From: Microcoleus sp.
GTDB taxonomy: Bacteria; Cyanobacteriota; Cyanobacteriia; Cyanobacteriales; Microcoleaceae
Assembly (NCBI GenBank): GCA_042408215.1
Contig: JAYFMW010000022.1
Location: forward strand, 1-64,000
Length of the DNA: 64,000 nt
Direction of reading: 5' to 3'
The position numbers and the translations under genes were made by a program. Within the stretch, counting starts at the first letter, position 1. Each line of letters starts with the position of its first letter. Shown here piece after piece: positions 1-64,000 of this stretch. The notes under the pieces are model-generated. The model saw only the letters and a list, made by a program, of their open reading frames with translations, made no database searches and was not told the origin of the DNA.

Positions 1-20
1 CGCACTCCCCAACAAAATCC

Positions 21-1199
21 ATGCTTCCCCGCATCCAAGAACTAGCCGTCACCCTCGCCCCCCGCTTAATCGAAATTCGCCGCCACATCCACTCTCACCC
101 CGAACTCAGCGGCCAAGAATATCAAACCGCCGCCTATGTAGCCGGAGTTCTCGCATCCTGCGGAGTTCGCGCCACCGAAGGAGTAGGCAAAACCGGCGTC
201 ATCGGCGAACTCAAAGGCCATAGCAGCGAGTCCCGGTGGCTAGCAATTCGCACCGATATGGACGCTTTACCGATTCAAGAACGCACAAACTTAGAATTTG
301 CCTCAAAAAACCAAGGAGTCATGCACGCCTGCGGCCACGACATCCACACCACGGTTGGTTTAGGCACGGCGATGATATTATCTCAGTTGGAGGAAAAATT
401 ACCCGGTCACGTCCGCTTCTTGTTTCAGCCAGCAGAGGAGATAGCCCAAGGCGCGCGCTGGATGATTGCAGACGGCGCGATGAAAGACGTTGAGGGCATC
501 CTCGGATTGCACGTTTTTCCGACGATTCCCGGCGGTTCCGTGGGAATTCGTCACGGGGCACTGACGGCGGCGGCAGATGACCTAGAATTGATTGTGATCG
601 GCGAATCTGGCCACGGAGCGCGTCCCCACGAGGCGATCGACGCGATTTGGATAGCTTCCCAGATTATTACTACTTTGCAGCAGGCCATTAGTAGAACGCA
701 AAATCCCTTGAGGCCAGTGGTTTTGACGATCGGGCAAATTAGCGGCGGACGAGCACCAAATGTGATTGCCGATCGCGTAAAATTATTAGGAACCGTGCGA
801 TCGCTCCATCCCGAAACCCACGAAAAACTTCCCGCTTGGATCGAACAAATTGTCGCCAGCGTCTGTCAGTCTTACGGCGCTAGCTACGAACTCACCTATA
901 AACGGGGTGTACCGGGAGTGCAAAACGATCCAAGTCTCACCCAATTAGTAGAAGCCGCAGCTTTAGAAACTTTAGGGCGATCGCAAGTCCAAATTTTACC
1001 AGAACCCTCCCTCGGCGCCGAAGATTTTTCGATGTATCTAGAACACGCACCGGGAACCATGTTTCGCTTGGGAGTGGGATTGAAAGATCAACCCAACTAT
1101 CCCCTCCATCATCCGCAATTTGAGGTCGATGAATCTGCTATAATTACTGGCGTTGTCACCTTGGCCAGTGCTGCTTACAAATACTGGAAACAGAATTAA
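21..1199 (+). CDS. M20 family amidohydrolase (N-acyl-L-amino acid amidohydrolase)
   Basis: Motifs RRHIHSHPELS, RTDMDALP, MHACGHD, FQPAEE, GAEDF. Confidence 0.92.
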   Translation: MLPRIQELAVTLAPRLIEIRRHIHSHPELSGQEYQTAAYVAGVLASCGVRATEGVGKTGVIGELKGHSSESRWLAIRTDMDALPIQERTNLEFASKNQGVMHACGHDIHTTVGLGTAMILSQLEEKLPGHVRFLFQPAEEIAQGARWMIADGAMKDVEGILGLHVFPTIPGGSVGIRHGALTAAADDLELIVIGESGHGARPHEAIDAIWIASQIITTLQQAISRTQNPLRPVVLTIGQISGGRAPNVIADRVKLLGTVRSLHPETHEKLPAWIEQIVASVCQSYGASYELTYKRGVPGVQNDPSLTQLVEAAALETLGRSQVQILPEPSLGAEDFSMYLEHAPGTMFRLGVGLKDQPNYPLHHPQFEVDESAIITGVVTLASAAYKYWKQN

Positions 1200-1236
1200 G
1201 GGATTAATAGGGGTGGGTTCACCAACATCTATGTTT

Positions 1237-1329
1237 TAGGACTTACGCACAGATAACGCAATTCTTTCATTGCGAGAGAAGCGAAGCAATCTCAAAGCCT
1301 TGTTAAACCATGACAATGCGTAAGTCCTA
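1237..1329. mobile_element. MITE-like element with TIR TAGGACTTACGCA
   Basis: 13-bp perfect inverted repeat taggacttacgca...tgcgtaagtccta flanked by a direct repeat tgttt; single ends of the same TIR also occur near 2276 and 35271. Confidence 0.7.
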
Positions 1330-1442
1330 TGTTTATTAACCGCAATCTAAATAAACCCGCCCCCACCAATTTCCCTGTCTTTGATTGAGAATACCGATTT
1401 AATCATATACTTATTAGGCTTCAACTCTCAGTTTTTTAAATA

Positions 1443-1550
1443 TATAGCCTTTCTCAGAAAGATGAGGTACGACTGGGCATAGGGCATGGGGCATGGGGCA
1501 TAGGGCATAGGGTTCCGTGGGCATACCTCACTTTTTTGAGAACCGCTATA
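1443..1550. mobile_element. MITE-like element (TATAG..GAGGTA ends) containing gggcat(a/g) heptamer repeats
   Basis: Imperfect TIR tatagcctttctca..gaggta / tacctca..tgagaaccgctata. Confidence 0.6.
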
Positions 1551-1686
1551 GAAGATTACCAAGCTGCTTTTATAGAAAGCCACCTGGATACCGAAACACT
1601 AGGCAAATCTGGAAGGAAAGTGGCGGCCATGCACTTGGGTGGTGTAACCATCGAATGTTTACTAAAAGCCATGATTTTTGGATCTT
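1551..1686 (+). pseudogene. HEPN-domain protein N-terminal fragment
   Basis: Manual translation EDYQAAFIESHLDTETLGKSGRKVAAMHLGGVTIECLLKAMIFGS; the GG..IECLLKA helix is HEPN-like; bounded by MITEs on both sides. Confidence 0.55.
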
Positions 1687-1930
1687 TATAGTGGTTTTCA
1701 ACCCCATGAGGTACAAGCCGATCGATGCCCTAGGCCCTAGGGCGTGTTTTCAAACTCTCCAATCAGATCCCGATCCCCCTAAATCCCCCTTAAAAAGGGG
1801 GACTTTGAGACTCTTTCTCCCCCCTTTTTAAGGGGGGCTGGGGGGGATCTAAGACTTTGAAAACACGCCCTAGGCCCTAGGCCCTAGGCCCTAGGCCCTA
1901 GCGTACCTCATTGAACAGAGAAGGGCTATA
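1687..1930. mobile_element. Three-level nested MITE composite
   Basis: Outer tatag..gaggtac/gtacctc..gctata; middle gggcgtgttttcaaa/tttgaaaacacgccc (1740-1870); inner gatccccctaaatccccc..ggggggatc (1772-1849). Confidence 0.75.
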
Positions 1931-2210
1931 AAACCCTGTCAAGAAATCAAAGAAGCATCTCCTGATTTGACTAATATTTTTGATAATTGTCATGGAAATT
2001 CAGCCTTTTTTAGAAAAAGAATAATTGCCAAAAATATGGCATAATTCAGCACATGATATTGTAGAAAATCTTGAAAATTTTGTTGAGATCGTGAGCAAAA
2101 TAGGCATTCTTGAATGGCGCGAAAAAGAGCGACGCTATAAATGCGCGGATATCTATGTATATGGTTTTGAGATGGAGCGCAGAGGCACATTATGGAAATT
2201 TCTCAAATAA
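1931..2210 (+). pseudogene. C-terminal gene remnant with frameshift and stop, possibly from a P-loop ATPase
   Basis: KPCQEIKEASPDLTNIFD / EIQPFLEKE*LPKIW...KIGILEWREKERRYKCADIYVYGFEMERRG; family assignment is by recall only. Confidence 0.4.
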
Positions 2211-2392
2211 TGCAGGAGTCAAAAATAGTTGACATCGATCGCAGTTTGCAAGTAAAAAGCGATATATAGTCTGCCTGCGTAAGTCCTGCTAGAATGTCTT
2301 GCATAGCAGATTCCGACTCTTGGCATGAGTCGCGTTGCCTCCCTGGTTAGGAGTGCTTTCTGGAGGGGTGCTGAATTGTTAGGAGGACTGTT

Positions 2393-3391
2393 GTGTCAGA
2401 CCAGCAAGACCGAATTTTGCGTTTATTCATAGAGGAGGCTAAGGAGCACCTCGATACTCTAGAAAATGGTTTGGTGGATTTAAAGTCCACGATGAAAGAC
2501 CCCGAAAGCCTTCAAGAGATGTTTCGAGCAGCCCATTCCGTCAAGGGAGGGGCGGCGATGCTCGGCTTAGACAGTATTAAAACAACCGCTCACAGATTGG
2601 AAGATTGTTTTAAGATTCTCAAGGACGGGCCCGTGAAGCAGGTTGACCAAACAGCAGAATCCCTATTTTTAAAGGGAGTTGATACGCTTAAGGATTTGGT
2701 GGGGCGGATGGAAGGGCCTTTTGGCTTGAGGAGTGAAGAGGGAGAGAAACTCGTGCAGCAAATCATGCCGACGTTTGCTCAACTGGAAACTCACCTCAAT
2801 AACTTGGTTTCGGGCAAAGTTCCTGGGGTTTCTGCTAAGTCTGGTTCGTCTGGGGCTGCTCAAACAGTCACGGCGACAAATTTTGTAGCTTCAGTGATGG
2901 TATTACTGAAAGAAATGTTGCAGGTGTTCAAGCAGAAAGAGTCGGCTGCTACTCGCCAGCAGTTGTCGGATGTGTGCGTTCGCCTCTATAAGTTGGGAAC
3001 CGGTATCGAGACTTGGCAAAATTTAGTCAAAACTGCTAGAGTCGCGATCGCGAATCCCAAAAACTCTTATAAAGTGTTAGCTCCGCTGATTATCAAAGAA
3101 CTCAAGGACGCCGGAGATTTGGTGCAAGGGGGGAAAGTCAAGGCGATCGCTCCGAGTAAAAATTTACTGCTTTTGGCAACACCCCCACAAGCAGTGGCCA
3201 GCGTCCCAGCAACAGCCCCAGCAACAGCCCCAGCCACAACCCCAGCCACAACCCCAGCAGCAGCGTCGCAGCCAGTAGCACTTCCGGCAGAACCGAAGGC
3301 AGTAGTAAAGCTTTTGCTCAAAACCTTTAACAAAAAGCAACTCTCGGAAATAGCTAAGTTACTGATTCACGCGATTAAATCTTCCCCCTAG
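2393..3391 (+). CDS. Hpt (histidine phosphotransfer) domain protein resembling the CheA N-terminus, without kinase domains
   Basis: FIEEAKEHL...MFRAAHSVKGGAAMLG...AHRLED; Ala/Pro/Thr linker near the C-terminus. Confidence 0.85.
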   Translation: MSDQQDRILRLFIEEAKEHLDTLENGLVDLKSTMKDPESLQEMFRAAHSVKGGAAMLGLDSIKTTAHRLEDCFKILKDGPVKQVDQTAESLFLKGVDTLKDLVGRMEGPFGLRSEEGEKLVQQIMPTFAQLETHLNNLVSGKVPGVSAKSGSSGAAQTVTATNFVASVMVLLKEMLQVFKQKESAATRQQLSDVCVRLYKLGTGIETWQNLVKTARVAIANPKNSYKVLAPLIIKELKDAGDLVQGGKVKAIAPSKNLLLLATPPQAVASVPATAPATAPATTPATTPAAASQPVALPAEPKAVVKLLLKTFNKKQLSEIAKLLIHAIKSSP

Positions 3392-3504
3392 GACTTTGGA
3401 TGCTAGAAGGTAAAAGGATGTTAGGTTTAAATGGCATTTTTTTATGGCCACTTTCTCGGTTAGGACGTTCTTAATTGCAGAAATCATTGATTTTGTGGCA
3501 TTTC

Positions 3505-3540
3505 CCTTCTTCCTTCTTCCTTCTTCCTTCTTCCTTCCTT
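3505..3540. repeat. STRR heptamer tract (ttcttcc)
   Basis: Tandem 7-mers. Confidence 0.8.
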
Positions 3541-4062
3541 CTGCTATACCTTTGGCAACCCTGGGTTAGAATTAGTGAAATTAGGGGCGGCGTGCAACAT
3601 TGTACGAGAATTTAAAATCGAGCAGGCTTTAGAAGGCGGTAGCTTTGACACTCTGGGATCGCGAGCGAGACTGAGATTCTTGAGTCGCCCATATTTGGAC
3701 TCTCAAAGGCAACTGTCAAGGGTGTCGCTAGACGCTCAAAATAACTACCAGTATCAGAGGTATGGCAATTGCGCTTACTTTTGTGTTTAGATTGCTTTCC
3801 GAGTCCATTCTTCGACTTCGCGAGCGTACAAGTCACTCAGCCAGTTAGGTACGCTCCACAATTCACTTGTGCTTGTCTGGACAGGTTCGGCATTGCCGAG
3901 TAGCGATCCAACCCAGGAGTTTCACCTTATGAAATTGCTTCAGTGCGTAGATGGTTATTCATACTTGCGAATTCTATTGTACCAAATATTGACGGGGATT
4001 AAAATCCCCCGACTGGCTTCCCTCCCAGATCTTAAGAGACTGCGCATCCCGCATCCCGCACT

Positions 4063-4533
4063 ATGCCTGTGAAACCAATTCGTTCATTAGAAGATGCTTT
4101 AAATCGCTGTCAGGCGATGGGAATGCGCTTGAGCCGCCAGCGTCGATTTATTCTCGAACTCCTGTGGCAGGCGCAAGAACACCTCTCAGCGCGCGAAATT
4201 TACGATCGCCTGAACCAACAATCGCATTCGATCGGTCACACTTCTGTGTATCAAAATCTCGAAGCTCTTTCGAGAGAGGGGATTATTGAGTGCATAGAGC
4301 GATCGGAGGGACGCTTGTACGGCAATGTGAGTGACTCTCACTCTCACGTCAACTGTTTGGATACGGCTCAGATCCTCGACATTCATGTGGAATTGCCCAA
4401 AGACTTGATCGCACAAATCGAACAGCAAACAGGGGTTCGGATTGTAGATTACCGCATCGACTTCTACGGCTATCGATCGCCCGAGTCCGCCACAGAAGGC
4501 TCGATCGCCAGCGATCGGCCGCCTGCTGCGTGA
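4063..4533 (+). CDS. perR: Fur family regulator, cyanobacterial PerR/FurC type
   Basis: RLSRQRRFILELL, HLSAREIY, TSVYQNL, HSHVNC. Confidence 0.8.
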   Translation: MPVKPIRSLEDALNRCQAMGMRLSRQRRFILELLWQAQEHLSAREIYDRLNQQSHSIGHTSVYQNLEALSREGIIECIERSEGRLYGNVSDSHSHVNCLDTAQILDIHVELPKDLIAQIEQQTGVRIVDYRIDFYGYRSPESATEGSIASDRPPAA

Positions 4534-4704
4534 AGGGATCTGGAAACTTTGGCAGCAAAGCTCTACAGATATCAACAACGTTACTCATTTTGTAGAGGAT
4601 TTTTGGATTGAGAGCTGAAACTCAAAGCCGCCCTCCGGCCCGGGGCAGAAGTTAGCCAACTGCAAGACGAGGGTTTAAAGCTGTAACGTGATTCTTGGAC
4701 AAAG

Positions 4705-4890
4705 CTACCCATTGATGGCATTGTTGGGTAGCTCTCTAGCAAGTCTCTCGCTCACATCACTAAGACTGCTTGCGGTAAGCTGAACTCGTTTTTCCTCTAG
4801 CCACTTAGTAGCAGTCTCGGTCAGGCTGAGGTTGACTTTACGCTTAGGCTCGCTGTAAATCTTTTTTCTAGGCCTTTTGTTGTTCCGCAT
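4705..4890 (-). CDS. Small ribbon-helix-helix-like protein divergent from TnpB
   Basis: MRNNKRPRKKIYSEPKRKVNLSLTETATKWLEEK...SLSDVSERLAR: beta-strand followed by two helices. Confidence 0.6.
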   Translation of the reverse strand: MRNNKRPRKKIYSEPKRKVNLSLTETATKWLEEKRVQLTASSLSDVSERLARELPNNAING

Positions 4891-4936
4891 TAATTCCGCA
4901 TACAATAACAGTAAGGCAGAAATGAGGCAAAAGCAA

Positions 4937-6199
4937 ATGTTACTTAGTTTCAAAACGGAATTAAAACCTAACAACAAACAGGTGACAATATTTCGACAGC
5001 ATTGCGGAGTAGCAAGACACGCTTACAACTGGGCGAATTCAATCATCCTTGAAATATTAACAATCAGGGAGACGGATCAAAGCGTAAAGCTCCCTTCTGC
5101 CATTGATTTACACAAACGTTTAGTAGCGGAAGTCAAACCTCTGTATCCCTGGTATTATGAGTCTTCCAAGGCCAGCCCACAGCAGACTATAGTTGAATTG
5201 AGGACAGCTTGGGATAGATGCTTCAAAAAGGTATCTAAACAACCTAGATTCAAAAAAAAAGGTGTATCAGGTGACTCTTTTTATCTAGAGCAAGGAACCA
5301 AAGCAAAGCCAGGAATTAATAACGACGGCAAGCGCATCAAGTTACCTAAGATTGGTTGGGTTAGGCTGCACGAACCATTACCTATTACGGCGTTCCACAA
5401 CTGCGTAATCAGCCGAAAAGCTGACAGATGGTTTATTGCTTTTAAGTGCGAGATTGAGCAACCCGCAATTCTATCTAGCCGTCCTACCGTTGGTGTCGAT
5501 ATCGGTATCAAAGAATTAGCTGTTTGTTCTAATGGTCAAACTTTTGCTAATCCAAAGGCTTATCGTCGGATGAGCCGTAAAATGAAACATCTGCAACGAC
5601 GTGTCAGCAAACGAGTCAAAGGTTCTAATCACCGCAAAAAAGCAGTCTCAAAACTAGCCAAACTACACCTAAAAGTATCAAATATCCGAAAAGATGCTAT
5701 TCATAAGCTAACAACTTACCTCGCCAAAAACCACAGCGAGGTCAAGATTGAAGACTTACAAATTAAAGCATTTTTGAAGAACCACAAGCTAGCCGGTGCG
5801 ATCGCTGACTGTGGAATGTACGAATTCAAGCGTCAACTTGAATATAAAACCAAAAAGTTTAACTCAAAATTGACGCTCATAGATCGATTCTTTCCTAGCA
5901 GTCAAATCTGCTCAAATTGTTGTAATCATCGGCACAGAATGCCATTAAAACGTCGAGTTTTTGAATGCCCCAACTGTGGAAACATTCAAAATCGCGACCT
6001 AAACGCTGCGAAAAATATAGAACGTTGGTTTGAAGGAATATTTATTCCAGAACATTCAGAATTGGCGGTGAGTTCCACCGTGTCAGCCTGTGGAGTAGAC
6101 AAACCCGACAGCAGTCATGTTGTCGCTACTGTGAAACAGGAAGTTAACACCACAAGCACTCATGTCCAGATAAGTTTAGACTTGGGTAGCTATGGGTAA
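4937..6199 (+). CDS. tnpB: RNA-guided endonuclease TnpB (IS607 type)
   Basis: MLLSFKTELKPN start (4922 also possible); RuvC motifs VGVDIG / IEDL / RDLNAA intact; zinc finger CSNC..CPNC. Confidence 0.93.
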   Translation: MLLSFKTELKPNNKQVTIFRQHCGVARHAYNWANSIILEILTIRETDQSVKLPSAIDLHKRLVAEVKPLYPWYYESSKASPQQTIVELRTAWDRCFKKVSKQPRFKKKGVSGDSFYLEQGTKAKPGINNDGKRIKLPKIGWVRLHEPLPITAFHNCVISRKADRWFIAFKCEIEQPAILSSRPTVGVDIGIKELAVCSNGQTFANPKAYRRMSRKMKHLQRRVSKRVKGSNHRKKAVSKLAKLHLKVSNIRKDAIHKLTTYLAKNHSEVKIEDLQIKAFLKNHKLAGAIADCGMYEFKRQLEYKTKKFNSKLTLIDRFFPSSQICSNCCNHRHRMPLKRRVFECPNCGNIQNRDLNAAKNIERWFEGIFIPEHSELAVSSTVSACGVDKPDSSHVVATVKQEVNTTSTHVQISLDLGSYG

Positions 6200-6301
6200 G
6201 TTTTTCAGAACGGAAAAATATTGAGTGAACAAATAAAAATTTATCAAAAATTCAGCCTTCGGCTTCAGACTGCTTGAGGCTTTAGGATTGAACCGAATGA
6301 C

Positions 6302-6487
6302 CAAAAAACTGGGATACAAGCCCCGTCATAAGCTTGACGGCTTTTTGCTAGAATACAGATAGTCGCCGAGCGGGCATTGGGAGACTCGCTTCAGGACGTG
6401 GAGCGACGGTAAGACTACCGCTTGGGGAGCGCGTTGCTATGAAGCGTCAAGGAATCCTCGGACTTGATAGACGGGGAGGTATGTCAA
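6302..6487 (+). mobile_element. Protein-free IS200/IS605-derived element: left end + promoter + omegaRNA-like scaffold + right end
   Basis: Left end aligns gaplessly over 26 nt with that of the 36874-38356 element; 6362-6487 aligns with its TnpB 3'/omegaRNA region and ends in TCAA; extended -10 TGcTAGAAT at 6346-6354. Confidence 0.8.
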
Positions 6488-6732
6488 GAGTACCTTCTAC
6501 TGTTCTTGGTTGCACATTGCCTCCTAGATCTGTTAATAACTATTCGATAACCGTGCTTAAATAAGGATGCGGAACAGACTGCCAAAGTTTGTCACAATCC
6601 GCAATGCCAAAAGCATCAGCTTTGAACCAAAGCCCAAAATCTGAACTTTTTTATGAGCTTTGGTTCTCTGGCAACCTGCCTACCTACCAACTGGGTTAGG
6701 CGACCTAGCGCATTACAGGACAGGCTGAAGTA

Positions 6733-9012
6733 ATGGCGAGACGACAATCAGACCAATTCCACACACCACCGCAATACAACCCATCCCCTAAGCCGACACC
6801 ACAGTTAAGTGCAGAGGCTCCGACAGGGGATTCTAGTTCAGAAGCAACGATGCCACCTCTAGAGAGTAAAAGAACTTTTTGGCAGTGGCAACTGATCTGG
6901 CTGAGTCTCCTGGTGGGATTTGGCATCACCGGGGCCGCTGCATTCCTGTGGTTGTTGACGATGCCACCGCCTCCAAATTGCCAACAACTGTCGCCGCTGG
7001 CGGCGGACGGGGAGCGACTTTACTGCGCTCAACAAGCAGCTAAGTCGGGCAAGCTAGAACAGCTAGAAGCTTCCATCGCACTGGTGCAGGCTTGGCCGAA
7101 AGAACACCCGCTTTACTCGCAAGGCCAACAATTGGTGGGGGACTGGTCGAAAGCCATTTTGGGATTTGCCAAGGCAAAAATTGAGATGGGCGACTTGAAA
7201 GGCGCTCTGGGGATTGTGGCGAAAATTCCGAAAACCAGTCCGTCTTACCCAGAGGTTCAGGAGGCTGTTACGGCTTGGGAGAAAAATTGGCAGGAGGGCC
7301 AAAATATTTACGATAAGGCTCAGGCAGCTTTGAAAACAGAGGATTTAAGGAAGGCATGGGATTATGCTCAAGCTCTGTTTAAGCTGGAAAATGTGTTTTG
7401 GAGTCAGAAACGCTACAACGAGTTAGTCCAGCAGATCGCTTTGGAAAGAAACGGCTGGCAGCGCTTGCAAGAGGCGAGAAATATGGCGCAGGAGGGAACT
7501 CCGCAAAAGTTCGCTGAGGCGATTATATTGGCTCGCAAAATAGATCCGCAGCTCTTGGCGCGCGCCAAAGCGGAGCAGGAAATCGCAGGCTGGAGCCGGA
7601 TTTTGCTGGCAATGGCTACTAAGCAGTTGGCGGCGAAAAACCTCCCTGGGGCGATCGATGCTGCTTCTGTCGTACCACAGGATTCGCCTCTGTTTGCGGA
7701 AGCTCAAGATTTGATGCAATTGGGTAGAGCTCAGGCGGTGACATGGAACCAGTCGATTACAACACCCCTGGGAGAACACATTTTTAGCTTGCTCGAAGGC
7801 CAGGGGGCTGCTAGTCAAATTGCTCCAGGCCGTCCTCTATACCAGCAGGCTCAAACTCAAATAGAAAATTTGCAGGTGCAGTTTCAAGATTTGCTAAGGC
7901 TGCAAGTGGCGAGCACGATCGCCAGTTTGGGTCAGTCTGGGACGTTTGAGGTGGCGATCGAGCAAGCCCAAAGGATCGGCCCTAAGCAGCCGCGACGGGT
8001 GCACGCTCAAACTTTGATCGCTGGTTGGCGCAAGGAAATTCAGCGGATAGAAGACCAAGCTTTTCTGATGCTGGCGAAGCAGTTGGCAGAACCGGGAACG
8101 GTTGAGGGACTCAAAGGTGGCATTGCTCAGGCACTTCTGATCGCTCAAAATCGGCCCCGCAGAATAGAGGCGCAAACTCTGCTCGCGAGCTGGACGAAAC
8201 GCATAGAAGTGATTCAAGATCAGCCTTTTTTGGACGAAGCCCTGGCCCTGGCGAAGCAAGGAAAACTTAGCGCAGCGATCGAGACCGCATCGGAAATTAA
8301 GAGCGGTAGGATTCTGTACGCCAAAGCTCAGGAGAATGTCGATCAGTGGGTGGGCGAACTGCAAGTGGCTCAAGATCGACCGATTCTCGATCGAGCTGCT
8401 GAATTGGCGTCTCAAGGCCGACTAGGAGCAGCAATCAATATGGCTTCCCAAATCAGCTACGGTAGGGCGCTGCACTCTGAGGCGGCGGGTGCGATCGGGC
8501 GCTGGAGTGCGGAACTGAGAGCCAACACAGCACCCCCACCGGCGGCGGAGCGCGATCGCTCTTCGGAGCAGGCGCGAGAGGAGCAGTACGCCCCGGCTCC
8601 GGCGCGAGAGGAGGAATACGCCCCGGAGCCTCGGCGAGAGGAGCAGTACGCGCCTCCTCCCGAACCGGAGCCGGCTGCTGAGCCTTACTATCCGCCAGCC
8701 CAACAAGAGGCCCCGGCTCCTGAACCAGAGCCTTATTATCCGCCAGCCCGAGAACCAGAGCCTTATTATCCGCCAGCTCGAGAACCGGAGCCTTATTATC
8801 CGCCAGCTCGAGAACCGGAGCCTTATTATCCGCCAGCTCGAGAACCGGAGCCTTATTATCCGCCAGCTCGAGAACCGGAGCCTTATTATCCGCCAGCTCG
8901 AGAACCGGAGCCGGCTCCCGAACCCGCTCAGGCTCCGGAGCCCGAACCCGCCCCGCCTCCTCCGATTCCTGAGTCGGGTGGGCCTCCTGATGCTAATTTG
9001 ATCCCGGAGTAA
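6733..9012 (+). CDS. Conserved cyanobacterial membrane-anchored helical-repeat protein with Pro/Tyr/Glu-rich tail
   Basis: One N-terminal TM segment, TPR-like repeats, C-terminal PEPYYPPARE repeats. Confidence 0.8.
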   Translation: MARRQSDQFHTPPQYNPSPKPTPQLSAEAPTGDSSSEATMPPLESKRTFWQWQLIWLSLLVGFGITGAAAFLWLLTMPPPPNCQQLSPLAADGERLYCAQQAAKSGKLEQLEASIALVQAWPKEHPLYSQGQQLVGDWSKAILGFAKAKIEMGDLKGALGIVAKIPKTSPSYPEVQEAVTAWEKNWQEGQNIYDKAQAALKTEDLRKAWDYAQALFKLENVFWSQKRYNELVQQIALERNGWQRLQEARNMAQEGTPQKFAEAIILARKIDPQLLARAKAEQEIAGWSRILLAMATKQLAAKNLPGAIDAASVVPQDSPLFAEAQDLMQLGRAQAVTWNQSITTPLGEHIFSLLEGQGAASQIAPGRPLYQQAQTQIENLQVQFQDLLRLQVASTIASLGQSGTFEVAIEQAQRIGPKQPRRVHAQTLIAGWRKEIQRIEDQAFLMLAKQLAEPGTVEGLKGGIAQALLIAQNRPRRIEAQTLLASWTKRIEVIQDQPFLDEALALAKQGKLSAAIETASEIKSGRILYAKAQENVDQWVGELQVAQDRPILDRAAELASQGRLGAAINMASQISYGRALHSEAAGAIGRWSAELRANTAPPPAAERDRSSEQAREEQYAPAPAREEEYAPEPRREEQYAPPPEPEPAAEPYYPPAQQEAPAPEPEPYYPPAREPEPYYPPAREPEPYYPPAREPEPYYPPAREPEPYYPPAREPEPYYPPAREPEPAPEPAQAPEPEPAPPPPIPESGGPPDANLIPE
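8722..8912 (+). repeat. Intragenic 30-bp tandem repeat, 6 full copies plus a partial
   Basis: gaacc(a/g)gagccttattatccgccagc(t/c)cga. Confidence 0.95.
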
Positions 9013-9057
9013 TTGAGTTGAGATTCGGCCTTCGGCCTTCTATCTTGTGATGAAAGG

Positions 9058-11028
9058 ATGACTAATTTTCAACTGTTGTCGATCGGTAACAATACCATTT
9101 TTCGCCTCGGTCTACGAGTCGCGATCGAGCAGTATCCAGACTTGCAAGTTGTTGCAGAGGCTTCAACTCCAACGGAGGCTTTGCAAGTTCTAGAAGCTCT
9201 GGCGATCGACTCTGGAGAGAGAAAGCCAGCTGATTTGGTAATTTTTGATTTAGAGACGCAAAATTTGCCAGGAGAAAAAATGTCGGTCCTGGCATTTGGC
9301 CAGCAGCTCAAAAGTCTCTACCCGAACCTGCCGCTGTTGCTGTTGGGCGGGCCGAGCCCCCCCACACCAGCTTTGTTAGCCCGCTTACAGCAAGTAGGCG
9401 CAAATGGCTATAGTCCTAAAGGTAGAGATATTTCCGTCACCATTGAAGCTATGCGGTTGGTGGCATCGGGTCAAACTTATTGGCCAATGGATTTGTCAGC
9501 TAGCTCGGAAATAGCGCTGAATGCAGGGATAATTCAAGCAGTCGAAAATTCGGCACTAGGTACCGAGGAAAAAGCAGATTCTCCGACGGTTTCTACACCT
9601 GTAGCCAAAAAATTGTTGGCTTATTTTTGCCTGTCTGGATTGCGACAAATTGATGCGGCTTTGGCGATCGTCAAAGCAGATTTGCAACAGGTAAAAGCGG
9701 CAGATTCGGAAGATTTTACCTCTATTTTGGATGGGGTTGTGTTGAACGGGCATCGCCGAGAATTGCTGGCGGCTCGTTGGATTGTTAGTCAGTTATTGCC
9801 AGAAGAAAGAAGGGAGAAGTCAGAAGTCAGAGGGAAGAGGGAAGAAGGCCCTTCGACGCAGTTTACCCTGAGCCCTTCGACTACGCTCAGGGTAAAAAGA
9901 AGGAATAGGGAAGAAGTCAGAGGGGAGAGGGTATTAACTAATTCTGAATTGGAAGTTGCTAATTCCCAAGTTTTGGTCGAATCTTCGGTGATTGGAAATG
10001 ATTGGCAAGGGAGTTTGTTTGACTCCGTGGCAGCTAAATTGCAGTTAGATTTGGTGAATTTGACTGGCGTACCTTTGGAAATCGATATTTTGCGATCGAC
10101 CAAAAAGCTAGAATTGCTTAGTTCCATCCTACGCAAGTTAAAAGATTTGCTGGAGGAATTGCGCTTGGGGCAAGTGCAGCTAACTCAATTGTCGGAAAAA
10201 ATGCCTGCTATTTTGCGGGATTTGTGGTCAGCGACAATTATAGATTTTTTTGGCAAATACTATACATTGCCAGCCCCAGAAACTCTATTTTTTGAGAGCA
10301 GTCAACCAAGCTTAAAATGGAGAGAAAGTCAAGGGAAAATTGCGGTGGCGGGCAAGGGGCTAGAAGTTGTGCCGGTGCTGCTCGAAGATGCTAGTGCTGT
10401 TGCAGCAGAAATCCTTGACAAAATCCCGATCGCACTTGACTTATTTGCACATTTGCTATTTGAAATTCCCCTAACAGTTGATAATATCTCTTGTCTACCT
10501 GGTAGCCCGCCAGCGATGCAGCGAGCTGAAGCTTTGTTAGAAAATTTGGCAATTCAAGTTGCTAGCGGAGTCATGCAGCCTCTGCTAAATAATTTTGCCT
10601 ATGTTGAGGAAATCAAACAAACTTTTTACGATGGCAAGTTGATTTCGACAAGAGAAATTGAGCGGTTTCGGAATAATTTGTCTTGGAAATATCGCTGGGA
10701 TAGCTATTTTGTGGAACCGAAAGCGATTTTTGAAAGTAGGTTTTGGCTGTATGTTTTGGGCGAGAGGGGAATTCAGAGAATTTCTATTTATGCTCCGAGA
10801 AATCAGGAGTTGGCACAACTTTCTGGATGGCAGTTAGCCTTGACTTTGGTGCTAGAAGCCAGAGATGCGATCGCACCTAGAGTGAGGGCAGTTATTTCGC
10901 TGTTGGGTACTGGTGTTGTTTACGTTTTAACCCAGGTAATTGGGCGGGGAATTGGTTTGATCGGGCGGGGAGTTATTCAGGGTATTGGCAATTCTTTGCA
11001 GGATAGCAAGTTTCGGAAAAATGGGTAA
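9058..11028 (+). CDS. ycf55: Receiver-domain + DUF3685 protein (Ycf55-like)
   Basis: N-terminal REC-like domain; C-terminal STREIERFRNNLSW...AIFESR...GRGIGLIGRGVIQGIG. Confidence 0.82.
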   Translation: MTNFQLLSIGNNTIFRLGLRVAIEQYPDLQVVAEASTPTEALQVLEALAIDSGERKPADLVIFDLETQNLPGEKMSVLAFGQQLKSLYPNLPLLLLGGPSPPTPALLARLQQVGANGYSPKGRDISVTIEAMRLVASGQTYWPMDLSASSEIALNAGIIQAVENSALGTEEKADSPTVSTPVAKKLLAYFCLSGLRQIDAALAIVKADLQQVKAADSEDFTSILDGVVLNGHRRELLAARWIVSQLLPEERREKSEVRGKREEGPSTQFTLSPSTTLRVKRRNREEVRGERVLTNSELEVANSQVLVESSVIGNDWQGSLFDSVAAKLQLDLVNLTGVPLEIDILRSTKKLELLSSILRKLKDLLEELRLGQVQLTQLSEKMPAILRDLWSATIIDFFGKYYTLPAPETLFFESSQPSLKWRESQGKIAVAGKGLEVVPVLLEDASAVAAEILDKIPIALDLFAHLLFEIPLTVDNISCLPGSPPAMQRAEALLENLAIQVASGVMQPLLNNFAYVEEIKQTFYDGKLISTREIERFRNNLSWKYRWDSYFVEPKAIFESRFWLYVLGERGIQRISIYAPRNQELAQLSGWQLALTLVLEARDAIAPRVRAVISLLGTGVVYVLTQVIGRGIGLIGRGVIQGIGNSLQDSKFRKNG

Positions 11029-11068
11029 TGAGTCATTAGTCATTAGTCATTAGTCATTAGTTATTAGT
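11027..11068. repeat. STRR heptamer tract (gtcatta)
   Basis: Tandem 7-mers. Confidence 0.85.
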
Positions 11069-11121
11069 ATGGTAAAATGTTGGCTGGTGATGCTAGTATA
11101 ACTAAATGCTAGAAAGTTGAC

Positions 11122-11186
11122 AATCAAGCATTCAGGGTACAAAGTCCCCGGATTCATCGGTGGGATCAATCTAAAATAGGCTTGAC
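11122..11186 (+). mobile_element. Short TGAC-bounded hairpin element, same family as 34959-35113
   Basis: ttgac|aatc..ggtacaaagtccccggattcatcggtggg..aatctaaaat..ttgac. Confidence 0.55.
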
Positions 11187-11191
11187 ATTTT

Positions 11192-11677
11192 ATGAGTATT
11201 ATGGTATCGATCAATGCCCAGCATATAAACAATTTAGATTTGTCTCCAGTGCAGACAGTAATTGACAAGTGGCTGGCCCAAGGGGCGATCGCCCAAAACG
11301 AACAACAGCTACAATTTGAAATAGAGTATCCGCGCGAAGAGTTCGATCCGCGAGAAATTTCCGAAATCCCAGAAGTGCGCCTGTGGTTTATTCGCTTGGA
11401 TTCCTGTTATCCTTGGCTGCCTTTTTTGCTGGATTGGAAAACCGGGGAATTAGCCCGCTATGCGGCGATGTTGGTGCCGCACCAATTCCACCGCAGTGAA
11501 GGAATTCAGTACAACCCTGAAGCTTTGGAAATGTTTTTGATGCACAAAATATTTGTGTTGACTGATTGGTTAAATCAGCAGGGAATTCCTAGTAAATCGA
11601 AGTTGATGGCGATGTCGCAGATGTTTGGTTACGATTTGGAAGAGGCTTTTTTTGATGTGATTGTGCCCCATAAATAA
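11192..11677 (+). CDS. CRR6 family NdhI maturation factor (DUF1817)
   Basis: DPREISEIPEVRLWFIRLD..YPWLP..LARYAAMLVPHQF. Confidence 0.85.
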   Translation: MSIMVSINAQHINNLDLSPVQTVIDKWLAQGAIAQNEQQLQFEIEYPREEFDPREISEIPEVRLWFIRLDSCYPWLPFLLDWKTGELARYAAMLVPHQFHRSEGIQYNPEALEMFLMHKIFVLTDWLNQQGIPSKSKLMAMSQMFGYDLEEAFFDVIVPHK

Positions 11678-11852
11678 TACCAAAGGGGTATGGAAATTCA
11701 ACAACCGTAGCAGTATGTTTGGAACTATTAGTGTCAACTTTCCAGGTAACACCCGCAGGTAACACCAGTAGTCCGGCTCTTGTTTAAACAAGAGCCGGTA
11801 TTTGCGGGTAAGCGGTATTTCGGATTATCGCTTGTTTTACAGAGTAGATACT

Positions 11853-11918
11853 GTAGGGTGCGTCGCGATCGATCATCTATGCTTTGAAGTGGAAAAATCT
11901 CGCAGCGACGCACCCTAC
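11853..11918. repeat. REP-like inverted repeat GTAGGGTGCGTC
   Basis: gtagggtgcgtcgc...gcgacgcaccctac; related copies near 35297, 55515 and 55925. Confidence 0.75.
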
Positions 11919-12018
11919 CTCATACTCTAGAGTAAATCCTCTTCATAATTTCCTCAGAATTGGGCGTTAGTGTAAAAAGAGAACGATCGCCCGATTCAAT
12001 CGATCGAGGAAACACTCT

Positions 12019-13551
12019 ATGAAAACAGATTACCTCATCGTCGGCAGTGGTTTATCAGCACTGGTTTTTGGCGCCTTGATGGCAAATTCTGGCAAAACCG
12101 TCCAAATCCTCGAAGCCCATGAACATCCGGGAGGCTTTGGTCACACCTTTACGATGGCCAAAAAATACACGTTTAATGCCCAATTTCACTACGTGTGGGA
12201 TTGCGGCGAAGGACATACTGTCAATCGCGTACTCAAAAAACTCGGTTTGGATCGGGATGTCACCTTTGAACGTTACGATCCGAAGGGCTTCGATCATATG
12301 AAAATGCCGGGGTATTCCCTAGAAATTCCCTCGGAATCAGCAGAATTGACCCGCAGATTGTCCGCGCTGTTTCCTGAAGATGCCGATCGAATTTCCAAAT
12401 TTGTCAAGGAAGTTGAAAAGACAGCCGCAGGGTTGAAAAAACTCGCTCCTCCCATCAAACCGGCTGAATTACTCAAACATTTCAGTGAGGTATTTTGTGC
12501 CATCCAATATCTCAACAGTACGCTTCAGGATGTTTTCGACAAATTCAAACTTCCGCAAGCAGCCCAAACCTTATTAGCCCTGCAATGGCCTGATTTTTTA
12601 CTGCCACCAAATCAACTTTCTTTCTATGCATGGATTGCCTTATTTAGAGGCTATCAAGAAGGTGCATTTTACCCAACCAAACATTTTGAATATGCGATCA
12701 ATTCCTTAGTTAAAGTCATTGAATCCCACGGGGGGAAAGTTCTACTAAACCATGAAGTTACGAATTTTCGGGTGACAGATAGAACGGTAACGGGAGTTGA
12801 AGCAATGGATTTAACAACCCATCAAACCCATGAATTCACCGGCGACACCGTGATTTGCAACCTAGACCCGAAAAAAGCAGCCAAGATGATTGGTGAGGAA
12901 CTGTTCTCTAAAACAGTGCGGCGGAAACTCAATTATGAGTATTCTGCATCGAACTACATGGCCTACTGCGTTGTCAAAGATATCGATCTCCGAGACTATG
13001 GATTTGGGAAGTGGAATACCTTTCATTCAGGACATCAGGATTTGAATCAAGCATTTGCTCAAATGTATGAACAAAATGACTTTTCTAATCCCAGTTTTGC
13101 CATCACAACACCCACTTTACTGACAGACGCAGGTCGGGATTGTCCAGATGATTGTCAAATTGTTGAATTTCTGACTGTTGCTAATTACAGTTATTTTAAG
13201 CAACTCTGGGATAGCGATCGCAAAGCTTATCGAAAGAAGAAACAAGAGATTTTAGATGCAATTTTAGACGTGGTTGAGAAACACTACGTTCCGAATTTCC
13301 GAAAACACATGGTCTTTCATATTACTGGAAGTCCCACTACTAACGAACGCTTTTGCAGGTGTCCTAATGGCAATTCCTACGGTTCTAGCTTGACGCCCCG
13401 CAACATGGGAGTCGATCGGCTAAATCACGAAACATCTCTCAACAATTTCTATTTCTGCAACGCCTCATCCGGCTACCCAGGATTTGCTCCGACATTTTGG
13501 ACAGGGGCGCTGTTGTATCAACGTTTATCAGGCGATGCGATTTTAGGTTGA
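12019..13551 (+). CDS. Phytoene dehydrogenase-like NAD(P)/FAD-dependent oxidoreductase
   Basis: IVGSGLSAL..LEAHEHPGG Rossmann motif; GSPTTNERF..GNSYG. Confidence 0.85.
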   Translation: MKTDYLIVGSGLSALVFGALMANSGKTVQILEAHEHPGGFGHTFTMAKKYTFNAQFHYVWDCGEGHTVNRVLKKLGLDRDVTFERYDPKGFDHMKMPGYSLEIPSESAELTRRLSALFPEDADRISKFVKEVEKTAAGLKKLAPPIKPAELLKHFSEVFCAIQYLNSTLQDVFDKFKLPQAAQTLLALQWPDFLLPPNQLSFYAWIALFRGYQEGAFYPTKHFEYAINSLVKVIESHGGKVLLNHEVTNFRVTDRTVTGVEAMDLTTHQTHEFTGDTVICNLDPKKAAKMIGEELFSKTVRRKLNYEYSASNYMAYCVVKDIDLRDYGFGKWNTFHSGHQDLNQAFAQMYEQNDFSNPSFAITTPTLLTDAGRDCPDDCQIVEFLTVANYSYFKQLWDSDRKAYRKKKQEILDAILDVVEKHYVPNFRKHMVFHITGSPTTNERFCRCPNGNSYGSSLTPRNMGVDRLNHETSLNNFYFCNASSGYPGFAPTFWTGALLYQRLSGDAILG

Positions 13552-13648
13552 CAAATTAAGACTGAAACCCATAATAAATGTCGTTTTTAGTCGAGTCTAG
13601 ATCCCCCTAAATCCCCCTTAAGAAGGGGGACTCTGAGAATACTCTTAT

Positions 13649-14110
13649 CCCCCCCTTATGAAGGGGGGTTAGGGGGGATCCGATCCAACCTGGTAACGAG
13701 AAAACTAGAAACAGCTTCTAGTCCCCCCCTTATTAAGGGGGGTTAGGGGGGATCGGAGCCAACCTAGGAACGAGAAAAAAGGTTCTTGTTCCCCCCTTAA
13801 GAAGGGGGGTTAGGGGGGATCTGATCCAACCTGGTAACGAGAAAACTAGAAACAGCTTCTAGTCCCCCCCTTATTAAGGGGGGTTAGGGGGGATCTGATC
13901 CAACCTGGTAACGAGAAAACTAGAAACAGCTTCTAGTCCCCCCCTTATTAAGGGGGGTTAGGGGGGATCGGAGCCAACCTAGGAACGAGAAAACTAGAAA
14001 CAGCTTCTAGTCCCCCCCTTATTAAGGGGGGTTAGGGGGGATCGGAGCCAACCTAGGAACGAGAAAAAAGGTTCTTGTTCCCCCCTTATTAAGGGGGGTT
14101 AGGGGGGATC
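13649..14110. repeat. Array of 7 hairpin repeats (~31-32 bp) with 36-42-bp related, mosaic spacers; not CRISPR
   Basis: cccccccttattaaggggggttaggggggatc x7. Confidence 0.9.
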
Positions 14111-14181
14111 TGATCCATCTCAACAACAGCTCTTAAGCATTCGATGATTAATGTTCCATTCTATCAATTTAGGAGAGAACC

Positions 14182-15396
14182 ATGAGAATTGCAATTGTTG
14201 GGGGCGGAGCTAGTGGTATGGCCGCAGCCTACTGGCTCGATAAACAGAAGCATCATGTTACAGTGTTTGAAAAACAGCCAATTTTAGGCGGACATATTCG
14301 GACACTCAATAAAAACGTTGCGCCCAATCAATCTGAGTGCAATGAAATATTAGAAAATGGGGTGCTAGAATTTCCGACAGTGTTTTATAATTTCGTCGCT
14401 CTCATGCAAGAACTAGGAGTTGAATTAGAGCCTGTGCAGATTGGTTCTTCGCTGTTTTTTAAAGACGGCCGCCACTTTTTATCAAAAGTCGCAATTCAGA
14501 AAAACTTCACGGGAATTCAACGCCTGAACGAATATTTGCGGCTCGATGCTCTCTATGCTCGTTCCGCTGGATTCTTGATGAAAATGCGATTTTATCAAAC
14601 GCACGATTTTTACGATCGGCCACTGTCTCAGCCTTTAAAAAGCTCCTGTACCCGTAATACTTGGCTCAAGTTGCTGACGATGTATAGCTACTCAATACCT
14701 TTTGAAATAATCAACAATTTTCCGGCAGAGTTGGCGATTCCCATGCTACGGGAATATGCCTCAGTTAACTGGGTAAGGATTAAAGGTGGCGTGTATTCTT
14801 ACATTGAAAAGATTTTAGAGCGCTTTCGGGGTGAGATTTGGGAGAATCTGGAGATTGGGAGTATTTTTAGAGACGGTGATGGTGTAAAAATTGTGCTGTC
14901 TAGTGGGGAGATTCAGGAGTTTGATCGGGTTGTTTTTGCAACTCCTCCCGATCAGATCATGAGGCTGTTGTCTGACCCTACGGATGCGGAAATCAAGCGG
15001 TTTTCAGCGTGGCAAGCCAATTATGCAACAACTTTGCTCCATGCGGATACTTCAATGTACGATCGCTATGGCATCCGCAAGTTATCAGAATTTGATTTTT
15101 TTGAGAAGGACAACGGATGGGGCTATAATGCTAGTTTAAATCAGCTTTGTGGCATCTCATCTGTAAGGGAATATAGTTTAGCATTTCAACTGGATGAATT
15201 GATTTCAAAAGAGCACATTATTCACATTCAGAAACATCACACGCCGTTATATACAGTGGATTCTTTCCGATATCGAGATGAAATTCTGGCGACGAATGGG
15301 GAGAACAACACTTATCATGCGGGGGCTTATTTGGGGGATGGTTTGCATGAAGGAGCGATTACCTCTGCTTTGCGAGTCGCTAAATTAATCGGGTGA
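14182..15396 (+). CDS. FAD-dependent oxidoreductase (amine oxidase-like)
   Basis: RIAIVGGGASGMAAA, GGHIRT, YHAGAYLGDGLHEGA. Confidence 0.85.
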   Translation: MRIAIVGGGASGMAAAYWLDKQKHHVTVFEKQPILGGHIRTLNKNVAPNQSECNEILENGVLEFPTVFYNFVALMQELGVELEPVQIGSSLFFKDGRHFLSKVAIQKNFTGIQRLNEYLRLDALYARSAGFLMKMRFYQTHDFYDRPLSQPLKSSCTRNTWLKLLTMYSYSIPFEIINNFPAELAIPMLREYASVNWVRIKGGVYSYIEKILERFRGEIWENLEIGSIFRDGDGVKIVLSSGEIQEFDRVVFATPPDQIMRLLSDPTDAEIKRFSAWQANYATTLLHADTSMYDRYGIRKLSEFDFFEKDNGWGYNASLNQLCGISSVREYSLAFQLDELISKEHIIHIQKHHTPLYTVDSFRYRDEILATNGENNTYHAGAYLGDGLHEGAITSALRVAKLIG

Positions 15397-15643
15397 TCTC
15401 AATGGTGATGCTACCAACTTCGGGGTTGAGAGTAATTTCAGACATTGCGCCGACATTGTGCATCAGAGGAATTTATGGGATCTGCCTAACGGTAGATGCT
15501 ATGGGTTCAAAACATAGTTGATAACATACTAAAGATCGTAGGAAGCTGACCGCGAGTAATATTTGTGTGAGGCAACCTCCTCTATTTGCAGTTAGGCAGA
15601 TGTTTCAATCTATGTTATAATGAGTCAAAATTGAGGAGTCATT

Positions 15644-15760
15644 ATGTCAAAAGAGAAAAAAAGCAACAAAGAAGTCAAAAAGCCAAAGAAACAGCCTGAT
15701 GGTGTGGCTAAGCCGAAGGATGACAAGAAAAATTATGGTGGCACCGACGGCCGCAAGTAG
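15644..15760 (+). CDS. 38-aa Lys-rich small protein (not in the ORF track)
   Basis: MSKEKKSNKEVKKPKKQPDGVAKPKDDKKNYGGTDGRK; RBS gaggag and extended -10 TGtTATAAT directly upstream. Confidence 0.65.
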   Translation: MSKEKKSNKEVKKPKKQPDGVAKPKDDKKNYGGTDGRK

Positions 15761-16028
15761 AGATAGCAGCCACTCTCGGAGTTGCGATTAATTTTGTTCA
15801 ATTTTTATGACGTTCAATCTTTAACAAATTTTAATATCCTATTTTGGGATATGTGGTTGGTAAGACCGATACTGTGTCGATCGAAATTTCTGACACCTAC
15901 CCTCCACCCGGTATACCACCGGCAGAGGCTGCGTCATCCAGATTTTCGATCGTATTTTTGGGTATTTACCAACAAAAGTTCTGGTAAATACCGCAAAATT
16001 TCCTTCTAATCACAAACAGTCCTACAGT

Positions 16029-16946
16029 TCAACCAGTGACAGTGGTTTCCGTTTGCCAAGCTGAGACAGCGATCGCCGTAGTGAAGCAGAAATAGCGGCT
16101 CACCGATTCCGACAATGTTGCTCCCACTAAGATAGTACCATCACAGTTGGTTCCGATTAAGCTTGCTTCCCTCAAGTCGGCGTAGCTCAAGTCGGCGTAG
16201 CACAGCTTGGCCCAATCGAGGTTTGCTTGTACCAAAGAAACTCCCGCCAGATTCGCCCTGGTTAAATTTGCTCTCGTCAACTTGACATTCCGCAACTGAG
16301 ATCCGCTGAGATTGGCGGCTACCAAGTTTGAGCCTTCTAAGTTGACGCCGTTGAGTTTTGCTTCGCTGAGGTTGACGCCATTGAGATCGGTCCCGCTCAA
16401 GTCGATGCCGTTGATGTATGCTTTTCTGAGACAGATGCCTGTTAGTTCGGCACCAAAGAGCATCGCACCGCTGAGTTTTGCCCCCCTTAAGTTGGCCCAG
16501 TTAAGGTTGGCTCCGGTGAGGTTCGCGCCCCGCAGGTTGATGAATTGCAGGTCAGCATTACACAAATTGGCGTTCCAGAGGATGGCGCTCCGCAGGTTGC
16601 TACCGATGAGTTGAGCGCCGCTCAGCTTGGCTCTTGGCAGTTTTGCTTTGACTAGGAAAGCTCCGCTGAGATTGGTTTTCGTCAGCTCGGCCTCCGCTAG
16701 TCTGACTTCGCCCATTTTGGCAAAACCCAGATTTGCTCTGTGAAGGTTAGCGCCGTTGAGTTGTGCTTTGGTGAGATGGGCCCGACTCAGGTTAGCTCCC
16801 AACAGGTTAGCGTTTGAAAGGTTTATTCCAACCAAGATGGCTCCGCTGAGGTTGGCTCCGCTGAGGTTGACGCCTGCAAAGTCTCTTTTGCCATTTTCGT
16901 AGTCTTTGAGCAGCTCGGTTACTTCCATAGAAGTCTGATTCTCCAT
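16029..16946 (-). CDS. Pentapeptide repeat protein
   Basis: Y..GKRDF start followed by A(N/D)LxG repeats. Confidence 0.93.
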   Translation of the reverse strand: MENQTSMEVTELLKDYENGKRDFAGVNLSGANLSGAILVGINLSNANLLGANLSRAHLTKAQLNGANLHRANLGFAKMGEVRLAEAELTKTNLSGAFLVKAKLPRAKLSGAQLIGSNLRSAILWNANLCNADLQFINLRGANLTGANLNWANLRGAKLSGAMLFGAELTGICLRKAYINGIDLSGTDLNGVNLSEAKLNGVNLEGSNLVAANLSGSQLRNVKLTRANLTRANLAGVSLVQANLDWAKLCYADLSYADLREASLIGTNCDGTILVGATLSESVSRYFCFTTAIAVSAWQTETTVTG

Positions 16947-17228
16947 AGCTGAAATTTATCTAGAAATATGAACTCTTGATAAATATTTTATATTTAAATC
17001 TTATATCTAATGGAGCGATCGCGATCGCACTTTGCAGAATCCTGAAAATTAACTTGATATTTATGAATATATGTGATTTTTTGTAATTTTTTATTAAGAG
17101 TTTGGGGAGAATAATTAGACTCGGAGCGATCGCGGTAAGTATAAATATCCTAGGTTTTGAGCGGCCGATCGCGAACCGCTGGGAAAGGGGAAACAATCCA
17201 AAAAATCTAGTTCGATCGCCCAAATCGA

Positions 17229-17906
17229 TCAAAGCGAGATCTCAGTCACCGCAATATTGCCCCCAAAACAGACATCAACATCAGTCCCCGCAGCCCGATC
17301 GCGCTTGCCGTATTCTCCAACATAATGAAAGTATTCTCCCTCCCTGCGGTATACCACCGGCAAAGGCTGAGTCGAAGGCCGACAAAACACAATTTCCGGT
17401 TCCGCACTTCCGGGAGCTAAATGCGGCAAATTCACATTCCAGAAACACCCAGACTTAGATTCGCGATTGAGCAAATCCGCCAATACCCGCGATGTCCAAC
17501 GAGTCGCAATTTCCCAGTCTATTTCCAGGGGCTTTTTAATCCAGTGGGAAATGGCGATGCCGGGAATGCCGTGCATTGCAGCTTCCCGCACGGCGGCAAC
17601 GGTACCAGAAATGTACACATCAACGCCCAAATTGCCACCAGCATTAATGCCCGAAAGTACCAAATCTGGTTTTGGACAAAGGTGATTGAGGGCGATGCGA
17701 ACACAATCTGCCGGTGTTCCCCCTACAGCATATTCAAATTCCGATCGGCGATCGACATGAATCGGACTGTGAGCCGTCACCTGATGCCCACAGCCGGACA
17801 ATTGCCCTTGAGGAGCCACCATCATAGTCTTGCCGCTTACCGCCTGCAAAAGAGCCTGAATGCCCGGAGCATCTATGCCGTCGTCGTTGGTTAAAATTAT
17901 GGTCAT
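17229..17906 (-). CDS. surE: 5'/3'-nucleotidase SurE
   Basis: LTNDDGIDAPG, GTPADCV, SGINAGGN, SGTVAA; start moved to MTIILTN. Confidence 0.92.
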   Translation of the reverse strand: MTIILTNDDGIDAPGIQALLQAVSGKTMMVAPQGQLSGCGHQVTAHSPIHVDRRSEFEYAVGGTPADCVRIALNHLCPKPDLVLSGINAGGNLGVDVYISGTVAAVREAAMHGIPGIAISHWIKKPLEIDWEIATRWTSRVLADLLNRESKSGCFWNVNLPHLAPGSAEPEIVFCRPSTQPLPVVYRREGEYFHYVGEYGKRDRAAGTDVDVCFGGNIAVTEISL

Positions 17907-18182
17907 TATTAAAAATTTGCTGAACTTTCGATAACTTACATCTTGCCTGATTTCGGCAACGGACTCTCCGGCTCGTTCCACCATATAAAGTTCTCAAGAA
18001 AGTGAGGTATGCTATCAGGCCCGATGCTATAAGGCCCGATGCCCTAAAAGCGAATAATCCCAAAATCCCTAGAACACATCAACGAACTTGTGGTAAAGTT
18101 TTGTGTCGATCGCCCGTTAGCGGAGCCCTCGAAGAGGATCGGTCAAATCTCAATGCAAGTTCAGTTAAACGCGCCTACAGCA

Positions 18183-19610
18183 ATGTTTTTGCCAATTTTC
18201 CCCCTCGCTCAAACAATCCTCACACCCCCAGCCCAACAACTGATCGTCCAGCCAGAACTACCCGTACCAGAAAACGAACTAGATTTGCCGCCACAGCCAA
18301 GCAGCAGCCCGCTGAAAACGGTGATGCTGCGCCAGCAAGTGCGCGTTTTGCCGGGACAACTCGACAACATCCCCGTTTTCAACAGCAACAGCCCAGAAGT
18401 TGTACAAACCGAAGGCATTTTGCTCTCCACATTTCCCCAGGAATCAAAACAAGTACCTTCCGCTCACTTAAACTTTCCCTTCAAAGGCAGATTTGACATC
18501 TTTGCCCACCACATCGCCAAGGCCAAGAATCACGAACAAACTCGCACCTTATTTCAAGGCATAATTGTCTACAATCCCAATTCCGAACCTGTCACTTTGA
18601 ATGTATTGCAAGGGGCGAGTTATTTAACTCGACCCGATGCTTTGTTTGTCGATTTGCCTTCCTATTTAGAAAATAGATTCGGCACTGTGTTTGCGGGGCC
18701 TGGAAGCCGCATCACGAGCGATGTGCTGCGGGGGTACAGACAAGGCATTTTGCCCGCTGCGATCGAAATTCCGGGCAATCAGAGCCGAATGCTGATGAAT
18801 TTGCCGATCCCTGTGGGGAATGTCACGCCTTCTTCCAACGGTCGATCGACCTTAATGCGAGTTTCTAGTAGCAATTCGGTTTATGTGGCCAGTTTAGCAA
18901 TGTTTGCTCCCACAACTCAAGCAGGAGTCGAAGAATATCCGACTTTAGAACAGTGGGAAAATATTTTAACTACCAAGGGTTTAGCAGGGCCGAGAGATTT
19001 AGCACCAACGGCGATCGGCTCAAATCCTGAGCAAAAAATTTATGGTCGCGTTGCGGGAGTAGCTGAAGGTTCCCAGTGGGAAGCTAAAATTACTGATAGT
19101 TCAAGAACCGATTATTTAAGCATTCCGAAACGCGGCGAAGAATTTTCCTATGCCTTGAGCACTACGGATACTGGTACTTTTGGAACTGGTCAAATTCAAA
19201 GTGCGAAAATGTTAGCTCGCTATCCCGATACTGCTTATTTTGCTCACGGCAATTACGGGATTCAATACAGTTTAAGTTTTCCGCTTTACAACAAATCTCG
19301 CGAGTCTCAATCTGTGAGTATTAAGATGCAAACACCGGTTAAGGCCAATACAGAATCGGGGGGATTGATGTTTTATGACCCTCCCGAAAATCGGATATTT
19401 TTCCGAGGTACGGTGCGGGTCATGTTTAATGATGATGGGGGGAAGACTTTGACGCGCTACATTCACATTGTGCAGCGCCGGGGACAGCAGGGGGAACCTT
19501 TGGTGAATGTGAATATGAAGCCGGGGGAACGCCGTTTGGTGCAGGTGGATTTCTTGTATCCGCCGGATGCGACGCCGCCGCAAGTGTTGACGGTGCGATC
19601 GAGTAATTAG
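18183..19610 (+). CDS. DUF3370 family protein
   Basis: PVFNSNSPE..EGILLSTFP, AHGNYGIQY, YPPDATPPQVLT; start uncertain. Confidence 0.8.
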   Translation: MFLPIFPLAQTILTPPAQQLIVQPELPVPENELDLPPQPSSSPLKTVMLRQQVRVLPGQLDNIPVFNSNSPEVVQTEGILLSTFPQESKQVPSAHLNFPFKGRFDIFAHHIAKAKNHEQTRTLFQGIIVYNPNSEPVTLNVLQGASYLTRPDALFVDLPSYLENRFGTVFAGPGSRITSDVLRGYRQGILPAAIEIPGNQSRMLMNLPIPVGNVTPSSNGRSTLMRVSSSNSVYVASLAMFAPTTQAGVEEYPTLEQWENILTTKGLAGPRDLAPTAIGSNPEQKIYGRVAGVAEGSQWEAKITDSSRTDYLSIPKRGEEFSYALSTTDTGTFGTGQIQSAKMLARYPDTAYFAHGNYGIQYSLSFPLYNKSRESQSVSIKMQTPVKANTESGGLMFYDPPENRIFFRGTVRVMFNDDGGKTLTRYIHIVQRRGQQGEPLVNVNMKPGERRLVQVDFLYPPDATPPQVLTVRSSN

Positions 19611-19705
19611 TTGTTATGGCATAAGTCCGATCGAAGTCGGAAGAAGAAGTCGATGTGAAAATGCAGTCACAGCATAGAAAGGACACAACAGTGTTGTGTC
19701 CCTAC

Positions 19706-19814
19706 TGATACCAAATACGGTTGCATCGGAATGATTAAACCGCTCTTGATGTTCTTGATGCAGAGTCAGAGAAGAGAGAGATGAATAACTCCGATGCCAA
19801 CAGATTTGACATCA
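19706..19814. mobile_element. MITE-like element
   Basis: TIR tgataccaaatacggttgcatcgga / tccgatgccaacagatttgacatca; half copies at 62855 and 63489-63561. Confidence 0.6.
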
Positions 19815-19970
19815 ATCATTATAGGGCTTTTTAATTATTTGAACCAACCGCGAAGACGCGAAGAGCGCGAAGGAAGAACTGCATCTCCTTCTTTCTCTTC
19901 CTTAGCGTCCGCGTGCCTCGCGGTTGGAAAGTGAATGACATAATTAGGTTATTAGTGCGTCCAGGACTAC

Positions 19971-20013
19971 TAAATCTCCCTCTCCCTGCCCATGAGGGAA
20001 AAGGGGAGATTTA
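19971..20013. terminator. Hairpin downstream of pdhC (possible terminator)
   Basis: taaatctccc...gggagattta. Confidence 0.45.
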
Positions 20014-20021
20014 GGCGATCG

Positions 20022-21317
20022 CTAAAGTGTCAAAGACTGAGGATTTGTCTCAATCAATTTCGCTAAATCCTGCAAGAAAGATGCAGCATCAGCACCGTAA
20101 ATCACCCGGTGATCGCAAGTAATATTCACCTGCATTTGCCGCTTCACTCCGATCAAACCATCTTCATTAGCCACTACTTGCGGCCGCGAAGAGCCGATCG
20201 CCAAAATCGAGCCTTGACCGGGCGGCAAAATCGCATCAAATTTGTCTACTCCAAACATTCCCAAATTGGAAAGAGTAAAAGTTCCCGTGCTGTATTCCGC
20301 AGGTTGTAAATGCTTGGTGCGGGCGCGATCGACTAAATCTTTCCAAGTGCGGGAGAGGGAATAAATATCCATGCGATCGGCATTTTGCAACACCGGCGTA
20401 ATCAAACCGCCACCATCCATAGCCACAGCTACAGAAACATTAATATCAGCACGGTATTGAATCGCCGACTCCACATAACAAGCATTCAGCAAAGGATGTT
20501 TTTGTAAAGTTACTGCTACAGCCTTCGCCAGCAGAGCCGTCATCGTCACGCCCTTCGACTTAATTTGTTTGTAGAGTTTGTCCAGATTGTCAGTAGTAAT
20601 TGTATAGCCGACGTGGAAACAAGGCACGGTCAAACTTGCCGCCATATTGCGGACAACGGCATTTTGCAGCGCATTCATCGGCACGGTTTGGCCTGTCATC
20701 GCCACTGCTGGAACAGGCTGTGCCGGTGCGGGTTTAGCTGCTGCGGGTGCGGGTGCTGCGGGTGCGGGAGATGCGGGGACTGTCACCAGTTGCTGAACAG
20801 GAGCGGCTTGAGCTTTACCCGCTGCGGCTTCCACATCCTCTGCGACAATCCTGCCGTGGGGGCCGCTACCTTTGATAGAATTCAAATCTACTTTAAATTC
20901 TTTGGCCAACTTGCGAGCGCGGGGAGAAACGACGCTGCGGCCGTTTTGGCGGCTGACATTTTGCTGCAAGCCTGGAGACGAAGTTGTAGCAGCGCTGACA
21001 GGGGCGGCTGGTGCGGCTGGTGTGGCGGCTGCGGTTGAGGCGGCGGCTCCTTGTTTCTGAGCGGTGGCGATTTCGGCTTCAGTTTCTGCTACTAGGGCGA
21101 TGGCTGCTCCCACGGGAGCAACTTCCCCCGCAGGTACGATAATTATTGCCAAAAACCCTTCGTAGAAAGACTCTACGTCCATGTCGGCTTTGTCGGATTC
21201 AACTACTACTACTGTTTCGCCTTTTTCTACTTTGTCCCCGGCGGATTTGACCCAGGAAACAATTTTGCCCTCTGTCATGGTAGAACTTAGGGCGGGCATG
21301 AAAACTTCGCGAATCAT
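20022..21317 (-). CDS. pdhC: Pyruvate dehydrogenase E2, dihydrolipoamide acetyltransferase
   Basis: Lipoyl domain VESDKA, E3-binding SPRARKLA..GSGPHGRI, catalytic DHRVIYGA. Confidence 0.95.
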   Translation of the reverse strand: MIREVFMPALSSTMTEGKIVSWVKSAGDKVEKGETVVVVESDKADMDVESFYEGFLAIIIVPAGEVAPVGAAIALVAETEAEIATAQKQGAAASTAAATPAAPAAPVSAATTSSPGLQQNVSRQNGRSVVSPRARKLAKEFKVDLNSIKGSGPHGRIVAEDVEAAAGKAQAAPVQQLVTVPASPAPAAPAPAAAKPAPAQPVPAVAMTGQTVPMNALQNAVVRNMAASLTVPCFHVGYTITTDNLDKLYKQIKSKGVTMTALLAKAVAVTLQKHPLLNACYVESAIQYRADINVSVAVAMDGGGLITPVLQNADRMDIYSLSRTWKDLVDRARTKHLQPAEYSTGTFTLSNLGMFGVDKFDAILPPGQGSILAIGSSRPQVVANEDGLIGVKRQMQVNITCDHRVIYGADAASFLQDLAKLIETNPQSLTL

Positions 21318-21712
21318 CTGTAAAAAGTCCTTTTTAACTAGACAGGTGGGAATCCCCACAGCATAATCTTTGATTATGCTGTGGGATGAGAGCTGCGCTC
21401 CTCATCGGAGCGACCCAGAATGCGATGTTGGGCCTTGCCAACCAGCATTCTTTGGGTGGCGAGGAAACTCGCACTCTGAGTCATAATTCTGGTAAAATAC
21501 TCGTATCTTGGATCAAAGAATCACAATCTGGGTCTAAGTAAAAACCTTTCATGTGACAAGTGGGGCAGGTCGCGTTCCTCACTATAAAACGCCGTAGATG
21601 GAAACAATTGGAGTACCTCGAAGGAAGATCTTGATATCCACAGGCCGGACTCAGATGCCCAAACCATACCCAAAGGGTTGGTGTGGGAGCGTCACTTGCT
21701 AATCGGGAATTG

Positions 21713-21954
21713 GTAATAGCTGGTAAAAGTATAGTCATCTATTACAGTGCCATGGGAGGCGTTGAGTCCCTCCCCTTTCGCTTTCACTTCGAGCGGATTA
21801 ACCCGCCTCGGCTGAACTACGCAGCTCTCTATCAAGAGTGCTAAACGCATTTGGGATTGCTTTTCTCAAAATATTGTAAGACCCGTTAACATCGGCGTTA
21901 ATCAATCGACCCTTCTGACTATATGATACTACCATTGTCTATTGATGCTTACAA
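21713..21954 (-). mobile_element. TnpB 3'-end/omegaRNA-like remnant with its own promoter
   Basis: Minus strand reads YSQKGRLINADVNGSYNILRKAIPNAF / SCVVQPRRVNPLEVKAKGEG (TnpB RuvC-III tail); TTGTAA-17-TAGTAT directly upstream; terminal hairpin gtaatag..ctattac. Confidence 0.7.
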
Positions 21955-21970
21955 TCTTAATGAAGTTTTA

Positions 21971-22168
21971 TAATACCAATTTAATGTGAAGTTACATATA
22001 TTCCGATCCCCCTAAATCCCCCTTAATAAGGGGGATTTTGAGAAGAATCTTGTCCCCCCCGAATGTAGGGGCGGTGCCTGTGAGTGCCCGCCGTTGGCTA
22101 GGGGGGATCGGAAAGACTGTAGGCTCAGACAGTAGGCTGGTACTACCTTTGAAATTAAGTTGACACCA
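21971..22168. repeat. Composite of MITE ends, gatcccc hairpin repeat and REP-like unit
   Basis: taataccaatttaa.. start, gatccccctaaatcc, gtaggggcggtgcc, ttaagttgacacc end. Confidence 0.6.
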
Positions 22169-22346
22169 ATCCAGGAGAAGCCGCCTCAAAGATACAAGTT
22201 CAATGCACAACAGCCTGTTTGGCAATTGATTATTGGCGATCGGCGATCGGCAATAATTATGATTATGCCAGTCTCTAGTCCGAAGATCGGTGACTAATGA
22301 CTCCAAATCTGCCAATTACCAATCACCAATTACCAATTTCTAATTT

Positions 22347-22796
22347 CTAAATATCACCTCGAATTTCTTGGACGATGCCGTCACGGAGGAGAACTTCTAC
22401 TTGCATTTTTTGAATCAAGTTTTCTCCTAAGCCGACAGTGAATGTACCGTCAATTTGACCTTGACTCACTTCTTGTTCTAGGTCTAGTACCTGCACTTGC
22501 TGGAGTTGTTGCAGACTTTGGTTTTTCTGTTCTAGCAGTTCACTTTTCCGTTGATTGACCTGGGTTTGAATGTTTTCTATTTGCTGCATTACCTGGGGGC
22601 CTGGTGGTTGCAGGTTTTGCTTTTGGATTTCAGCAATCATCCGCTGTCCTTGCATTTCTAGCTGTTGTAGCTGAGAATCTATTTGATTGATTTGGCCTTG
22701 GAGTTGTTGTTGAGCTTCTTCTTTCCAGCGGGGAGTAACGACGACTTTAACGTTAATCGATCGCTTCAAGAGTAATTGTGGGGTGGAGAGTTCCAT
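22347..22796 (-). CDS. YlqD family protein
   Basis: KRSINVKVVVTPRWKEE, Gln-rich coiled coil, VEVLLRDGIVQEIRG. Confidence 0.85.
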   Translation of the reverse strand: MELSTPQLLLKRSINVKVVVTPRWKEEAQQQLQGQINQIDSQLQQLEMQGQRMIAEIQKQNLQPPGPQVMQQIENIQTQVNQRKSELLEQKNQSLQQLQQVQVLDLEQEVSQGQIDGTFTVGLGENLIQKMQVEVLLRDGIVQEIRGDI

Positions 22797-22821
22797 AAAG
22801 TTGTTGTTTGTCTATTGGGAA

Positions 22822-22940
22822 TTAGTCATTAGTCATTAGTCATCAGTCATCAGTCATTAGTTTGTCAGTTAGTAAACATTTTCTCAGGACTGAGGACTGA
22901 GAACTGAGGACTCAGAATCGGGACTGGGGACTTGGGAATA
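22822..22940. repeat. STRR tracts (agtcatt, aggactg)
   Basis: Tandem 7-mers. Confidence 0.75.
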
Positions 22941-22977
22941 GTTTTCCTTCGCTATGCCTCAAGTCCGGGGAATATTT

Positions 22978-24927
22978 TCAAAACATCCCGTCAATCATAT
23001 CGCGGTAGTGTTCCGTCACAACCGGGCGCTTAATTTTCAGGGTTTGGGTCAGCATTCCATTTTCCATCGAGAATGGCTCCAAAATCAACCGGAACGGGCT
23101 AATGCGATCGTCCGCGCGGTATCCGGGGCGATTTTGCACCTCCCGGTTCAATTCTTTTCGGAATAAGTCTTGAATTGTCTTGCTATTCCAGTCAATTTCC
23201 TGTATAGGAGGATTCTGAGTTGCTGCCCATTTCTCCACGGCTTCTGGATTGGGTACAATTAACGCGCCCACAGATTTCTGGTCTTGACCCACTAGCATAA
23301 TTTGGTCGATGTAGGGACTGCGGAGACAAGCATCTTCGATGGGTTGAGGTTCGATGTTTTCGCCGTTGGTAAGGACGATCGTATCTTTGGCCCGCCCGGT
23401 TAAAATTAAATCGTTGCCCGATGTCAGCCAGCCCAAATCGCCGGTATCAAACCAGCCAGAGGGGTCGATCGCCTTGGCAGTAGCTTGAGGATTAAGATAA
23501 TAACCAGCCATGATTTGCGGCCCCCGCGCCAATACTAAGCCACGTTGACCAGCCGGCAGTTGTTGCCGAGTTTCCGGGTCTACTATTTTAACTTCGGTGT
23601 AGGCCAGAGGCTGTCCCGCCGAACCTTTAAGATTATGCCAAGGGCGGCGAACAGTTAAAACCGGCGATGTTTCGGTTAAACCGTATCCCACCAACAAGCC
23701 GATATTCGCTATTTCAAAGAAATTGTCTAAATGCGTAGCCAAAGAACCACCGCCACTAATTGCCCATTTAAAACGTCCTCCCGTAGCCTCCCGGACTTTT
23801 TGGTAAACAAGTTTTTCGGCGAGGGCGTGGACTGGCCACAACAGAATGTTTTTGATGCGGGCGATGAGTTTTTCCGAAGCAGAAGCAGGTTTTAAATTGA
23901 GAGTTAATCCTTGGAAAATGCGACGGGATTCTATGTATTGTTTGCTGGCAGATAGGAGGAAGTTAACTAATTTTTGTTTGTTAGGTGGCTGTTCCCTAAA
24001 TTGCTTCTGTACTGCCTCGTAAATCGATTCCCAGATGCGTGGAACGCTGATCATGTACTGGGGTTTGTAAGTTCTGAAATCTTGTTTGAAGTAGCGAATA
24101 TTGGTGTAAATCTGCGTGCATCCTTGGGAAAACATGAAGTATTCGACAGTGCGTTCGTAGGCGTGCCAACTGGGGAGAATACTGAGAACACCTTCGCCGG
24201 CTTCGGGCTGGAGAATTGTGCCGAAGGTGGTGATTTGGTGTAGCAGGTTGCTGTGGGTGAGCATAACACCTTTGGGTTTGCCTGTGGTGCCGCTGGTGTA
24301 GAGGAGGGTGGCGAGGGTTTGAGGCTTGTGGTTGGTGGGTTTGAGGGGGCGGTTGGCCCCTGTGGCCATGACTTGGGAAAATTTGACTGTGTTGAGGATT
24401 TGGCTGGTTTCGGGTTCTTCGTCGGAGAGGAGGACGACGAGTTGGATGGGTAAATCGGGGAGGCGGTGTTGCAGTTTTTTGAGTAATGCCCGGTTTTCGA
24501 CTACTAAGGCGGTGCAGCCGCTGTCTTGGATGATGTAGAGGAGTTCTTCGGGGTCGGCGGTGGCGCCTCGCACGGCGTTGGCGGCCCCAGCCATCATGAT
24601 GCCTTGGTCGGCTATCAGCCAGCGGGGGCTGTTGTCTGCGAAGAGGGCGACGCGGGGAGGGATGGCTTCTCCTGGGTTTGCTTCGATGCCGAGGGCTTGG
24701 AGGCCGGCTGCGAACTGTTGGATTTGTTGGTGGAGGTCGGTGTATGTCAGCTTGATTTCGGGCTTGCTGTGGGGGTCGTGGAGGGCGATTGTTTGAGGAA
24801 AATGCTGTTTGACGATCGCCCAAATTTCGGGTACTGATTGGATGGAACTGTAATCGATCGGGCGGCTGAGGTTAGCGCGATCGCGATCGGTCATTGGAGA
24901 TGATGTGTAAGATGCTGGGCTGTTCAT
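22978..24927 (-). CDS. aas: Long-chain acyl-ACP/CoA synthetase (Aas type)
   Basis: YTSGTTGKPKG, GYGLTETSP, GWFDTGD, GRAKDTIVL. Confidence 0.85.
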   Translation of the reverse strand: MNSPASYTSSPMTDRDRANLSRPIDYSSIQSVPEIWAIVKQHFPQTIALHDPHSKPEIKLTYTDLHQQIQQFAAGLQALGIEANPGEAIPPRVALFADNSPRWLIADQGIMMAGAANAVRGATADPEELLYIIQDSGCTALVVENRALLKKLQHRLPDLPIQLVVLLSDEEPETSQILNTVKFSQVMATGANRPLKPTNHKPQTLATLLYTSGTTGKPKGVMLTHSNLLHQITTFGTILQPEAGEGVLSILPSWHAYERTVEYFMFSQGCTQIYTNIRYFKQDFRTYKPQYMISVPRIWESIYEAVQKQFREQPPNKQKLVNFLLSASKQYIESRRIFQGLTLNLKPASASEKLIARIKNILLWPVHALAEKLVYQKVREATGGRFKWAISGGGSLATHLDNFFEIANIGLLVGYGLTETSPVLTVRRPWHNLKGSAGQPLAYTEVKIVDPETRQQLPAGQRGLVLARGPQIMAGYYLNPQATAKAIDPSGWFDTGDLGWLTSGNDLILTGRAKDTIVLTNGENIEPQPIEDACLRSPYIDQIMLVGQDQKSVGALIVPNPEAVEKWAATQNPPIQEIDWNSKTIQDLFRKELNREVQNRPGYRADDRISPFRLILEPFSMENGMLTQTLKIKRPVVTEHYRDMIDGMF

Positions 24928-25240
24928 AGTTATTTTTGTGACTTGTGCGACATTAAAGTGTTTTCTCTCAATCTAGTATGAAATGTATCCCTAACTGTTT
25001 GTGCTTGGGTAGGGACAGTTTGCGAAGCTGTCTCTACCTTTTAATTTCTATGGTCTCTTAATTGTTGCCTTTTAAGTTGACAATTTGGGTTTCATTATGT
25101 TATAAACATCCAGGAAATGTCAAAAAGTAGATATACAGAACAGTTCGTATATTATACTTATTTCAAAACTCCGGTTCGGAGTCAGGACTTGAGTCTAGTT
25201 TGGCAATCAAGGACTGTCGTCCTTACTACAAACTTGTCAC

Positions 25241-27427
25241 TCAAAACTGCACATAATTTTGCCGCCACCAAGCACGCACCAACTTAATCTCCTCAAACGT
25301 ATAAATCTCTTGCAAAAAATCATAAATCGCTCTCAATTTCTCATCCCCAATAATTTCAATTGCGTGCACAATCGCCTGCTGGCGTTCCGATTCCACCAAC
25401 AAATTTAGATCGACTTCTCGCCCCATCTCCATCAATTCTACTAAGTGCCCAGTAATAGTAGTGGGACTCATCCCCCGCGCATTCGCTACTGCTTGAACAG
25501 TCAAACCTTGTCGGTGCAGTTCCCATGTTTGCATCTGCGAATAAGACGGAACGTTAGCAAGATTAGGAACAGGAAAAGATGCAGAACTTGTTGCTAGTCC
25601 TTGTTGTTGAGAAAAATTTTGAATTGCCTCTAAAAAAACCTGACCATATTTATCTCGCTTGTTGCTACCAACGCCGTAAACATCCTCAAATTCTCTGAGG
25701 TTTTGCGGGCGTTTTTCTGCCATATCTCGCAAGCTTTTATCAGGAAAGATTACATAGGGAGGCACAAATTGTTCATCAGCAATTTGTTTACGCAGCCTCC
25801 GCAGTATTGCAAATAAATTTTCAACTTCTACGGCTAAAGAACGAGTTATTGCTTTCACTTCCCGTTGCGGTTCAACGGCTATTTCAACTGTGCGCTGCCG
25901 TTTCATTATTTCCCAACTTTTATCGTTAAGTTTCAAAATTGGAAAGCCGTCGGTTGTTTCGTTCAATAATCCTTGATGTAAAAGCGATCGCACTAATATT
26001 TTCCACTCATCAGCACTGCGATCTTTACCAATTCCATAGGTAGAAAGTTGGTCATGTTGGTATTGCAAAACTTTCTGATTTTTAGAACCGCGCAGCACGT
26101 CTATAATGTGATTCATGCCAAATTTTTCTCTGCACCTCGCGACGCAAGAAAGAAATTTCATTGCTTCAATTGTCCGATCTTCCACTGGTTTTTGATTGCA
26201 GCAGTTGTCGCAATGACCGCAATTTCCGGGGAATGAATCGCCAAAATAACTTAACTGAATTGTGCGGCGACACTCGCTTGATTGGGCGTAGTTAATTACC
26301 CGGCGCAATTGTTGTTGAGCAATTCGCTGTTCTTGCGGGTCTGGTTTTTGTTCGATGATATATTCGATGGTTTTAACATCGCCGTAGCCGAAAAATAAGC
26401 TGCAATGGGCGGATTCGTTATCTCGGCCTGCCCGACCAGATTCTTGATAGTATCCTTCTAAATTTTTGGGCAAATCGTAGTGAATTACAAACCGCACATC
26501 TGGTTTGTTAATGCCCATACCGAAGGCAATTGTGGCGACCATTACTTGCACGTCGTCGCGGATGAAGCGTCTTTGATTGGTTGTGCGATCGACATCGTTC
26601 ATCCCGGCATGGTAAGGTAAAGCTTCGATGCCGCTTTGCTGCAATTTGTAAGCAACTTCTTCGACTTTCTTGCGGCTGAGACAGTAGATAATTCCCGAAC
26701 CGCCTTTTTTTTGAATTATCTGTAAAACTTCGGCAAAACTGTGCTTGGTTTTGGGGCGGACTTCGTAGTATAAATTGGGACGGTTGAAGCTGGCGACGTG
26801 GATGTATGGATTTCGCAGAGTTAGCTGCTGGATAATATCTTGGCGGACGCGCTCGGTAGCGGTGGCAGTTAGTGCCATAATCGGAATGTTTGGGTAGCGA
26901 TCGCGCACACGTTCCATTTGCCGGTATTCTGGACGAAAATCGTGTCCCCATTCGGAAACGCAGTGTGCTTCGTCGATCGCAAATGCCGAAATTCCCAACT
27001 TAGCTGCTACTATATCTAAAAAAGGCAAAAATCTCTCGCCCAGCAAGCGTTCGGGAGCAACGTAGAGTAATTTAATCTTGCCTTCGAGAATAGCAGTTTC
27101 GCGCGATCGAACTTCCTGGCTGTTCAAAGTGCTGTTGAGAAAAGTCGCCCCAATCCCATTATCTCGCAGAGCTTCCACCTGGTCTTGCATCAAAGCAATT
27201 AGTGGCGAAACAACCACACTCAAACCCGGTTTCAGCAACGCCGGCAATTGAAAACACAAAGACTTGCCGCCGCCAGTCGGCATCACAATCATCTGATCCC
27301 GTTGTTCGAGAGCAGCTTCGACAATTTCTCTCTGTCCCGGACGAAAAGAGTCATAGCCAAAAAAATGTTTGAGATGGTGTTCGAGGGAGAGGGGTACAGG
27401 AGATGTTGGCGGATTCGACCCTGACAT
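25241..27427 (-). CDS. recQ: ATP-dependent DNA helicase RecQ
   Basis: PTGGGKS, DEAHCVSEWGHDFRP, YYQESGRAGRD, zinc/RQC/HRDC domains. Confidence 0.96.
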   Translation of the reverse strand: MSGSNPPTSPVPLSLEHHLKHFFGYDSFRPGQREIVEAALEQRDQMIVMPTGGGKSLCFQLPALLKPGLSVVVSPLIALMQDQVEALRDNGIGATFLNSTLNSQEVRSRETAILEGKIKLLYVAPERLLGERFLPFLDIVAAKLGISAFAIDEAHCVSEWGHDFRPEYRQMERVRDRYPNIPIMALTATATERVRQDIIQQLTLRNPYIHVASFNRPNLYYEVRPKTKHSFAEVLQIIQKKGGSGIIYCLSRKKVEEVAYKLQQSGIEALPYHAGMNDVDRTTNQRRFIRDDVQVMVATIAFGMGINKPDVRFVIHYDLPKNLEGYYQESGRAGRDNESAHCSLFFGYGDVKTIEYIIEQKPDPQEQRIAQQQLRRVINYAQSSECRRTIQLSYFGDSFPGNCGHCDNCCNQKPVEDRTIEAMKFLSCVARCREKFGMNHIIDVLRGSKNQKVLQYQHDQLSTYGIGKDRSADEWKILVRSLLHQGLLNETTDGFPILKLNDKSWEIMKRQRTVEIAVEPQREVKAITRSLAVEVENLFAILRRLRKQIADEQFVPPYVIFPDKSLRDMAEKRPQNLREFEDVYGVGSNKRDKYGQVFLEAIQNFSQQQGLATSSASFPVPNLANVPSYSQMQTWELHRQGLTVQAVANARGMSPTTITGHLVELMEMGREVDLNLLVESERQQAIVHAIEIIGDEKLRAIYDFLQEIYTFEEIKLVRAWWRQNYVQF

Positions 27428-28320
27428 TTGCAGTCCTTTTGTGTTGACTTCTACACTATTCTATGCTACTTGGTCACAAATACAGCGAGCGCGATCGAAA
27501 ATCAAAAATCGTTCACCAGAGAAACCGATACTTTTAATCGAGTTTGGGCGGATTTGGTGCTGAAATTATCGGTTTTGCACCGATAATTTCCCAAAGTTCC
27601 AACAGAATGGAACGAATTATGAATAAAAGTTGCAAAAACTGGACAAACAGTTACTAATGTGTACCGAGAATAGGAAGATGGCGCGGAAATTGCCCGACTT
27701 AAAAATATGAGCGCAGCAGCGAATTTCGCCGCTTAGCACAAGTTGGCACGATCGAAAGTGATGGGTTTTCCCCCTCATCGGAGTCAAGGGATTTGAGATT
27801 TGAGATTTGAGATTTGAGATTGACCGAAAGCAATTGCTTTAATTGCTGCTACACATTAACAGCAATATTTCTTTACTTTTAGGAGTCTCTGGACTTCACA
27901 AACGATCGACAATTGATTATTTTGTTAAAACTAAATTTAAAGCTTACGTAGATTCACGGAAATCGAGCAAAACAATTGCCTCGATCGCTTCACAGAATCT
28001 TCATAACGATCCGCGATTATAGGTCTGATTATAAAGATTGAGTAAAGATTGCCATTTACTGTAGCCAAAGCCACGATTCTGTAAGTTAAACTGGGAACCA
28101 GCGAAAACAACACTTACGTAGTCCACACAAAATCCTGAAAAAACGCAATTTTCTACATCCTAAAGGTGTTGAAGGGATGCCATAACTCAGGGGTTTTCGT
28201 CTGACAGATAAACAAGCAGTTTTTAAGCGAGCTAGGTGGAAACTACACAAAATAAAAGTTACTGATAACCTGGTTAGTTGTAGATCGCAAAAATTAAAAT
28301 AAAAATTTGATGGGTAAGTT

Positions 28321-31300
28321 ATGAACAACAGCTTAGGGGTTAAGCATTACTTTTCCCAAGCCCAAGAATCATTGCAAAATCTCCCAGCTATTCAGAAACT
28401 ATTGGAGGTGATAGGTACTGCACCGACATTAGTTGCTAAATTAAATGCAGCCTGTGAAATCTCCGATTTTCAGCTAGGAGATGAAATCGCAAAATATCAA
28501 AAACAGGAGTCGGGAATCCAGGGATTAGAAAAATCAGAAATTGATAGCAATTGTTATTTGCTGAGTCAAGGAAAAGTCCGGCTGCTAGCGGTAGAAGCCT
28601 CTCAAGAACAGGAGGTTTCGGCGGCTGTACTGGAAATAGGAGAAATATTTGGGCAAGACAACCTATTTATTGAAAGCGGATTGCCTTACAGGGCAATTGC
28701 AGCCGGTACTTGCCAAATTGTGAGAATTGATGCGGTCAAATTTCAACCAATTTTAGAGGAATTTCCCCAACTGCGACAGCAGTTGCAGCAACAATACCAA
28801 CAGCGGCAACGGTTGATATTTTTTAAGACGCAAACAGAATTGCGCTCCCTCGATCCCCAGCAACAGCAAATCCTCTGGCCTTACTTACTTCCTTACATAG
28901 AAGAAACCCGAATTACCGCCGGAGTTTCCCTCGCTCAGCCTCAAAAATCGACAAATCATTTTTGGCTCCATAGCGGTCAAGTTCAAGGTAAAAAACCGCC
29001 AATTGCAGGCAGTCACTGGGGACATCCCGACCCTGTTCCCGCAGACTGGAAAGCTGAAACAGAATTGATAATTTACCAGCTTAGTGCCAAACAGTGGGAA
29101 ATAGCATCGGCAACTATTGCTGACAGTAATTACCGACCTAAAATCATCCGGAAATCTCCGATATTAACCTTAGTAAAGCCTGCGGAAAAAAAAGATTTAC
29201 CCGGAGTACCGAAAGTCGAAAAGCCTCAAGCCCCTGGGGGAATCATCACCTTTCCCAAACCCAAGCAGCGCCGGTGGTTTGGCAGTGGAGCCCCATTCAT
29301 TCAACAGCAAAGCTCAGCAGATTGCGGAGCCACCTGCTTAGCAATGATTAGCGAATATTGGGGTAAGAAATTCAGCCTCAATTACTTGCGCGAACTAGCA
29401 GAAGTCGGCCGCAGCGGTGCCTCTCTCAAAAGTCTGGCAAAAGCAGCGGAAAAAATGGGATTTCAGACCCGTCCCGTGCGAGCTTCTTTAACTCCTCTCC
29501 GCAATCAAAATCCCTGGATTGCTCACTGGCAAGGCAATCACTACGTTGTTATTTACCGCTTTAAAAATCAACAGGTTTTAGTTGCCGATCCGGCGATGGG
29601 CAAGCGGTGGATGAGCATTAAAAACTTTACCGATAATTGGACTGGCTACGCCCTAATTTTAGACCCGACACCGCAGTTATACCGCAATGACATTGCCGAA
29701 CAGAAAGGGATCAAAACCAAAAATTTTCTGGCTATAGTCTGGCCCTACCGTAGTACGATCGCCCAAATTATCGTCATCTCCTTGTTTCTCCAAATATTTG
29801 GGATAGTTACTCCCCTATTTACCCAAGTAATTCTCGACCAAGTAGTTGTTAGTAAAAGCGTAGTAACGCTGCACGTCTTTTCAGTAGGACTGCTGCTATT
29901 TAGTATTTGGCGAATCCTGTTGGGTGCAAGCAGACAATACTTGCTCGATTACCTTTCTAACCGGATTGACCTGACTTTAATTAGTGGATTTATCAGTCAC
30001 ACTCTCAGTTTGCCGATTAAATTCTTTGAATCGCGTCAGGTTGGCGACATCTTAACGCGCGTTCAGGAAAATCAAAAAATTCAAGCGTTTCTGACTCGCC
30101 GAGCGATTACTGCTTGGTTAGACGCTTTGATGGCGGTAGTTTACATCGGATTGATGATTTACTACAACGGGCGTCTGGCTTTGTTGGTTCTGGCTTTAAT
30201 TCCGCCGATCGTGATTTTGACTTTAGTCGCAACTCCGTTTCTGCGACAAATATCGCGGGAGATTTTTAATGCAGGTGCTAAGCAAAACTCATCTTTGGTA
30301 GAGATGATTACTGGGGTGGCGACGATTAAAGCAACTGCTGCGGAGCGAGAAATGCGCTGGCGCTGGGAAGACCAATTAACAAGTATGATTAATACCCAAT
30401 TTCGGGCGCAAAAATTGGGAAACGCGCTGCAAATAATCGGGGGTTCGATTAATACTTTGGGTAGCACGGCTTTGCTGTGGTACGGGGCGATGCTGGTAAT
30501 TCAAGACCAGTTGACTATCGGTCAATTTGTCGCTTTTAATATGATGATCGGGAGTGTGATTTCTCCTGTGTTGTCTGTAGTGGGACTTTGGGATCAGTTT
30601 CAAGAAGTGCTGGTTTCGATCGAGCGTTTGGATGATGTATTCTCCACCCAAGCTGAAGAAAGTCATGACAAACCGATGCTGGTGCTGCCGCGCATTCAGG
30701 GAAGCGTCAAGTTTGAAAATGTTTCTTTCCGCTATTCCCAAGATGACGAACGGAATACGCTGCAAAATCTTTCTTTTGAGGTGCAAGCTGGAGAAACTGT
30801 AGCAATTGTCGGCCGCAGCGGTTCTGGTAAGAGCACTTTGGTAAAGCTGCTGCAAGGTTTCTATTATCCAGAAAAGGGGCGGCTGACAATTGACGGCCAC
30901 GATATTCGGCATATTTCTTTGCAGTCGTTGCGAGTTCAGTTGGGTGTTGTCCCTCAAGATTGTTTCTTGTTTTCGGGAACGATTTTGGAAAATATTACGC
31001 TGTACAAAAATGGGCAGGATGCTGATTCTACAAGCTTAGCAGAGGCGATAGAGGTGGCGAAGTTAGCAGAAGCTCACGCCTTTATTCAGGATATGCCGCT
31101 TGGTTATCAGACTCCTGTGGGGGAAAGGGGAACGAGTTTGTCTGGGGGACAGCGACAGCGAATTGCGATCGCCCGTGCTCTTTTAGGCGATCCCCGGATT
31201 TTGGTTTTGGATGAAGCAACTTCTTCCTTGGATACCGAGTCTGAGCGGAGGTTCCAGCAAAATCTGGCTCAGATTAGTCGCGATCGCACTGCGTTTATTA

Positions 31301-31446
31301 TCGCTCACCGGTTGTCTACGGTGCGTAATGCCGATCGAATTTTAGTTTTAGACAAAGGCATTTTAGCCGAACAAGGTAATCACGAGCAATTGATGGCTGA
31401 ACGTGGACTTTACTATCACCTTGCTCAGCAACAGCTCGATCTTTAA
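28321..31446 (+). CDS. cNMP-like + C39 peptidase ABC exporter (HlyB/HetC-like)
   Basis: QQSSADCGATCL (catalytic Cys), GNHYVV, VADP; Walker A GRSGSGKS; LSGGQRQR; LDEATS. Confidence 0.92.
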   Translation: MNNSLGVKHYFSQAQESLQNLPAIQKLLEVIGTAPTLVAKLNAACEISDFQLGDEIAKYQKQESGIQGLEKSEIDSNCYLLSQGKVRLLAVEASQEQEVSAAVLEIGEIFGQDNLFIESGLPYRAIAAGTCQIVRIDAVKFQPILEEFPQLRQQLQQQYQQRQRLIFFKTQTELRSLDPQQQQILWPYLLPYIEETRITAGVSLAQPQKSTNHFWLHSGQVQGKKPPIAGSHWGHPDPVPADWKAETELIIYQLSAKQWEIASATIADSNYRPKIIRKSPILTLVKPAEKKDLPGVPKVEKPQAPGGIITFPKPKQRRWFGSGAPFIQQQSSADCGATCLAMISEYWGKKFSLNYLRELAEVGRSGASLKSLAKAAEKMGFQTRPVRASLTPLRNQNPWIAHWQGNHYVVIYRFKNQQVLVADPAMGKRWMSIKNFTDNWTGYALILDPTPQLYRNDIAEQKGIKTKNFLAIVWPYRSTIAQIIVISLFLQIFGIVTPLFTQVILDQVVVSKSVVTLHVFSVGLLLFSIWRILLGASRQYLLDYLSNRIDLTLISGFISHTLSLPIKFFESRQVGDILTRVQENQKIQAFLTRRAITAWLDALMAVVYIGLMIYYNGRLALLVLALIPPIVILTLVATPFLRQISREIFNAGAKQNSSLVEMITGVATIKATAAEREMRWRWEDQLTSMINTQFRAQKLGNALQIIGGSINTLGSTALLWYGAMLVIQDQLTIGQFVAFNMMIGSVISPVLSVVGLWDQFQEVLVSIERLDDVFSTQAEESHDKPMLVLPRIQGSVKFENVSFRYSQDDERNTLQNLSFEVQAGETVAIVGRSGSGKSTLVKLLQGFYYPEKGRLTIDGHDIRHISLQSLRVQLGVVPQDCFLFSGTILENITLYKNGQDADSTSLAEAIEVAKLAEAHAFIQDMPLGYQTPVGERGTSLSGGQRQRIAIARALLGDPRILVLDEATSSLDTESERRFQQNLAQISRDRTAFIIAHRLSTVRNADRILVLDKGILAEQGNHEQLMAERGLYYHLAQQQLDL

Positions 31447-31716
31447 GTCATTAGTCATTAGTCATTAGTCATTAGTCATTAGTCATTAGTCATTAGTCAT
31501 TAGTCATTAGTCATTAGTCATTAGTCATTAGTCATTAGTCATTAGTCATTAGTTATTGGTGATTCGTGATTGGTGATTAGTGATTGGTTATTAGTTATTA
31601 GTAACAATCCACAACTAAGGACTAAGGACTAAGGACTAAGGACTAAGGACTAAGGACTAAGGACTAACACCTGACAACAGTCAATAGTCAACAGTTAACA
31701 GTTAACAGTCAACAGA
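31447..31716. repeat. STRR block: gtcatta x15, ctaagga x~7, gtcaaca-type
   Basis: Tandem 7-mers between the exporter and hlyD. Confidence 0.92.
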
Positions 31717-31735
31717 CTAATTTGGAGTAAATATC

Positions 31736-33535
31736 ATGCTTTCAGAAGATGTCAAAGAATTAGGAGGCACTCCTGATGAAATAGCTGAAGTTTATGGGGG
31801 TGTAGCTTTAAAAGAAAACGAAGTCAGTCAAAAAGATCGCTCTTTAGAAGTAGTCGAACCTCAAAATCGATCTGCTAAAATCAATGAATATATCAATCCT
31901 GCCAAGTTCCGCACGACAGATGAAGATAATTGGTCTGCTTCTTTGCAGTCGGTACTCGACCAACCATCGGTATCTTTTCCCCAGAAGTTGATATTAGGAG
32001 GAATGATTTTTTCCGTAGCTTTTGGAGCGTGGGCAACTTTCGGAAAAATCGATCAAGTCGGTCACGCTCAGGGCAAATTAGTACCCAAAGGTGCTGTTTA
32101 CAAAATTCATCCGACTGAGCCGGGAAAAATCATTAACCTGGCGATTAAAGAAGGTCAAAAGGTGAAAGCTGGACAATTATTGGCAGAATTAGACCCGGAA
32201 ACGGCTTCTAGCGAGGTGGAACGTCTCGATAAAATTCTCGACGCTGCTCAGATTCAATTGGTGCAGCAGATTAGTTCGATCGAACGAACGCGATTGGAAG
32301 CTCAAGCCAGCAAAGCGATTGCTGAAGCAGACAAGCGCGGGGCCCAAGCTGCGATCGACCGTGCTCGCGCTTCAGTGGCTACCACGCAGTCTCAAATCGA
32401 GCAATTGCAAGCAGATGTAGTCTTCCAGCAAGCACGCCAGCAAAAGCTCAAACCTTTGGAAAAGAACGTGCAAGACTTGGTTTCGCAACTGCAAACAGAT
32501 ATTAACTCCCAGCAAGGGCGGCGCGATCGGGTGAAACCGCTGCAACGCAAGACTCAAGAATTGCTGGCACAATTGCAAGCAAAAGTAGCGGCTCACAAAG
32601 AGCGAATCGGGCGGCTCAAACCTTTGGTAGATGAAGGAGCACTGTCAAAAGACGTATTGTTTCAAGCTGAGGAAGCTCTGCGGGAAAGCGAAAATGCGGT
32701 GATTAGAAGCCAATTGGGAGAGGAAAGTCAGGCTAACGATCGCGCCTTTGAAGTCGAGCAAACCGTGCGCGACAGGCAAACCGCTCAGATCAGGAGTCAA
32801 CTGTCTGATGCAACTGTGGTTAAGGAAAGGCTGTTTGAAGTCGAGCAAAGTTTGCGCGATCGAACTAGCGCCATTTCTAAAACCCAAGGCGAATTAACCC
32901 AACAATTGGCAGAAGTCGATCGACTACAAGCCCAAGCCCAAAGCCAACAAGCTACAGCCCGCCAAACGCAGTTAGAAAAAGAGCAAAAAATTCAGCAGTT
33001 GGAAATGGAATTAAATCAAGTCAAATCCAAAATTGCCGAAACCCAAACTATGCTAGCTCAAGCCAAAAATAAACTGAAACAAAGATTTCTCTACGCACCA
33101 GTCAACGGAGTTATTTCGGCACTCAATGTTGACAACATTGGCGAAGTCGTTCAAACCGGTCAAACCATTGCGGAAATGACTCCGAATCAAGCTCCTTTAG
33201 TGCTGGAAGTCAGTTTACCAAACCGAGAAGCGGGATTTGTCAAAACCGGAATGCCGGTGCAAGTCAAATTCGATGCTTTTCCTTATCAAAATTACGGCGT
33301 TATTCCGGGAAAAGTGGTTTCGATTTCGCCAGATGCCAAAACCGACCAGCGATTGGGCGTTTTCTACCGGGTGGAAGTGAGTATCGATCGAGATTCAGTG
33401 AAAGCCAACAATCAAAGCTGGAAACTGAAAGCTGGCCAGACAGCTAGTGCAGAAATTGTGATCCGTCAGCGCAGCATAGCTGACATTTTGCTCGATCCTC
33501 TTAAGCAACTACAAAAGGGTGGCATGAGTTTGTAG
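31736..33535 (+). CDS. HlyD family membrane fusion protein
   Basis: TM segment, AQGKLVP, long coiled coil, APVNGVI, KFDAFPYQNYG. Confidence 0.92.
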   Translation: MLSEDVKELGGTPDEIAEVYGGVALKENEVSQKDRSLEVVEPQNRSAKINEYINPAKFRTTDEDNWSASLQSVLDQPSVSFPQKLILGGMIFSVAFGAWATFGKIDQVGHAQGKLVPKGAVYKIHPTEPGKIINLAIKEGQKVKAGQLLAELDPETASSEVERLDKILDAAQIQLVQQISSIERTRLEAQASKAIAEADKRGAQAAIDRARASVATTQSQIEQLQADVVFQQARQQKLKPLEKNVQDLVSQLQTDINSQQGRRDRVKPLQRKTQELLAQLQAKVAAHKERIGRLKPLVDEGALSKDVLFQAEEALRESENAVIRSQLGEESQANDRAFEVEQTVRDRQTAQIRSQLSDATVVKERLFEVEQSLRDRTSAISKTQGELTQQLAEVDRLQAQAQSQQATARQTQLEKEQKIQQLEMELNQVKSKIAETQTMLAQAKNKLKQRFLYAPVNGVISALNVDNIGEVVQTGQTIAEMTPNQAPLVLEVSLPNREAGFVKTGMPVQVKFDAFPYQNYGVIPGKVVSISPDAKTDQRLGVFYRVEVSIDRDSVKANNQSWKLKAGQTASAEIVIRQRSIADILLDPLKQLQKGGMSL

Positions 33536-33544
33536 AAATATAGC

Positions 33545-33705
33545 AGAAGGAAGAAGGAAGAAGGAAGAAGGAAGAAGGAAGAAGGCTGTTAACAGTCAAC
33601 CGTTAAAAGTTAACAGTCAACAGCCAACAGCCAACCGTCAACCGTCAACCGTCAACCGTCAACAGTCAACAGCTAACAGCCAACAGCTAACATTCAACAG
33701 TTAAC
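33545..33705. repeat. STRR tracts (gaaggaa, gtcaacc/agctaac)
   Basis: Tandem 7-mers. Confidence 0.8.
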
Positions 33706-33739
33706 AGATTTGCACTTTACAAAAAACAGGATAAAAACG

Positions 33740-34135
33740 ATGAATTCCCAATTTCACAATTCTGCCAGCCATTCGCAAGTTGGAATTAAACCCGAACAAT
33801 TGGATGAGATAATTTCAGCCATCCTGTCAGGAAAGTATTCTTGGGCTTGTTTTTTACTTTTGCGTTGTACCGGTTACAACCCTCTCGACTACATCCCCTA
33901 TCGCACTTCCAACCGCTTGCTGAAGGAAAACAGTCAAATCAGCAAGTCTAGTCAATCGGAAACTAAGTCTGCATTGGGCAAAATTGCTGATTTAGATTAT
34001 CTGGAGGTGGCGAGGGACAAACGAGCCGGAGTTCGAGGGGGTTCTGTACCTGAAGTCAAGGAAGGGATTGATGTTCAAAATCCAGGATTTTTTGCGGGAT
34101 TTAAGACAGGTTTGTTTAATTTCGCGGGCGAGTAG
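33740..34135 (+). CDS. hetP: HetP family protein
   Basis: [39 protein letters not shown]. Confidence 0.85.
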
Positions 34136-34523
34136 ATTGTGCGATCGCAACATAACCCGGTTGCTGGGGTTGGCTGTACCACTTTGTTGATTGACTCGCG
34201 GGCGATCGGGTTTTTCAGTATTGAGCCAAATACTACAATCTTCCAGTCTCGTTAATAGACTCTAAAACGAGGCTGATTTTTCTATTTCAAAATACATCTA
34301 TCGCCTCTAGTGGTTGAGCAAGTAATTAACAGATATTTATGAAGTTAACTTGACATGATAATTTTCCACAAATCTGCCAAATTGGCAACACAGATTTAAT
34401 TATTCCAGATATATTAGGTACAGAGAAAGCCCACAAGATTGCTGACAGCAACCAATCAATTTAAACAGCAGTGATTCTGACACAACTGCTCCTCCAGAAG
34501 TTAGCAATACAGAAGGCGATCCT

Positions 34524-35263
34524 GTGCGTTCAACTGTCACCTACGACAGCAACGGCGGCGAACATTGGGGCGGCAATCGTGACAGCGATGTGATTGCTTA
34601 TGGTAGCGGATTCGATGCAATTTTTGCAGGAAATGGCGACGATATTGTCACAGGTAATAGAGGCAATGATATGATGGATGGAGGTGCTGGAAACGACTCT
34701 TTGCGAGGAGGAAGAGGTCAAGATTTACTAATTGGCGGCAAGGGCGATGATTTTCTGTGCGGCGATTTCGGCGCTGATACATTGACGGGAGGTAACGGTG
34801 CTGATCCGTTTGTATTTAGACCGGAGACAGCGACTCAATTAGCTAATCTAGCTGATGCAGATATCGTCCAAGATTTCAAGGCGGCTCAAGGCGATCAAAT
34901 TGGGTTGACAGCAGGAATTGCGATCGCAGAGATTGCACTGCAAGTATTGGATACTGACCAATAATTTCAAAGGTGGTACAAGCCCCCGGATTTATTCCTT
35001 CGAGGACTCAGGACGGAATCAATCCAAAATCCAAAATCTAAAATCCTCAAGCCCCCGCATTTATCCGTGGGGTAAATCTAAAATCTAAAATCTAAAATCT
35101 AAAATCGATTGACGGTGACGGTCAAGCTGATGCGACTCTAGTCAAATTTAGTTCCAATAATGGCGATCGCATTTTAGCTGTAGTTTTAGGAACAGTTAAT
35201 GCGGCGGGAGCAACAAATTTGACAAATGCAGATTTTATTACTTTGCCAAATAACAGTTTTTAA
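34524..35263 (+). pseudogene. RTX/hemolysin-type Ca-binding protein interrupted by a 155-bp insertion
   Basis: GGxGxD nonapeptides; removing 34959-35113 restores ..LDTDGDGQADATLVKF..NNSF*; start uncertain. Confidence 0.8.
34959..35113 (+). mobile_element. TGAC-bounded hairpin/STRR element
   Basis: Two gccccc..atttat.. hairpin units plus aatctaa tracts; TGAC at both junctions. Confidence 0.75.
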
Positions 35264-35344
35264 TTTTTCTTAGGACTTACGCACCTACTCTATTTGTAGG
35301 GTGCGCCTCGGCGCACCTTACACAACCAAAAGGGACAGAGAAAC

Positions 35345-36100
35345 ATGAACAACTTTTACCAGCCATTGATTGAGGCCAATGAAATTATCGATTCACTCAG
35401 ACAAGAGTTGCAATTAAAGCAAGTTTGTCAAAAACACTTGCAGAAAAAAGTTATTGACAAAGCCGCCAAAGAACGGGGGTTAACCGTGACTCCCGAAGAA
35501 ATTCAAGCAGAGGGGGACAAACTGCGGCGCGATCAGCGTTTGGAGAAAGCTGCGGATACCATTGCTTGGCTAGCGGATCAGATGATTTCGGTAGAAGATT
35601 TAGAGGCAGGAATTTGCGATCGACTCCTGGCTAAAAAACTAGCCGAACACTTATTTGGCAAAGAAGTAGAAAAGAATTTTGTCCAAAATAAATTGCGATT
35701 TGATCGAATCATTCTTTATCAAATAATTGTCAATGAACCTGAGCTGGCTCAAGAACTATTTTATCAAATTCAAGAAGGAGAAATCAGCTTTTTTGATGCG
35801 GCTCATTTTTACGACATTGACGAAAATCGTCGGAATTTATGTGGTTGCGAAGGCAAGGTTTATCGGTGGGGTTTAAATCCAGAACTGGCCGTTGCAGCAT
35901 TTAGCGCTCAACCGGGAAAGGTGATTCGTCCAATTAAAACTGACCTAGGATATCACTTGTTCATGGTTGAAAAGTTTCTCCCTGCTGAATTAACCCCTGA
36001 ACGGTATGAAGAAATCTTGCGAAATATGTTTAACGAATGGTTGTCTAATGAGGTAAACTATTTGTTATACAATCAATCCGAGACTGCGATCGCTCGGTAA
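35345..36100 (+). CDS. PpiC-type peptidyl-prolyl isomerase
   Basis: ELAQELFYQIQEGEISF..AAHFY, PIKTDLGYHL; a type commonly found beside cyanobacterial peptide exporters. Confidence 0.85.
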   Translation: MNNFYQPLIEANEIIDSLRQELQLKQVCQKHLQKKVIDKAAKERGLTVTPEEIQAEGDKLRRDQRLEKAADTIAWLADQMISVEDLEAGICDRLLAKKLAEHLFGKEVEKNFVQNKLRFDRIILYQIIVNEPELAQELFYQIQEGEISFFDAAHFYDIDENRRNLCGCEGKVYRWGLNPELAVAAFSAQPGKVIRPIKTDLGYHLFMVEKFLPAELTPERYEEILRNMFNEWLSNEVNYLLYNQSETAIAR

Positions 36101-36107
36101 TAAAACC

Positions 36108-36305
36108 ATGAAAAAATATAAAACTATAATCAAACGGATGATCTCAGCGGATGGTTGTGCAAAAGCTGAAGCAACAAGCACAACTGTAGAGGATGGTGAA
36201 ACTCAAGTCAGTCAATTTGGATCGGCAAAAGTCAGTCATGGGCACAGCAGCAGCAGTTCCAGCTCTAGCTCTGCTAGCTGTAGCAGTTCTACCAATTTAA
36301 GGTGA
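36108..36305 (+). CDS. Small Ser-rich protein
   Basis: ATG 7 nt after the PpiC stop; poly-Ser tail; last codons come from an adjacent MITE. Confidence 0.6.
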   Translation: MKKYKTIIKRMISADGCAKAEATSTTVEDGETQVSQFGSAKVSHGHSSSSSSSSSASCSSSTNLR

Positions 36306-36454
36306 AGTTGCATAGAATCTGATCCCCCCTAACCCCCCTTAATAAGGGGGGAACAAGATTCTGCTCTTTCGTCACCCCCTACTCACACCCTACTCCCTTA
36401 TTAAGGGGGATGCGAGGGGGATCGAGATATATGCAACGACCCATTAAATTGGTA
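36290..36454. mobile_element. MITE with internal gatcccc hairpin repeat
   Basis: TIR taccaatttaa..gttgcata / tatgcaac..ttaaattggta. Confidence 0.7.
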
Positions 36455-36592
36455 TTAGTGGGATAATGGCAATAAAGCCCTAGTGTCACACTTCAATTAG
36501 AACCCCGACTTCTTAAAGAAGTAGGGGTTCTGGGTATTTTGTTTTTTTAGGTGCTAAACTTAAATAACTACAATCCTCAAACACAGTAACCG

Positions 36593-36877
36593 ATGCCGAA
36601 AGCAATTTGGAATGGTGCCGTTCTGGCCGAAAGCGACAAGTGTGAAGTCGTAGATAACAACTATTACTTCCCCCCAGATGCCATCAAACGCGAGTATTTT
36701 AAGGACAGCAGCACCCACACTACTTGCGGTTGGAAAGGTGTCGCTAGTTACTACAGCGTCGAAGTCGGTGGACAAGTCAATAAAGATGCCGCTTGGTATT
36801 ATCCTACTCCGAAAGATGCGGCCAAAAATATTGGAGGCTACATTGCTTTTTGGAAAGGAGTTAAAGTGGAAGTTTGA
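36593..36877 (+). CDS. DUF427 family protein
   Basis: KAIWNGAVLAES, NYYFPP, TCGWKGVASYY, AAWYYP. Confidence 0.9.
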   Translation: MPKAIWNGAVLAESDKCEVVDNNYYFPPDAIKREYFKDSSTHTTCGWKGVASYYSVEVGGQVNKDAAWYYPTPKDAAKNIGGYIAFWKGVKVEV

Positions 36878-36911
36878 CATCCACCCCGCCGTGAACGGAC
36901 GGGGATTCCAT

Positions 36912-38138
36912 CTATTTAAGCAGATCAAAAATTGACAACTGCTTAAATTCTGGTTGGGTTGACGCTTCAATGGCTACTGCTACCTTGGCGGTAGTCTTAC
37001 GTCTACCTCCACGTCCGTTTAGAGTCTCCGAAAGCCCTCCGGCGACCTTAATATTAATTGCAGCGTTAACATCTCTATCGTGATAACTGCCACAATTAAG
37101 ACAAATCCACTCTCTAACATTTAACTCTTTTTTGCCACCGCGAAAACCACAGCAAGAGCAAGTCCCAGAAGTGGGAGTCCATCTATCAATCACTCGAAAA
37201 TCACGACCGTACATTACCGACTTAGCCTCTAACATAGTTCTAAAACTACGCCAGCCTAAGTCGCTAATAGCACGGGACAACCTGCGATTTTTCATCATAC
37301 CTGAAACATTCAAATCTTCCAAGACTATTGTTTGGTTTTCACGAATAATCTTAGTTGACAGTTTGTGAATAAAATCATTTCGAGTATCAGAAATTTTAGC
37401 GTGAAGTTTAGCTAATTTTTTTCTAGCCACTTCCCTTCTTTTACTCCCTTTTTGTTTTCTTGACAAATTGCGCTGTAATTTTCTTAAACGCTTTAACTGT
37501 TTCTTTAAAGGTTTAGGTGATTTAACTTTTTCACCGTTACTTAAAGTAGCAAAATCAGTTATTCCTAAATCAATTCCTACACTTGAACCGTTCTTAGGTA
37601 ATTGTTGAGGATTAAACTCAACGACAAAGCTAACAAAGTATCTATCAGCACTATCTTTGATGAGGGTAACACTGGAAGGAATAGCTGGTAATTGTCTACT
37701 CCAGATTACTTGGATATCACCTATTTTAGCCAGGTAAATATAATCAGAATCAGGAGCGAGTTTAAAACCATTACCAGTGAACTTAGCAGACTGTTTAGAC
37801 TTACGTTTTTTAAATCTAGGCGGTTTAACTTTCTTGCCTTTTCTTTGTCCTTTACAAGATTTGAAAAAGTTTGAATAAGCCTGCTCTAAATCTCTCAAAG
37901 ACTGTTGCAATGGAATAGAGGAAACTTCTGTTAACCATTGTTTTCCCTCCGTTTTTTTGATTTCTGTAAGTCTTTTAGAAAGTTCAATGCTAGAAGGTTT
38001 TTTATTCCCGTTTTGCTCCTCCTGTTTGCAATATGCTAAGGCATCGTTAAAGACTACCCGACAACAACCAAACAATTGAGACAAAAGCCTCTTTTGTTGG
38101 GTTGTTGGGTAGATTCGATAGCGATACCTTAATTTCAT
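36912..38138 (-). CDS. tnpB: RNA-guided endonuclease TnpB (IS605 type)
   Basis: YRYRIYPT..FGCCRVVFN; RuvC VGIDLG / LEDL / RDVNAA intact; zinc finger CSCC..CLNC. Confidence 0.95.
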   Translation of the reverse strand: MKLRYRYRIYPTTQQKRLLSQLFGCCRVVFNDALAYCKQEEQNGNKKPSSIELSKRLTEIKKTEGKQWLTEVSSIPLQQSLRDLEQAYSNFFKSCKGQRKGKKVKPPRFKKRKSKQSAKFTGNGFKLAPDSDYIYLAKIGDIQVIWSRQLPAIPSSVTLIKDSADRYFVSFVVEFNPQQLPKNGSSVGIDLGITDFATLSNGEKVKSPKPLKKQLKRLRKLQRNLSRKQKGSKRREVARKKLAKLHAKISDTRNDFIHKLSTKIIRENQTIVLEDLNVSGMMKNRRLSRAISDLGWRSFRTMLEAKSVMYGRDFRVIDRWTPTSGTCSCCGFRGGKKELNVREWICLNCGSYHDRDVNAAINIKVAGGLSETLNGRGGRRKTTAKVAVAIEASTQPEFKQLSIFDLLK

Positions 38139-38190
38139 TGACTTATTTTGCCCTGGGAATACACTCTAATTATAGAGTTGCTTTTAGAGT

Positions 38191-38343
38191 ATGTCAAGAG
38201 CTAAAAAAATTCAATTCAATGTCAATGAAAGCGAATACCAACAACTTAAAGAATATGCAGAATTTCTTAATATTTCAATGGCTGAAGTCTTGAGGGATTA
38301 TATTAAGTCTTTGGAAATCCGTCCTAGAAGGACGGGGTTTTAA
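38191..38343 (+). CDS. 50-aa CopG/ribbon-helix-helix protein (not in the ORF track)
   Basis: MSRAKKIQFNVNESEYQQLKEYAEFLNISMAEVLRDYIKSLEIRPRRTGF. Confidence 0.75.
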   Translation: MSRAKKIQFNVNESEYQQLKEYAEFLNISMAEVLRDYIKSLEIRPRRTGF

Positions 38344-38435
38344 ACCCAAATCTCTGATCGGGGAGTTTTGAGTTAATTTCCAGATTCCCGACTTCTTGAA
38401 GAAGTCGGGAATCTGGAAGTTGAATCCTTCTCAAA

Positions 38436-38875
38436 AACAGGCAAGATGCCTGTTCCACAAAGAGTGAGTTTTCTGGTATTGCTAATACTATAACAGGCAA
38501 GATGCCTGTTCCACAAAGAGTGAGTTTTCTGGTATTGCTAATACCATAACAGGCAAGATGCCTGTTCCACAAAGAGTGATTTTTCTGGTATTGCTAATAC
38601 TATAACAGGCAAGATGCCTGTTCCACAAAGAGTGATTTTTCTGGTATTGCTAATACTATAACAGGCAAGATGCCTGTTCCACAAAGAGTGATTTTTCTGG
38701 TATTGCTAATACTATAACAGGCAAGATGCCTGTTCCACAAAGAGTGATTTTTCTGGTATTGCTAATACTATAACAGGCAAGATGCCTGTTCCACAAAGAG
38801 TGAGTTTTCTGGTATTGCTAATACTATAACAGGCAAGATGCCTGTTCCACAAAGAGTGATTTTTCTGGTATTGCC
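38436..38875. repeat. 56-bp tandem repeat x8 containing a REP-like hairpin
   Basis: aacaggcaagatgcctgttccacaaagagtga(g/t)ttttctggtattgctaatactat; the hairpin recurs at ~49460-49550. Confidence 0.95.
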
Positions 38876-38879
38876 AAAA

Positions 38880-39548
38880 CTATTCCTGTTCCCAAGCGGC
38901 CACAGCTTCCCATCCCAAACCGCGGCGAACAATAGTCGGTTCGCTGTCCGTTAAATCGAGAATGGTAGACACTTGATATCTCGGATCGGAACCGTCATCG
39001 ACAATGACATCTACCAACTTGTCAAAACTGTCAAACAGTTCAGCTTTACCAAAATTTTCTGTTTGAGCGGCCACAGCTACAGGTGCTTCACCTTCATCAT
39101 CTGCACTAATGTGAGCGGAAGTTGAAATAATCGGATTTCCCAAGGCTTCCAATAGTGTAAAACAAATTGGGCGATCGGGAACGCGAATTCCCGTGGTTTT
39201 GCGTTTCGGGTTCATCACCAGCCGCGGTACTAACTTGGTAGCTGGTAGCAGAAACGTGTAAGGTCCGGGAATCAACCGTTTGATAATTCGGTAAGCCTCA
39301 TCGCTGACAACGGCGTACTCCGCAATATTTGACAGAGAAGAACAGAGGAACGTTAAGGGCTTATCATTGGATAGTTGCTTGATCTGCCTGACTCGTTCGA
39401 TCGCAGATTTGGCATTGAGGTCGCAGCCGATCGCATAAACCGTATCTGTCGGGTAAAGCATCAAGGCACCACCTTTAAGGGCATCTTTAATCTTCTCTAT
39501 CCGCTCTTTTTGGGGTGTAACTGGATGCAGTTCGTAAATAGTTGCCAT
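38880..39548 (-). CDS. tsaC: L-threonylcarbamoyladenylate synthase (Sua5/YrdC/YciO)
   Basis: YPTDTVYAIGC, PGPYTF, GIRVPD, STSA. Confidence 0.85.
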   Translation of the reverse strand: MATIYELHPVTPQKERIEKIKDALKGGALMLYPTDTVYAIGCDLNAKSAIERVRQIKQLSNDKPLTFLCSSLSNIAEYAVVSDEAYRIIKRLIPGPYTFLLPATKLVPRLVMNPKRKTTGIRVPDRPICFTLLEALGNPIISTSAHISADDEGEAPVAVAAQTENFGKAELFDSFDKLVDVIVDDGSDPRYQVSTILDLTDSEPTIVRRGLGWEAVAAWEQE

Positions 39549-39623
39549 GTTAAGATATTGCAGGCTAAGTGGGCGATCGAAATATCCGGTCAAACAATCA
39601 ATGATGAAAATTAATTGTCAATA

Positions 39624-41033
39624 ATGAATAAAATAGCTTATTTTGAATGCCCAACCGGCATTGCTGGCGATATGTGTCTCGGTGCCCTCGTCCACGCCGG
39701 CGTACCTTTGGAGTACCTGATCGAAAAACTCAATTTGCTCGGCATTTCGACAGAGTACCAATTGCGCGCCGAATTAGTCCACCGCAATACTCAGCAAGCA
39801 ACTAAAGTTTATGTCGATTTAACTTCGGATTTGCGGGAAAAAGCCCAAAATCCCACTGCTGACTCCACCTTCGAGCCCTCAGAAACAGAATCCCCAACTT
39901 TCGATCGCAGCCACCACCATCATCACGGTGACGAACATTCTCACAGTCACGACGAGGGCGATGCCGAAATTAGCCACAATCCTCATCGCCACTTGCCGCA
40001 AATTGAGCAAATCATCCTCTCTGCAAAGTTGCCAAAGCGTGTAGAAGCCTGGAGTTTGGCCATATTTCGGAAATTGGCAGAAGCAGAAGGTGCCGTACAT
40101 GGCATCCCCCCAAAGGAGGTTCACTTTCACGAGGTGGGGGCTACGGATGCACTTGTGGATATTATCGGTACTTGTTTGGGTTTGGATTGGTTCGATATTG
40201 ACGAATTTTACTTTTCGGCGATGCCGACTGGTGGCGGTACGGTGAAAGCGGCCCACGGCAGATTGGTGGTGCCGACGCCGGCGGTGATGCGGTTGTGGGA
40301 AATGCACTCGGTGCCGGTTTACAGCAATGGGATCGATCGCGAATTGTGCACGCCTACGGGAACTGCGATCGCCTGTACTCTGGCTGAGGGGTTTGGCCCG
40401 CCACCAGAAATGCAAATTCGGGCGATCGGATTGGGTGCCGGTTCTCGAATGCTGGCAATTCCTAATATTTTGCGCCTCTGGATTGGGGAGAAGGCAGAAG
40501 GCAGTTCGGCAACGGATTCTGTAACGGATTTAACGGATTTAACGCCGGGAAGAAAGAGGGAAGTATTTAAACAATGCCCAATTCCTGATTCCCTAGAAAC
40601 TATTGCGGTGTTGGAAACACAAATTGACGATTTGAGTCCCCAGGCGATCGGCTATGTTTTTGATGCTTTGTTTGTCGCCGGATCCCTGGATGTTTTTACT
40701 CAACCAATTGTGATGAAAAAGTCGCGGTTGGGGGTTTTGTTAACTGTGATTTGTCATCCCGAAACTCAAGCAGCTTGCGAAACAGTGATCTTTCGCGAAA
40801 CTACTACTTTGGGAATTAGGCGATCGACTCAACAAAGAACGATTTTGCACCGAGAAATCCAGACTGTTCAAACAGAATACGGTGAAGTGCAAATAAAAGT
40901 TGCGAAGACTGGACAAACAATTACTAATGTGCAGCCAGAATACGAAGATTGCGCGGAAATTGCCAGACTTAAAAATATTAGCTGGCGGGAAGTTCATCGC
41001 TTGGCGCTGCAAAGTTGGTACGATCGAACTTAG
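39624..41033 (+). CDS. larC: Nickel pincer cofactor biosynthesis protein LarC
   Basis: GIAGDM, His-rich loop, VHFHEVGATD, ETQIDD, MKKSR, QPEYED. Confidence 0.92.
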   Translation: MNKIAYFECPTGIAGDMCLGALVHAGVPLEYLIEKLNLLGISTEYQLRAELVHRNTQQATKVYVDLTSDLREKAQNPTADSTFEPSETESPTFDRSHHHHHGDEHSHSHDEGDAEISHNPHRHLPQIEQIILSAKLPKRVEAWSLAIFRKLAEAEGAVHGIPPKEVHFHEVGATDALVDIIGTCLGLDWFDIDEFYFSAMPTGGGTVKAAHGRLVVPTPAVMRLWEMHSVPVYSNGIDRELCTPTGTAIACTLAEGFGPPPEMQIRAIGLGAGSRMLAIPNILRLWIGEKAEGSSATDSVTDLTDLTPGRKREVFKQCPIPDSLETIAVLETQIDDLSPQAIGYVFDALFVAGSLDVFTQPIVMKKSRLGVLLTVICHPETQAACETVIFRETTTLGIRRSTQQRTILHREIQTVQTEYGEVQIKVAKTGQTITNVQPEYEDCAEIARLKNISWREVHRLALQSWYDRT

Positions 41034-41171
41034 TTAAAACTTACGCAGGGACTGGTTGAAACCGCTCCTTGTCAAACGAAGTCTGCCGGAGCAGACTAAG
41101 AGCTCAAGGGGGTATTTAACCAAGATTAGGTCTAATAATTACTAACAGTCTTGGACGCATTTCAACCTAAT

Positions 41172-41279
41172 TACAGCAGTTCCCGCTGTTATGAAACACG
41201 GTAGGGACACGGCTCTTGGAGTGTCCCTAGGAGGATTGAACGATAAGTGGGTGTACCTCATAACAGCGGTTTCCGCTGT
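41172..41279. mobile_element. MITE; empty counterpart of 55547-55887
   Basis: TIR acagc..cgctgttatga / tcataacagcg..gctgt. Confidence 0.75.
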
Positions 41280-41338
41280 CTGTCATTCGCAACGCTCAGA
41301 ATGACAGACAATAGCTGGGTAAATCCTGACTAAAATGC

Positions 41339-42196
41339 TTATAGCAGTCGGCGGCTTTGTAAAATTTGTTGTTGCCATTGTTCAAAAGTGTGCATTTTTG
41401 AGCGATCATCTCGATCGACGATCGCCCTCATTTGCTCCATCAGCTCGATCGCCAGCGGTACGCCAAGCTGCAATTGCTCCAAAACCTCCCGCTGAGCAAA
41501 AACTGTTTCCGGTGTTCCTTCTAAAATCAGTTGTCCTCGATCCATTACAAACACCCAATCTGCCCAGCGATAGATGAAATCTAGATCGTGACTTGCTAAG
41601 AGAATTGTAGTACCACTGGAGTGAATTTGTTGGAGTAAACCGATCAGTTGTCGGGTGTGGCGCGGATCGAGATAGGCGGTAGGTTCATCTAACAGCAGCA
41701 GTTTGGGTTTGAGCACCATGATATCGGCGATCGAAACGCGCTTTTTCTGTCCTAAACTGAGATTGTGAATCGGTTGACTAGCCAATTCAGTTAAATTGAA
41801 TTGCTCGATCGCCTCCTGCACCATTCTAGCAATATCCGGTTCTGCTAAACCCAAATTGTACAACCCGTAGGAGATATCTTCTTCTACCGTCGAAGCAACT
41901 AATTGATGTTCGGGATTTTGAAATACCAGCCCGATTTGTTGGCGCAATTGCATCAAGGATTTGCGATCGTAGCGTAAGGGTTCACCTTCCCAGCGAATGA
42001 TTCCCTGTTGCGGTTGATACAAGCCATTTGCTAACAGAAAAAAGGTGGTTTTGCCACAACCATTTTGACCGATTAGCCCGCAGCGTTTGCCGGCGGGGAC
42101 TTTGAGGTTTAAACCGTGAATTGCCGATCGCGCACTACAGGGATAGGAGTAGAAAGTGCGATCGAATTCGAGAATTGGGCCTGGGGAATTGGGCAT
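41339..42196 (-). CDS. cbiO: ECF cobalt transporter ATPase CbiO
   Basis: GQNGCGKT, FQNPEHQL, LSLGQKKR, LLDEPTAYLD; start trimmed to exclude the STRR-encoded extension. Confidence 0.88.
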   Translation of the reverse strand: MPNSPGPILEFDRTFYSYPCSARSAIHGLNLKVPAGKRCGLIGQNGCGKTTFFLLANGLYQPQQGIIRWEGEPLRYDRKSLMQLRQQIGLVFQNPEHQLVASTVEEDISYGLYNLGLAEPDIARMVQEAIEQFNLTELASQPIHNLSLGQKKRVSIADIMVLKPKLLLLDEPTAYLDPRHTRQLIGLLQQIHSSGTTILLASHDLDFIYRWADWVFVMDRGQLILEGTPETVFAQREVLEQLQLGVPLAIELMEQMRAIVDRDDRSKMHTFEQWQQQILQSRRLL

Positions 42197-42293
42197 AGGG
42201 CATAGGGCATGGGGCATAGGGCATAGGGCATGGGGCATGGGGCATAGGACATGGGGCATTGAGCATTAGCTTTGTTCCCAGGCTCTGCTCATG

Positions 42294-42499
42294 GGTGATA
42301 ACTTAAGACTAAAACCCATAATAAAATTCCCTTGTAGTCGAGTCTAGATCCCCCTAAATCCCCCTGAAGAAGGGAGTAGGGTGTGAGTAGGGGTTGACTT
42401 TGAGACTGCTCTTGTCCCCCCCTTAAGAAGGGGGGTTAGGGGGGATCTAGACTTCGATATAAACAAGAGAGACTGAATGTTTAAGATTAAGTTGTCACC
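42294..42499. mobile_element. MITE (ggtg..aacttaa TIR) with nested gatcccc repeat
   Basis: ggtgataacttaa / ttaagttgtcacc. Confidence 0.7.
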
Positions 42500-42546
42500 A
42501 ATTTCCAATGGGCCATTCCCAAGACCCGATTCCCATTATATTTGTG

Positions 42547-43413
42547 TCAGCCTTCATCTGGTTTTGACAACTGCCAAAGTTGAATTTCATAACACAAATG
42601 CTGCTCAAAAAGTTGGCTTGCTTCCAATCCTTCAACAACCAACTTTTTGAACCAGCGACGAAATATCCAGCGCAGGAGTTTGTGTATAGGCGGAACTGCG
42701 ATCGCAATCAAATCTGCAACATAGATCATTGTATTCAGTCCATATCTGCGGAAAGTATCGACATAAAGGTCGATCGTTGGCAAAATATGGGCGGAAATAT
42801 CCTCACTTTTTACTAAAGTGAATCCAGCCTGTTTTAAGGCTGCATGAAGTTCAGTCACAACATGACAATTAGAGAACATTCCTTCTTTATAATTAGCATC
42901 AGATCGCATCATGTCGGCCAGCAGCACATAGCCTCCGGGATTGAGGATTTTGGCTGCACCGTTAGCAATATCAACAGCCGACATATATTGGCTACTTTCG
43001 CTAAAGAGAATCAGATCGTAAAATTTGATTGCTCGGAAAGTTTCAAAGGTTGTGAGGTGGAAGATGGCGCGATCGCCCGTACACTTGAGAAAGCGCTGTT
43101 GTTGAAACGGATCTGGTGCGAGTCCTTCCACTGCAAAACCGCGATCGAGCAAATAAGCCGCATTACCGCCAATCCCACAGCCCACATCCAGGATGCTATG
43201 AGTGCCCTTGGGGATCGCATCCAAGAGTTTGACTGTATAAGCTTGCTGAGCGCTGCGTAATCGCGCGAGTGTTAGTTCATCCGCCGGCACAGGTAGGGTT
43301 TCCCAATAGCCATAGTGAAGATAGGGGGATTCTGTCAGGCCCAAATAGTAATTAAGCGCTGCATTTTGGTAGCGAGTTACTTTGGAAATTTCGATTGATT
43401 TTGGCTGCGACAT
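42547..43413 (-). CDS. Class I SAM-dependent methyltransferase
   Basis: YLHYGYW, LDVGCGIGG, FSESSQY, LNPGG. Confidence 0.88.
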   Translation of the reverse strand: MSQPKSIEISKVTRYQNAALNYYLGLTESPYLHYGYWETLPVPADELTLARLRSAQQAYTVKLLDAIPKGTHSILDVGCGIGGNAAYLLDRGFAVEGLAPDPFQQQRFLKCTGDRAIFHLTTFETFRAIKFYDLILFSESSQYMSAVDIANGAAKILNPGGYVLLADMMRSDANYKEGMFSNCHVVTELHAALKQAGFTLVKSEDISAHILPTIDLYVDTFRRYGLNTMIYVADLIAIAVPPIHKLLRWIFRRWFKKLVVEGLEASQLFEQHLCYEIQLWQLSKPDEG

Positions 43414-43432
43414 TAGGAAAATTTAGTAACTT

Positions 43433-43873
43433 TTAGGATTTCGGGCAGGGTTGAAATTCTTCCCAGCGCTTGCATACCTGTTCATAGCACTCAACAGGCG
43501 AAATTGCCAAGTTTTGTAATAAATTGATATCAATGTGATTATTGGCGAGCAGTAGAAAAATAATTGCTTTTTCTGGTTCGTAGCTAGCAATGATTTGGAG
43601 CAGATTTGAAACAGTATTTTCCTCTAGTTCTAGTTGTTGCAAATAAGCAGTTGCGTGCAATTGGGAAATAAATTGCAGATCGTACTTTACAGTATCTACG
43701 CTCCAATTGATAGAACCGTTAATGGGAGTATTGATTTGGCAAACAACAATACCTCGTCCTAGATGCCAAAAGCCATTCCAAGCAGTATATCCGATCGACA
43801 AAATATTCTGGTGAATAAACAAGTTTTGCCAGTAGCTAAAACTACCCTGCCAAACACTATCTTTGATTCGCAT
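43433..43873 (-). CDS. Conserved cyanobacterial hypothetical protein
   Basis: GYTAWNGF..GRGIVVC, YEPEK, CYEQV; co-oriented in an apparent operon. Confidence 0.75.
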   Translation of the reverse strand: MRIKDSVWQGSFSYWQNLFIHQNILSIGYTAWNGFWHLGRGIVVCQINTPINGSINWSVDTVKYDLQFISQLHATAYLQQLELEENTVSNLLQIIASYEPEKAIIFLLLANNHIDINLLQNLAISPVECYEQVCKRWEEFQPCPKS

Positions 43874-43878
43874 TTCTT

Positions 43879-43992
43879 TTAGTTTCCCGTTGCGCCGACG
43901 AAAAGCAGTTTTAACTCAAAATTGCGTTTTTGTCGATCGTCCAAGGGAACACAACAGCCGATTAATTTTAAAAATACTGAACTAACCATCAT
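43879..43992 (-). CDS. Putative 37-aa ORF directly after the riboswitch
   Basis: gcgagg RBS then MMVSSVFLKLIGCCVPLDDRQKRNFELKLLFVGATGN*; stop 5 nt before the next ATG. Confidence 0.4.
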   Translation of the reverse strand: MMVSSVFLKLIGCCVPLDDRQKRNFELKLLFVGATGN

Positions 43993-44027
43993 CCATACCT
44001 CGCAGATGAAAAACATGATTGTCAACA

Positions 44028-44150
44028 AATCGGCGGGCATTCTGACTCAGAGATGCAATAATCTCATTACAGTTGCGGGACAGCGCCGGATTCGCACCGA
44101 ACTTTCCCCCTTGCGTCTGATGTGTGTTTGTCATCAGAGCCGATCGATAT
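44028..44150 (-). ncRNA. Cobalamin riboswitch
   Basis: Minus strand gggaaagttcggtgcgaatccggcgctgtcccgcaactgt...gagtcagaatgcccgcc. Confidence 0.93.
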
Positions 44151-44216
44151 AGGGGGATAGTAGCACTATTTGGGATATTTGACAAAAATAGCTCTTAAAA
44201 ATTCAGCAGGCGGGCT

Positions 44217-44768
44217 TCATACAGCATTTGCTGTTTCACGTACAGATTGAAGAAAATGAACGATCTCTTGCATAACTGAAGACAATTGTAGAATCTCAAT
44301 ATCTTTATTAGTCAATCGAGCGATAATCTCTGAGCGATCCTGAACTATTTCCGATCGAGCAATCAATTCTTCTAAAGTTTTTTTAGGTTTGATAACGGCG
44401 CGATCGAGTATATCTTGATGTGGTATGTATCCTAGCAACCGCGAAAGCAAAGAGACATCTTGAAAAAAGATAATTTCCATTTCAGGAACAGCCATAACTA
44501 CTTTGACTGGCGTATTTATAGATACGCTTTCAACTGTTTCTTCAATATCTTTGCGGCGTTGTTGAACTAACTCCGGTACCACTGAATCTGCATCAACTAC
44601 AATAACAACTGGTACTCGTCGGCGCACCACTAGAGAACGAGCTAGTGACTCGACACCAGATACTCTACCAACAGCAACAACTCCCACATCAGTGAGTAAA
44701 TTTGCTGGCAGCACAGTTTTAAGTAATTGTGCATCGAAAGACCCTTCACAAATAATGTAAGTAATCAT
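44217..44768 (-). CDS. Hypothetical protein with TOPRIM-like motifs
   Basis: YIICEGSFD and IVVDAD. Confidence 0.7.
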   Translation of the reverse strand: MITYIICEGSFDAQLLKTVLPANLLTDVGVVAVGRVSGVESLARSLVVRRRVPVVIVVDADSVVPELVQQRRKDIEETVESVSINTPVKVVMAVPEMEIIFFQDVSLLSRLLGYIPHQDILDRAVIKPKKTLEELIARSEIVQDRSEIIARLTNKDIEILQLSSVMQEIVHFLQSVRETANAV

Positions 44769-45319
44769 TGAATATATCTCTCTCTAATGTTATAATCAGG
44801 CAACCCATCTTCTATATATCCACGATATTTTAGGATTAATAGTTCACAGATATTTTCATTATCTAACGCATATTTTATTTCTTCTCCATCCCACAGTAGG
44901 ATTGCTTGGGGTGATGAGAAACAAGATAGATTGCGGGCTGGTAGTGTAAAGCCAGTTCGACTAAAAACCAATCCAACTACACCAGCAGGACGGCGTAAAA
45001 GCTGATTGCGAAGCTTAGCAATAGGAGCAATATTAACTTTTGTTCCGTCTGCAAAGTCTTTGCTTTCAACTAAACAAGAAAGTCCCAAACAATGGACAGC
45101 ACCATCAATTTGTTCAACTTCCTCATCAAAAAGTTTCACGCTGTAAGGCCATCTTACCTGTGCAGCATCAAGTTGAAATGCTCGTAGAACCAGGTACTCA
45201 AAGGCTTTGCCCGCGTCCCATCCAGGGGTGCTACGATTCTCGATATTGTCCCATAGAGTTCGTAACTCATCCCATTGTAGCGACTGAATCATCCTTTCAT
45301 AATCTTTTGACGCAACCAA
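44765..45319 (-). CDS. Mrr-like PD-(D/E)xK restriction endonuclease
   Basis: GKAFEYLV, EQIDG, LVESK, FSRTGFT, LWDGEEI. Confidence 0.8.
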   Translation of the reverse strand: MVASKDYERMIQSLQWDELRTLWDNIENRSTPGWDAGKAFEYLVLRAFQLDAAQVRWPYSVKLFDEEVEQIDGAVHCLGLSCLVESKDFADGTKVNIAPIAKLRNQLLRRPAGVVGLVFSRTGFTLPARNLSCFSSPQAILLWDGEEIKYALDNENICELLILKYRGYIEDGLPDYNIRERYIQ

Positions 45320-45508
45320 TTTTTATACTCCACTCCAATAACTACACGCTTCTCAGTAAGTAATCTATTTAAGTTTATCATAAAACTTGATAACTGATTA
45401 TCGTCACCCGCCAGAGATTACCTCGAACGCCGAAAAGATCGCCTTTACGATCGGTACAATACTATCACATCTTGCTGTAGGCATAGCCCGATCGCCAAGA
45501 TATCCCCA

Positions 45509-45573
45509 TTTTCATAATCTTTTCATTTTTGCTGAATCTGTGGTATATTAAAACAATGAAAGAATTATAAAAA
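45509..45573. promoter_or_regulatory. Two ManR-type boxes flanking a -10 upstream of mntC
   Basis: AATGAAAA-gat-TATGAAAA (minus strand, 45509-45527) and AATGAAAG-aat-TATAAAAA (45555-45573); TGgTATATT at 45541-45549. Confidence 0.7.
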
Positions 45574-45579
45574 ACCACA

Positions 45580-46560
45580 ATGAATCATCAGGCGCTCTGC
45601 CGTAAAACGTATAAAATTGGTATATTCGGGCTATTGCTTGGTTTTTGGCTCAGCGGGTGTAACGCTCAGACGACCGATCCTCAAACCAAGCAAAATGGCG
45701 ATTCTAGCCCGATCGCCAGCAATTCCACCCGAAAAGACAAAAAAGTCATTCTCACCACCTTTACCGTCCTGGCAGACATGGCTCAGAACGTTGCGGGGGC
45801 AAAGGCGATTGTCGAATCAATTACCAAGCCTGGGGCGGAAATTCACGGCTATGAAGTTACGCCCAGCGACTTAAAACGGGGGAAAGATGCCAATTTGATT
45901 TTAGAAAACGGCCTGAACTTAGAGCGCTGGGCCACCCGATTTTACAACAGTCTCCCCAAAGTTTCTCACATTACCCTAAGTGAGGGAGTTCAACCAGTAA
46001 ATATTGCAGAAGATGCCTATCAAGGCAAACCCAATCCCCATGCTTGGATGTCGCCAAAAAATGCCTTGATTTACGTCGATAACATTCGCAAGACATTAGG
46101 AAATCTCGACCCGGTTAACGCTGCAAGCTATAACGCGAATGCGGCAAAATACAGTGAGCAAATTAAGGCCATTGACGTAAAACTCAAACAAGCTATTTCA
46201 GCCATTCCCCCCGACAAACGCTACATAGTAAGTTGCGAAGGTGCCTTCTCCTACATAGCCCGCGATTACGGCTTAAAAGAAGTGTACCTGTGGCCAGTCA
46301 ACGCCGAACAACAAGCCACACCAAAACAAGTTGAACGGGTGATTAATACAGTCAAAGCAAACCAAATACCGGCTGTATTTTGCGAGAGTACCGTCAGCAA
46401 TCAAGCACAGCTTCAGGTAGCAAAAGAAACAGGCGCAAAATTTGCCGGGGTGTTTTATGTCGATTCCCTATCTCCACCCGACGGGCCCGCATCAACCTAT
46501 CTTAAGTTACTTGAATATAATGTCAATACTTTGATAAAAGGACTACAGGTTAATCGGTAA
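45580..46560 (+). CDS. mntC: Mn ABC transporter substrate-binding lipoprotein
   Basis: Lipobox LSGC; EIHGYE, NPHAW, CEGAF, VDSL. Confidence 0.88.
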   Translation: MNHQALCRKTYKIGIFGLLLGFWLSGCNAQTTDPQTKQNGDSSPIASNSTRKDKKVILTTFTVLADMAQNVAGAKAIVESITKPGAEIHGYEVTPSDLKRGKDANLILENGLNLERWATRFYNSLPKVSHITLSEGVQPVNIAEDAYQGKPNPHAWMSPKNALIYVDNIRKTLGNLDPVNAASYNANAAKYSEQIKAIDVKLKQAISAIPPDKRYIVSCEGAFSYIARDYGLKEVYLWPVNAEQQATPKQVERVINTVKANQIPAVFCESTVSNQAQLQVAKETGAKFAGVFYVDSLSPPDGPASTYLKLLEYNVNTLIKGLQVNR

Positions 46561-46576
46561 TGGGGCATTGGGGAAT

Positions 46577-46922
46577 GGTGTCAAGTTAAGCCTGAACCCA
46601 TATAAATGTCGCTTTTAGGCAAAGTTTAGATCCCCCTAAATCCCCCTTAAGAAGGGGGACTTTGAGAAGACTCTTGTCCCCCCCTTAAGAAGGGGGGCTA
46701 GGGCAGGGCTGTTTCATTCTCTGTAGGGGCGGTGCCCCCGTGCCCGCCCCCATCCATGAAACACATAACAAAATCGTGGACGAAGAGGGTAGGCACGGGG
46801 GCACTACCCCTACAAAATGATGATTTGTCTGAGAATGAAACCGCCCTAGGGGCTAGGGGGGATCGATCCCTAATCGTCAGACAGGAGACTGGTAGTAGGT
46901 TTTGAGCCTCGTGCGTAAGTTC
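46577..46922. mobile_element. Nested repeat composite between mntC and mntA
   Basis: gatcccc repeat interrupted by agggctgtttcattctc..gagaatgaaaccgccct (46705-46847), which holds a GTAG REP doublet (46723-46813). Confidence 0.7.
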
Positions 46923-46953
46923 TTTAGGTAATTGGTAATTGGGAGAAAATCAG

Positions 46954-47730
46954 ATGAATGAAATCAGCATTGATCTTGAGAATGTGACAGTTGCTTATCA
47001 TGGCAAAGTAGCCTTGCACAGCGCCTCACTGCAACTCCAACCGGGGACAATTTGTGGTTTGGTGGGGATGAATGGCGCGGGAAAATCGACTTTATTCAAG
47101 GCAATTATGGGGTTTGTCAAGCCAAACACCGGACGAATTTTAATTAATGGTTTGCCGATTCGTCAAGTGCAAAAATGCAATTTGGTTGCCTATGTGCCTC
47201 AGTCGGAAGAGGTAGATTGGAATTTTCCGGTGAACGTTTATGATGTGGTGATGATGGGACGCTATGGGTACATGAATCTGTTGCGGATTCCTAGATCGAT
47301 CGATAAACAAGCCGTGCGAGAAAGTTTGGAAAGGGTGGAAATGTGGCCCATGGGCGATCGGCAAATCGGAGAGTTATCCGGCGGACAAAAAAAACGCACC
47401 TTTTTTGCGCGGGCTTTGGCGCAACAGGGCAAAGTTTTGCTATTGGATGAACCCTTTGCCGGAGTCGATATCAAAACCGAGAAAATGATGATTAACCTGT
47501 TAATGGAACTGCGCCAAACAGGACATACAATTCTCGTTTCAACTCATGATTTAGAATCCATTACCACATTTTGCGACCAAGTAGTATTAATTAATCGCAG
47601 CATTCTCGCCTATGGTAACACCTCGGAAGTGTTTACAGAGGAAAATCTTTCCCGCACCTTTGGCGGTTCTGTGGGTGATTTTTCGTCTGCCAAAAGTCGG
47701 TTAATTCAAGTCAATAGGGAGGAAAAATAA
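46954..47730 (+). CDS. mntA: Mn ABC transporter ATPase
   Basis: [27 protein letters not shown]. Confidence 0.88.
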
Positions 47731-48587
47731 TGGATTTAATTCAGTGGTTTGTGGCACCGTTGCAGCATGAATTTATGGTGAAGGCGATTTTAGTCAGCGC
47801 TTTAGTAGGGCTTGTTTGTTCTGCGCTTTCTTGCTACATGACTTTGAAAGGATGGGCTTTGATGGGCGATGCGGTTTCTCATGCGGTGATGCCGGGAGTT
47901 GTGATTGCTTATGTGTTGAATATTCCTTTGGCTGTGGGGGCGTTTGTGTTTGGGGTGGGTTCGGTAATGGCGATCGGCTTTATCAAAGCGCAAACTCGCG
48001 TTAAAGAAGATACGGTGATTGGTTTAGTGTTTACGGGATTTTTTGCCTTTGGTTTAGTCTTAATTTCTAAAGTCCGAAGTTCGATTGATTTAACGCATAT
48101 TTTGTTTGGTAATGTGTTGGGCATTTCGGATGCTGATATTATTCAAACGGTAATCATTAGTGTCATTACTATCGTGACGCTGGCAATTTTACGCAAAGAT
48201 TTAGTCCTGTTTTGTTTTGATTCGACTCACGCGCGATCGATCGGTTTAAATATCACTTTCCTCTATTATGTGTTGCTGTCTTTGCTATCCCTCACCGCCG
48301 TAGCTGGACTTCAAACTGTGGGCATTATTTTAGTGGTAGCAATGTTGGTGACTCCGGGAGCAACGGCGTATTTATTGAGCGATAACTTTGACCACATGAC
48401 GCTAATTGCGATCGCCACTGGCGTATTTTCTAGCGTCATGGGAACATATATCAGCTACTATATTGATGCTTCGACAGGCGGATGTATTGTGGTGCTGCAA
48501 ACGCTGATGTTTGTGTTGGCGATGATTTTTGCCCCGAAACATGGTTTATTAGTTAGAGCGAGGAATTCAGGGGCGATCGGTGAATAA
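47730..48587 (+). CDS. mntB: Mn ABC transporter permease
   Basis: LMGDAVSHAVMPG, HILFGNVLG. Confidence 0.88.
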   Translation: MDLIQWFVAPLQHEFMVKAILVSALVGLVCSALSCYMTLKGWALMGDAVSHAVMPGVVIAYVLNIPLAVGAFVFGVGSVMAIGFIKAQTRVKEDTVIGLVFTGFFAFGLVLISKVRSSIDLTHILFGNVLGISDADIIQTVIISVITIVTLAILRKDLVLFCFDSTHARSIGLNITFLYYVLLSLLSLTAVAGLQTVGIILVVAMLVTPGATAYLLSDNFDHMTLIAIATGVFSSVMGTYISYYIDASTGGCIVVLQTLMFVLAMIFAPKHGLLVRARNSGAIGE

Positions 48588-48826
48588 ACAGTCCAGGACG
48601 CATTTCAAGGAAATTATGTCATTCTGAAGGTAGCGGATCGAAGTGAAGAATCTCGCCCGATTCAGCGCGCTTACTAGGTTTATCTGAGGATTGCAATCAA
48701 AGCCTTTCCGTAAGTCGTGTAAAGCAGGAATCAATAAATGCGATCGCTGTTATATCCGCCGACTTATTTAAGAATTCGGGGATATATGTATACCGTATTT
48801 GGTATCTAATTACCGCACTTTTCGCC

Positions 48827-49405
48827 TTATTCACTAAACTCAATATTTTCATACAAATCAGCCATCGCAATTTCCACCTGCACAGACGTTAACATCAGCC
48901 GATCGCCAATAACACCATATTCCGAAAAAATCCACTTATTCGCATCAGTCTTAGAGTATTGCTCCACCTGTAGCCGATATTGATCGATTAATAAATATTC
49001 CTGAAAACTAGGAATACTGCGATACGCAGCAAACTTTTCATCTCGATCGTAAGCTTTGGTACTTGTAGACAAAACCTCAGCAATCAGCAGAGGATTAGTA
49101 ATTGTATCCGTCCGTCCCGATTGCAGCTCGATCGGTTTCGCTACCACCATCACATCTGGGTAAGTATAATTATTAAGCTGAGGAACCCAAAGCCGCTGAT
49201 CCGAACTAAAAGTCCGATATGGTTTCCCTTTTAACGCCAGTTTCAGCGCCCCACCTAAATTAAGGGCAATTTCATTGTGATCCGGTGTGCCGCCAGCCAT
49301 CAGAATAATCTCCCCATTGATAAATTCATGCCGATCCAGAGAATTAACTTCAGCTTCCAGGTATTCCTGGGCCGTGTAGGTTTTGGTTTCAACTTGCGCG
49401 ATCAT
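48827..49405 (-). CDS. Uma2 family endonuclease
   Basis: HEFING, YTYPDV, AEVLSTST, EYLLIDQ. Confidence 0.88.
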   Translation of the reverse strand: MIAQVETKTYTAQEYLEAEVNSLDRHEFINGEIILMAGGTPDHNEIALNLGGALKLALKGKPYRTFSSDQRLWVPQLNNYTYPDVMVVAKPIELQSGRTDTITNPLLIAEVLSTSTKAYDRDEKFAAYRSIPSFQEYLLIDQYRLQVEQYSKTDANKWIFSEYGVIGDRLMLTSVQVEIAMADLYENIEFSE

Positions 49406-49722
49406 ACACAACGCTCTCCTTTAATCTACTCATTTCAGTTTATCTTAGAAATCGCTAAAAAACAGGCAAGATGCCTGTTCCACAAAGAGTTTATTTGATT
49501 ATCGCAATTTTTACTATTCTTAGAAACAGGCAAGATGCCTGTTCCACAAAGAATGAATCCGATCGCACTAAAAGCAACTACCGCCATCAACCTTGACAAA
49601 TTCACGTATTTCTGTATAACCATAAACGTCATAATCTTGCACCTCTAATTCTCTGAACAGTAAAGTTTTCAACGAAAAGCTTTCAGAGAGGACAGTCATC
49701 CTCTCTACAAATTGCACTCAAC

Positions 49723-51819
49723 TCAAATATCGGACAATTCATCAAATGTCGAATCAATATCAGTTTTATCAACAACCCCATACTGAGGAAATGGTGAATG
49801 ATTAGGAGACTCCGGCGACTCCACCGAATGCACATTTGCTACTGGTGATTCGGCTACAGGTTCCACAACAACAGACTTAGATTTTTTGACATTAATTACA
49901 GGTGATTGTGCTCCATTATCTCCATTTTTACTGGTTTCATTCCGCAGCAACATTGCCATCAAACCATCCAACAAACCCCCACTACCGCCGTTACCATTGA
50001 CTGTGACATCGGGAACAACGCGAACGCTACCATCTGAAACCGCCTGCATCAATTGCAACAGCGTGTAACTCTGCGTACCGAGAGCGTTGACACCAACTTG
50101 ATAAGCATCGGCTTTTGCTTGTCCCATCAGCCGAATCCCTTCTGCTTCACCATTTGCGTGTTCGATCGCAGCAGTTGCACTCAATTGAGCAATTTTCACC
50201 CCTTGTTCCGCCGCCACCACCTGATTTTGAATATTTGCGATCGCCGTTGCGCGTACCAATTCTTGACGCTGATACTCTGAAATCCGCTGTACTTCGTAGG
50301 TTTTTTCTTGTTCCTGAGCAATTTTGCGATCGGTCAATGTTTGCATCAACTCTGCTGGCGGCGAAATCAAACCGATCAGCGTGTCCACAGCCTGCACATC
50401 ATAGGCTCGTAAGGCTTCACGGACGTGTTCTGCCGCCTCTGCTTGGCGTTCGCTGCGTGCGATCAAAAAGTCGAGAATCGTATATTCTTGAGCCGAATTC
50501 CGAAAGTAATTGCCCACAATTGGACGCAACACTTGGTCGATGAGATTTTGCATCGAACCTTGGCGCGAAATGACTCTCGGTGCATCCAAAGTACCGACAT
50601 GAATGATTTGAAAAATTTCCAACTCAAAGGTAAATCCGTCAAAAGAAAGTAATTTCAGAGCGCTTAATTTTGAGTCGTAGCCATGTTCACCACTGAACCG
50701 CGATGTGAAGTTTAAAACTACATCGGTAGTGGGAACAAGTTCGACTTTCATCACCTTTGTATTGATCGGATGTTTGCCTGGATACAGCGGTTCTACCCAC
50801 ACACCTTTATCGCCTTTGTTGACAAGATTGCCGTGAGTAAAAGCCACGCCACTTACATCTTGGTGCGATCGCCCCACATAGGAAATCACGACGCCGACAT
50901 AGCCGATCGGCACTTCGGTCATTGTCACCTGTTCAACTTGCACAAACCAGGGATTCAGGTTCCAAGAACCAGAGAGAATCACCTGTTCTTGCAAGCCCCT
51001 GCGCCCGCCACCCTTGATGAAAGATTGCGCTTTTTGGAAGTTGTCGTGACCGGGAATTATCGGCCCAGCGATTTCACCTTCATCGATCGGAATCCCGTCT
51101 AGGACGTTGGCAATTCCCACGCGATCGGGAGCAAGTTTGTAGAGTTGAAAATCCGCTGGTTTCATACCTTTTGCAGCAGCATTGGCTGAAGTAATCACCT
51201 CAAATACAGCAGTATTGATCCGATAAGTACCAGTGGTGATGATGGCGAGTTGCCGTCCTTTTTCGCCACCGTCGGTGAGGAATTTGCGGGCATTTTGAAA
51301 GTTGTCGCAATCGACGACTTTGCCTAAAATGCGATCGGAAGGAATGGTGGCTCCATCATTGGCAATAATCAAACCAATTTCATCTTGAGGAACAACTACA
51401 ACTGGTTCTTTGCGAACGCTATATTGCCAGGGAAAATAACCAAAATGCCAGCCGGGAGGCAGGGTATCTGCTTGCAAACCTCCTTCGCCATCGAGTGCAA
51501 TCAATCTACTGGATGGCAAATTTTTACTGGAGAATTTTTTGACTACAATTCCCACTTCTCTTTCGCCGATCGCAATTAATCCCAAAGTCCAACCAATCTT
51601 GGGTATAAATATCAAAACTAGGAACATTGCGCCTACCGGATAGATCCAAATCGGGATGCTGAAGCCTTCTGCTTGGGCTGGTTGGACTTTTTGGGGTTGG
51701 GGAGGTGGCGATTTGACTTGAGCTGAAGTTGGTGGTGCGATCGCGCCTGCTAGTGCGATCGTGGTTGCGAAAGATACTGCAAAGGGTAAAAGCTTGCGAA
51801 GCCAACGTGATTTAGTCAT
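49723..51819 (-). CDS. SPFH/flotillin-like protein
   Basis: TM segment, repeated GEGGLQ..LPPG units, IVGNYFRNSAQ, coiled coil; start uncertain. Confidence 0.8.
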   Translation of the reverse strand: MTKSRWLRKLLPFAVSFATTIALAGAIAPPTSAQVKSPPPQPQKVQPAQAEGFSIPIWIYPVGAMFLVLIFIPKIGWTLGLIAIGEREVGIVVKKFSSKNLPSSRLIALDGEGGLQADTLPPGWHFGYFPWQYSVRKEPVVVVPQDEIGLIIANDGATIPSDRILGKVVDCDNFQNARKFLTDGGEKGRQLAIITTGTYRINTAVFEVITSANAAAKGMKPADFQLYKLAPDRVGIANVLDGIPIDEGEIAGPIIPGHDNFQKAQSFIKGGGRRGLQEQVILSGSWNLNPWFVQVEQVTMTEVPIGYVGVVISYVGRSHQDVSGVAFTHGNLVNKGDKGVWVEPLYPGKHPINTKVMKVELVPTTDVVLNFTSRFSGEHGYDSKLSALKLLSFDGFTFELEIFQIIHVGTLDAPRVISRQGSMQNLIDQVLRPIVGNYFRNSAQEYTILDFLIARSERQAEAAEHVREALRAYDVQAVDTLIGLISPPAELMQTLTDRKIAQEQEKTYEVQRISEYQRQELVRATAIANIQNQVVAAEQGVKIAQLSATAAIEHANGEAEGIRLMGQAKADAYQVGVNALGTQSYTLLQLMQAVSDGSVRVVPDVTVNGNGGSGGLLDGLMAMLLRNETSKNGDNGAQSPVINVKKSKSVVVEPVAESPVANVHSVESPESPNHSPFPQYGVVDKTDIDSTFDELSDI

Positions 51820-51995
51820 AGTTTTCAATCTGTTTAAAGCTGAAACTTACGGGAAATTTGTTTACTACAATCAGTATGCAACAGATTTCTTTTGATGTCA
51901 ATTCATTAAATTTATTAATTATGTTCATAAAAGTCATATTTTGAATATGATTTTGTAGGGAGTGCGATCGGTTTATCTCAAAACCAAGCAAATTC

Positions 51996-52110
51996 GGAGA
52001 CGGCAATGCCGTTTCCCTACCCGATTATTTGTAGGAAAACGGCACTGCCGTCTCCTAATTTCTTTTCTACCCAAAATCATATTGTAGGGACACGGCACTG
52101 CCGTCTCCTA
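51996..52110. repeat. Three REP-like GTAG..ACGGCA(a/c)TGCCGT units
   Basis: gtagggacacggcactgccgtctcc and variants. Confidence 0.7.
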
Positions 52111-52912
52111 ATTTCTTTGAAATACCACACTTAACAGGGTTAAAACCGTGCAACCAAACAGAGCTTCTAATGTATATCTTCGCGAAGGTTTGTAAGGGTA
52201 AGAATGCCAAACACGCAGTTCTCCGTTAAAGCCGCGCGATGCTAAACTCAACGAAACTTGACGGTAATTTACCAAAGTTCGCTGAAGCAATTGCCCGATT
52301 AAAATGCCTAAACTACGCATTCCTAATTTCCAAGTGCGATAGCCACAGCGCGAGTTTTGTGCTATCCAAAGTTCATCGGCGATCGCCAATAAGCTAAAAA
52401 TGAAGCGATACATCAACAACAGCAATTCTGTCAACAACGGCGGAAAGCGTAATTGTCTGAGAATTTGCAAGATTTCTGTAAATGGAATCGTCAAGAGGAT
52501 GAAATACATACAACTTGTCGAAGCCAAGGTGCGGGTGAATAACAAACTCACTTGGTATAATCCAGTGCGACTCACATACAGATAAAAATTGCCGATGCTA
52601 ATCCCCCAACCTTGCCAAATATCCCACTGAATTGCCTGGATTTGATTTAACTGAATTCCACCGATCGCCAAAGCAGGCAAACTTGTCAGCAAAAACACTC
52701 AACGGGAGTGACAACAACCGCAGATAAAGTTTCCCAGGAATCCCTGCATAGATGACGATCCAGACTGCTAACCAAAGGGCGATCGACAATTGGACGATCG
52801 CCCCAGAAACCAGAGAAAGAATTAATAGGGCGATCGCAAACGATAATTTATGAGTTGGCGGCAACCCGCGCAAACGATTAGTGTAAGCCAGACTATCAAT
52901 CTGATGATTCAT
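52108..52912 (-). pseudogene. cbiQ: Cobalt ECF T component CbiQ with a frameshift at ~52696 (or a sequencing error)
   Basis: MNHQIDSLAYTNRL..LPLS continues in another frame as FLLTSLP..LMYRFIF..SRGFNG. Confidence 0.8.
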
Positions 52913-53009
52913 TCCAAAGTCTTCCAGTCCGCGCAGGCGGACTTTGTATGTGTAGAAGCGAATTCTATTCGCCGTTTATTCGCCCTGTATTCGCGATTTA
53001 TTCCGACGA

Positions 53010-53330
53010 TTAATCATCAGATTTCTGAGATTGCGATCGTCCTTTATAAAGCCCGATCGCATATCCAACCACACCAGCCCCCAGCGCCGCTTGAGTCGCA
53101 AATAAAAGACTCGCAACTTCTCCACTAGCAGGCTCAAACAAATGATTGAACCAAGGTTTATAGCCCGGTTGAATTTCCGTAATTGCCTTCTGTGCTTCCC
53201 CATCCGCCCCGCCGTATTCACCCCGCACAAAAACTAGCGGCATAATGGCTAGTGCAACAACTCCAATTACTAACAGCCAATTTTGTTGTGAAGTAGCTTG
53301 CTGATTGCTAGTAGGTTTTCGATTCATCAC
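53010..53330 (-). CDS. cbiN: Cobalt ECF component CbiN
   Basis: GGADGEA, YKPWF..EPASGEVASLLFATQAALGAG. Confidence 0.9.
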   Translation of the reverse strand: MMNRKPTSNQQATSQQNWLLVIGVVALAIMPLVFVRGEYGGADGEAQKAITEIQPGYKPWFNHLFEPASGEVASLLFATQAALGAGVVGYAIGLYKGRSQSQKSDD

Positions 53331-54092
53331 TTAAGACTCCTGTTTCAATAATTTCAGAATTTCCAACTCTGGTTGCCCGTAAGAATGCAGCCAATTCCAC
53401 ACCAATAAAGTCAGCAATCCCTCACTAATAGCCAGGGGTACTTGAGTAATCGCAAAGATGCCAGCAAACTTAAGAAACGAAGCCATAAAACCGCCACTCG
53501 CAGCCGGAAAAGCTAACGCCAACTGCATCGAAGTAACCACATAAGTCAGCAAATCAGCCAAAGCCGCCGCACAAAAAATTGCCGCCCGTTGGTTGCCAGT
53601 TCGCATCAGCAATTGATAGATAAAATACGCAGCAAACGGGCCAACAATCGCCATCGAAAACATATTAGCTCCCAGCGTTGTCAGCCCGCCGTGGGCCAAC
53701 AAAACCGCTTGAAAAAGCAGCACTAAAGCGCCGAGTACAGCCATCACCGAAGGGCCAAACAAAATCGCACCCAAACCCGTACCCGTCGGGTGAGAACAAC
53801 TCCCCGTTACCGAAGGAATCTTCAAAGCAGAAAGCACAAAAGTAAACGCACCGGATAAAGCTAGTAATAGTTTAAGTTCCGGGTGTTCTTTGGTAATTCG
53901 GGCGATCGATCGCAAACCTAGCACAAAAAAAGGCAACGCCACAATCCACCAAAAAACAGCCCATTGCACCGGCAAAAAACCTTCAGAAATGTGCATAGCT
54001 GCGGCCGGTGTTGCCGAGCCCAAAACAAGATAACAACTCAAGCCAGCCATCAATCCCAGACTGACCAATTTTCGATTTCTCGCCTTCATCAA
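53331..54092 (-). CDS. cbiM: Cobalt ECF S component CbiM
   Basis: Leader then [28 protein letters not shown]. Confidence 0.93.
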
Positions 54093-54126
54093 GTACCTCG
54101 CCTCTGGAGACTATTTAAACCAACAC

Positions 54127-54247
54127 ATCGGCGGGCATCCTGACTCAGAAAGCAACAAAACTTTCATTACAGTTGCGGGACAGCGTTGGACTTGCACCAA
54201 ACTTTCCCCATTTCCTCTAAGGGCTGCTCCCCATTAGAACCGAATTG
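54127..54247 (-). ncRNA. Cobalamin riboswitch upstream of cbiM
   Basis: Minus strand gggaaagtttggtgcaagtccaacgctgtcccgcaactgt..gagtcaggatgcccgcc. Confidence 0.93.
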
Positions 54248-54383
54248 TTAGATTTAGTATAGTCGATCGCGCAAATCTCAGCAGATTTTTTACAAAAATT
54301 ATTTCAGATTAACCAAGTCAAAATTACCTATCATCTTCTCTTCTCTTTTCTTCCTTCGCGTCCTTCGCGTCTTCGCGGTTCGT

Positions 54384-54455
54384 TCAATAAATATTATTAC
54401 TGTCATTTATTCCCGCAAACGCTTTACGGAATTGGGCGGTAGTACGTGACTTCAC
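54384..54455 (-). pseudogene. Truncated RelE/ParE-like toxin
   Basis: GTG overlaps the upstream TGA; MKSRTTAQFRKAFA then unrelated sequence and a stop. Confidence 0.55.
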
Positions 54456-54670
54456 AATGTTTCTGGATCTAACTCTTGGGTTTTACCTGCGCGATACTCA
54501 GCCATTGCCTCGGTTGCAAGCTTAGCAAGGAAATCTTGGGACTTTGCAAAAGTCACATCCCATTGAACTTCATCTTCAAGTTCTGCCAAAATCATTGCTG
54601 CGATCGTGTCCTGCTCACTGGCTGGCAGGGTTTTCAATCGGGCGATTGCCCGTTCAAGTAATTCGGTCAT
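54452..54670 (-). CDS. Putative type II antitoxin
   Basis: MTELLERAI..LPASEQD.IAAMIL.ELEDE..WD..FAKSQD.L. Confidence 0.65.
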   Translation of the reverse strand: MTELLERAIARLKTLPASEQDTIAAMILAELEDEVQWDVTFAKSQDFLAKLATEAMAEYRAGKTQELDPETL

Positions 54671-54783
54671 CGTTACTGTACTCCTATCAAAGAGATACTA
54701 ATCATTGTAGTTTGTGGGGAGACAAAAAATCATCATCAAACCAGTAAATGTTATAATATTAGTAAGTTTTGAGGAAAGCCGCA

Positions 54784-55503
54784 ATGTTAAAGTACAACTT
54801 GCCGAGGAACTTGCCCTCAGCCGACGAACTACCAGACTCGGACGAAACGCCTGTGGATAACGAACTGCAAGAACTAATACCAGGGTTACTAAAAGCAATC
54901 TTGCTGATACTTTGGTCAGAACGGATGGACTGGTTATTTGGCATAGATATGGGTATTTATCATCACCCAGACGAACCAGCCATTGTCCCAGATGCTTTCT
55001 TAAGTTTAGGAGTAGAACGGTTTTACGACGAAGAATTGCGTCCCAGTTACGTGCTGTGGGATGAAAATGTCATGCCACTTTTCGTCCTAGAAGTTGTTTC
55101 CCCAACTTATCGCAAGGAATACAGCACAAAATTAGAAACTTATCAAGATTTAGGCGTACTTTATTACGTCATTTATTCTTCCCGTCGCCGTCGTAAACCT
55201 CATTTGGAAGTACACAAGTTAGTCAATGGGAAGTACGAGTTACAGTCAGGAAATCCTGTTTGGATGCCAGAAATAGGTTTGGGAATTGGTTGTGAAAGGG
55301 GAAACTATTCTGGGGTGACAAGAGAGTGGTTGTATTGGTATGATGCCGATGGCAAACGCTATCTGACACCTGAAGAACAGGTGAAACAATCAGCGCAACT
55401 TGTCCAACAGGAATTACAACGTGCCGAACAATTAAGTCGGCGCGCCGAACAATTAGCTCAACGATTGCGAGAGTTGGGAGTAGATCCTGATAATCTCAAC
55501 TAA
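54784..55503 (+). CDS. Uma2 family endonuclease
   Basis: LPDSDETPVDNELQ, VPDAF, LEVVS, WLYWYD. Confidence 0.88.
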   Translation: MLKYNLPRNLPSADELPDSDETPVDNELQELIPGLLKAILLILWSERMDWLFGIDMGIYHHPDEPAIVPDAFLSLGVERFYDEELRPSYVLWDENVMPLFVLEVVSPTYRKEYSTKLETYQDLGVLYYVIYSSRRRRKPHLEVHKLVNGKYELQSGNPVWMPEIGLGIGCERGNYSGVTREWLYWYDADGKRYLTPEEQVKQSAQLVQQELQRAEQLSRRAEQLAQRLRELGVDPDNLN

Positions 55504-55514
55504 TTGCTTTAGTA

Positions 55515-55916
55515 GTAGGGTGCGTCAGTCGAGTTATTTGTACTCTTACAGCGGAAACCGCTGTTATGAGGTACACCCACTTATCGTTCAATCCTCGTAG
55601 GGACACTCAAGCGTGCCCATTGGTGTCAACTTAAGCCTGAAACCCTTGGTATCTCTCGCTTTTACCTAAGTCTAGATCCCCCTAAATCCCCCTTAAGAAG
55701 GGGAGTAGGGGTTGACTTTGATCGAACTCTTATCCCCCCCTTCTTAAGGGGGAGTAGGGGGCAAGAATGCGGGGGGATCTAGGCTTAATGGTCAAACAGC
55801 AATCTGTGACTGGGTTTAACGTTAAGTTGACACCTATGGGCTCCTGGAGTGTCCCTACCGTGTTTCATAACAGCGGGAACTGCTGTATAAATAATCAGAA
55901 AACTGACGCACCTTAC
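55515..55916. mobile_element. Four-level nested REP/MITE composite
   Basis: REP 55515-55916 contains MITE 55547-55887, which contains MITE 55616-55840, which contains a gatcccc repeat. Confidence 0.8.
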
Positions 55917-56016
55917 TTTCAATGGTAGGGTGCGTCAGTTCGCGTTATTTGCACTCTCCGATAGAGAATCTACTCTCCTGACGCACCTTACAATTTTCAA
56001 TGTGCGTCAGTCATAT

Positions 56017-58146
56017 TTATTTCTGCGGGCACTTTGGATGAAAGCCACCCTGCAAACAAATATAAGCAATTTGACTTTTATCTAAATTCTTAGCCTCGGC
56101 AAAATTAACTCCTTGCAATCTACCAGACTTAGCACTGGGGGGACTTTGAATAAACTGATCCGAAGTCTCCTTCCCCACAAACACTGCGCCTTTAAAATTT
56201 GCTCCCGCTACATTCGCGCCCCTAAAATCAGCGGAACTCACGTCAGCATTCCGCAAGTTAGCATCTTGCAATTTCGTATCTCTGAAATTTGCGTTTGCGA
56301 GTTTAGTTGAACTCAAATCAGCTTTTTGCAAGTTCGCGCCGTTCAAATCCGCACCGGATAAATCCGCACCTTGCCATTCCGATTTCTCCAAATTTGTCAA
56401 GGGCAATTGAGCGCCTTGAGCCTTGACTTTTCGCAAACGCGCACCTGACAAATTCGCTCCCGAAAAATTTGCGCTCCCTATATCTGCACCGGTAAAACTT
56501 GCATCTTTTAACATTGCTTGCTGCAAATTTGCCCCAATTAAAATAGCACTGCTAAAATTAGCTGAGTTCAAATTTCCGTTGGAAAAATTAGCTTTGTTCA
56601 AGACAGCGCGCACAAAAGTAGTGCGATTCATTACAGCACTATTCAAAAATGCTCCTGTCAAATTTGCCCCTTCAAAATTAGCTCCGCTCAAGTCAGAAAT
56701 CCAATCGTCAAATGTACCAGGTCGCCTGTCTTCCCCGGTTCCGTAAAAGCGAGTTCCCGGCAAGTTGGCATTAGTTAAATTGGTGTTTTTTAGCTTAATT
56801 CCTGACAAGTCAACTTTGTCTAATACTAATGTAAACTGAGCTGGGCCGGAAGCGTTTTGAGCTAAATCCGTGCGACTTAAATCGACGCCGTTTAATTGGC
56901 TGCTATACACTGTGAGAATTTTGCCGATCGCCCTTTGTACTGTTCGCTGGCGCACCGCCGCTAAGTCACGTTCCGGGGCCTTACCCCCGTAGCGCAGGGA
57001 ATCGAGGTCATTGCGAAGAGCTTGGTTCAATCGCTGCAAATAAGGCAAAGATGAAGGCCCGGTACTGACTAAAGCTTGCTGGATCGCATCGAGCATCGTG
57101 CGGCTTTCTTCTTGGGCGAGCAAATCGGCTAGCAGCGGTACGGCGCGGGAGTCTTCCACCGTTCCCAAGGCCAAAATTGCCGATCGCCGCCCCGCTGTCC
57201 CGTTAGCTGAATTGGGAGACAATTTGTTGACTAAAGCTAAAAATACTTCGTCGTTGCGCTGCCGGGAATCCCGCAAATTTGCTTGACTTTGAATGTAGAT
57301 TTGAGTGCCGACAAACAGAGTGAAAATCAATCCCGCACTGCCGATTGTCCCGATCGCTAAAGTCGCCCCCGGATGTTGGCGAATCCAATTCCACAAACTG
57401 TGATTTTCTGTGGTGTGTGTTTCGGTAGTCAAAACCAAAGCAGCAATCTGCGCGTCTTCCTCAGTCCAATCTTGACTCTTCACCGGATTGGTAGATAATT
57501 CCTGCGATCGAGCATTGACGACCAAAGTATTCGCGAGGCGATCGTGTCCAGTTTGCCCCTTGTAGCGCAAAGCAAAAGCCCCGTCTGCGAGCATTGCCAA
57601 GCCGCTCAACCCCCCTAAAATGATCAAATCAGGAAATGCACCCGATAAGCGCCAAACGCCGTAAGCGAGGCCCAGAGGCACTCCCCAGCGCCCGAAACTT
57701 TCCCGAATTAGCACTCGCCCAAAACCCGGAGGAGTACCCGACGCTTTGACAACTTTGATGCCAAACCAGCGTTTAGGCAGAGTTTGACCGGTTCGGGCGA
57801 GCAAATATAGTTGCCACCCCGCTAAAACTGCCGGTGCGATTATACCGGCTGACCAGAATAGATTAGTTAGGGGTGCGACTCTGGGGTTGCGATCGCGCAC
57901 AGGTATGCCTAAAGTACGCGAAACGGTTTCAGATGCTGCTGCTACTGAGGAGTTGAGTGGCACGGTTTGAGCTTCCTTGTTGACCAATGCCCCGATACTA
58001 AAGGGAACGAGGGCACTAGCCGCCACTAATGAAATTTCAACTACCCAAGCGCCACACCTGCGAACCAGCAGTGGCATTTGCTTGGATTGTACCAGCCAAG
58101 AGGGATCGGGTTGATTAATGCCACTAGGCGCGGTTGGGCTAGTCAT
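56017..58146 (-). CDS. hglK: RDD + HEAT-like + pentapeptide repeat membrane protein (HglK-like)
   Basis: RDD motifs GQTLPKRWFGIKVV and HDRLANT; long pentapeptide C-terminus. Confidence 0.7.
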   Translation of the reverse strand: MTSPTAPSGINQPDPSWLVQSKQMPLLVRRCGAWVVEISLVAASALVPFSIGALVNKEAQTVPLNSSVAAASETVSRTLGIPVRDRNPRVAPLTNLFWSAGIIAPAVLAGWQLYLLARTGQTLPKRWFGIKVVKASGTPPGFGRVLIRESFGRWGVPLGLAYGVWRLSGAFPDLIILGGLSGLAMLADGAFALRYKGQTGHDRLANTLVVNARSQELSTNPVKSQDWTEEDAQIAALVLTTETHTTENHSLWNWIRQHPGATLAIGTIGSAGLIFTLFVGTQIYIQSQANLRDSRQRNDEVFLALVNKLSPNSANGTAGRRSAILALGTVEDSRAVPLLADLLAQEESRTMLDAIQQALVSTGPSSLPYLQRLNQALRNDLDSLRYGGKAPERDLAAVRQRTVQRAIGKILTVYSSQLNGVDLSRTDLAQNASGPAQFTLVLDKVDLSGIKLKNTNLTNANLPGTRFYGTGEDRRPGTFDDWISDLSGANFEGANLTGAFLNSAVMNRTTFVRAVLNKANFSNGNLNSANFSSAILIGANLQQAMLKDASFTGADIGSANFSGANLSGARLRKVKAQGAQLPLTNLEKSEWQGADLSGADLNGANLQKADLSSTKLANANFRDTKLQDANLRNADVSSADFRGANVAGANFKGAVFVGKETSDQFIQSPPSAKSGRLQGVNFAEAKNLDKSQIAYICLQGGFHPKCPQK

Positions 58147-58161
58147 ATTTAGAATTTCCTA

Positions 58162-58488
58162 TTACTTATCGTTATTATTGGAGGACTGGGGAGAAATTGC
58201 CAACTTATACGCTATGTAGATTAGCACTCCGAGAACGGCAAGAGTAATCAGGGCAGAAATTAGCTGTACAACGGTATTGAAGACTGTCAGGACAATTATC
58301 GCCCCGATGGCAAAGACTGCAACTTGACCCGGTTTGGGGAGGCTTTGAAATTTGTTCAGAAATTGATTGTAGAAGGTTTGGGCGGCTGGGTAGTTGTCTA
58401 AATTCATTTTCATTAGTGGCGATCGCTCTAGTTTAGCTTTTAGTTCTCCGAATGCTTCCTGCCAATTGAAATTATTTTGATAATTCAT
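58162..58488 (-). CDS. Small membrane protein
   Basis: Two hydrophobic segments; co-oriented with the hglK-like gene. Confidence 0.7.
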   Translation of the reverse strand: MNYQNNFNWQEAFGELKAKLERSPLMKMNLDNYPAAQTFYNQFLNKFQSLPKPGQVAVFAIGAIIVLTVFNTVVQLISALITLAVLGVLIYIAYKLAISPQSSNNNDK

Positions 58489-58651
58489 AAAAAAATTTGC
58501 GAGTTACTGGAGCTGTAAGTTGGTCTTTCTAGGACGGTCACATTTATAACAGTCACATTACCCTGTTCGCAACCGCCGATTATCTTCTACTGTCAAAGAA
58601 GTGGAACTTTCCGCCATTGTGTTCGGAAACATCAGCTTAATCAGGATAAAT

Positions 58652-59101
58652 ATGAAGATACACTACCCGTGCGATCGCGTCAGACTGCGGTTAAGTTCGA
58701 TCGTAACCTTAGCCTTGGCAATGATTTTAGCTCCTGTGGGCGCTGTTCGGAGCCAACCGCTACAAATTGCTCCGGGATTTCCCGAACCGCTGAATATTTC
58801 TGGGGTTTCCGGCGGCCCGAACAATAGCGGCGACTGCGGTTTTATTTCCCAAGCACCAAACCACGTCATCAATGTTACCCAAGATTTACCTTATTGGCGG
58901 ATTGCAGTACAAACCGCTGGGGCTCCGAGTTTGATGATTCAAGGGCCGAGGGGGCGTTTCTGCGTGCTACCCGCGAATGCTGCTGCGGGGAATGTCGAAT
59001 TTTCCGGTTACGGGGACAAGGGAACTTATACTATCTTTGTGGGCGATCGATCTCAAGGTCAACACCCTTATTCTCTCTCTATTTCTCAGAAACGAAACTA
59101 A
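58652..59101 (+). CDS. Putative secreted hypothetical protein
   Basis: Signal-like segment; CGFI..APNH, GP.GRFC, GTYTIFVGD; start uncertain. Confidence 0.7.
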   Translation: MKIHYPCDRVRLRLSSIVTLALAMILAPVGAVRSQPLQIAPGFPEPLNISGVSGGPNNSGDCGFISQAPNHVINVTQDLPYWRIAVQTAGAPSLMIQGPRGRFCVLPANAAAGNVEFSGYGDKGTYTIFVGDRSQGQHPYSLSISQKRN

Positions 59102-59286
59102 AAAAACAACTGGATTTTAGATCGATATTGGTAATTGGGCATAGCGCAGAGGGCATCGGGCATTGGGAAACAGTCAAGTTTGTAGTCATGGCTAAAGTCC
59201 TCAATTTGGGATTTGAGATTTATTATCGCGTTTAAATTTGGGATGCGTGAATCTTCAATCCAAAATCCAAAATTTAAAATCTAAAA

Positions 59287-59931
59287 TTAGGCGATTTGCT
59301 CTCTCACCCACTTACGAAACAATCTGAGAGTTTGACTTGTGCCCGCCGTTTGACTTTGTTCGCAATATAGAGAAACAGCCTCAATAATTGGCAAATTGGG
59401 AAATGTTGGACTAATTTCAGATGCAACATATTTCCCATCTTCAAGCACATTAATTTCAAGCTTGTTATTTTCGTACCGCCAAATTTCCGGTACTCCCAGC
59501 GCCTCGTAAGCATCTAGTTGAGTCTTGGAAGTTAGATCGACTTCAATTGCTAAGTCAGGCGGCGGATCGACTGTCAAGTCTATGCGCTTTTTGCCAATCA
59601 TTAAAGCGTAATTCTGAATGTAAAAACATTCATCAGGTTCAATTCCTTGCAACATACTTTTTCGTTTGAAAGTCGTAGAACCAAATGGTTCAAAGTCGAT
59701 TTCTAATTCCTCAAACAAAATTTTCACTAAATAGCCAATAATGATTTTAGCTTTCTCGTGTTCTGGTAGTGGCATCCTAATCTCCAAAGTTCCTTGACTG
59801 TAAGCTATTCTAGAGGCCCGGTGTTCTCCCAACTCTTCTAAAATTGCTTCAAATTCCTGCCAGTTGACATCATGGAACAGCACTCTATGTCCAGGCGGTA
59901 CAGTGATTTGTCTTAATTGCAGCGTTACCAT
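59287..59931 (-). CDS. Uma2 family endonuclease
   Basis: EPDECFY, PPDLAIEVD, GVPEIW. Confidence 0.9.
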   Translation of the reverse strand: MVTLQLRQITVPPGHRVLFHDVNWQEFEAILEELGEHRASRIAYSQGTLEIRMPLPEHEKAKIIIGYLVKILFEELEIDFEPFGSTTFKRKSMLQGIEPDECFYIQNYALMIGKKRIDLTVDPPPDLAIEVDLTSKTQLDAYEALGVPEIWRYENNKLEINVLEDGKYVASEISPTFPNLPIIEAVSLYCEQSQTAGTSQTLRLFRKWVREQIA

Positions 59932-59948
59932 TTCAACCTCCGATTGAT

Positions 59949-60561
59949 TTAAGTTATAGAGCTAAAAACCTGCTCAACAGTCAGATCAAGTTCCGGGAAA
60001 GCAGACGAAATAATGCGATCGCCCTTTCGGAATTGGCTAACCTGGTATTCCCCATCAACCAACTGGTAAATCGAGACAGTAGGTTGCTTCGGATTACCGA
60101 TGAATCGTCGGCCACCCAAAGCAGCATAGTCAACAACCCAGTATTCCGGGATACCCAACCTTTCATACTCAGCCACTTTGACAAGGTAATCATCTTGCCA
60201 GTTAATGCTAACTACTTCGACAACAACTTTAACAGAACTACCTTGAGAAATAACTGATGATTTTTTCCAGAGTGGCTCTGAAATTAAGGCTGGTTTGTCT
60301 AGAACTATGAGATCGGGCTGGTAGCCCGTGGTCGTTTCTGGAGGTCTGACAAAATAAGTTGATGGTGTTACATAAGGAAGATTTAAACGGTCAATTTCTA
60401 CGTTAATTTTACGAATCAAAAAACCAGTAACTTCCTCATGGTCGCCGTTTGGATTCATCTCAACTATTACTCCATTGCGTAACTCGAAACGTCCTTTTCC
60501 ATCTGGATACCATTCTAAAAAATCTTCAAATGCGATCGCTTTGACTATGGCTTGAATCATT
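59949..60561 (-). CDS. Uma2 family endonuclease
   Basis: FELRNG, QPDL, VEVVS, GIPEYWVVD; start approximate. Confidence 0.88.
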
Positions 60562-60619
60562 AAACATTCTCCTTTCATATAACCCTATGATATCACAGAT
60601 TAATTAGGTGGTGTGATGT

Positions 60620-62065
60620 TTAATTTTTTTGCTGTTTATAAAGTTCCTTAAACTTGCGCTGCTGCTCGTTATGATCTACGATCGGATCTGGATAAGGAAG
60701 AGTTCTTCGCACTAAAGGCAAAATATTTCCTGTGAGCAAAAGCTTCGTATCTACTCGGCGCAATTCAGGCACCCAGTGCCGAATATATTCCCCTTCCGGG
60801 TCAAATTTTTGAGCTTGACTCGCGGGATTAAATATGCGTAAAGGTTTCGGGTCCATGCCACTCGATGCACTCCACTGCCAGCCGCCATTATTAGCAGAAA
60901 GGTCGCCGTCTATCAATTTTTGCATAAAGTATTTTTCCCCCCACTGCCAGTTAATAATTAAATCTTTGGTGAGGAAACTAGCCACTATCATCCGGCACCG
61001 ATTGTGCATCCAACCTGTCTGATTTAATTGCCGCATTGCCGCATCTATAATTGGATAGCCAGTTTGGCCTCTACACCAGGCTTGAAATAGTTTTTCATCA
61101 TTCTCCCAAGGAAAGTCTTTGAATGCTTGACGGTGGGGCCCATCTGCTAATTCCGGGAAGTTATACATGGCGTGTTGATAAAATTCTCGCCACGCTAATT
61201 CCTGTTGCCAAGTACGGATATTTGTGCGCGCTTCTTCGTTGCGGCAATTGTCCATTACTCTCTGGGTAGCTTGCCAAACCGTGCGAATACCTATGGCACC
61301 AAATTTGAGGGCGGGGCTGAGTTGGGATGTGCCATTAATTATTGGGAAATTGCGTTTTTCTTGATATTCGTAAATTGCCCGATCGCAAAATTCTTCCAAC
61401 TTTTCTCGCGCTGCATCTGATCCGGGTTCTATTAACAATGGACTTTCCCAAATAAATCCCAAATCCTTCGCACTTGGCAACAATTGAATTGCACCGGCTT
61501 GGCGTGCAATTTCTTGTTCTTCTGGGGTTAATCCTGTCATTTGTTCGAGAGACGTTATCGGCAGTGTCTCTACTGGTTCGGCTTTAGGTTTGCTATTCCA
61601 ATTTTTCCAAAAAGGGGTATAAACTGTGTAAGGATGTCCGGCACCGGTGCGAATTTCGTCCGGGGCGTGTAGCAGTTGATCCCAGAAGTTTTGGAGAGTA
61701 ATTCCTGCTTGCTGAAGGGCGTTTGATACTGCCAAATCGCGCTCTTTTGCATAGGGTTCTACATCCCAATTCCAAAATACTGCTTTGGCATTTATAGCTG
61801 TGGCTAATTTCGGTATTCCTTGACTAGGCTCATCTTGAATTATCAGTAATTGGCTGCCAGATTCAGCGTAACTGTGCTGAAGTTTTTGCAAGCAGCCGAT
61901 CATATATGTGACTCTGGCGGGCGCTACGTCGTCAAGATTTAAGATATTGCGATCGAGACAGAAGATCCCGACTACTTTAGGACTTTGCTGGTGTGCCGCT
62001 GCTAGTCCGATGTTATCACAAATACGCAAGTCGCGGCGGTGCCAAAATAGAATTAGATCAGACAT
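60620..62065 (-). CDS. phrA: Class I CPD photolyase
   Basis: [47 protein letters not shown]. Confidence 0.94.
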
Positions 62066-62111
62066 TTGATTTGAGATTTGAGATTTTACAGTCCTGGATG
62101 CACTCCGACCA

Positions 62112-62180
62112 AAGAAACCGGGTTTTTTACCGAATCTGCGGGTCACAACGAAGTATTTTTGTAAAAAAACCCGGTTTCTG
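62112..62180. repeat. Inverted repeat agaaaccgggttttt / aaaaacccggtttct
   Basis: Direct inspection. Confidence 0.7.
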
Positions 62181-62260
62181 GACCCCCCCATGCGTAAGTC
62201 ATCTTTTAGATTTTAGAACTACCTCCACGGATCGATCCGGGAGGTTGTGACCAAATCGTT

Positions 62261-62809
62261 TTAAGTTAAAAAAGGACGGGCTAAGAAAAAGCTAGAAATA
62301 GATTTTGCATCTATTGGTTCCCCAGCTAAAATAGCTTTTTCTAATTCTTCAGGAGTGAATAAAACTGTTTCCATGTCTTCATCATCGTCTTGTGCTGGCG
62401 GCTTTTCCAGTTTTTCCAAATCTTGGGCTAAAAAAGCATAAATGATTTCGTCGGAATAACCGGGGGCGAGCAAAAATTCCCCTAATTTTTGCCATTTTCC
62501 AGCGCGATATCCGGTTTCTTCTTCGATTTCGCGTTTAATAGTTTCGGCGGGGTTTTCATTAGCTTCTATCGTACCGGCCGGAAATTCTAAAATTCGCCCT
62601 TTAGCAGCAAAACGATATTGTCGCACCAAGACGAGTTTACCTTCGGGTGTGACGGGAACTGCAAGTGCTCCGCCCGGGTGGCGAATACATTCCCACTCGC
62701 CTTCGGAACCGTTGGGAAGACGGAGGGTGTTTACGTCAAAATTAAATTTGCGCCCTTGGTAAAATAGGCGTTGTTTGAGGAGTTGGGGTAGTTCTTCACC
62801 GATCGACAT
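62261..62809 (-). CDS. NUDIX hydrolase (ADP-ribose pyrophosphatase-like)
   Basis: HPGGA, RQYRFA, PAGTIE..REIEEETGY. Confidence 0.9.
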   Translation of the reverse strand: MSIGEELPQLLKQRLFYQGRKFNFDVNTLRLPNGSEGEWECIRHPGGALAVPVTPEGKLVLVRQYRFAAKGRILEFPAGTIEANENPAETIKREIEEETGYRAGKWQKLGEFLLAPGYSDEIIYAFLAQDLEKLEKPPAQDDDEDMETVLFTPEELEKAILAGEPIDAKSISSFFLARPFLT

Positions 62810-62976
62810 AAGCAAGAAGTGAATAATGTTTGAGTGTACCGATTTAAGACATCATATCAAATCCGGTTGCATCGGAATGATTCTATTTTTTGGGAATTGG
62901 TCATTGGGAATTGGTCATTGGGAATTGGGAATTGGGAATTGGGAATTGGTCATTGATGATTAGTTTTGTGCCTTTT

Positions 62977-63465
62977 CTACAGTATCATTTTTTGGACTCC
63001 CGAACAGTCTGCGGTTTGCAGGAGTTGTGCGATCGCACTTCCCGTCACTGGATGCACCCAATCCGGGGCAATTTCCGCTAAAGGTACTAATACAAAAGCT
63101 CTTTCCGTCATCCGGGGGTGAGGTAGAGTCAGTGTCGGAGTTTCTAGGATTAAATTATCATACAGCAGCAAATCTAGGTCTAGGGTTCTCGGCCCCCATT
63201 TTTCTCGACGCAGGCGATTAAATTTTAGTTCAATTTTTAGTAACTTTGCTAGCAGTTGTTGTGGTTCTAGGGTAACTTCTAGGATGGCACAGGCGTTGAT
63301 GTAATCGGGTTGTGGTGGCCCGACTGGAGCTGTTTGATACCAGCTTGAATGGGATTTTACTGCTATTCCTGGGGTGTTGTTGAGGGTGGCGATCGCGCTT
63401 TTGAGAATTGTGAGGGAGTCGCCTAGGTTGCTACCGAGGGCGATCGCACATTTTGTTGATTGCAT
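62977..63465 (-). CDS. folK: 2-amino-4-hydroxy-6-hydroxymethyldihydropteridine diphosphokinase
   Basis: [30 protein letters not shown]. Confidence 0.95.
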
Positions 63466-63665
63466 TGGAAGTTGAATTGGAATATTTTAACCGCAGAGAA
63501 CGCAGAGAACACAGAGGGAGATCGGAGAGATGAATAATTCTGATGAAGAGTGGATTTGATATAAGTCTCGATGGTTCTGTAAAATATTGTTTTAATCTTA
63601 GCTTAATTTCTGCTTAATCTTTGTTGATTATCATTGATAAATATCAGTGTTTAATTGGGAAATTA

Positions 63666-64000
63666 ATGAGTTTGCACCGTCTCCTTTTGTCTGCCTTCAT
63701 TCTAGTAACTATCAATTTTACAACAAGTACATCGATCGCTTTGGCTGAAACTAAGGAAACCTATTTTACAGTAAATTCCGATGATAGTCAATCTTTTGCC
63801 AGCTTAGTTCAGCAGGCGGAAGATTTAGCCGCATTGTCGATCGCCCGTGAGTTCCAAGAAAATCCCGGATTGACAGAGGTGACGATTATAGTTACAGCGG
63901 ATCGCAGCAGACGTATGGTTCCAGTTTTGCGATCGAGAGTATCTCGCAACCAGTGGCAAAAAAATTCGCGAATCGAACAGTGGACTAGATATTTTGCTGA
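63666..64000 (+). CDS. Secreted hypothetical protein, truncated by the window end
   Basis: MSLHRLLLSAFILV..ALAETKE..PVLRSRVSRNQWQ..EQWTRYF; frame stays open to the window edge. Confidence 0.7.
   Translation, partial: MSLHRLLLSAFILVTINFTTSTSIALAETKETYFTVNSDDSQSFASLVQQAEDLAALSIAREFQENPGLTEVTIIVTADRSRRMVPVLRSRVSRNQWQKNSRIEQWTRYFA

What the first reader, a model, noticed from the sequence alone, without database searches (positions are those of the whole stretch)
6302..6507. Protein-free omegaRNA cassette matching a TnpB element 30 kb away: candidate trans-acting guide element
Seen: this 186-bp element has a left end (caaaaaactgggatacaagccccgtc) aligning without gaps to the left end of the 36874-38356 element (cagagatttgggtttaaaaccccgtc). 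An extended -10 (TGcTAGAAT) follows, and about 7 nt later gtcgccg..ggagactc..ggacgtggag..gtaagactaccgc..tgaagcgtcaa..ggaatcc..gggg..atgTCAA, collinear with that TnpB's 3' end and right end but lacking one internal ~48-nt hairpin. Diverged positions still pair (AGCGACG/CGTTGCT). No protein is encoded, and the promoter abuts the scaffold start. Established: TnpB omegaRNAs derive from this region and take their guide from the 3' flank (here gagtaccttctactgttctt). Inference: a minimal element that borrows TnpA and TnpB in trans, or a domesticated guide-expression unit. The upstream flanks (TGAC here, CGAT for the full element) would be the TAMs.
Basis: partly seen in the sequence, partly recalled or inferred. 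Interest (0 to 1): 0.85.

Follow-up and report, generated by a model that had tools for sequence, protein, structure and literature searches.

The report
Gene-less TnpB guide-RNA mini-transposon
This 186-base stretch is one of 13 copies of a gene-less jumping element in a cyanobacterium that carries its own promoter motif and a folded guide RNA for a DNA-cutting enzyme encoded elsewhere in the genome; it is real and well preserved, but elements of this kind are already described.

Summary
The element (6302-6487) is real: 13 full-length copies in this cyanobacterial genome, all behind TGAC, each with a different 3' flank; the site is empty, without duplication, in relative G005. It is a PATE, a protein-less IS200/IS605 derivative: IS608-type ends, an extended -10 motif and a 126-nt TnpB omegaRNA scaffold. 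In relatives across cyanobacteria the inner helices covary (18 of 34 pairs) and a -10 hexamer lies 6-9 nt before the scaffold in 52 of 53 minimal elements. No sign of domestication. Transcription, loading and cleavage are not shown. omegaRNA-bearing PATEs used in trans are in print (Meers 2023; PMC10691335), and this scan noted such elements before on other DNA, including this genome. New member of a known kind.

The parts
6298..6301 (+). Target tetranucleotide TGAC (TnpA cleavage site, predicted TnpB TAM); outside the element
   Evidence: Precedes 13 of 13 copies, TTGAC in 10 of 13; stays behind at clean empty sites
6302..6345 (+). Left end: DNA guide CAAG at 6317-6320 (+16 to +19), subterminal hairpin 6323-6340, T run
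   Evidence: CAAG goes with TGAC in 21 of 26 left ends of this genome, AAAG with TTAC 39 of 49, AAAA with TTAT 22 of 37; 24 of 26 letters identical to the TnpA+TnpB elements on C20 and C3; hairpin plus T run scored as terminator-like
6346..6354 (+). Extended -10 promoter motif TGcTAGAAT, 7 nt before the scaffold
   Evidence: Present in 13 of 13 copies; TANNNT 6-9 nt before the scaffold in 52 of 53 minimal relatives against 6.6% background; transcription not shown
6362..6487 (+). TnpB omegaRNA scaffold, 126 nt: stem 1 (6362-6385) with pseudoknot strand GGCAT 6373-6377 pairing ATGTC 6481-6485; stems 6395-6398/6445-6448, 6402-6408/6432-6438, 6415-6429; right-end hairpin
   Evidence: Covariation in 56 sequences; pseudoknot strands change together across G000 elements; same topology as ISDra2 omegaRNA (PMC10097598, passages)
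6452..6487 (+). Right end: DNA guide GAAT 6452-6455, hairpin 6455-6477, terminal TCAA
   Evidence: Boundary fixed by 13 differing flanks and the empty site; GAAT/TCAA as in IS608 is recalled
6488..6507 (+). 3' flank = predicted guide, specific to this copy; target is this copy's own empty site
   Evidence: No TGAC-adjacent site in G000 within 3 mismatches of 16 (58,882 sites)
4674..6213 (+). Separate TnpB-only element (ORF 4877-6199), independent insertion 88 bp upstream; not part of the cassette
   Evidence: Pfam TnpB domains; absent together with the cassette in G005, joint at GG; IS607-like by that joint (recalled rule)
36874..38356 (-).

Best explanation
A selfish, non-autonomous IS200/IS605 mini-element (PATE) that encodes only a guide RNA. 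Shown: it is mobile, inserts precisely 3' of TGAC without duplication, and its scaffold structure and -10 position are conserved in protein-free relatives across cyanobacteria. Inferred: the Y1 TnpA of the TGAC-type autonomous elements (G000 C20:496072-497746; also C3) peels it out and pastes it; RNA polymerase starts 1-2 nt before 6362, so the RNA begins at the scaffold without 5' processing and runs into the flank; a TGAC-reading TnpB made elsewhere (C20, C3 or C5 type) loads it and cuts the empty joint left by excision, so that recombination with a sister chromosome restores the copy. Each new insertion makes its own guide.
For: 13 copies, 13 flanks, TGAC 13 of 13. Empty site at this locus in G005 and one metagenome contig; 5 of 15 right ends from G005/G008/G009 map to clean empty TGAC or TTTAT sites in G000, 4 are shared insertions, 6 unresolved. 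Left-end guide/flank code. C20 carries an intact Y1 TnpA (132 aa, PF01797 E 4e-38) and TnpB with D-E-D motifs. Covariation inside helices that TnpA does not need: 93.5% of cells paired, 18 of 34 pairs with two-sided change, 0 of 500 shuffles, slid controls 36-43%; RNAalifold finds the same inner stems, 17 of 31 pairs. -10 position 52 of 53. The only 2 of 80 loci where the same scaffold start abuts tnpB encode proteins 69-73% identical to the C20/C3/C5/C1/C30 group and 54-59% to the window's clade. C20-like TnpBs have TGAC flanks in 15 of 23 readable left ends. Mechanism follows Meers 2023 (10.1101/2023.03.14.532601, passages) and Karvelis 2021 (PMC8612924, passages).
Against: No transcript start, loading or cleavage shown; the laid RNA runs are contigs only. 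No Rfam model hits. Generic promoter scan negative; z -0.43 for the single fold. The structure counted was drawn by hand from these sequences, the first 24 positions were fixed by the search pattern, and relatives are not independent. No exact TnpB-coding parent found: the closest C20 relatives have a GG/CC stem 1 where the cassette has CC/GG, and by global alignment the scaffold is about equally far from both clades (scores 102-120). This copy has a private G at 6425 that breaks one pair.
Confidence: 0.75

Rival explanations
1. A plain passive MITE-like PATE: moved by TnpA, with the scaffold only left over from the parent gene and no working RNA.
For: No direct expression data; single-sequence fold not above shuffles; Haloquadratum PATEs arise by core deletion (PMC3119063, passages); 6 of 8 resolved empty sites have intact TAM and seed, which simple recent insertion explains.
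Against: Compensatory changes in internal helices among protein-free elements of many genera; -10 kept at fixed distance while the spacer letters vary; 78 of 80 loci with this scaffold start are not next to tnpB.
Confidence: 0.1
2. The RNA is made and loaded, but by the 36.9-kb type TnpB, or by several clades; with a TTAT-reading enzyme it could not cut its own TGAC joint and would act as a decoy that draws TnpB away from other elements.
For: Best local scaffold match in G000 is 36874-38356 (80%); 76-78% of query positions match that clade; the same scaffold occurs behind both TGAC- and TTAT-type left ends in relatives.
Against: 0 of 11 readable left ends of that clade are TGAC-type; that clade's scaffolds are 165-174 nt, the cassette 126; TnpBs with the identical scaffold start are closer to the C20 group; a decoy gives the element no retention benefit (inference).
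Confidence: 0.1
3. A domesticated guide-expression unit that aims TnpB at a host or foreign target.
For: This insertion is bridged on one or both sides in runs of 4 studies; 5 G000 copies are shared with G005 or G008.
Against: Guides differ in all copies; none has a TGAC-adjacent match within 2 mismatches of 16 in G000; the site is empty in G005; intact mobile ends.
Confidence: 0.05

Closest known systems
PATE-like, omegaRNA-only IS605 elements of Geobacillus stearothermophilus (Meers et al., 10.1101/2023.03.14.532601; passages read)
   Same: No ORF, IS605 ends with TAM/guide covariation, omegaRNA kept; the paper states that PATEs often encode omegaRNAs to be acted on in trans by TnpB of other elements, and shows TnpA excising ends from omegaRNA-only families.
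   Different: Cyanobacterial, TGAC target; the passages seen do not describe an element-borne extended -10 at the scaffold start or a phylum-wide family.
Standalone omegaRNAs of OMEGA systems (as summarised in Altae-Tran et al. 2023, PMC10691335; passages)
   Same: Mobilised, effector-less omegaRNAs in the same genome as effector loci, shown to work in trans; biological role called unknown.
   Different: The primary demonstration (their ref. 1, not read) concerned IscB as I recall; here the scaffold is TnpB-type at the right end.
PATEs of Haloquadratum walsbyi (Dyall-Smith et al. 2011, PMC3119063; passages)
   Same: Short, transposase-free, near-terminal palindromes, no terminal inverted repeats, no target duplication, multicopy at over 90% identity.
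   Different: No RNA function or promoter described in the passages seen.
ISDra2 TnpB-omegaRNA (PMC8612924, PMC10097598; passages)
   Same: Guide from the 3' flank, TAM equal to the TnpA target, pseudoknot between the stem-1 loop and positions near -5 to -3, scaffold of similar size (116 vs 126 nt).
   Different: There the RNA overlaps the tnpB 3' end in cis; TAM TTGAT.

Membership tests
PATE (IS200/IS605-derived) | Too short to encode a transposase; no ORF | tested here: met
   186 bp; no ORF of 90 aa or more over it
PATE (IS200/IS605-derived) | Near-terminal palindromes related to IS605 ends, no terminal inverted repeats | tested here: met
   Hairpins 6323-6340 and 6455-6477; left end 24 of 26 identical to TnpA+TnpB elements
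PATE (IS200/IS605-derived) | Insertion 3' of a short fixed target, no target duplication | tested here: met
   TGAC 13 of 13; precise empty sites
PATE (IS200/IS605-derived) | Mobilised in trans by Y1 TnpA | not testable with these tools
   Intact TnpA with matching end present; insertion polymorphism; activity not assayed
TnpB omegaRNA | Scaffold homologous to tnpB 3' end/right end, guide from 3' flank | tested here: met
TnpB omegaRNA | Conserved stems and pseudoknot with the 3' end | tested here: met
   Stems covary; pseudoknot GGCAT/ATGTC changes to GGAAT or GAAAT/ATTTC in 5 G000 elements; five-pair pseudoknot found in 34 of 41 scaffold matches
TnpB omegaRNA | Expressed as RNA | tested here: inconclusive
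   Only contigs of RNA runs could be laid; -10 motif conserved
TnpB omegaRNA | Bound by TnpB and directs TAM-dependent cleavage | not testable with these tools
   Candidates with matching flank and residues identified
Cognate of the 36912-38138 TnpB | Same target/TAM type as that TnpB's clade | tested here: not met
   0 of 11 readable left ends TGAC-type; S and T at the positions that are Q and mostly R in TGAC-flanked proteins
Rfam families (HEARO, IS605-orfB-I, sot RNAs and others) | Covariance-model match | tested here: not met
   No hit over the element at gathering score or at E up to 5 (L011)

The most novel reading that the evidence does not exclude
These cassettes are not fresh debris of local tnpB genes but an old, cyanobacteria-wide lineage of self-transcribed guide parasites: their extended -10 was born from the last RuvC codons (N-A-A-R/K-N-I) by a frameshifting deletion that only a gene-less element can afford, which puts the transcript start at the scaffold and frees the RNA from TnpB processing; they swap left ends (TGAC or TTAT) and scaffold modules by recombination to match whichever TnpB the host carries, sometimes gain an undescribed 5' RNA domain, and cut empty alleles hard enough that TAM-plus-seed escape alleles, like the one at this very site in G005, are selected.
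Probability: 0.25. Interest if true: 0.6.

Novelty: new member of a known kind. Interest (0 to 1): 0.32.

Why it matters
The biological role of stand-alone omegaRNAs is called unknown in print (PMC10691335). This family offers a clean test case: a 186-bp natural guide cassette with its own promoter motif, filled and empty alleles in close relatives, and named candidate TnpA and TnpB partners. It also marks the natural minimal scaffold (about 120-126 nt) for this TnpB group, and the side result that two TnpB positions track the flank letters gives a testable TAM code for compact nucleases. The concept is not new.

Tried and rejected
RNA evidence: four runs laid, all contigs. Depth over 6404-6491 against 6316-6359 was 2078-4413 vs 976 (X14, RNA), 484-886 vs 207 (X16, RNA), 249-443 vs 474 (X4) and 17-64 vs 112 (X1); contig depth sums all copies and organisms and cannot rank parts, so I do not count it. 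No empty-site joint appeared in those runs. Rfam: nothing over the element or ten related loci. Sigma-70 scan: 1 site found, 0.6 expected, not the proposed one. Single-sequence folding: not significant and not the covarying structure. Promoter-from-codons across the family: mean alignment score 4.93 against 4.70 +/- 0.21 for spacer shuffles, 48 of 300 as high, so not supported family-wide; it rests on examples (window copy vs C3, 13 identities over 15 columns with one gap; C23/C6 elements vs C1). Self-targets: none close. Empty-site searches for eight other copies: five unresolved because of repeats or incomplete genomes. Escape-allele idea: 2 of 8 resolved empty sites have TAM or seed changes, post hoc and too few. 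The upstream TnpB (4877-6199) was rejected as part of the cassette: separate insertion. Group I intron or ribozyme reading of the 5' extra domain: no Rfam hit, only 6 consensus pairs on a poor alignment. My first pseudoknot scan had a faulty pattern (redone in 59). Literature searches listed no paper on this cyanobacterial family or on an element-borne promoter; listings only, subscription papers and bioRxiv supplements were not visible, and Meers' supplementary tables could bear on this.

Full report
Observation. BLAST of 6302-6487 against the own genome (7.36 Mb, 30 contigs) gave 13 full-length copies at 83-100% identity. All 13 follow TGAC (10 TTGAC), end in TGTCAA and have different 3' flanks. 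By a crude ORF check the window copy is intergenic, 103 bp after a TnpB gene and 243 bp before the next long ORF. The genome holds 138 TnpB-like loci and 20 Y1 transposase matches. Named relatives of the element lie in cyanobacteria (two loci are on one contig binned under another name).

Mobility. In G005 the orthologous locus lacks both the cassette and the upstream TnpB element: window 4401-4673, 6212-6300 and 6488-7000 are contiguous, with one base for 6301. One metagenome contig has the same allele. There is no duplication. That empty allele differs from the predicted joint at three of ten positions (TGAG for TGAC, one change just upstream, one at guide position 5), against 95.5-98% identity of the flanks. 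Of 15 distinct right ends from G005, G008 and G009, five map to clean empty sites in G000, four are shared insertions and six are unresolved (one shared case by flank identity). Of eight other G000 copies searched in G005/G008, one is cleanly empty in both, one is empty with a changed seed, one is filled in G008, five are unresolved.

Ends and transposase. Over 145 left ends in G000 the four letters at +16 to +19 predict the flank: CAAG/TGAC 21 of 26, AAAG/TTAC 39 of 49, AAAA/TTAT 22 of 37, GAAA/TCAT 9 of 21, GAAG/TCAC 3 of 7, counted at a fixed offset. This is the guide/target covariation described for ISGst and IS608 (Meers 2023, passages). The cassette's left end matches the TnpA+TnpB elements at C20:496072 and C3:453996 in 24 of 26 letters and the window's 36.9-kb element in 18 of 26. 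C20 encodes a 132-aa Y1 TnpA and a 395-aa TnpB; the C3 TnpA may be shortened at its start.

RNA scaffold. An exact 22-letter scaffold-start pattern hit at least 118 stretches in the species-representative genomes; 80 were listed. Only 2 of 80 abut a tnpB ORF. For covariation I used the window copy and 55 of the 78 others (64 of 80 had a right end at the expected distance, 57 were distinct, the two coding ones were dropped). On a hand-drawn structure of 34 pairs, 93.5% of cells pair, 18 pairs change on both sides, none of 500 shuffles reaches this, and slid partners pair at 36-43%. Eleven of the 18 lie in three inner helices, outside the end hairpin that TnpA needs. RNAalifold predicts the same inner stems. 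Stem 1 and the pseudoknot cannot vary in that set, because the pattern fixed them; across 41 scaffold matches in G000 the loop strand and the 3' end change together (GGCAT/ATGTC, GGAAT or GAAAT/ATTTC), 34 of 41 keep five pairs, and CC/GG swaps with GG/CC in stem 1. The ISDra2 structure has the same pseudoknot between the stem-1 loop and -5 to -3 (PMC10097598, passages). The window copy carries one private pair-breaking letter at 6425. Against: single-sequence z is -0.43 and Rfam has no model.

Promoter. Among the 80 loci, TANNNT ends 6-9 nt before the scaffold in 52 of 53 minimal elements (41 with TG in front), 1 of 13 elements with an extra 5' domain, 0 of 2 coding elements and 3 of 12 unclassed, against 294 of 4424 background positions. 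In elements with the extra domain the motif sits in front of that domain instead (by eye). Classes were set by the left-end hairpin and the domain, not by the -10. The sequences are related, so this is conservation, not independent origin. TnpB normally trims the 5' end of its RNA from the mRNA (PMC10278001, abstract and passages); a start at the scaffold would make that unnecessary (inference). The motif resembles the codons for N-A-A-R-N-I in C3-type tnpB with one base removed, but the family-wide test was not significant. Expression itself is not shown.

Which TnpB. Locally the scaffold is closest to the 36.9-kb element (80%); globally the two clades score alike. The two TnpBs that carry the identical scaffold start are 69-73% identical to the C20/C3/C5/C1/C30 group and 54-59% to the window's clade. 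In the genus, 0 of 11 readable left ends among 26 loci of the window's clade are CAAG-type, whereas 15 of 23 readable among 30 loci of the C20 group have TGAC (one of the 23 is a false read). In 40 aligned proteins, position 50 (C20 numbering) is Q or C in 31 of 31 with C-ending flanks and S in 9 of 9 with T-ending flanks, cutting across both clades; position 118 is R in 15 of 17 TGAC proteins and in none of the other 23. Five labels there came from the left-end guide because a small repeat hides the flank, several from a flank read one base off, and one (L288) was assumed from its likeness to C3. R118 aligns to ISDra2 T123; position 50 falls in the Y52-S57 helix, on S56 by my ungapped reading; both residues contact the TAM (PMC10097598). 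The window's TnpB has S and T, so it should read a T-ending TAM, not TGAC. Since TAM equals the TnpA target in ISDra2 (PMC8612924), the TGAC-flanked C20, C3 and C5 proteins are the likely nucleases. Cross-loading is not excluded: the same scaffold also rides on TTAT-type ends in a minority of relatives.

Mosaicism. Loop and hairpin alleles of the 13 copies show all four combinations in 6 of 10 module pairs, which fits recombination between copies; assembly chimeras of near-identical repeats are not excluded.

Domestication. None of the 13 guides has a TGAC-adjacent site within 2 mismatches of 16 among 58,882 sites; the window guide's best has 4. Nothing points to a host target.

Known or new. 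Meers et al. state that PATEs often encode omegaRNAs to be used in trans by TnpB of other elements; Altae-Tran et al. [quoted passage not shown] A 2026 review and the IStron preprint added nothing specific in the passages seen. Earlier notes of this scan report the same kind of element in other genomes and in this one; none matched this sequence. I found no paper on this family or its promoter in seven searches, seen as listings.

Verdict. Real, well preserved, probably functional, and of a described kind: new member of a known kind, interest 0.32. The useful additions are the corrected partner, the empty allele, the breadth of the family and the residue-flank correlation.

Noticed in passing
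L015, L016, L017, L019, L036, L044, L054, L105, L119; G000 C14:9651-9939, C30:248491-248779, C5:595256-595595: Longer relatives (290-340 bp) carry an extra 110-170 nt domain between the promoter and the same scaffold, with conserved GTTGAAA and GGCAATGG..CCAACC motifs; no Rfam hit, weak consensus fold on a poor alignment. An earlier scan note reports a similar domain.
   Followed up: partly
G000 genome-wide: 57 left-end/right-end pairs under 620 bp without TnpB overlap (a few false), in many families, several with a -10 right behind the left-end hairpin; others hold a HEARO-like RNA on the opposite strand (resemblance recalled).
   Followed up: partly
TnpB proteins of G000 and genus: Two positions track the flank: Q/S with the last TAM letter (C/T), R/T with TGAC versus other flanks; they align to TAM-contact residues of ISDra2 TnpB.
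   Followed up: partly
window 4674-6213: TnpB-only element inserted at GG, absent in G005; copies at 92-94% protein identity on C16, C20 and C6.
   Followed up: partly
window 38357-38360 and G000 left ends: CGAT occurs as a minority flank of AAAA-type left ends (4 of 37), possibly insertion at HIP1-like CGATCG sites.
   Followed up: no
G000 C17:666634-666837, C17:184942-185144; left ends such as C20:15476: Small palindromic repeats have inserted into the scaffold stem of two copies (19 nt longer) and over many left ends, recalling the repeats that target PATEs in Haloquadratum.
   Followed up: no
window 37028-37035 (- strand, 36.9-kb element): The 36.9-kb element's own pseudoknot strand reads GGCTT, a mismatch to its 3' end, as in its C6 sister.
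   Followed up: no
window 38447 onwards (seen to 38700): Tandem repeat of about 51 bp just beyond the left end of the 36.9-kb element.
   Followed up: no
window 44015-44159 and 54113-54259 (-): Two cobalamin riboswitches.
   Followed up: no

Follow-up and report, generated by a model that had tools for sequence, protein, structure and literature searches.

What becomes of a transposon nuclease gene when only its tail is left behind a promoter, and does such a remnant still serve as a source of guide RNA? The question is raised by a short minus-strand stretch in the window, the 64,000 nucleotides of a Microcoleus sp. contig (JAYFMW010000022.1) that were analysed as a whole. An earlier note had placed there, at 21954-21693, a promoter fused to the last codons of a tnpB gene, and had read it as an RNA-only cassette produced by an independent reduction. 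The actual limits are 21976-21716, and the stretch is almost certainly a 261-bp non-autonomous mini-element of the IS607 family, an internal-deletion derivative.

A 261-bp IS607-family mini-element

The element lies in the intergenic space that separates a YlqD gene from a dihydrolipoamide acetyltransferase (pdhC-like) gene, and is built, in order, of GTAT, a left end of ~66 bp with a promoter, a junction, the last 195 bp of tnpB and GCTAT. Its parts are as follows.

21973..21976, minus strand: target motif GTAT, the predicted TAM, whose last bases are common to the right end GCTAT
21911..21972, minus strand: IS607-family left end with a subterminal TAAAAC motif, the promoter and the old ribosome-binding region of tnpA; the same left end is on full-length copies
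21949..21954, minus strand: -35-like hexamer TTGTAA (4/6 consensus bases)
21926..21931, minus strand: TG-extended -10-like hexamer TAGTAT after a 17-nt spacer, at a conserved place in left ends
21908..21919, minus strand: deletion junction with microhomology (about 8 nt in the closest parents), identical in 17 copies
21716..21910, minus strand: right end, the last 195 bp (65 codons) of tnpB, ending in GCTAT; untranslatable, with no start codon

BLAST of the 7.36-Mb genome (G000) recovers 17 copies with one identical internal junction, both genes being lost in each. These copies are 92-100% identical to each other (mean 95.6%), differ in their flanks and occupy 15 distinct insertion sites, each insertion being precise and always behind GTAT. 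Two pairs share flanks on both sides (C22:98602 with C4:20694, and C28:280068 with C23:4343) and, to judge from those flanks, are larger segments duplicated or assembled twice. Two further short copies have other junctions (C30:626562, 272 bp; C7:175429, 283 bp). The search for cognate full-length genes and additional short copies that had been proposed earlier thus yields 19 full-length parents in addition to these, and what the genome holds is one breakpoint shared by 17 copies, not a unique copy with a random breakpoint. At the orthologous site the insertion is missing in 29 of 29 relatives examined. Other tnpB-like stretches in the window lie at 1443-1553, 4937-6151 and 36915-38144.

Sequence variants are mixed in mosaic fashion among the mini copies, which suggests gene conversion. 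At columns 117-156 and 211-216 of alignment A1 the same multi-base variants recur across many lineages and are mosaic among copies, one of them perfecting a small inverted repeat (12/68 rows); these recurring variants may have arisen by template switching or gene conversion.

The 19 full-length copies have the same two ends; 18 of them, of ~1.41-1.43 kb, have tnpB as their sole gene (the left end of one holds an additional insertion) and the remaining one, of 1.95 kb (C5:466592), has tnpA preceding tnpB. This tnpA encodes a serine resolvase (Pfam Resolvase PF00239, E 7.8e-16) and is the only cognate tnpA in the assembly. Codon 159 of this gene is a premature stop, which makes present-day mobility doubtful. 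The other IS607 transposases of the assembly are 27-44% identical to it over their main matches, and uninterrupted tnpA genes with the same ends are found in relatives (L129, L021). The family thus shows the features of IS607 elements: a serine-recombinase TnpA and a TnpB in the parents, and a short core common to target and right end without target duplication. The mini-element itself has no nuclease ORF, the cognate nuclease genes lying elsewhere in the genome.

The parental TnpB matches PF01385 and PF07282, and 13 of the 19 long copies have open tnpB ORFs of 403-439 aa. All 13 encode IDLG, IN[AS]D and a glycine at the usual RuvC-II position; the protein has neither the canonical RuvC-II glutamate nor zinc finger cysteines. 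A shifted glutamate, in QEESY, is present in 12 of the 13, and these 12 hold all three predicted catalytic residues (D, shifted E, D). By analogy with related nucleases, the cognate TnpB would be expected to cleave DNA. Its named relatives are mostly from Microcoleus, Tychonema and other Oscillatoriales, and a PDB sequence search with it gave no match. A second tnpB subfamily with the GTAT left-end motif and a different right end occurs at C1:61968, C5:404476, C12:30769, C16:16486 and C28:303277; its right end finishes in CTAT in one clear copy (C12), and it may use the same transposase.

Ends, junction and promoter

Among 80 related loci, 72 of 75 detected left ends start with GTAT and 74 of 77 right ends close with GCTAT; outside these motifs the sequence is not fixed. 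Of 95 copies of the host repeat that lies upstream of 21976, almost all of them element-free, 85 end in GTAT, and empty repeats have a single GTAT; the motif therefore belongs to the target. We infer from GTAT and GCTAT a common TAT/AT crossover core. In the window this repeat, a palindromic host sequence with hundreds of copies, occupies 21977-22190 and its end supplies the GTAT. A long copy (C20:431155) is inserted at the same host-repeat end, and relatives carry other repeats at the same intergenic site, which is a hot spot.

The tnpB tail GRLINADVNGSYNILRKAIPNAFS described earlier, running from 21911 without a start codon, is confirmed at 195 bp, or 65 codons where ~60 had been counted; the open stretch on the minus strand reads GRLINADVNGSYNILRKAIPNAFSTLDRELRSSAEAG up to its stop. 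The right end is 77-93% identical to the right ends of the 19 full-length copies. A frameshift had also been reported, and it is real as a +1 shift relative to the commonest long copies; it is not a sign of decay, as the one-base-longer variant also occurs in open full-length ORFs (C29, C5). At the join, GGAGGGTC occurs both in the left ends of the C20 and C3 copies and in tnpB of the C6:302471 copy. Since the closest parental left ends and the parental tnpB both have this sequence there, the junction suggests a microhomology deletion that would have fused the left end with the final 195 bp of the gene. Everything upstream of the RNA-encoding region had been thought lost, which is wrong for the 66-bp left end. 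The gtaatag/ctattac hairpin taken for the terminus draws its last three bases (21715-21713) from the flank, and both arms occur in no other of the 17 copies; this hairpin is peculiar to the 21976-21716 insertion and was rejected as a feature of the element.

The minus-strand promoter (TTGTAA at 21954-21949, a 17-nt spacer, TG-extended TAGTAT at 21931-21926) is present as first described. It has 8 of 12 consensus matches and is absent from the two sites listed by a consensus scan. The motif TG-n-TAnnnT occupies the equivalent position in 47 of 75 left ends, compared with 7 of 588 windows of flanking sequence, and support for the promoter comes from this conservation, not from the consensus score. 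In autonomous copies the motif is located ahead of the tnpA start. The hexamers would thus represent the element's native promoter, since full-length copies have it; no new promoter fusion has taken place, and a captured host promoter is ruled out for the same reason. Transcription is predicted to start near 21919, and the promoter is directed toward the dihydrolipoamide acetyltransferase gene ~600 bp downstream.

A predicted omegaRNA scaffold

The right end of the element may encode an omegaRNA, for which we drew a fold by hand from an alignment of related right ends.

21716..21864, minus strand: predicted omegaRNA scaffold of about 149 nt, 36 pairs
21825-21811, minus strand: predicted hairpin whose loop GTAGTT (21820-21815) would pair with the last six bases (21721-21716) as a pseudoknot
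21806-21793, minus strand: predicted hairpin, drawn from the alignment
21787-21781 with 21729-21723, minus strand: predicted core stem, enclosing a hairpin at 21774-21754 and a weak last hairpin
21696..21715, minus strand: predicted guide, 20 nt of host flank lying between two elements; the opposite strand would serve the neighbouring IS605 element as guide

The model consists of three upstream hairpins, a core stem around two hairpins, and the pseudoknot between the second hairpin loop and the last six bases. The alignment has 69 rows, namely 68 of the 77 right ends and the copy at 21976-21716; the nine right ends left out are mostly shared-site duplicates. Over the 68 distinct rows, 96.7% of cells are paired, compared with 40-50% in slid controls, and none of 500 shuffles reached the model on three of five measures. 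Two-sided change is seen in three pairs (five cells), two of them in the core stem and none in the pseudoknot. The covariation support for the predicted fold is modest, the model being derived from the same, closely related sequences. RNAalifold gives a consensus of 23 pairs, one with two-sided change. In a single-sequence free-energy test the folded RNA was no more stable than shuffles (z = -0.38), and an Rfam search gave no match near the gathering score.

All 17 copies keep the pseudoknot (6/6 pairs) and the core stem (6-7/7), with 6/6 and 7/7 in the copy at 21976-21716. The first hairpin has 3 of 5 pairs in 10 of the 17, this copy included, and the third hairpin 2 of 4 in 10 of the 17; the broken-hairpin variants of the minis also occur in parents. 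Contigs from RNA runs span the junction in three of four runs, but the spanning contigs include promoter DNA upstream of the predicted start, so that DNA carry-over or read-through would fit. Loose ends in these contigs match the flanks of two other mini copies. In run X8 the right end is covered without the left, a signal indistinguishable from that of full-length copies.

Independent deletions across the genus

The right-end motif is found in 69 of 79 genomes of the genus, and a pattern requiring both ends within about 440 bp matched 11 of the 79. Seven independent junction classes emerge: the main one, one in G003, two G000 singletons, and classes of 307 bp, 383 bp and 340 bp (G081), so that two extra junctions come from G000 and four from relatives. 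The main class occurs in G000, G005 and G008, and hence also in two other species; the 307-bp class represents one locus in four genomes, and the 383-bp class five loci in three genomes. Contig-end right-end matches in G009, G012 and G019 were excluded from the breakpoint count, as were right-end-only fragments without a left end (L018, L024, L027, L029 and one on C11 of G000). Apparent scaffold deletions at G008:C186 and G005:C584 proved to be assembly gaps, and both are counted with the main junction. In the 383-bp class (L035, L036, L041, L043, L045), ~90 bp between the ends has no match in parents, and the tnpB remnant is decayed with the scaffold region kept.

All seven deletions retain about 170-280 nt of the right end, past the scaffold start, with differing right breakpoints, and five of the seven break 55-66 nt into the left end, just beyond the -10 box; CboIStron, by comparison, requires no more than 40 and 60 bp of its ends for excision. 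Under a null of uniform breakpoints these patterns have p = 0.004 (right end kept) and p = 0.0004 (left break) for the seven classes, and p = 0.02 and 0.001 when the count is restricted to the five classes that the unbiased pattern recovered by itself; the tests are post hoc and concern few events, and hot spots could mimic the result. That seven deletions all keep the whole predicted scaffold, and that five break just past the promoter, hints at selection for the RNA. We consider this pattern the best evidence that the putative RNA cassette, beyond the ends alone, is kept. The earlier view of a recurrent RNA-only cassette therefore holds in outline, with 17 copies, further recurring junctions and a predicted scaffold that is always kept; its notion of a one-off independent event gives way to a mobile internal-deletion derivative.

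Guides and the neighbouring IS605 element

The predicted guide starts at 21715, differs between copies, and is ancestral host sequence in relatives that have neither element. For none of 37 guides does an unbroken match at a genomic GTAT site extend beyond the first 10 bases. The guide of the 21976-21716 copy has one genomic GTAT site at 14/16 matches. That of C6:340638, a mini that sits in a multicopy repeat, has 28 such sites at 14-15/16, each with a mismatch in the first 8 bases, possibly a trace of selection against self-cutting.

On the far side of the guide lies a second protein-less element.

21338..21695, plus strand: protein-less IS605-family element of 358 bp, with a left-end hairpin at 21338 and a right end ...GAGCGTCAC at 21695
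21333-21337, plus strand: its target motif TTTAA (TTTAG in relatives)

Its left hairpin and tnpB-tail stretch match a full-length IS605-type tnpB element on C6; by that match it is of IS605/TnpB type, and an assignment as an IscB element was ruled out. With a Y1-type parent and subterminal hairpin ends it fits the description of PATEs. It, too, is absent from the site in 29 of 29 relatives examined, and contigs of RNA runs X8 and X10 join 21336 to 21696. This copy stops 19 bp short of the start codon of the pdhC-like gene and has, on the plus strand, a promoter-like site (TAGACA-17-CATAAT). It belongs to a protein-less family of at least five members with varied lengths, hairpin ends and a TTTAG target (21338-21695 in the window, C30:582612-582855, C28:326401-326758, C3:52551 and C5:448464, all in G000).

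The two elements stand tail to tail, their right ends facing each other 20 nt apart, and both predicted guides come from the same 20 bp. Their joint absence from the site in all 29 relatives is compatible with either order of insertion. C30 holds a second tail-to-tail pair, also present in G005, whose spacer is different and 22 nt long. At a distance of 15-25 nt, such a partner accompanies 2 of 39 right ends in G000, versus 0.1% of non-ORF GTAT sites. In 78 other genomes, with 314 exact right-end matches, only the G005 orthologue of the C30 pair was found and none in the other 77, a result weakened by fragmented assemblies; tail-to-tail pairing as a general rule was set aside. These pairs are more simply read as crowding in a repeat hot spot. 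Other IS607 copies are likewise close to IS605-type right ends: one lies within such an end, another 3 bp behind one, and a third tail to tail with one at 43 bp (C11:4883, C14:96669, C3:437038), placements that from their sequence context appear to be general crowding of IS607 and IS605 elements. Because the pair spacings of 20 and 22 nt equal the distance from the TAM at which a rearranged TnpB cuts, a break at one element's empty site may be proposed to have recruited the other, which would leave two nuclease families guarding one common guide. We think this combined reading unlikely, in which IS607 minis are repeatedly selected as promoter-plus-guide cassettes and TnpB cutting also shapes where other elements land.

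Proposed mobilisation in trans and its alternatives

Our preferred reading, to which we give a probability of about 0.6, is that TnpA-S mobilises the mini-element in trans, and that parental TnpB carrying the mini's RNA guards it against loss upon excision. It would then be a parasite of its full-length parents, supplying ends and RNA while the parents supply the proteins. By analogy with characterised IS607 elements, TnpA-S would excise the mini in circular form, so that GTAT and flank become joined, and the circle would insert at new GTAT sites. The left-end promoter would give an RNA of ~200 nt plus 17-20 nt of flank, which TnpB from a full-length copy would trim and load. The loaded TnpB could cut the empty GTAT-plus-flank site on the sister chromosome, upon which repair would copy the element back, and GCTAT, instead of GTAT, ahead of the guide template would spare the filled site. 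That the minis made, or still make, working guides in trans is on balance probable by the same analogy; for the 21976-21716 copy today guide function is less so, because its first hairpin is altered and the flank-dependent hairpin may compete.

A plain MITE-like IS607 derivative, moving by both its ends with promoter and RNA as passengers, is the main alternative, possible but less probable. The clustering of breakpoints would then reflect microhomology, transposase-linked hot spots or a transposase that needs a long right end. Microhomology is indeed clear at the main junction. In parents lacking tnpA the loss of that gene falls at the same point on the left, a possible hot spot; moreover, TTTTAC in the right end corresponds to the left-end TAAAAC in inverted form, and could be retained as a protein-binding site. 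Variants that disturb the scaffold are frequent in minis, a G003 derivative has a 137-bp insertion in the scaffold, and the 307-bp class has a changed -10. Such an account sits less easily with a scaffold kept in all seven deletions although their right breakpoints vary (about 170-280 nt), with the intact pseudoknot and near-intact core stem of all 17 copies, and with the retention of TAGTAT at 46-51 in both amplified classes.

A domesticated or regulatory cassette, whose RNA would direct a non-cutting TnpB to host targets or whose promoter would drive or interfere with the pdhC-like gene, is very improbable. The missing canonical glutamate and zinc finger cysteines of the cognate TnpB would suit it, as would a promoter aimed at the dihydrolipoamide acetyltransferase gene, but the shifted glutamate is retained in 12 of 13 ORFs, the guides are mere flanks that differ per copy, the insertion is missing from the site in every relative examined, and the guide of the 21976-21716 copy has no long GTAT-adjacent target. 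Least credible is a one-off decayed tnpB fragment beside a chance promoter-like sequence: for all that the promoter reaches only 8/12 of the consensus, a single junction repeated in 17 copies, precise ends at 15 sites, and the recurrence of that junction in two other species rule it out.

Relation to known systems and significance

Mobilisation in trans with a guide RNA would place the mini-element near several described systems. According to the main text of Meers et al. (PMC10055086), PATEs, which are protein-less IS200/IS605 derivatives, often encode omegaRNAs that would need TnpB in trans, and standalone omegaRNAs are described as working in trans (Altae-Tran et al., PMC10691335). The mini resembles these, as far as their open texts go, in being protein-less, in keeping both ends and an omegaRNA (predicted here), in having many copies beside nuclease-encoding parents, and in its predicted use of transposase and nuclease in trans. 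Unlike PATEs as there described, it has an IS607-type parent with a serine recombinase, which places it outside that class; its ends are not Y1-read hairpins, it has a core common to target and right end, and it is a visible internal deletion with a native promoter about 55 nt before the predicted scaffold.

The closest mechanistic parallels are CboIStron and ISXfa1. In the available text on CboIStron, the TAM is TGGG and the right end TCGG, with a common core, excision needs only 40 and 60 bp of the ends, and protection from excision loss by TnpB is shown in cis (10.1101/2023.11.20.567912); ISXfa1 is described with a 144-nt scaffold and a required pseudoknot next to the guide (10.1101/2023.08.09.552727). 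Judged by those texts, the mini shares with them a serine transposase, a target motif and right end that agree in their last bases and differ further upstream, a pseudoknotted RNA of about 145-150 nt (predicted here) over the tnpB 3' end, and a guide in the right flank. It differs in having GTAT/GCTAT, not TGGG/TCGG or GGG/CGG, in having no intron and no genes, and in a cognate TnpB with a shifted RuvC-II glutamate, DLG in place of DPG, and no zinc finger cysteines. A comparable rearranged RuvC-II layout is reported as active in TvTnpB, which cuts 21-22 nt from the TAM (PMC10530073). As that text describes TvTnpB and TnpB2, the cognate TnpB is like them in that glycine occupies the canonical RuvC-II position and a conserved glutamate follows some 45 residues further on; TvTnpB, unlike it, is IS605/Y1-associated with the TAM NTGAC (PMC10530073). 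TldR-like repressor loci, so far as the accessible descriptions tell, are immobile, with a nuclease-dead TnpB and a fixed host-target guide, whereas the mini is mobile, its guides vary and the shifted triad is present in 12 of 13 ORFs.

A search of mainly open-access main texts turned up no natural protein-less omegaRNA element derived from IS607; PATE figures in the Extended Data of PMC10055086 may be relevant here. Going by those texts, the principle of protein-less omegaRNA elements is already published for IS200/IS605, and the mini would be its IS607 variant.

The finding would extend the protein-less guide-RNA lifestyle from IS200/IS605 to IS607 elements, a moderate gain given that the principle is already in print. 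The seven breakpoints form a natural deletion series that brackets the parts required: a left end of about 60 bp that includes the -10 box, and a right end of 170 bp or more. The element further offers a new predicted TAM (GTAT) and a predicted scaffold for a clade of 400-residue TnpBs with a rearranged active site, for which a compact guide cassette may thus be at hand.
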